DNA of 24,885 nt from Gammaproteobacteria bacterium (lineage in GTDB: Bacteria; Pseudomonadota; Gammaproteobacteria; Chromatiales; Chromatiaceae), in contig JAUXGQ010000001.1 in assembly GCA_030621975.1 (NCBI GenBank), forward strand, positions 1-24,885, in the 5' to 3' direction. Positions 1 to 24,885 of this stretch are shown in pieces (position 1 is the stretch's first letter; the number at the start of each line of letters is the position of its first letter). A model generated the notes under the pieces. The model searched no databases. It saw only the letters and a program-made list of their open reading frames with translations, and had not been told where the DNA came from. A program made the translations under genes and the position numbers.

Positions 1-471
1 CTCGAAAAGGTCCCGGTGCACATCGTCCGGCGCCGTTTCCTTGCGGCTTTCGTCCAGGCGTCCCCGATACTGCAGACCCAGATCCGCGTTGTATCCAAAA
101 AAATCCGGGGTACAAACAGCCCCATAGTCGCGGGCCACTTGCTGGGTTTCATCCAGAAGGTAAGGAAAAGGGAAAGCGAATTGCGAGGCAATGTGCCGCA
201 TGTTTTCGAACGAATCCTCTGGATACTCCGCGGAATCGTTGGACATGATCGCCACGCTGTTGATGCCTAATACCTGTAAGTCCCTGGCATCACGCACAAT
301 ACGTTCCCGAACCGCCTTCACATAAGGACAGTGGTTGCAGATAAACATCACCAGCAACCCATTCTTACCGCGGCATTGCTGCAGGTTCCAGGTTCGCCCG
401 TCGACACCGGGCAAGGAGAAATCCGGCGCGGGCTTACCAAAATCACACACGGGGGTTTGCAAGGAAACCAT
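1..471 (-). CDS. Thioredoxin-fold AhpC/TSA (peroxiredoxin-like) family protein, 3' end runs off the window
   Basis: Not in the ORF track. Manual translation from ATG at 471 gives 157 open codons to the window edge: MVSLQTPVCDFGKPAPDFSLPGVDG...VMFICNHCPYVKAV...AIMSND...YPEDSFENM...YLLDETQQVARDYGAVCTPDFFGY...LQYRGRLD. It has a CxxC (CNHC) motif and a GGAG Shine-Dalgarno ~8 nt upstream. Confidence 0.9.
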   Translation of the reverse strand, partial: MVSLQTPVCDFGKPAPDFSLPGVDGRTWNLQQCRGKNGLLVMFICNHCPYVKAVRERIVRDARDLQVLGINSVAIMSNDSAEYPEDSFENMRHIASQFAFPFPYLLDETQQVARDYGAVCTPDFFGYNADLGLQYRGRLDESRKETAPDDVHRDLFE

Positions 472-510
472 GGCTTCGACTCCAAGTTGCCGTAGATTGA
501 GTAGGGACAT

Positions 511-527
511 ATACCCACCATGGGTAT
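511..527. promoter_or_regulatory. Palindromic operator candidate ATACCCA-CCA-TGGGTAT (CsoR/RcnR-family-like), overlapping a minus-strand -10 element TAAAAT (531..526)
   Basis: Perfect 7-bp inverted repeat with a 3-nt spacer, 40 nt upstream of the thioredoxin-family start. The core TACCC-N5-GGGTA resembles CsoR-family operators. The family assignment is inference. Confidence 0.55.
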
Positions 528-593
528 TTTACAGCCCCTGACCCTGACAAATCCAGATTCGGAGCCGAGGATGCAATAACCTCAGAGACGGGT

Positions 594-622
594 TTTTCAG
601 CGCTATCTTAAAAGGGTACAAT
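594..622 (+). promoter_or_regulatory. Candidate sigma70 promoter for metK-ahcY-metF (TTTTCA-N17-TACAAT)
   Basis: -35 matches 4/6 at 594-599, -10 matches 5/6 at 617-622, spacer exactly 17 nt. Predicts +1 near 629 and a ~167-nt leader. Confidence 0.5.
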
Positions 623-795
623 AAGCGCCGATTGCGAACGGGGGTCCCGTATTTTCCCGTAAAAGCCCTCAACCCGACCGGCTGCGAGAGTATCTTTAAT
701 ATAGAGGATGAGCGTACAGCGGCCATCTAATTGTGACATGCAGATCCCCCCCCCGATAAATCGGCTCTATTAACTCAAAACGGAAAATATAAGGA

Positions 796-1962
796 ATGGC
801 AAAAGATTTTATTTTCACCTCTGAGTCCGTTTCTGAAGGACACCCGGACAAGGTAGCGGACCAGATCGCGGATGCGGTGCTCGACGAGATGTTGAAGCAG
901 GATCCTACGGCCCGCGTCGCCTGTGAAATCATGGTCAAGACCGGGATGGTCATGCTGGCCGGCGAGATAACCACCAGCGCCTGGGTCGACACCGACGCCG
1001 TGGTGCGCCGGGTAGTCGATGACATCGGCTACAATCACTGCGATATCGGATTCGATGCGGAGACCTGCGCCATCATCTCCGCAATCGGCAAGCAATCCGG
1101 CGACATTGCCATGGGGGTCAACGAGGACGAGCGCCATGAACAGGGCGCCGGCGACCAGGGCCTGATGTTCGGCTACGCGAGCAACGAGACGGATGTTCTG
1201 ATGCCTGCGCCGATCACCTATGCTCATCGACTGATGTTACGCCAGGCTCAGATGCGCAAGAACCGGACCCTGCCCTGGCTGCGCCCCGATGCCAAAAGCC
1301 AGGTTACCTTCCGTTACGAGGATCACAAACCCGTGGCGATCGAAGCCGTGGTGCTGTCCACCCAGCACGATCCAGACATCTCCGAGAAATCCTTGCGCGA
1401 AGCGGTCATGGACGAGATTATAAAGCCGGTGTTACCCAGCAAATGGCTGGATTCCTGCAAGCAGGAGCATATCCACATCAATCCCACGGGCCGATTCGTG
1501 ATCGGAGGCCCAGTGGGGGATTGCGGTGTCACCGGACGCAAAATCATCGTCGACACCTATGGCGGCATGGCCCGTCACGGCGGCGGTGCTTTTTCCGGTA
1601 AGGATCCGTCGAAAGTGGATCGTTCCGCCGCCTATGCCTGCCGCTACGTGGCCAAGAACATCGTTGCCGCCGAACTGGCCGAGCGTTGCGAGATACAGGT
1701 ATCTTACGCCATCGGCGTAGCCGAGCCGACCTCCATCACCATCGATACCTTCGGTACCGGCAAGGTATCAGACGATCGGCTCGCGTCCCTGATTGTCGAC
1801 CATTTCGATCTGCGCCCACGCGGTTTGGTCACCATGCTCGACCTGCTACGCCCGATCTATCTCAAAACGGCCGCCTACGGCCATTTCGGCAGGACCGACG
1901 ACGATTTCAGCTGGGAACGCACGGACAAGGTGGGAATGCTGCGAGACGCCGCCGGCGTGTGA
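796..1962 (+). CDS. metK: S-adenosylmethionine synthetase
   Basis: Signature motifs [44 protein letters not shown]; 388 aa. Confidence 0.99.
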
Positions 1963-1980
1963 TGACGCCAACTTAACTCA

Positions 1981-2011
1981 AAGGGAGCTCTGATTGAATC
2001 AGGGTCTCCTT
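1981..2011 (+). other. Intercistronic stem-loop between metK and ahcY
   Basis: AAGG(G)AG-CTCTGAT-TGA-ATCAGGG-(T)-CTCCTT can form a ~13-bp imperfect hairpin. There is no U-tract, so it is not an intrinsic terminator. Confidence 0.4.
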
Positions 2012-2044
2012 ATTCAACCCGACGACACGGTCAGGAACACCTAT

Positions 2045-3358
2045 ATGAACACCCAACCGATTGAAAACCTGGATCCCGACTACAAGGTAGCCGACATCGG
2101 CCTGGCGGACTGGGGCCGCAAGGAAATTGCCATCGCTGAAACCGAAATGCCCGGCCTGATGGCATTGCGAGAGGAGTACAGCGACGAAAAGCCGTTGGCG
2201 GGCGCTCGCATCGCAGGTTGTCTGCATATGACGATCCAAACCGCCGTCCTGATCGAAACCCTGACCGCCCTGGGTGCGGAGGTTCGCTGGTCGTCGTGCA
2301 ACATCTTCTCCACCCAGGATCACGCCGCCGCCGGTGTAGCCGCGGCCGGTGTCCCGGTTTTTGCCTGGAAGGGCGAGACGGAGGAGGAGTTCTGGTGGTG
2401 TATAGACCAGACCATCTTCGGACCGGGGGGCTGGCGCCCGAATCTGATCCTGGACGACGGGGGCGACCTGACCCAGGTGATGCATGAGAAGTATCCGGAA
2501 CTGATGACTGAGGTACGGGGACTCTCCGAGGAGACCACTACCGGGGTGCACCGCCTGTACGAGATGATGAGTAACGGCGAATTGATGGTCCCCGCCATCA
2601 ACGTCAACGACTCGGTAACCAAATCCAAGTTCGACAACCTGTACGGCTGTCGCGAATCCCTGGTGGATGGCATCAAACGCGCGACCGACGTGATGATCGC
2701 CGGCAAGATCACCGTCGTGCTGGGCTACGGCGATGTGGGCAAAGGCTGCGCGCAGGCGCTGCGCGGCCTGGGCGCGGTGGTCTGGGTCACGGAAATCGAT
2801 CCCATCTGCGCCTTGCAGGCGGCCATGGAAGGTTTTCGTGTGGTAACCATGGAGGACGCCATGGATCAAGGGGATATCTTCGTCACCGCAACGGGCAACT
2901 ATAAAGTGATCACCCACGAACACCTGCAGGCGATGAAGAACCAGGCCGTGGTCTGCAACATCGGGCACTTCGATAACGAAATCGACGTGGCAGGCCTGCG
3001 CGACTACCAATGGGAGAACATCAAACCCCAGGTAGACCATGTTATCTTCCCCGATGGCAAGCGTATAATCCTGCTCGCAGAGGGTCGGCTGGTAAACCTT
3101 GGCTGTGCCACGGGACATCCCAGCTTCGTCATGTCCAACTTCTTCACCAATCAGACCCTGGCGCAAATCGAACTCTGGAGCAATCCAGACAGGTATGAGA
3201 AGGAGGTCTACGTGCTGCCCAAGCACCTGGATGAAAAAGTGGCGCGCCTGCATCTCAGGAAGATCGGCGCGCAGTTGACGACCCTGACCCCGGAGCAGGC
3301 CGACTACATCGGCGTCAGCGCGGATGGGCCCTACAAACCCGAGTATTACCGCTATTGA
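2045..3358 (+). CDS. ahcY: Adenosylhomocysteinase (SAH hydrolase)
   Basis: Motifs [66 protein letters not shown]-terminal KPEYYRY. Start moved from 1994 to the in-frame ATG at 2045, which follows AGGA. Confidence 0.98.
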
Positions 3359-3395
3359 CGGGGCTCTCCGGGATACACCCGTCTTCAGCGCCGCC

Positions 3396-4265
3396 ATGCA
3401 CTCACAGAAGAACTTTCCGCGAACGTTCAGCTTCGAACTCTTCCCTCCGAAGACCGACGCCGGTATGGAGAAGCTGCAGCACAACGTACGGAAACTCGCC
3501 ACCCTGAATCCTACTTATTTCTCCGTGACCTATGGCGCCGGCGGCTCTACCCAGGAGCGGACCTTTTCCACCGTTGGCTGGTTGCGCAGCCTGGGCTTAG
3601 CCACCGCGCCACATCTCTCCTGCATTGGGGCTACCAGGGACACCATTCGGGAGATACTCGCCCATTACCAGAACCAGGGCATCGACCGTATCGTGGCGCT
3701 GCGCGGCGACATGCCCTCTGGCATGGGCGAGCCGGGTGATTTTCGCTACGCCAACGAACTGGTGGCGTTTATCCGCGAGGAAACCGGCGACCATTTTCAT
3801 ATCGAAGTCGCCGCTTATCCCGAGGTCCATCCCCAGGCAGCCAGCGCCGAGGCGGACCTTCGCAACTTCAAGCGCAAGGTAGACAGCGGTGCAAACGCCG
3901 CCATCACCCAGTATTTCTACAACCCGGATGCCTATTTTCGGTTCGTCGAGAACTGCGAAAAGCTCGGCATGGACGTCCCCATCGTTCCCGGCATCATGCC
4001 CATCGGCAACTATACCCAACTGGCGCGTTTCTCCGACGCCTGCGGGGCCGAGATCCCGCGCTGGTTGCGCAAGCGACTAGAGGGCTTTGGGGATGACCTG
4101 GACCAGATCCGCGCCTTCGGTATAGAGGTGGTAAGCGCGCTATGCCAGCGGCTGCTCGAACAGGGCGCACCGGGCCTGCACTTCTATACCATGAACCAGG
4201 CCGGGCTGACGCAGGCGATATGGCGAAACCTGGGGTTGCCGACCGGCCCAGAGAATCCGTCCTGA
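3396..4265 (+). CDS. metF: 5,10-methylenetetrahydrofolate reductase
   Basis: SFELFPPKT, SVTYGAGGST, APHLSC, VALRGD, AAYPEVHP, ITQYFY, LHFYTMN. Start moved to the in-frame ATG at 3396 to remove the overlap with ahcY. Confidence 0.98.
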   Translation: MHSQKNFPRTFSFELFPPKTDAGMEKLQHNVRKLATLNPTYFSVTYGAGGSTQERTFSTVGWLRSLGLATAPHLSCIGATRDTIREILAHYQNQGIDRIVALRGDMPSGMGEPGDFRYANELVAFIREETGDHFHIEVAAYPEVHPQAASAEADLRNFKRKVDSGANAAITQYFYNPDAYFRFVENCEKLGMDVPIVPGIMPIGNYTQLARFSDACGAEIPRWLRKRLEGFGDDLDQIRAFGIEVVSALCQRLLEQGAPGLHFYTMNQAGLTQAIWRNLGLPTGPENPS

Positions 4266-4283
4266 TCCCAGCTCCGATTACTC

Positions 4284-4418
4284 ACCGCAGAGGACGCAGA
4301 GCTTTTGGAATTCATGGGCTTATGAGACGGACTTGGGCCGGGAGTACTTACGCTTCGCACCGAGAAATATACAGAGCCGCATAAGCTAGCCTGTTACTCT
4401 CTCTGCGTCCTCTGCGGT
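4284..4418. repeat. 135-bp element bounded by perfect 18-bp inverted repeats (MITE-like / non-autonomous palindromic element)
   Basis: ACCGCAGAGGACGCAGAG (4284-4301) and CTCTGCGTCCTCTGCGGT (4401-4418) are exact reverse complements. A nested 7-bp inverted repeat GCTTATG/CATAAGC lies at 4318-4324 and 4380-4386. Confidence 0.85.
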
Positions 4419-4482
4419 TAATTTTGTCTAACTCCTGCCGCATCGATACCCATGACCTGGAGCCCCACAGCTAGCTCACAGT

Positions 4483-5217
4483 ATGCGTCTTCCCAGAATC
4501 TACACGCCCCAGCCACTGGCAGAGCGGACTCGAATCCAATTGGATGCGCGCGCGGCCCGTCATGTGAGCCGCGTGTTACGGTTGCGGGCCGGTGCGTCCC
4601 TGAAACTTTTTAACGGAGACGGCAGGGAATACGGCGCACTTATCCTCGCCACTGGCAAGAGCGACGTAGAGATCGAGACCCTGGAAGCATCCGGCTCCGA
4701 TCCAGTGCCCGAGCCCCGCTTCACCCTGATTCAAGGCATCGCCAAGGGCGATCGTATGGACTACGCCCTGCAAAAAGCGGTGGAACTGGGGGCACATCGG
4801 CTCATCCCGGCCTTGACCGAGCACAGCGTGGTCAAACTGGAGAAGGACCGGCTCGCCCAGCGCATGGAACACTGGCGGGGGATCCTGATCAGCGCCAGCG
4901 AACAGTGCGGTCGTCGTTACCTCCCGGAACTCGAGGCGGTCGCGGAATTGAACTCGATACTCACCCGGCTGCCCGAAGGGTCTCTGAAACTGGTTCTCGA
5001 CCATCGAGCCGATCTTGCCCTGCCCAGCCTCTCCCGACCCAAAGGCGAGGTGGTCATACTAACCGGCCCCGAGGGCGGACTCAGCACCGAGGAACTGGAT
5101 CTGGTCAGGGACAGCGGCTTCACACCCGTACGCCTCGGCCCCCGGGTAATGCGCACCGAGACGGCTCCGCTGGCCGCCCTGGCCGCTTTGCAGACACTGT
5201 GGGGTGATTTTCGCTGA
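4483..5217 (+). CDS. rsmE: 16S rRNA m3U1498 methyltransferase
   Basis: MRLPRIY N-terminus, HVSRVLRL, QKAVELG, SASEQCGR, GPEGG, LGPRVMRTETA (SPOUT RsmE motifs). Confidence 0.97.
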   Translation: MRLPRIYTPQPLAERTRIQLDARAARHVSRVLRLRAGASLKLFNGDGREYGALILATGKSDVEIETLEASGSDPVPEPRFTLIQGIAKGDRMDYALQKAVELGAHRLIPALTEHSVVKLEKDRLAQRMEHWRGILISASEQCGRRYLPELEAVAELNSILTRLPEGSLKLVLDHRADLALPSLSRPKGEVVILTGPEGGLSTEELDLVRDSGFTPVRLGPRVMRTETAPLAALAALQTLWGDFR

Positions 5218-5265
5218 CCCGACGTCCGGGCTCGGAACCGGGGGTTTAACCTGTCTTCATTAATA

Positions 5266-5404
5266 GACAGGATTTACAGGATCTCTTTGGATTCTGAACC
5301 TTGTGTATGGCAAAGGCGCACCCAATACTCCTGTCCCGAAAATCTACGTCCGGAAGGCATATTTCAACATCCCGTCAATCCTGTGAAATCCTGTTGATCC
5401 TGTC
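5266..5404. repeat. 139-bp element bounded by imperfect inverted repeats built from tandem ACAGGAT/ATCCTGT units
   Basis: Left arm GACAGGATTTACAGGAT (5266-5282). The right end has four tandem units (ATCCCGT, then three ATCCTGT) at 5369, 5378, 5388 and 5397. The terminal 17 nt match the left arm at 15/17. Confidence 0.8.
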
Positions 5405-5437
5405 CATTCTTCTGAGGCGTAGATCTCATATATGCGC

Positions 5438-5460
5438 GTGGGCACAAAAAGCGTGCCCAC
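5438..5460. repeat. REP-like hairpin GTGGGCAC-AAAAAGC-GTGCCCAC
   Basis: Perfect 8-bp stem with a 7-nt loop, followed by CCTTCTAC (GTAG on the minus strand), in a convergent intergenic region. Confidence 0.7.
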
Positions 5461-5480
5461 CCTTCTACCAGGCTGATGTA

Positions 5481-5499
5481 ACCACGGATGGACACGGAT
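5481..5499 (+). repeat. Solo repeat arm ACCACGGAT-GG-ACACGGAT
   Basis: Two CACGGAT units at a 10-nt period. Same design and same ACC start as the 4284 arm. I found no partner arm in the window. Confidence 0.55.
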
Positions 5500-5517
5500 T
5501 AACTATCTGAGGATACA

Positions 5518-5594
5518 GTAAGACTGGGGCTCGCCCCAGCAGATCGGCTCGCGAGCAGGCGATGCAAACAAAGCTGGGGCAAGCCCCAGCCTAC
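5518..5594. repeat. Inverted REP doublet (REPIN-like) of GTAG-GCTGGGGC-TT-GCCCCAGC
   Basis: Plus-strand degenerate copy GTAAGACTGGGGCTCGCCCCAGC (5518-5540) and minus-strand intact copy GTAGGCTGGGGCTTGCCCCAGC (5594-5573), 32 nt apart. Confidence 0.75.
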
Positions 5595-6076
5595 CCCGCC
5601 TTGTCAGACGTCAGAGCGAGGGACTCGATTATGGTTTCTTCCAATGCATCCAGATCCGGGATGATCGCTTCCTGGCCCGCGACATAGACCTGGCGCAATA
5701 TCAGGGGGCTGGCTTCACTGACCACAAGATTGGGGGAGATGCTGGCGGGGATTAACCCTATCAGACGGGGAATGGCCTTGGCGACCACACCGATGTAAGG
5801 CAGCCCGCGGGGATCCTCGCCCAGGGTGTTACACACCACGATGCGGGCACGCGCCCCCGGCGGCGCCGTCGGAACGTTCAGGGCCCGCTCGAAGGACACT
5901 AGCGGAAACTTCCGCCCGTGCCACTGAATCTCGCCCAACAGCCAGTCCGGGGTCTGCGGGTAGGGGGCGGGTTCGCGAAATCCGATCACTTCGGCAATCG
6001 TGACATTCGGCAGCAGCAGTTTGTAACCATCCAGCGGGATCAGCACACCACGGATGTCGGCCTCTGCTACAGTCAT
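5591..6076 (-). CDS. chpC: CheW-like adaptor of the Pil-Chp system
   Basis: IRGVLIPL...LLLPNVTIAEVI...WLLGEIQW...LVSFE...IPDLDALE is the ChpC-type CheW pattern. ATGA overlap with the chpA stop. Confidence 0.88.
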   Translation of the reverse strand: MTVAEADIRGVLIPLDGYKLLLPNVTIAEVIGFREPAPYPQTPDWLLGEIQWHGRKFPLVSFERALNVPTAPPGARARIVVCNTLGEDPRGLPYIGVVAKAIPRLIGLIPASISPNLVVSEASPLILRQVYVAGQEAIIPDLDALEETIIESLALTSDKAG

Positions 6077-9000
6077 GCCTGCGCCTCAGCCAGAAGCGAA
6101 TAGATGTTTTCCAGCAACTCCATTTCCTGATAAGGCTTACCCAGATAGCCTTTAACACCCAACTCCATGGCCAGCTTGCGGTGTTTCTCACCGGTCCTGG
6201 AGGTGATCATTATGATCGGGATGTCTTTCAGATCCGAAGAAGCCTGCATGTGTCGCGCCAGTTCAAAGCCGTCCATGCGCGGCATCTCGATATCCAGCAA
6301 CATCAGATCCGGCGCATGTTCCTGCAGCAATGCCACGGCGTCCACTCCGTCCTTGGCGGTTGTAACCTGAAAGTTATGCCGCTCCAGCAGACGCCCGGTA
6401 ACCTTGCGAACAGTGATCGAATCGTCCACCACCATTACTTTCACGGGCGCGGCATCAGCGGAAATGCCCATCTCGGTGCCCGCGGGCGCCAAGGGTTTTG
6501 CGGCATCCATGCGCACCATCGCATTCACGTCCAGAATCAAAGCAACCCGGCCGTCCCCGAGAATCGTCCCTCCGGTTATCCAGCGTACGGTACTCAACTG
6601 CGGGCCCACGGATTTCACTACGATCTGCCGGTTGCCCAGCAGTCCGTCTACTTGCACCGCCACGCGTCGATCACCCGACCTCACCAGCAGCATGGGAAAC
6701 CATTTCTTCCCCTCCGATAAGGCGATGGGGCCTACCCCGAGCATACTGCCCAGATAGCGTACCAGATAGGTATGCCCGGCGTATTCGAAACCCTCCTGCC
6801 GACCCTCGTAGCATTCCTGCAGTTCGTCCCGACTGACCCGCACTACGCCTTCGATACTGGTATGCGGAACCGCGTAGATGTCCTCTTCCATCTTCACCAG
6901 CAGGGCTTCACTGATGGCCAGCGTCAGGGGCAAACGTATTACGAAGCTGGAGCCGGTGCCGTGCTCGGATTTGATCTCGAGGGACCCACCGAGTTGTTTG
7001 ACCTCGCTGACCACCACATCCATGCCCACGCCACGCCCGGCGATCTGAGACACCTTGTCCGCGGTGCTGAAACCCGGTTCCAGAATGAACTGCATGACGT
7101 CGTTGTCCGCAACGTTCGCGCCTTCCTCCAGCAGGCCTTTTGCTATGGCCTGCTTGCGGATATTTTCCAGCTTCAGTCCCTGACCGTCGTCGCAGACAAC
7201 CAACACCACGTCCGTGCCCTCACGGGACAGATCCAGCGTAATCCTGCCCTTGGCTTTCTTGCCCTGCCCGCGACGCTTTTCCGGCGTTTCTATACCGTGG
7301 GAAACCGCATTGCGCAGAATATGCTCCAGCGGTGCAACCATACGTTCCAGGATGCTGCGATCAACCTCTACGGCGGCGCCGTTGACCGTGAGTTCGGCCT
7401 GCTTGTGCACGGAATCGCAGGTCTGACGCACCAACCGCTGCAGCCTGGAGACGATCTGGGTAAAGGGCACCATACGGGTGCGCAGCAATCCGTCCTGGAG
7501 GTCCGTGGATACTCGGGCCTGCTGCATCAGCAGCGTTTCCGTTTCCCGATGCAGGTCCTCGGTCAGGTCCTTGATGCTGATCAGGTCGTTATCGGTCTCC
7601 ATAAGACTGCGGGAGACCTGCTGCATGGTGGAGAAACGGTCCATTTCCAGGGGATCGAATACATCTTCGCTACCCCCCGTTTCTTCCTTCTCCCGCTCGT
7701 AACGAAACAGGATCTGAGCCTCGGTCTCCATTTCCAGCTGACGCAACTGCTGGCGCAGCCGTGCCACCGTCTGCTCCAGCTCCGAAAGGTTGAATCCGAT
7801 GGCGCTGTTCTGTTGTTCAAGGCGTGCCCGGTATATGCTCACCTCACCGGCGTTGTTGACCAGCCGATCCAGCACATCCGAGCGCACGCGCACCTGCTCG
7901 TGTTTCGGGGCCGGCTTCGTTTCCGCAGACGTTGCCTTGGCGCCCGGTTTCTGTGGGGCCAGCGGTTCTACAATCCGCTCTACGGTCCCGGCTGTGGAGG
8001 CTTTGTCCTCCGGCGCCGGTTGTTCCTGTAATTCCGGTGCTGTATCCCGTCCCGCATCCGCGCCGAACAGATTAACCACTTCCGCGGACTCGGTCACGGG
8101 GGGCGGCTGGCTCTCGGGTTCAACCCGTACTAAAAAAAACGGTTCCGTGTCCGCCGCTGCCGGCGCGTCCTCCCCGGCTGGCGCGCGCGCCTCCGATTCG
8201 GCATCTTCGGTGCCCGTCGGCTGTTCCACACCGGTTGCTTCCGCGGGCCCTTGGTCGAGAGCTGACTCAACCGCTTTTTCGGCCTCGTCCCCGAGCCCTG
8301 CGCCGGGCGCGGGTTGAACCTCACCCGCAAGCAGCAGCTCCAGCTGCGTGATCAAATCCTGAGCTTCGTGTACCCGACCGGATTCGCTGACCTCATCGAC
8401 CTGGGACGACAACCTGTCCGCAACCTGTTGCGCGAGTTGCTGAACCGCGTCCGTGGTGACGACCTGACCGCTGGTGATCCCGGTCAGAAGCGATTCAAAG
8501 GTGTGGCCCAGATCACCCACCGGGGTGATTCCCGCCAGCCGGGCTCCGCCTTTGAGCGTGTGCAGCGTTCGCTGTAATTCCGCTAGCGGCGTATTGTCCT
8601 GAGGGGCCTGGCGCCAGGCAGCCAGCGAGGTATCCAGGCTGTCGAGTAATTCACGGGCCTCTTCCAGAAATATCTCGACCAGTTCCTCTTCCGAACCGAC
8701 CTCGACGAATGCGGCCTCTTGCGCAGCCTTCTCGGAGGGTGGGCTCCTGTCCTGCGCCAGTTCCACCTCTTCATCCAGCGCCGGAATGGATACCGTCTCG
8801 CTTTCTGCCTCGTTCCTTATTGCCTCTTGGCTTTCCGACTCATCCTGAGGCGGCCCCGCCTGAATGACCGGCGAAATCTCCGTCGGCGACAAGGGTTCTG
8901 CCGGGGTAACCGGTGGCGCCGAAAGCCTCTCTTCCCGCAAGGCATCGATCCGGGCGACAAGCTCCTCCGAGTCGGGAAACTTGACCCCCGATACATTGAT

Positions 9001-11847
9001 GGCCGCGAGTTGCTCCCGCATGAGCCCTGTGCCTTCGTCGATAAGATCCACCACCGTCGTATCCGCCGGTTCATCCTGTTCCCGCAAGACTTGGACCAGC
9101 TCTTCCAGGGCCTTACTGACATCGGCGATCGGCGGCACTTGGGCCGCGTTGGCACTGCCACGAACGGTGTGTAAAACCCGAACGAGCGTGTCATCCAGGG
9201 GCAAAGGTTCGGGCCGTTCCCGGCAGTTGCGAACAAATTCTGCCAGAGACTCCAGATAGGCGGCGACCTCCTCGCGGAATATCTGGAACAATTCCGGTTC
9301 CACCAGGTATTCGGGGACGGACGCGAGATCCAGTCGCGGTTCCGCGTCCGACTCTGATTCGAGCTCGATACCAATATCCACCGCCGGCGCAACCTGAGGA
9401 ATCTCCAACCCGGGTTCCGGATCCGGCTCTAACCCGGTTTCCAATACTGGCTCTGCATCCGGCGTCGGGGTTTCTTCGACCGTCTCCAGGCTGGGATTGA
9501 GGGCGCCAAAAGCCCGGTCCGTCAGCGCCTGTACGTTGGGCACAGCCCCTCCGCCAGCGGTATATTGTTCAATCAGGCGGGGAAAAACCTGAACGCATTC
9601 GTCGAGAATACTTAGAATCTCCGGTGTTACCGCGATGGTCTCATCGATCATCCGGTTGAGCATGTTCTCAACGGACCAGGCCAGCTCCCCGATAGTCGTA
9701 GCGCCCACCAACCGGCCACTGCCTTTGAGGGTATGAAAAGAACGCCGCAGCCTGGCGCGCGCCTCCGTATCACCGGGATTCCGCTTCCAGTGCGCGCAAA
9801 ACTCCTGGATGACACCCAGCTCTTCCTGCACCTCTTCGACGAAGACTTCCAGGATCTCCGGATCGATTTCATCCGCGGGGGCTTCATGAACAGGTGCGAT
9901 CGACACCGGTTCTTCCGTCGCTTCTTCGTCCGTCGGCTCTTCGGTGAATTCCTGCTCCAACAATTCGGTTTCAGTGCCTGCGGGGACAGCGGCAACGGCG
10001 GGCTCCAGGAGACCCTCCAGCACCATACCAGTTTCTTCCGCCGCAACGGCGTCCTGTCGCTGCGGCGAAACTTCCGCGAGCTGAGACGCGTCTGCGCGGG
10101 ATTCGACCTCCAGACCAAGCTTCGCCAGGGCAACCCGGGCGACGTCCAGAATGTCGTCCCGATCAGTGCGCCCCTCGAGCACGCTTTCCATGAAATATTC
10201 GACACTCGTAATAGCATCGGCAAGGGCGTTCAGCTGCTCCCGATCCGGAACTCGGCTGGGTTTCACGACCTCTGTTTGCAAATAACCGGCAACGGCATCC
10301 AGCATGTCAGCCGGATCCGGAAGAGACAGTATCCTGAGTGCCCCACCGACGTTGTGGAATTTTGCCGGTGCATCGGCCAGCAGGCGAGGATCGTCCGGAG
10401 CGTCGAGAAACGCGACTATGGCGTCTTTGGCCTTGGCCATGTCGATATGGGCCTCATTCAGTGCGGCATCGACCAGCCGCCCGAGCTCCCCTTGCGGCAG
10501 CAGCAAGGCTCCGGCCTGGGCTTCCGATAACTCGTCATCGGCCAATCCTTCCTGGGCCATCCCCGTCCCGACGTTGACCAATGAGGATTCGACGAATAGA
10601 AGCTCACTGGCGATCCTCATCAAGTAGGTCTCGTCCGGGGGTACTCGGGACTTACCGATCTCGGCCAGCTGGTCCGCCTGGCGGTTCAATCGCACCCGCA
10701 GCGCACCCTGCCCGACCATTCCCAGGGTGTCGCCCAGCTTGCGCATGGGTTCTTCCAGTTGACACAGGTCATCCACCCGTGAACGGTCGCCCCGGATATA
10801 AAGATCCAGTTTGTCCTTGATCTGGGTGAGGTCGGTCTTGATTACCTCCCGAACGGTATCGATGGCGTCTGCGCTGGGCGCAGTGAGTCGCGCCCTGCCG
10901 GCAGCCACTTCGGTGTCACTGGGCAAGGCGGTTGCCAGTTGGTACGCCTCCTGCACTGCTCTGACACAGGCGTTAGTGGACTTCGCCCCGGCCACGTAAT
11001 ACAGGATACTCTTCAGGAGGTCGCGATCCGGAGCCCGAGCCAGCTCTGTTTCTCCCTCATCGACGATTTTTTTGATCTCCCGGTCCAAGCGGCCAAACAG
11101 GGATTTGACAGCGGACCCGACGGCTATCCCACCGTCCAGCAGTCCTTCGACCAGCGCGTGACTGACCCAGAACAGGTGATGGACGGGTTCAGTACGGGCA
11201 TGCCGCTCCAACTCCGAGGTCACATCGCGGATATACCCCAGAGCCTCCTCGGGTTCGACGTTTCGGTACCAACCGAGCAAGCCCCTGTGGTAATTGGTCC
11301 GGAGCCGTTTTGCGATGCCCGGGAGATCCGGATTGGCAATCCCGGTTACATGCTCCGGGACTACACCGTGATCAAGCTTCGGCGCAAACAGCGAGGCCTC
11401 AGTCAGCAGTCGGGCGCCCCTGGTGGCCCGCAGGTCGTTGAGCAACGGCATTATCACAAGCGGCATATCACGACCGCCGACCTGCAGCTTTTCCAGATAG
11501 TCGGGGAGTTGCACCAGGGACAGCATCAATGCTTCGACCGCTTCAGCCTTGCGGCGAACCTGGTTGCTGTGTATGGCCCGCGATACCTGCTCCATCTCTT
11601 CGGCCAGCATGGCGGCGCCGTACAGCTGCACCATCTGCAGGGTGCCGTAGATCTGATGCAGCTTGTCGCTGCAGGTTTCCAGCAAACTCAGGTCACCACT
11701 GCCTTCCGCATAGCTCTCGAACGCCTGTCGCGCCTGGTGTATCGTCTCACCGAGCTCGTCTTTGATCCACTTCAGCGCGCTGAAGTCGTCAGCGTTACTC
11801 ATACCCGCAGTCCCGTTTTTCCTGATGGTGTGTTGCCCGGCGTTCAT
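6073..11847 (-). CDS. chpA: Hybrid CheA-like histidine kinase/response regulator (ChpA/PilL)
   Basis: Several HPt repeats (LHQIYGTL, FHNVGGAL, FHTLKGSG, LHTVRGSA, LHTLKGGA), a dimerisation segment, HATPase (LEHILRNAVSHG, DDGQG, GFSTA, GRGVGMDVV), CheW and C-terminal REC (VVDDS, LDIEMPRMDG, KPY). AGGAG lies 8 nt before the ATG at 11847; an alternative start is 11802. Confidence 0.97.
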   Translation of the reverse strand: MNAGQHTIRKNGTAGMSNADDFSALKWIKDELGETIHQARQAFESYAEGSGDLSLLETCSDKLHQIYGTLQMVQLYGAAMLAEEMEQVSRAIHSNQVRRKAEAVEALMLSLVQLPDYLEKLQVGGRDMPLVIMPLLNDLRATRGARLLTEASLFAPKLDHGVVPEHVTGIANPDLPGIAKRLRTNYHRGLLGWYRNVEPEEALGYIRDVTSELERHARTEPVHHLFWVSHALVEGLLDGGIAVGSAVKSLFGRLDREIKKIVDEGETELARAPDRDLLKSILYYVAGAKSTNACVRAVQEAYQLATALPSDTEVAAGRARLTAPSADAIDTVREVIKTDLTQIKDKLDLYIRGDRSRVDDLCQLEEPMRKLGDTLGMVGQGALRVRLNRQADQLAEIGKSRVPPDETYLMRIASELLFVESSLVNVGTGMAQEGLADDELSEAQAGALLLPQGELGRLVDAALNEAHIDMAKAKDAIVAFLDAPDDPRLLADAPAKFHNVGGALRILSLPDPADMLDAVAGYLQTEVVKPSRVPDREQLNALADAITSVEYFMESVLEGRTDRDDILDVARVALAKLGLEVESRADASQLAEVSPQRQDAVAAEETGMVLEGLLEPAVAAVPAGTETELLEQEFTEEPTDEEATEEPVSIAPVHEAPADEIDPEILEVFVEEVQEELGVIQEFCAHWKRNPGDTEARARLRRSFHTLKGSGRLVGATTIGELAWSVENMLNRMIDETIAVTPEILSILDECVQVFPRLIEQYTAGGGAVPNVQALTDRAFGALNPSLETVEETPTPDAEPVLETGLEPDPEPGLEIPQVAPAVDIGIELESESDAEPRLDLASVPEYLVEPELFQIFREEVAAYLESLAEFVRNCRERPEPLPLDDTLVRVLHTVRGSANAAQVPPIADVSKALEELVQVLREQDEPADTTVVDLIDEGTGLMREQLAAINVSGVKFPDSEELVARIDALREERLSAPPVTPAEPLSPTEISPVIQAGPPQDESESQEAIRNEAESETVSIPALDEEVELAQDRSPPSEKAAQEAAFVEVGSEEELVEIFLEEARELLDSLDTSLAAWRQAPQDNTPLAELQRTLHTLKGGARLAGITPVGDLGHTFESLLTGITSGQVVTTDAVQQLAQQVADRLSSQVDEVSESGRVHEAQDLITQLELLLAGEVQPAPGAGLGDEAEKAVESALDQGPAEATGVEQPTGTEDAESEARAPAGEDAPAAADTEPFFLVRVEPESQPPPVTESAEVVNLFGADAGRDTAPELQEQPAPEDKASTAGTVERIVEPLAPQKPGAKATSAETKPAPKHEQVRVRSDVLDRLVNNAGEVSIYRARLEQQNSAIGFNLSELEQTVARLRQQLRQLEMETEAQILFRYEREKEETGGSEDVFDPLEMDRFSTMQQVSRSLMETDNDLISIKDLTEDLHRETETLLMQQARVSTDLQDGLLRTRMVPFTQIVSRLQRLVRQTCDSVHKQAELTVNGAAVEVDRSILERMVAPLEHILRNAVSHGIETPEKRRGQGKKAKGRITLDLSREGTDVVLVVCDDGQGLKLENIRKQAIAKGLLEEGANVADNDVMQFILEPGFSTADKVSQIAGRGVGMDVVVSEVKQLGGSLEIKSEHGTGSSFVIRLPLTLAISEALLVKMEEDIYAVPHTSIEGVVRVSRDELQECYEGRQEGFEYAGHTYLVRYLGSMLGVGPIALSEGKKWFPMLLVRSGDRRVAVQVDGLLGNRQIVVKSVGPQLSTVRWITGGTILGDGRVALILDVNAMVRMDAAKPLAPAGTEMGISADAAPVKVMVVDDSITVRKVTGRLLERHNFQVTTAKDGVDAVALLQEHAPDLMLLDIEMPRMDGFELARHMQASSDLKDIPIIMITSRTGEKHRKLAMELGVKGYLGKPYQEMELLENIYSLLAEAQA

Positions 11848-11858
11848 TGCCAGGACTC

Positions 11859-13907
11859 CTATTCCGGTATCCTGAAACCAGCTACGGTGCTCTGCAGGTC
11901 ATCCGCGAGCGCCGCCAGTTTTCCGATCGCCGAGGCGGTCTGGTTGGTGCCGTCGGACGTCTGGGTGGTGATCTCCTGAATGACGCCCATGGTGTCGTCG
12001 ACCCGGACGGCTTCCAGGGATTGCTTGCGTGCGGATGACGCGATCTTTCCGGTAAGGTCAGCGATATAATTGGAAACGTTCTCGATTTCCCTCAGCGCCT
12101 CGCCGGCGTCCTCCGCAAGTTTGGCCCCACTGACCACGCCTGTGGTGCTGGACTCCATGGAACTGATCGCCCCACTGGTGTCGGCCTGAATAGTCTGCAC
12201 CAGGGCCTCGATCTGTTTAGTGGCGTTGCTCGAGCGTTCGGCCAGTCGCTGCACCTCGTCGGCCACTACCGCGAAGCCCCGGCCCGACTCGCCGGCCATG
12301 GCTGCCTGCATGGCCGCATTCAGCGCCAGGATATTGGTCTGATCGGCAATGTCGTCGATCAGCTCGACGATGTTTCCGATCTCCTGGGAACTTTCTCCCA
12401 AGCGCTTGATACGCTTGGAAGTTTCCTGAATCTGCTCACGAATTACGTCCATACCCTGAATGGTATTGCGTACCGTCGCCGCACCATTGCTCGCGATCTC
12501 CACGGATCTTTGAGCCACTTCGGCGGACTCGATTGCGTCACTGGACATCTCGTCGATGGCCTGGGTCATCTCCTTGATCGCACTGCTCGCCATGGTGATC
12601 TGTTCAGCCTGCAACTCGCTTGCCTCGGCCAGATGCATGGCTGTAGCCCGGGTTTCCTGGGTCGATGCGGCCACCTTCTCGGAAGTGTCGTTGATGGTCA
12701 CCACCAGATTTCTGAGCTGCTCGATCGCATAGTTGATGGAGTCCGCGATGGCGCCGGTGATATCCTCGGTTACGGTTGCCGTCACCGTAAGATCACCGTC
12801 CGCGAGATCCCCCATTTCATCGAGCAGGCGTAAGATAGCGGTCTGGTTTCGTTCGTTATGCTCCTTGACGCCGGTTTCGCGCCGCAAGGCTTCGATCAGC
12901 AACTGCACTCCCAGCATCACCAGAAAGAAAACCGCGAGGGCGCCCAGTATGGCTATCAGAACAGGACCCGCCTCGACAATGCCGAGGCTGAAACGACCCG
13001 GTGACTCTCCGTACGCATCGATCAGTTGCCGGGAGGCATCATTCAGGGTGTCGCTGACCAGCGATATGTCATTCGCCGCATGCAACGCCGGCAGTACGTC
13101 AGGTGCCGCAGCCAGGATTTTTTCGATATTGGCGTTGATCGAATTGAACAGCGTGGATGCCGTGCGGAGTTTCTGCACCGCGGCCCTTTCCGTTACCGCC
13201 GGGACGTTGAGCTTCGCCTCACCGCGCAACAGACCCTTCAATACCCGGGCAAAGCGTTCCCGGTCACGGCTGACGCGGTCGATGGCAGCAGCCGTTACCT
13301 GTCCACCTTCCAGAACCCGCCCCACGTTGTTTTCAATGCGCTGGGCCAACATGAGCTGCCTCGTCGCAAGATAGATCTGCTCACGAGACGCTTTACTGCC
13401 CACCAACGCCCTGACCAGCCCGTCAATCTGCTCCTCAAGCTTCGGAACCAGGCTGGTTACTTCGTCGATCAGTCTTCTGACCGTTAAGACGGGTTTCCTG
13501 TTGTTCAGGATCTTGTCCGCGCCCTGGCGCATCTCCCGCCAGCTATCCTCAACCCGCCTCAGATCCGCTGCAACCTCTTCGGGGGACGACGGTAGACCAA
13601 TGCGCTTTTCGCCATCTTTCAACTCCCCCATGATCTTTCCAAACCCGTCCCTTGACGCACCCAGCCTGTCAAAGGCGGCATCGTCACCTTCTGCCGCGGC
13701 CAGGGCCTCCTTGACGATGCGCTGGGAAATGATCTGCTGCTCTTTCGCCCTCAGGAGATACTGCTCGTCATGGTCATCCCACCGCGCAACATGTACAAAA
13801 GTCACCACCGCAAGGACGATGGTTATCAGCAGCAGCGCCGCCAACACCACGATACCCTTGTTGGTCGTAAACCTTCCTCTCGCGCCTTTCCTGGAAAATG
13901 CATTCAT
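11859..13907 (-). CDS. pilJ: Methyl-accepting chemotaxis protein of the Pil-Chp system
   Basis: Two hydrophobic transmembrane segments, a PilJ-type periplasmic region, HAMP-like LLDEMGDLADGDLT, and signalling hairpin QTNILALNAAMQAAMAGESGRGFAVVADEV. Start set at ATG 13907, with GGAG 8 nt upstream. Confidence 0.96.
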   Translation of the reverse strand: MNAFSRKGARGRFTTNKGIVVLAALLLITIVLAVVTFVHVARWDDHDEQYLLRAKEQQIISQRIVKEALAAAEGDDAAFDRLGASRDGFGKIMGELKDGEKRIGLPSSPEEVAADLRRVEDSWREMRQGADKILNNRKPVLTVRRLIDEVTSLVPKLEEQIDGLVRALVGSKASREQIYLATRQLMLAQRIENNVGRVLEGGQVTAAAIDRVSRDRERFARVLKGLLRGEAKLNVPAVTERAAVQKLRTASTLFNSINANIEKILAAAPDVLPALHAANDISLVSDTLNDASRQLIDAYGESPGRFSLGIVEAGPVLIAILGALAVFFLVMLGVQLLIEALRRETGVKEHNERNQTAILRLLDEMGDLADGDLTVTATVTEDITGAIADSINYAIEQLRNLVVTINDTSEKVAASTQETRATAMHLAEASELQAEQITMASSAIKEMTQAIDEMSSDAIESAEVAQRSVEIASNGAATVRNTIQGMDVIREQIQETSKRIKRLGESSQEIGNIVELIDDIADQTNILALNAAMQAAMAGESGRGFAVVADEVQRLAERSSNATKQIEALVQTIQADTSGAISSMESSTTGVVSGAKLAEDAGEALREIENVSNYIADLTGKIASSARKQSLEAVRVDDTMGVIQEITTQTSDGTNQTASAIGKLAALADDLQSTVAGFRIPE

Positions 13908-13964
13908 CAACCGAACTCCCAAGTACCTATATTTCTTTGTGCTTTCCCCGACCCGCCGTCCTGG

Positions 13965-14531
13965 CTAAACTGCAGCGCTTAGAAACTCCGGGCTGGCGGC
14001 AAGCGCATGCAGACTGAATACGGGCCGGATTTCACCCTCGTGTTCGAAGGCCCCTGTCACGTAATTCGCCAACGGAACCTCCAAAGTCTTACACTCTGTT
14101 TTTTCACCTTCGTCAAAATGACGCATTCCGACCATATCGCCCACCAGCAGGCCCGTGAATACCTCCCGATGCTGAACTACCAGGACGCGACTGCGTCGTC
14201 CGGGAACGGTGGAGCCACCACCCAAAAAGGCCTGTAAATCGATAATCGGAAGGAGATTTCCCCGGATATTTGCGATACCGCGAATCCAGAACCGGGTACC
14301 GGGAACCGTGGTTACCGTGGTCGGGTAATTCAGGATCTCGACAATCTCATGCAGAGGCGCAACGAACCGGTCGCCTCCAATACTGAAGAGGATACCTTCC
14401 CAGTAATTGAGAAACTCAACCTGCTTCGGCAAACTCTGAGCGTGGGCCTTACTGCGCCGGCCGATGTCCTTGAGCAGCGCGATGAGTTCCAGGGATGCCT
14501 GCCCGGTCAAGTCTTGTTCGAACTCAATCAC
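13965..14531 (-). CDS. pilI: CheW-like adaptor
   Basis: FVAPLHEIVEIL, TVPGTRFWIRGIANIRGNLLPIIDL; positioned between pilH and pilJ. The GTG start is uncertain. Confidence 0.93.
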   Translation of the reverse strand: MIEFEQDLTGQASLELIALLKDIGRRSKAHAQSLPKQVEFLNYWEGILFSIGGDRFVAPLHEIVEILNYPTTVTTVPGTRFWIRGIANIRGNLLPIIDLQAFLGGGSTVPGRRSRVLVVQHREVFTGLLVGDMVGMRHFDEGEKTECKTLEVPLANYVTGAFEHEGEIRPVFSLHALAASPEFLSAAV

Positions 14532-14889
14532 CCAATACCGCCCCGATCTTGGTTAACAGATCGTGGTGATCTACCGGCTTGACCACATACTCCTTTGCTC
14601 CCTGGCGCAAGCCCCAGTTTTTATCGGTCTCCTGGGACTTGGTCGTCACCATGATGACCGGGATGCTCGCTGTTGCTTGATCTTTGCTCAGTTGGCGGGT
14701 TGCTTGAAAGCCGTTGAGCACCGGCATCACCACATCCATCAATATCACATCCGGATGCAGGCGCCTGGCCCCCTCCACACCTTGAGCACCGTCAGCCGCC
14801 GTGTGAACGGTATGTCCGTGTTTCTCCAACAGGCTCTTGATTACATGAACCTCTGTAGGAGAATCGTCGACCACGAGGATGGTAGCCAT
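14524..14889 (-). CDS. pilH: CheY-like response regulator
   Basis: ILVVDDSPTE, DVVMP, NGFQATRQL, WGLRQGA, KP. Confidence 0.96.
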   Translation of the reverse strand: MATILVVDDSPTEVHVIKSLLEKHGHTVHTAADGAQGVEGARRLHPDVILMDVVMPVLNGFQATRQLSKDQATASIPVIMVTTKSQETDKNWGLRQGAKEYVVKPVDHHDLLTKIGAVLGD

Positions 14890-14908
14890 TAGTTTCCCTC
14901 ACACCTGC

Positions 14909-15313
14909 TTAAGCTGCTTTCACCGCATGCCGTCGGATCGCTTCAAGTAACTCCTCTTTGGTAAAGGGCTTGGTCAGATACTCTTCGGACCCGACAATTC
15001 TGCCTCTTGCGCGATCAAACAGCCCGTCCTTACTGGACAGCATGATCACCGGAGTATTCTTGAACACCTCGTTGTTCTTGATAAGCGCGCAGGTTTGATA
15101 CCCGTCAAGACGTGGCATCATGATGTCTACGAAGATCAGATCGGGATGGCTGTCGGCGATAAGGGCAAGTGCTTCAAACCCATCGGTTGCCGTAAGTACC
15201 TCGCATCCAGCTTTTTTCAACAGGCTTTCCGCGGTTCGACGAATGGTCTTGCTGTCGTCGATCACCATTACTTTGAGTCCGGCGACTTCTGTTTCCGTAT
15301 GCTCGCTGGTCAC
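14909..15313 (-). CDS. pilG: CheY-like response regulator
   Basis: VMVIDDSKTIRRTAE, DIMMPRLDGYQTC, LSSKDGLFDRARGRIVGS, YLTKPF. GTG start with AGAGG 7 nt upstream. Confidence 0.97.
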   Translation of the reverse strand: MTSEHTETEVAGLKVMVIDDSKTIRRTAESLLKKAGCEVLTATDGFEALALIADSHPDLIFVDIMMPRLDGYQTCALIKNNEVFKNTPVIMLSSKDGLFDRARGRIVGSEEYLTKPFTKEELLEAIRRHAVKAA

Positions 15314-15701
15314 CTTGCATCCTCTAATCTAAATGTTCAAATACAGGGGGGTACTTCACTGATCCTGAAAACCTGTCCCTGGGAGCCTGTCGGACTCGAC
15401 AGGCGTCCATGCATCGCTCAGGGACCCTCACAAACCGTTGCAAATGCACTATACCGGCCATATGTGGGGCGCTGAGTTTGTCGACAAATGTCCGGCTGTA
15501 TTCTGAGTTATCCCCTGTTTCGGCACCGCCTCGCGATACTTGAAGCCGGAAACCGGATGATTCGCTGACACGCCCGACAACGCCCGGAAATACATCACAT
15601 TTTTAAAAATCCGCGTACAGCCTAGCAAGCCCAACACCTGTGCGCAATAAGATCAACCTGTGCGTCTCCGCTGGCTGACAACGAATTTCCCTTGGGGTCC
15701 A

Positions 15702-15731
15702 TTGCTTGCCGATACGAGCATGCAATAGAAT
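15702..15731 (+). promoter_or_regulatory. Candidate sigma70 promoter for the gshB operon (TTGCTT-N18-TAGAAT)
   Basis: -10 matches 5/6 at 15726-15731, -35 matches 3/6 at 15702-15707, ~85 nt upstream of gshB. Confidence 0.4.
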
Positions 15732-15815
15732 GAGGGCTCATGTGCCACCCAGTCGGCGGGGCAACCCTGGAGAAGTTGGGGATCCGATCAGCAGGTTTCC
15801 CGGTGTAATGCAGTG

Positions 15816-16766
15816 ATGACTATACGCCTTGGCGTTGTGATGGACCCCATCCAGTCCATCAAAACCCACAAAGACAGCACCTTCGCTATGCTGCTGGAGG
15901 CCCAGGCCCGGAACTGGGAAATCAGCTACATGGAACAGCATGACCTGTTCTTGCGTGGAGACCGGGGCTACGGCCGGGTGCGCGAACTTCAGGTGACGGA
16001 CGATCGCAAGGATTGGTACGGGTTCGGCGGAACCGAAACCATCCCACTGGACCAATTGGACGTCATCCTGATGCGCAAGGATCCACCCTTTGACATGGAG
16101 TACATCTACACCACCTATTTGCTCGAGCAGGTGCAGAGTCGTGGCTGTCTGGTGGTCAATCGGGCACAAAGCCTGCGCGATGCCAACGAGAAGCTTTTTA
16201 CACTCCGTTTCCCCCACTGCTGCCCGCCGACCCTCGTGAGCCGCGGTTCTCAGGGTTTCCGGGACTTTCTGGAAAAACATGGTGACATAATCCTCAAACC
16301 TCTGGGCGGCATGGGTGGGGCCTCGATCTTTCGGGTGCGCGTGGGCGATCCCAACATCAATGTCATCTTCGAAACCCTGACCGGGGAAGGCAGCCGCTTC
16401 GCCATGGCGCAAAAATACATCCCGGAGATCAGCGCGGGCGACAAACGCATCCTGCTGATAGACGGCAAACCCGTACCTTACGCCCTGGCGCGCATACCGC
16501 CACCGGGTGAAACCAGAGGCAATCTCGCCGTGGGAGGGCGCGGGGTGGGCGTGCCGCTTTCCGAACGCGATCAGTGGATTGCGGGCCAGGTGGGCCCGGA
16601 ACTGCAAAGACGAGGGCTGGTTTTTGCGGGGCTTGACGTGATTGGGGACTATCTCACCGAAATCAACGTCACCAGCCCAACCTGTATACGCGAGTTAGAC
16701 CAGCAGTTCGGCCTCAATATCAGCGCCCTGCTGTTGGATTGCATCGAGGAGAAGCTTCAGAAATGA
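15816..16766 (+). CDS. gshB: Glutathione synthetase
   Basis: GVVMDPI, KDSTFAM, MRKDPPFD, NEKL, GDKRILL, ETRGNLAVGG, GLDVIGDYLTEINVTSPT. Start taken at ATG 15816. Confidence 0.98.
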   Translation: MTIRLGVVMDPIQSIKTHKDSTFAMLLEAQARNWEISYMEQHDLFLRGDRGYGRVRELQVTDDRKDWYGFGGTETIPLDQLDVILMRKDPPFDMEYIYTTYLLEQVQSRGCLVVNRAQSLRDANEKLFTLRFPHCCPPTLVSRGSQGFRDFLEKHGDIILKPLGGMGGASIFRVRVGDPNINVIFETLTGEGSRFAMAQKYIPEISAGDKRILLIDGKPVPYALARIPPPGETRGNLAVGGRGVGVPLSERDQWIAGQVGPELQRRGLVFAGLDVIGDYLTEINVTSPTCIRELDQQFGLNISALLLDCIEEKLQK

Positions 16767-17836
16767 CCCCTGCTCCGGCAATCGCACTGACGCTGGTGAT
16801 CTCCTGTTCCCTTGTCCTGAGCGGCTGCAAACAATCCTATCCCGCCTACAACACCCGCTTTGCGGCCTTCGGCACCCTGATCGATCTGAGCATCATCGAC
16901 GTGGAACCGGCAAAGGCCGAAAGAGTCAGCGACGCCATCCGGGCGGATTTCGAATATATGAACACCGCCTGGCATCCCTGGAACCCGGGCCCGCTGGAAC
17001 GTGTCAACGAACTGCTGCCCAGCCAACAACCATTCTCCGTGCCTCCTTCCGTCCAGCCACTGATCGAACGCGCCCAGGAACTTTCCAGCAAAAGTGGCGG
17101 CCTCTTCAACCCTGCGACGGGCAAACTGACCGAACTCTGGGGGTTTCATGTGGAGAATCCGGAATGCAAACCGCCGCCTTCCCGCCAAACCATCGCCGAG
17201 CTGGTGAAAGCGGACCCACAGATGAGCGACCTGCACATGCAAGGAATCCAGTTACGCTCCGATAACCCTGCAGTAAAGATCGACTTCGGGGCATTCGCGA
17301 TAGGCTACAGCATCGACCTGGCGATAGAACATCTTCGAGAACTGGGTGTCAACAATGCCATCGTCAATGCCGGGGGCAATCTGCGTGCAATCGGCGATCG
17401 AGACGGACATCCCTGGCGCGTTGTCATACGCCGCCCCAGCGGCACCGGCGTATTTGCAACCATCAACGTGCAGGGCGACGAAAGCGTGTTTACGTCCGGC
17501 GACTATGAACGCAATTTTGTATACAAAGGACACCATTACCACCATATCATCGATCCCAGGACCGGTTACCCCGGACAGGGTACGCGCTCGGTTACCGTAC
17601 TCCACACGGACGCAGCCACGGCCGGCGCCGCGGCAACGGCGCTCTTCGTAGCCGGCGCCAAGCACTGGCACTCGGTAGCCAAAGCCATGGGTATCCGCTA
17701 TGTACTGCTGGTCGACAGTGCCGACACCCTGCACATGAACCCCGCCATGGCCAAACGGATCAGGCTGATGGAACGGGACCAGAATATCGAGCTCAGCCCG
17801 CCTTTGATAGAAACCAAATCGAACTCGTCAGGATAG
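16763..17836 (+). CDS. apbE: ApbE/Ftp-family FAD:protein FMN transferase lipoprotein, with atypical active-site motifs
   Basis: Lipobox LSG-C, TSGDYER, HHIIDPRTG, SVTV. Motif variants GAFAIG (usually GGxAKG) and TAGAAAT (usually xADAxxT). ATGA overlap with the gshB stop. Confidence 0.9.
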   Translation: MTPAPAIALTLVISCSLVLSGCKQSYPAYNTRFAAFGTLIDLSIIDVEPAKAERVSDAIRADFEYMNTAWHPWNPGPLERVNELLPSQQPFSVPPSVQPLIERAQELSSKSGGLFNPATGKLTELWGFHVENPECKPPPSRQTIAELVKADPQMSDLHMQGIQLRSDNPAVKIDFGAFAIGYSIDLAIEHLRELGVNNAIVNAGGNLRAIGDRDGHPWRVVIRRPSGTGVFATINVQGDESVFTSGDYERNFVYKGHHYHHIIDPRTGYPGQGTRSVTVLHTDAATAGAAATALFVAGAKHWHSVAKAMGIRYVLLVDSADTLHMNPAMAKRIRLMERDQNIELSPPLIETKSNSSG

Positions 17837-17850
17837 ACACGTAAATTCCC

Positions 17851-18735
17851 ATGCAGCTTGTCTATCGAATAGACGTCAACGAAAGACTCGGCCTGACCCT
17901 GGTCCTCGCGATCGGCATGCATGCAATGGCAATCTGGGGAATCAGCTTCGAATTCGAGCGCCCGTCGCCGAGTCGCTCCGACTCTAGTCTGGAAATCATA
18001 GTGGTGCGAAATACCCGTGACCCGGAAGCGGTCGAAAAACCCGAGTTTCTGGCCCAGACAAGCCAGCAAGGAAGCAGCAACAGCGTCGTAAAAACCAGAC
18101 CCAAAGTCGCCGCGCCCGGGTTGCCGGTCCCCACGCCGAGTGACATGGCAAACCCCCCCGCAAGGATTCCCCAGGTCACCGAGCGCCCCCGCGAACCGCA
18201 CAGGAAGGTCATTACGCAAAAGAGTGCACCCAGAAAACGGGCTGCGGACCCGCCGGAACCCAAACCCCCGGAAAAGAAGATCCTCCCCAGCGCCGCCCAG
18301 ATTCTGGCCAGCAGCAGTCAGGAAATCGCCCGCATAACCGCAGCCCTTGACCTCAAGACCGAGGCTTACTCCCAACGCCCCAGGCGCCGGCACATCAGCG
18401 CGAGCACCCAGGAATACAAATACGCGGCCTATCTCGAAGCCTGGAGGAAAAAGATAGAACGCATCGGCAACCTCAATTACCCGGACCAAGCCAAACGCAG
18501 AAAACTGTACGGCAATCTGGTCCTGCACGTGGCCGTGAAGGCGGACGGGAGTGTGGAGCGCATCAGCATCCGAAAGTCCTCCGGCTACAAGATCCTGGAC
18601 GACGCGGCTATAAGCATCGTCAGGCTGGCCGCCCCGTTCGCTCCGTTTCCCAGGGAAATCCGGGAAGAAACAGACATTCTCGACATCACCCGCACCTGGC
18701 AGTTCCTGAACAACAACCGGCTCGGTTGGAAATGA
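17851..18735 (+). CDS. tonB: TonB-family energy transducer (positional equivalent of Pseudomonas TonB3)
   Basis: N-terminal TM with His (LVLAIGMHAMAI), Pro/Lys-rich spacer, TonB_C domain (YLEAWRKKIERIGNLNYP, SSGYKILDDAA, ITRTWQF). No adjacent exbBD. Confidence 0.9.
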   Translation: MQLVYRIDVNERLGLTLVLAIGMHAMAIWGISFEFERPSPSRSDSSLEIIVVRNTRDPEAVEKPEFLAQTSQQGSSNSVVKTRPKVAAPGLPVPTPSDMANPPARIPQVTERPREPHRKVITQKSAPRKRAADPPEPKPPEKKILPSAAQILASSSQEIARITAALDLKTEAYSQRPRRRHISASTQEYKYAAYLEAWRKKIERIGNLNYPDQAKRRKLYGNLVLHVAVKADGSVERISIRKSSGYKILDDAAISIVRLAAPFAPFPREIREETDILDITRTWQFLNNNRLGWK

Positions 18736-18783
18736 GGCAAGAGAGAGCTTGCAGCCGACCCGCAGGGATCGGATACTATCGCC

Positions 18784-19344
18784 ATGCGCATCGAGTCGAA
18801 CCTGACCAATCACTTTCTGATCGCCATGCCGGGTCTTCAGGATCCCAATTTTTATCGCACGGTCACCTACATTTGCGAACATAACGATCAGGGGGCCATG
18901 GGCATAGTGATCAACCGGCCCATGAGTATTCAGCTGGGAGAGATCCTCGGGCAGATGGAGATCCCGGCCAAACCAGGGGCCGTGAATCAACGCGTATTCG
19001 TGGGCGGACCGGTACAGGTAGACCGGGGGTTCGTTTTGCATCCGTCGGAGCGGCACTGGGATTCAACCCTCGAAATCACCCCCGAGATCAGCGTCACCAC
19101 ATCCCGCGACATTCTCGAGGCCATGGCCGCCGACGAGGGTCCGAATCTGAGTCTGATCGCGCTCGGTTATGCGGGCTGGGGAGGCCAACAGCTGGAAGAC
19201 GAAATGGCCGCCAACGCCTGGCTCAGCGGTCCGGCGGATCTGGACATCATTTTTCGGCGGCCCGCGAAAGAACGTTGGGAAGCCGCAGCCCGGCTGCTGG
19301 GCGTGGATCTGAACCTGATGTCCGGTGATGCGGGTCACGCCTGA
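18784..19344 (+). CDS. yqgE: YqgE/AlgH family protein
   Basis: FLIAMP, YICEH, GAMGIVINRP, GGPV, RGFVLH, TTSRDIL, LGYAGW, NAWL. Confidence 0.96.
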   Translation: MRIESNLTNHFLIAMPGLQDPNFYRTVTYICEHNDQGAMGIVINRPMSIQLGEILGQMEIPAKPGAVNQRVFVGGPVQVDRGFVLHPSERHWDSTLEITPEISVTTSRDILEAMAADEGPNLSLIALGYAGWGGQQLEDEMAANAWLSGPADLDIIFRRPAKERWEAAARLLGVDLNLMSGDAGHA

Positions 19345-19375
19345 CGCCAATCACCGGCTGGGTTAGACTCGAACC

Positions 19376-19801
19376 ATGACGCACCGGTTGCTCGGTTTCG
19401 ATTACGGCCCGCGCAAGATCGGCATTGCCGTCGGTCAGACCCTGACCGGCACCGCCTCGCCGCTGCAGACCCTGCGCGCCGTCAAGGGAAAACCGGACTG
19501 GGAGAGTATCAACGGGTTGATCGAAACCTGGCAGCCCGATGCCCTGGTCGTGGGTCTTCCTTACAACATGGATGACACCGAGTCAGAGCTGGCACCTCGC
19601 GCCAAGCGCTTCGCGCGCCAGCTCGAAGGCCGCTACCGACGCAAGGTATACTTGGTCGATGAACGTCTGACCTCCCGCGAGGCACGTCGAGCGGTGCCGG
19701 GCAAGATAAAAAAAATCGAAACCCTGGATGCACTTGCGGCAAAACTGATCCTGGAAACCTGGTTAAGTGAGCACAAACAAGACATACATGGGGCCGGATG
19801 A
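19376..19801 (+). CDS. yqgF: YqgF/RuvX RNase H-fold nuclease (pre-16S rRNA maturation / putative Holliday junction resolvase)
   Basis: LGFDYG..KIGIAVG, LVVGLP, VDERLTS, LDALAA with the acidic residues intact. Confidence 0.96.
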   Translation: MTHRLLGFDYGPRKIGIAVGQTLTGTASPLQTLRAVKGKPDWESINGLIETWQPDALVVGLPYNMDDTESELAPRAKRFARQLEGRYRRKVYLVDERLTSREARRAVPGKIKKIETLDALAAKLILETWLSEHKQDIHGAG

Positions 19802-20333
19802 GATTCGGGCGTTCATCGAGGCGATGGCGTCTGACCTGGCTAAGTACCTGGCGAGGGCGGGGGTCGAGAAACCCATTATGGTCGGCATCCGCACCGGCGG
19901 CGTATGGCTGGCGGAACGCCTGCATGGGCTCCTGGAACTGGAGGAACCCTTGGGCACCCTGGATATCTCCTTTTACCGTGACGACTTCACCCGCATCGGC
20001 TTGAATCCGGAGGTGCACCCGTCCAACCTTCCCGTGCCGGTGGGCGATCGGCACATCATTCTGGTAGATGACGTGCTGCATACCGGGCGCACCATCCGCG
20101 CCGCACTCAATGAAATCTTCGACTACGGCCGGCCGACGTCGGTCGTATTGGCGGCCCTGGTGGAGCGAAGCGGTCACGAACTGCCCATTCAGGCCGACGT
20201 CGTCGCCATACGCCCGGACCTCGAAGCGGGGGAACATATCACCCTCACCGGCCCAGAACCCCTGGGACTGGTGATCGGACGCGCCTCAAACCGCGTATCC
20301 CGGGAACACGAACAGCAGGCAGGCAAGACGTGA
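19767..20333 (+). CDS. pyrR: PyrR pyrimidine regulatory protein / uracil phosphoribosyltransferase
   Basis: [19 protein letters not shown] loop [23 protein letters not shown]. Start is either GTG 19767 or ATG 19788. Confidence 0.95.
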
Positions 20334-21340
20334 GCATGGCCCGGCGGGACATCCAGCTTGATGAAGAAGGCAGACTCAGGCACTTTTTGACCATCGAAGG
20401 GCTTGATCAGCCGCTGCTGACGGAGATCCTGGACAAGGCCGAAGGCTTCATCGGCGTGTCCCAACAGGCCATCAAGAAAGTGCCCCTGTGCCGCGGCAAA
20501 ATCATCACCAATCTGTTTTTTGAAACCAGCACCAGGACCCGGACCACCTTCGAGCTCGCCGCCAAGCGCCTGTCGGCCGACGTCCTCAGCCTCAATATCA
20601 GCACCTCCGCAACAACCAAGGGCGAAACCCTGCTCGACACGCTGCGCAACCTCGAAGCCATGCACTGCGATATGTTCGTGGTGCGCCACGCCGACAGTGG
20701 GGCGGCCCATTTCATCGCCCAACACAGCGCGCCGCACGTCAGCGTCATAAACGCCGGCGACGGGCGTCATGCCCATCCCACCCAGGCGATGCTGGATATG
20801 CTCACCATCCGGCGGATAAAGGGAGAATTCGTCAAACTGCGGGTGGCTATCGTCGGTGATATCCTCAATTCCCGGGTTGCCCGCTCCCAGATTCATGCCC
20901 TCAACACCCTGGGCACCTCGGAGGTGCGGGTTATTGCCCCCTATACCCTGCTACCGGCGGAGTCCCGCTCCCTGGGGGTACATGTTTACCATGATCTTCA
21001 GGAGGGCATCCGTGACGTGGACGTGGTGATTATGCTGCGCCTGCAACGGGAGCGTATGCGTGGGGCGATGCTGCCCAGCGAGCATGAATACTTCCAGCTT
21101 TACGGTCTCACCGAACAGCGTCTGCGCGCCGCGAAACCGGACGTCATCGTCATGCACCCAGGTCCGATCAACCGCGGCGTAGAGATGGACTCCCAGGTGG
21201 CCGACGGCCCCCGCTCCGTGATCCTGCAACAGGTCAGCCACGGTATCGCCGTGCGGATGGCGGTCATGTCCATGTGCATAGGCACTCAGAACGCCCGCAT
21301 TGCGAGACGGGAAGCAAGCGTTTCAGGTTTAAACCCATGA
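20330..21340 (+). CDS. pyrB: Aspartate carbamoyltransferase catalytic subunit
   Basis: [57 protein letters not shown] overlap with the pyrR stop. Confidence 0.98.
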
Positions 21341-22632
21341 CGAACGCCAGCAGCATCAGTATTCAAAACGGCCGGCTCGTCGATCCAGCTAACGGCATAG
21401 ACGAGCCACGCGACCTGCATATCGCGGCTGGCAAAGTCCTGGCTACTGGCAGCCCCCCCGAGGGATTCCAGCCTGATCTCAGGATAGACGCCAGCGGCCA
21501 GGTGGTCTGCCCGGGGCTTGTGGACCTGTGCGCCCGGCTGCGGGAACCCGGGGAGGAGCACAAGGCGACCATCGCCAGTGAAAGCGCTGCCGCGGCCGGC
21601 GCCGGAATCACCACCCTGTGCTGCCCACCGGACACCGATCCCATTGTCGACACCCCGGCGGTAGCGGAGCTGATCCGGCGCAAGGCCTTGCAGGCGGGGC
21701 TGGCCCGGGTACTACCCATGGGCGCACTGACCCGGGGCCTCAAAGGGGAACAGCTGAGTGAAATGGCTGCCCTCAAGCAGGCCGGCTGTCATGTGATGAG
21801 CAACGGCGCCAGGCCCCTGCACAGCACATTGGTTGAACGCAGGGCCCTGGAATACGCAACGACGTTCGGCCTGACCTGTTTCCTGAACCCCGAGGACCTG
21901 TCGCTGCGCGACCAGGGCTGCGCCCATGAGGGGGCGGTCGGCTGTCGATTGGGGCTGCCCGGCATCCCGGTAGCTGCCGAAACCGTGGCCGTGGCCCGGG
22001 ATCTGGCGCTGATCGAGCAAACCCGGGCAAGCATCCATTTCCGGGGATTGTCAACGGCCGCCGCGGTACGCATGCTGCGCCGCGCCCACAAGGAGCAATT
22101 GCGAGTCACTGCGGATGTCAGCGCCCATCAACTCCATCTCACCGAAATGGATCTGGATGGCTTCAACAGCAACTGCCACGTAGAACCACCGCTGCGCTCC
22201 CTGACTGACCGGGATGCGTTGCGCCAGGCCCTGGCAGACGGCGTCATCTCCGCCGTCTGTTCCGATCACCAGCCCCATGAGCCGGATGCTAAACAGGCCC
22301 CTTTCCCGGCCACCGCCCCCGGTATTTCGGCCTTGGAGACCCTGCTCCCGCTGACCCTGAAACTGGTCTCGGAAGGGGTCATGCCGATGGCCGATGCCCT
22401 TGCGCGGCTGACCATCGGACCGGCTCGAATACTCGGCCTGGAGGTGGGCAGGCTGAATGTGGGAAACACTGCCGACGTATGCGTGTTCGACCCGAATCGC
22501 ACTTGGCGGCTGGATCCCGAAAAAATGCTGAGCCAGGGCCACAACACCCCCTTCGCAGGTTGGGAGTTCAGTGCTCGAGTCACCTGCACGCTGCTGGCCG
22601 GGCGGGTCGTTTACCGGCAACCAGATCGGTGA
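21337..22632 (+). CDS. pyrC: Dihydroorotase-like protein, probably the catalytically inactive PyrC' subunit of ATCase
   Basis: Amidohydrolase-family motifs (PGLVDL..LREPG, AGITT, PPLR, SDHQPH), but the metal-binding HxH reads CAR. ATGA overlap with the pyrB stop gives a start at 21337. Confidence 0.92.
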
Positions 22633-22653
22633 GCGCTGGTCGGCTCAACGGCG

Positions 22654-23532
22654 ATGGATAAAAGACCCCATCGCGACACCATCTTCCTGGAGGAGGCTGA
22701 AGTACTCGACCACGAAGCCTTCGAGGGAGATCAGTACACCCTGCGGATCAGGGCACCGGAATGCGCCGCTCATGCCCGCCCGGGCGCGTTTGTCCATCTG
22801 CAATGCGATCGACTGCGACCCCTGCGCCGCCCCTTGTCTATCATGCGGGCCTCCGGGGATGAGGGCTGGGTAGATTTTCTCTACAAGGCCGTGGGGGACG
22901 GCACCCGCCTGCTGGCGGAGCGCAAACCCGGGGAGCACATCAGCGCACTGGGGCCTATCGGCCGGCCATTCCAGACACACCCGGATCGGTCGCGGCCATT
23001 GCTGATCGGGGGAGGCGTGGGGATGCCACCCATGATCTTTCTCGCCGACGCGCTGCGCCGGCAAGCCAGCTTCCGCCCCTTTGCCATCCTCGGTTCTGAG
23101 GTGCCGTTCCCGTTCAAGGCGCGACCGTCGCAGATCCTGGTGCCCGGGATACCCGATGGCACCATCGCGGCCATGCCCTTGCTGGACGACTGGCAGGTTC
23201 CCAGCCGCCTGGCCAGCCTCCAGGGTTATCCAGGCTGTTTTCAGGGTTTCGTAACGGACCTGGCGGGGCGCTGGATCGAGACTCTGGACAGTCAACAACG
23301 CCGGGAGGTGGAGGTTTTCGCCTGTGGACCCCATCCCATGCTGGAAGCTGTGGCGAAACTGGCCGCCGACTACGGGTTACCCTGTCAGGTTTCCCTGGAA
23401 GAATTCATGGCATGCGGCGTGGGTGGCTGCGCCGGATGTACGGTGCAGGTCACGACACCGGACGGACCGGCGATGCAGCGCGTGTGCGTGGACGGTCCCG
23501 TGTTCGATGCAACCCGGGTGTTTCCTACATAA
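22654..23532 (+). CDS. pyrK: Dihydroorotate dehydrogenase electron transfer subunit (FAD/[2Fe-2S])
   Basis: PGAFVHL, RRPLSI (FAD), GGGVGMPP (NAD), ACGP..ML, and EEFMACGVGGCAGC...VCVDGPVF ([2Fe-2S]). Confidence 0.9.
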   Translation: MDKRPHRDTIFLEEAEVLDHEAFEGDQYTLRIRAPECAAHARPGAFVHLQCDRLRPLRRPLSIMRASGDEGWVDFLYKAVGDGTRLLAERKPGEHISALGPIGRPFQTHPDRSRPLLIGGGVGMPPMIFLADALRRQASFRPFAILGSEVPFPFKARPSQILVPGIPDGTIAAMPLLDDWQVPSRLASLQGYPGCFQGFVTDLAGRWIETLDSQQRREVEVFACGPHPMLEAVAKLAADYGLPCQVSLEEFMACGVGGCAGCTVQVTTPDGPAMQRVCVDGPVFDATRVFPT

Positions 23533-24562
23533 AAGCATCCTTACTGGACGCCTTCGCCTTGGCATCCGCCTTGGTGATCAGTCCTTTCTGTACCAATTCT
23601 TTGAGGTGTTGATCCAGGGTCTGCATACCCACCGCCTGTCCGGTTTGAATGGCGGAATACATCTGGGCAACCTTGTCTTCGCGGATGAGGTTACGGATAG
23701 CCGGGGTACCGACCATGATCTCCCAGGCCGCGGTACGGCCACCTCCGACCTTTTTCAGCAATGTCTGAGCGATAACGGCGCGCAACGACTCCGACAACAT
23801 GGAACGTACCATGCTCTTCTCTGCCGCGGGAAAGACATCGATAATGCGATCGATGGTCTTGGCGGCGGAGCTCGTATGCAGGGTTCCGAACACCAGGTGG
23901 CCGGTTTCCGCCGCCGTAAGGGCCAGTCGTATGGTCTCGAGATCCCGCATTTCGCCCACTAGAATGATATCCGGGTCTTCGCGCAGCGCCGAACGCAGAG
24001 CCTCGTTGAAACCCAGGGTGTCCCGGTGAATTTCACGTTGGTTAATCAGGCATTTCTTACTCGTGTGGACAAATTCAATGGGGTCTTCAATGGTCAGGAT
24101 ATGAGCGTAGTCGTTGTCGTTCTTGTAGTCCATCATCGCAGCCAGGGTGGTCGACTTGCCAGACCCGGTCGGACCGGTCACCAGCACCATCCCGCGGGGT
24201 ACGTCCACGATGTCCTTGAAGGTGGCCGGGCAATTCAGGTCTTCCAGTGTCAGCACCTTCGAAGGAACGGTTCGGAATACGGCACTCGCACCCCGGTTCT
24301 GATTGAAGGCGTTTACGCGAAAGCGCGCCAGACCCGGTATCTCGAACGAGAAATCGGTCTCCCAGAACTCTTCGAAGTCCTTGCGTTGCTTGTCATTCAT
24401 GATGTCGTAGACCAACCCATGAACCAGCTTGTGTTCCAGCACCGGCACGTTGATCCGGCGTATGTCGCCGTCAACTCGTATCATGGGCGGCAGACCTGCC
24501 GACAGGTGCAGGTCCGAGGCATTGTGTTTTACGCTGAAGGCCAGGAGTTCAGCTATATCCAT
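23525..24562 (-). CDS. pilT: Type IV pilus retraction ATPase
   Basis: Walker A GPTGSGKSTT, Asp box TIEDPIE, Walker B LREDPDIILVGEMRD, His box GHLVFGTLH, AIRNLIRE motif. GGAGG Shine-Dalgarno. Confidence 0.99.
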   Translation of the reverse strand: MDIAELLAFSVKHNASDLHLSAGLPPMIRVDGDIRRINVPVLEHKLVHGLVYDIMNDKQRKDFEEFWETDFSFEIPGLARFRVNAFNQNRGASAVFRTVPSKVLTLEDLNCPATFKDIVDVPRGMVLVTGPTGSGKSTTLAAMMDYKNDNDYAHILTIEDPIEFVHTSKKCLINQREIHRDTLGFNEALRSALREDPDIILVGEMRDLETIRLALTAAETGHLVFGTLHTSSAAKTIDRIIDVFPAAEKSMVRSMLSESLRAVIAQTLLKKVGGGRTAAWEIMVGTPAIRNLIREDKVAQMYSAIQTGQAVGMQTLDQHLKELVQKGLITKADAKAKASSKDAFM

Positions 24563-24885
24563 TTAGTACCTCCACAAGGAAAACCAAGAGAAACGCCGAG
24601 TACAGGGTCAGCCGCGATGGAAAAGGTTGATCGCGGACAGCAGATGCGATCACGGCCCGCTGGATACCCGGTAAATTCAGGTCTCGCCCTATGCTTTTCC
24701 ACCGAATTTCTTTATCTTATCGTCACGACCGATTGGAACTGGAATAATAATTCTAATCAGTGGTCTCGGGCAATCGCCGTCTGTGAACGCCGGCTTGCCG
24801 GCGCAGGCCGACTTAGGGCTCGCGCCAAAATAAATTTACATTTATGGGCGTCGAGGCGCCCGTCTGACAAGGCGTAACAACGCAG

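Follow-up and report, generated by a model that had tools for sequence, protein, structure and literature searches.

Heptamer-armed intergenic elements of an uncultured gammaproteobacterium are very probably gene-less derivatives of GxxExxY cassettes

Among the described systems that pair a small gene with dispersed repeats, Ssn appears to be the closest published case to the elements analyzed here in terms of organisation, with REP/RAYT as an older parallel. Ssn, a small nuclease of the GIY-YIG type, cuts on single-stranded DNA the NTS/SRM hairpin that flanks its own gene; this hairpin occurs in hundreds of copies per genome and shows a genome-level association with the Ssn gene (PMC11893778). 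Intergenic arrays of seven-base words have been described as well, such as the TAACTGA heptamer repeats of Beggiatoaceae, cyanobacteria and Bacteroidetes (PMC4679880). The GxxExxY proteins (PF13366) form a large family of unknown function, and a 2012 survey of the PD-(D/E)XK superfamily recorded PF13366 in these terms, together with many transfers. In the literature searched, the family is seldom mentioned and no account of GxxExxY-associated repeats was found, whereas searches with four of the arm sequences described below returned chance matches only, in connexin papers. The heptamer-armed GxxExxY cassette, for which no published definition was found, is defined here.

The stretch of DNA analyzed (the window, 24,885 nt) belongs to a 2.67 Mb assembly in 536 contigs, 69% complete, of an uncultured gammaproteobacterium from cold-seep and marine sediments. 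The nearest named records compared, Candidatus Muproteobacteria and Sedimenticola MAGs, are about 70-72% identical to it in genes. Three elements, E1, E2 and E3, were recognised in the window (Table 1), the first of them starting 18 nt past the metF stop codon, and no further heptamer arms were found in the remaining 23 kb. Neither E1 nor E2 contains an ORF, and no inverted partner of E3 lies ahead of the REP-like doublet next to it. This doublet is the window copy (5521-5592) of a separate REP-like family present in the genome. According to the original prediction, the three different arms would share one grammar and constitute one family, and this is supported, the family being dispersed in the genome. 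The end motif TAACCRC proposed for two of the arms is likewise present, as TAACCGC in E1 (reverse complement of 4414-4420) and as TAACCAC in E3 (5479-5485).

Under the definition adopted here, a full cassette would carry a single gene for a putative PD-(D/E)XK nuclease of about 125 residues (TIGR04256/PF13366) between two inverted arms, each of them made of two to four purine-rich heptamers (CRCRRAK or ACAGGAT) with a period of 8-10 nt and an outer T(T/A)(A/C)ACC end. Both E1 and E2 show two inverted arms of 2-4 units with the purine strand inward, whereas E3 shows one arm. Directly before the first unit stands T(T/A)(A/C)ACC or, in the ACAGGAT type, TAGAC. No GxxExxY gene lies between the arms of the window copies.

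Table 1. Coordinates of the window elements, their neighbouring genes and related gene pieces elsewhere in the assembly. Window features carry plain positions; other features carry a contig handle.
Feature	Position	Strand	Description
metF	3324-4265		PF02219
E1, whole	4284-4418		perfect 18-nt inverted arms, 100% complementary and 99 nt apart
E1 left arm	4284-4301	+	ACC + CGCAGAG x2 (4286, 4295), 9-nt period
E1 interior	4302-4400	.	99 nt, gene-less
E1 right arm	4401-4418	-	CTCTGCG x2 (4401, 4410) + GGT, then TAA; 9-nt period; minus-strand end motif TAACCGC
rsmE	4483-5217		PF04452 with PUA domain
E2, whole	5262-5411		ACAGGAT units, two on the left against four on the right
E2 left arm	5262-5293	+	TAGACAGGAT end + ACAGGAT x2 (5267, 5276)
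E2 interior	5294-5368	.	common to about 25 genome copies
E2 right arm	5369-5411	-	degenerate ATCCCGT at 5369; ATCCTGT at 5378, 5388, 5397; conserved outer CCATTC
E3 solo arm	5479-5503	+	TAACC end + CACGGAT x2 (5483, 5493), 10-nt period
cheW-like gene	5591-6076	-	convergent
GxxExxY C-terminal piece	C15:3646-3918		between four-plus-four ACAGGAT units
GxxExxY N-terminal piece	C256:7696		includes GLLESAYE motif; directly after CACAGAG arm
GxxExxY C-terminal pieces	C30 and C134		before arms
GxxExxY gene, 5'-truncated	C311		between CACAAAA arms
Four-helix-bundle gene, intact	C335:2248-2556		TIGR02436
Four-helix-bundle gene, broken	C240		TIGR02436

The arms, whose rarity would have spoken against a family of elements, are very abundant in this genome and clearly exceed chance expectation. 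Eight heptamer families dominate the exact 7-mer doublets and contribute 367 of them, namely ACAGGAT (114), CACAGAG (74), CACGGAT (70) and CGCAGAG (60), with CGCAAAG, CACGGAG, CACGAAG and CACGGAA next in the ranking. There are 140 three-unit CRCRRAK arrays, as opposed to 4 when the pattern is read backwards, and CACGGAT-N3-CACGGAT gives 70 genome matches against 0 for its backwards control. The units are separated by spacers of 1-3 nt, which results in a period of 8-10 nt, mostly 9-10, and the outer end of the arms follows the T(T/A)(A/C)ACC consensus throughout the genome. Neighbouring arms are mostly convergent and of one family, the convergent cases numbering 62 of the same family versus 2 of mixed family, with inner distances that cluster at about 46, 86 and 106 nt. 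Although open frames of 150 aa or more make up 88% of the genome, only 27.5% of the doublets fall within them. A total of 251 arm clusters was counted, 49 of them within 150 nt of a contig end, so that the true number is probably higher, and the repeats themselves are probably much of the reason for the fragmentation of the assembly into so many contigs. The assembled part of the genome contains about 250 gene-less shells and lacks an intact nuclease gene.

The sequence enclosed by the arms, originally taken as unrelated filler, turned out to be conserved within arm families. E2 matches its genome copies at 73-81% over about 145 nt, and E1 matches some 10 CGCAGAG elements over its full length, with interiors that are 67-76% identical. 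This filler of about 100 nt is what remains of the ends of a gene that has since been lost. In the case of E2, both ends are homologous at the nucleotide level to the longer copy at C15, which carries a C-terminal GxxExxY fragment, and this homology ties E2 to a gene-bearing form. Moreover, a gene-less unit of about 170 nt is present in seven copies that are 93-99% identical and lie in unrelated flanks, which indicates that gene-less forms have been amplified in the genome.

The GxxExxY model TIGR04256 finds only broken pieces in this genome, all of them beside or between arms, and a profile built from 25 intact GxxExxY proteins detects N- or C-terminal fragments in 7 arm clusters (E<=1e-3; 0 in the reversed control). 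Intact versions are found in relatives. In G002, a genome of the same family and a different genus, both intact GxxExxY genes are flanked by arms, one of them by CGCAGAG arms between gph and rpe and the other by CACGAAT arms. Among 28 intact genes drawn from G002 and a 300-genome sample of the phylum, inward arms were found on both sides of 18, on one side of 8 and on neither side of 2, whereas the wrong-orientation control gave 1 and 2 genes with arms on both and on one side, respectively. The expectation that similar arms flank GxxExxY genes in other genomes thus holds for 26 of these 28 genes. Since the window copies are gene-less, sister copies keep gene fragments and relatives carry intact genes, E1 and E2 are to be regarded as gene-less derivatives of the cassettes and not as full members.

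The association extends to other taxa. A 17-mer scan of genome contigs gave at least 120 matches versus about 70 expected by chance, a count that is not significant alone. Its weight lies instead in the convergent partners and the enclosed genes: among the matches listed there are at least about 35 gene-less convergent ACAGGAT pairs, in records of Verrucomicrobiota, Acidobacteriota, Chloroflexota, Bacteroidota, Planctomycetota, Thermodesulfobacteriota and Proteobacteria, and two cases, a Chthoniobacterales and a Victivallales MAG, where ACAGGAT arms with the TAGAC end enclose an intact gene. Within the phylum, 299 genomes were classified by arms (arm-rich meaning at least 10 three-unit arrays) and gene (E<=1e-10): 35 had both, 13 arms only, 15 the gene only and 236 neither, an odds ratio of 42 that overstates the association, because the sample is dominated by one family (f46) and kin are not independent. 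The gene is thus missing at this threshold from 13 of the 48 arm-rich genomes, one of them with 162 arrays, which, together with the presence of mere fragments in the genome under study, indicates that arms persist in the absence of the gene and perhaps even multiply. The association is in itself no proof that the protein recognises the arms, as co-inheritance would be expected under any model, and the same applies to the single contrast in which ..GAT arms accompany one protein clade and ..GAG arms another. Regarding their genomic context, the GxxExxY cassettes are chromosomal, with the gene in 0 of 50,697 phage records and in 8 of 72,556 plasmid records, most of these being very large replicons.

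The original prediction considered the elements as empty cassettes or recognition arrays of a mobile system whose protein is encoded elsewhere. The first half of this statement is supported, in the form of empty or degenerate GxxExxY cassettes, but the second half is not: a single protein goes regularly with the arms, and this is the GxxExxY nuclease of the cassette itself. Recognition by a transposase or recombinase acting from another locus, either HUH or other, could draw on an assembly that lacks an intact GxxExxY gene and on the five to six Y1_Tnp genes of the genome; however, no arm was found within 4 kb of any of the five clear Y1_Tnp genes, HUH genes thus not being associated with the arms, and no other recurrent gene family was found between or beside the arms in the loci examined, so that such an enzyme seems to us highly improbable. 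The four-helix-bundle genes (TIGR02436), also proposed to be flanked by similar arms, have a different frame. The two genes of this kind in the genome are surrounded by contiguous period-7 arrays of CAGTTGT, CAGTTAT and CCCACTG, and inverted period-7 arrays of up to a dozen units, for example GGCAGTA against TACTGCC, were seen in most of the 24 full-length four-helix-bundle loci examined out of 30 retrieved for the phylum. The underlying design is akin to that of the arms, but it follows a different grammar.

The GxxExxY protein, about 125 residues that comprise a PD-(D/E)XK domain alone, looks like an active nuclease from its sequence. In an alignment of 31 proteins, E27 (within GxxExxY itself), D67 and K79 are invariant and E77 is nearly so, and these four residues would make up the PD-(D/E)XK catalytic set. 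A confident AlphaFold model (pLDDT 94.6) has only PD-(D/E)XK nuclease domains as structural neighbours, among them a type IIG restriction enzyme, Cas4, CinB, HsdR, lambda exonuclease, Hjc and I-Bth0305I; with Z values up to 7.8 and TM values up to 0.53, no single one of them is clearly the closest. These generic matches rule out the assignment of a specific enzyme class from the fold search, and a sequence search of the Protein Data Bank with the protein gave no match.

Comparison of the two arms of each element offers hints about how they may be read. When the left arm is set against the reverse complement of the right one, heptamers are 95% identical and spacers only 54%, a value no better than the 67% obtained when separate elements of one family are compared. 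An element also has ends of two different conserved types, as seen in the CACGGAT family, with GGA/TTA spacers at one end and GAA/AGA at the other. Heptamers that are kept next to spacers that are not complementary indicate that it is the units, rather than a stem as such, that are conserved, which favours recognition by a protein over a plain hairpin and points to a factor that would read each heptamer at sites roughly one helical turn apart. In an orthologous cassette of G222, every unit reads CGCAAAG instead of the CGCAGAG of seven other species; all units having been altered together, the units of a cassette change in concert.

These data also bear on a role of the elements at the RNA level, similar to that of REP/BIME or 23S rRNA intervening sequences. 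Co-transcribed arms would pair into a long imperfect stem to be cut by RNase III, or to protect, end or separate transcripts, whereas the upstream purine units could act as Shine-Dalgarno-like sites, maskable by the pyrimidine-rich downstream arm. E1 and E2 indeed each fold as a long hairpin, whichever strand is taken (z -2.6 to -5.3, with -4.8 and -5.3 for E1), and the spacers in which they sit separate co-directional or convergent genes. The armed hairpins of G054 take the place of the whole ancestral spacer retained by four sister species, from just past the stop codon to just short of the next ribosome site, and the replaced spacers were themselves rich in stem-loops. Moreover, GGAG, AGGA or GAGG can be read within the units, and several cassettes have an upstream arm that touches the start codon or overlaps it. 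However, a stem alone needs no repeated identical units, the lack of complementarity between spacers would break the helix every 7 bp, and the concerted change of all units would be left unexplained, and we consider such an RNA-level role distinctly unlikely. Membership in the 23S rRNA intervening sequences can be discarded, since the elements lie between metF, rsmE and the cheW-like gene and an Rfam scan of 3500-6500 gave no real match, but a single chance hit to a miRNA family (5517-5600). Those sequences likewise hold a small ORF (four-helix-bundle/S23p, PF05635) within pairable inverted ends; the window elements differ in lying within mRNA spacers, and the four-helix-bundle arrays in having a period of 7 and not of 9-10.

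As for the origin of the elements, the metF-rsmE spacer that contains E1 measures 217 nt, whereas three genera of the family with conserved synteny have 12, 16 and 61 nt; this excess of 156-205 nt identifies E1 as an insertion. A more detailed picture is offered by the genus g99 of family f46, which includes genomes with 90-350 arrays and where one orthologous spacer is empty in three species, contains a full CGCAGAT cassette in two, a CGCAGAT cassette with a truncated gene in three and a gene-less element of another family (CGCAGAG) in one. At the other extreme, one cassette is an old resident, kept at a single locus across several genera with 67-78% nucleotide identity. The predicted presence/absence variation is therefore found between relatives, at the metF-rsmE and g99 spacers, but no strain-level polymorphism was seen. 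Public contigs over 3600-6400, from four runs of four studies, show E1 and E2 present and unchanged in two of the studies; none of them skips a whole element, and no excision joint was found. Joints such as 4301>4401 and 5298>5364 were rejected as excision events, their sides of 20-30 nt coming from other copies. Two metagenome scans for empty E1 or E2 sites (flank, gap of 0-30 nt, flank) were also negative, in samples from which the organism may be absent. Within the genome there were no paralogous empty sites: matching flanks always enclosed another copy, which indicates that larger repeated units include some of the arm pairs. Alignments of two families (family A and the E2 family) revealed no visible target-site duplication. 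In comparable cross-species empty sites, the spacer was replaced entirely, with no clean insertion within it. The elements may be mobile as a cassette system.

The cassettes were compared with several known systems. With Ssn/NTS they have in common a small nuclease gene that carries its own repeat on either side, hundreds of intergenic gene-less copies, a strong association of repeat load with gene presence, and related repeat variants that go with related genes. The resemblance is nevertheless one of organisation, because the associated gene matches PF13366 only and its fold, known here from sequence and model, is PD-(D/E)XK and not GIY-YIG; the repeat itself consists of two inverted arms of 2-4 spaced heptamers around 40-110 nt or a gene, unlike the single short hairpin of NTS. 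The parallel could go further if the cassettes were a host-serving nuclease-plus-motif system of the same kind, in which folded arms on single-stranded DNA would be working sites instead of selfish copies, and the nuclease would modulate uptake, recombination or repair. The hairpin-flanked small nuclease gene, its numerous gene-less copies and the genome-level association reproduce the published Ssn pattern (PMC11893778), and both the chromosomal location and the retention of some cassettes at one locus across genera would be in line with a service to the host. But in this genome and in G278, 140-160 arrays are kept although no intact gene is present, the many coexisting heptamer families would demand as many specificities, and the in-place decay of genes at orthologous sites speaks against strong selection to maintain them; a host function of this sort is thus, in our view, unlikely.

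REP/REPIN-RAYT elements are also dispersed extragenic palindromes, often in inverted doublets, with a flanked cognate gene, several coexisting families per genome, and a chromosomal, largely vertical inheritance. The absence of any HUH gene associated with the arms separates them from the present elements, in which, moreover, only the paired arms are palindromic and iterated heptamers take the place of the imperfect palindrome of 20-40 nt with a conserved 5' tetranucleotide. With MITEs they share small size, terminal inverted repeats, intergenic location and multi-copy, gene-less units whose interior corresponds to the two ends of a longer gene-bearing parent. No target-site duplication is visible in the alignments of the two families mentioned above. 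Unlike those of MITEs, their ends are arrays of short units, and the parent encodes no recognised transposase, but a small protein with a PD-(D/E)XK domain only. The TAACTGA repeats and the STRR repeats of cyanobacteria, which are heptamer direct repeats, resemble the arms as intergenic arrays of 7-base words with a patchy distribution across phyla, but they are contiguous and direct, with a period of 7, whereas the units described here are spaced by 1-3 nt and set in two inverted arms. Integron attC sites were discarded, as the right end of E1, GTTAATT, breaks the GTTRRRY consensus (T at the third R position) and the elements are dispersed instead of arrayed beside an integrase, and so were CRISPR arrays, with direct repeats of 24-48 nt and unique spacers of similar length against inverted pairs of 2-4 units of 7 nt separated by 1-3 nt.

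The identity of the window structures as gene-less derivatives of GxxExxY cassettes is very probable. In this reading, E1 and E2 have lost the gene by internal deletion, keeping the arms and scraps of its two ends, and stand to the cassette as a MITE or a REPIN stands to its parent, and E3 is one arm left beside the REP-like doublet. The mechanism of recognition and spread is more tentative, a serious candidate with somewhat less than an even chance: the heptamers would constitute a row of predicted binding sites on one helix face, to be occupied by an oligomer of the nuclease that the cassette itself encodes, and the action of this nuclease at the arms would make or spread the copies. The shells of this genome would then be either orphans or dependent on a gene acting in trans from the third of the genome that is missing from the assembly. 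Taken together, with identity and mechanism blended, we lean slightly towards this explanation. A broader proposal, which we regard as doubtful, is that the cassettes form a class of minimal selfish elements in many phyla, where a single nuclease of about 125 residues, bound as an oligomer to helically phased heptamers at both ends, would be the sole element-encoded function needed for copying or moving the unit, and the gene-less hairpins would be its non-autonomous offspring. One conceivable copying route would be the extrusion of the inverted arms as a cruciform followed by its resolution. If this were true, a sister system of four-helix-bundle genes and period-7 arrays would explain the TAACTGA and STRR heptamer repeats, which have long lacked an explanation.

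A considerable part of the intergenic repeats in this genome is explained by the GxxExxY repeat frame. The arms should be annotated as a single named class of repeats instead of being left as palindromes without an explanation. If the rows of heptamers are recognised by the nuclease, the cassettes would offer a second, structurally unrelated example of the Ssn principle, that of small nucleases with programmable short words, and their natural variants would be a ready-made specificity series. Finally, should the elements prove to be mobile, they would rank with the smallest autonomous mobile units known.

The GxxExxY cassette at one locus is orthologous across genera, with arms built of CGCAGAG in seven species versus CGCAAAG in G222, the genome that holds 353 arrays, and the change extends to all units. 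At the loci L042 and L012 an additional direct arm copy lies 3′ of the gene, giving the order arm, gene, arm, filler and inverted arm. The GxxExxY open frame often continues across the arms, whose predicted translation gives NPVNPVNPV-stop, SPQSTQS or similar tails. The likely start codon is touched by, or lies inside, the upstream arm. The arm units also resemble Shine-Dalgarno sites.

Each of two armed hairpins in the genome G054 fills an entire intergenic spacer; the same sites in four sister species hold a longer, stem-loop-rich spacer that is conserved among those species. The G054 hairpins are a replacement of the spacer, not a simple insertion.

In the source genome (G000), a repeat of ~170 nt carries a CGCAAAG arm pair enclosed by an outer inverted repeat, AGTGTCCRTCC, which resembles the inner portion of a CACGGAT-type arm. 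Composite repeats therefore arise by nesting or fusion of arm families. Arms can also lengthen into extended tandem arrays at the 10-nt period. Copies of a REP-like doublet, built from two CTGGGGC-N3-GCCCCAG hairpins, often lie directly beside CACGGAT arms (contigs C514, C491 and C368). Hairpins of this kind number 156 in the genome, and none of them occurs on the contigs of the five clear Y1_Tnp genes.

Coordinates of arms, arrays and related repeats
Feature	Location	Compared with
~170-nt repeat, copies 93-99% identical	G000 C189, C296, C199, C372, C441, C365, C176	
CACAGAT-AAA tandem array, about 11 units	G054:C11:232589-232695, G054:C21:144377-144463	
CACAGAG array, six units	G000 C155:5189	
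Two armed hairpins	L207 (G054:C11) 6280-6370, 13040-13125	L210-L217
GxxExxY frame across arms	L069:856-1287, L014:1011-1418, L038:1450-1860	
Orthologous cassette	L042 1455-2040	L014, L025, L026, L021, L034, L029, L038
Four-helix-bundle frames, contiguous period-7 heptamers	G000 C335:2150-2650, G000 C240:6240-6550; loci L177-L206	
REP-like doublet, two hairpins	window 5521-5592	

Inverted rows of contiguous period-7 heptamers, such as GGCAGTA versus TACTGCC, or CAGTTGT, frame four-helix-bundle genes (TIGR02436, Avd/S23p-like). Another of these heptamers, TCAGTTA, is TAACTGA read on the opposite strand; TAACTGA is the unit of repeats described in a paper that does not mention this gene family (PMC4679880). 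The unexplained TAACTGA-type heptamer repeats may belong to a sister cassette, as its arms.
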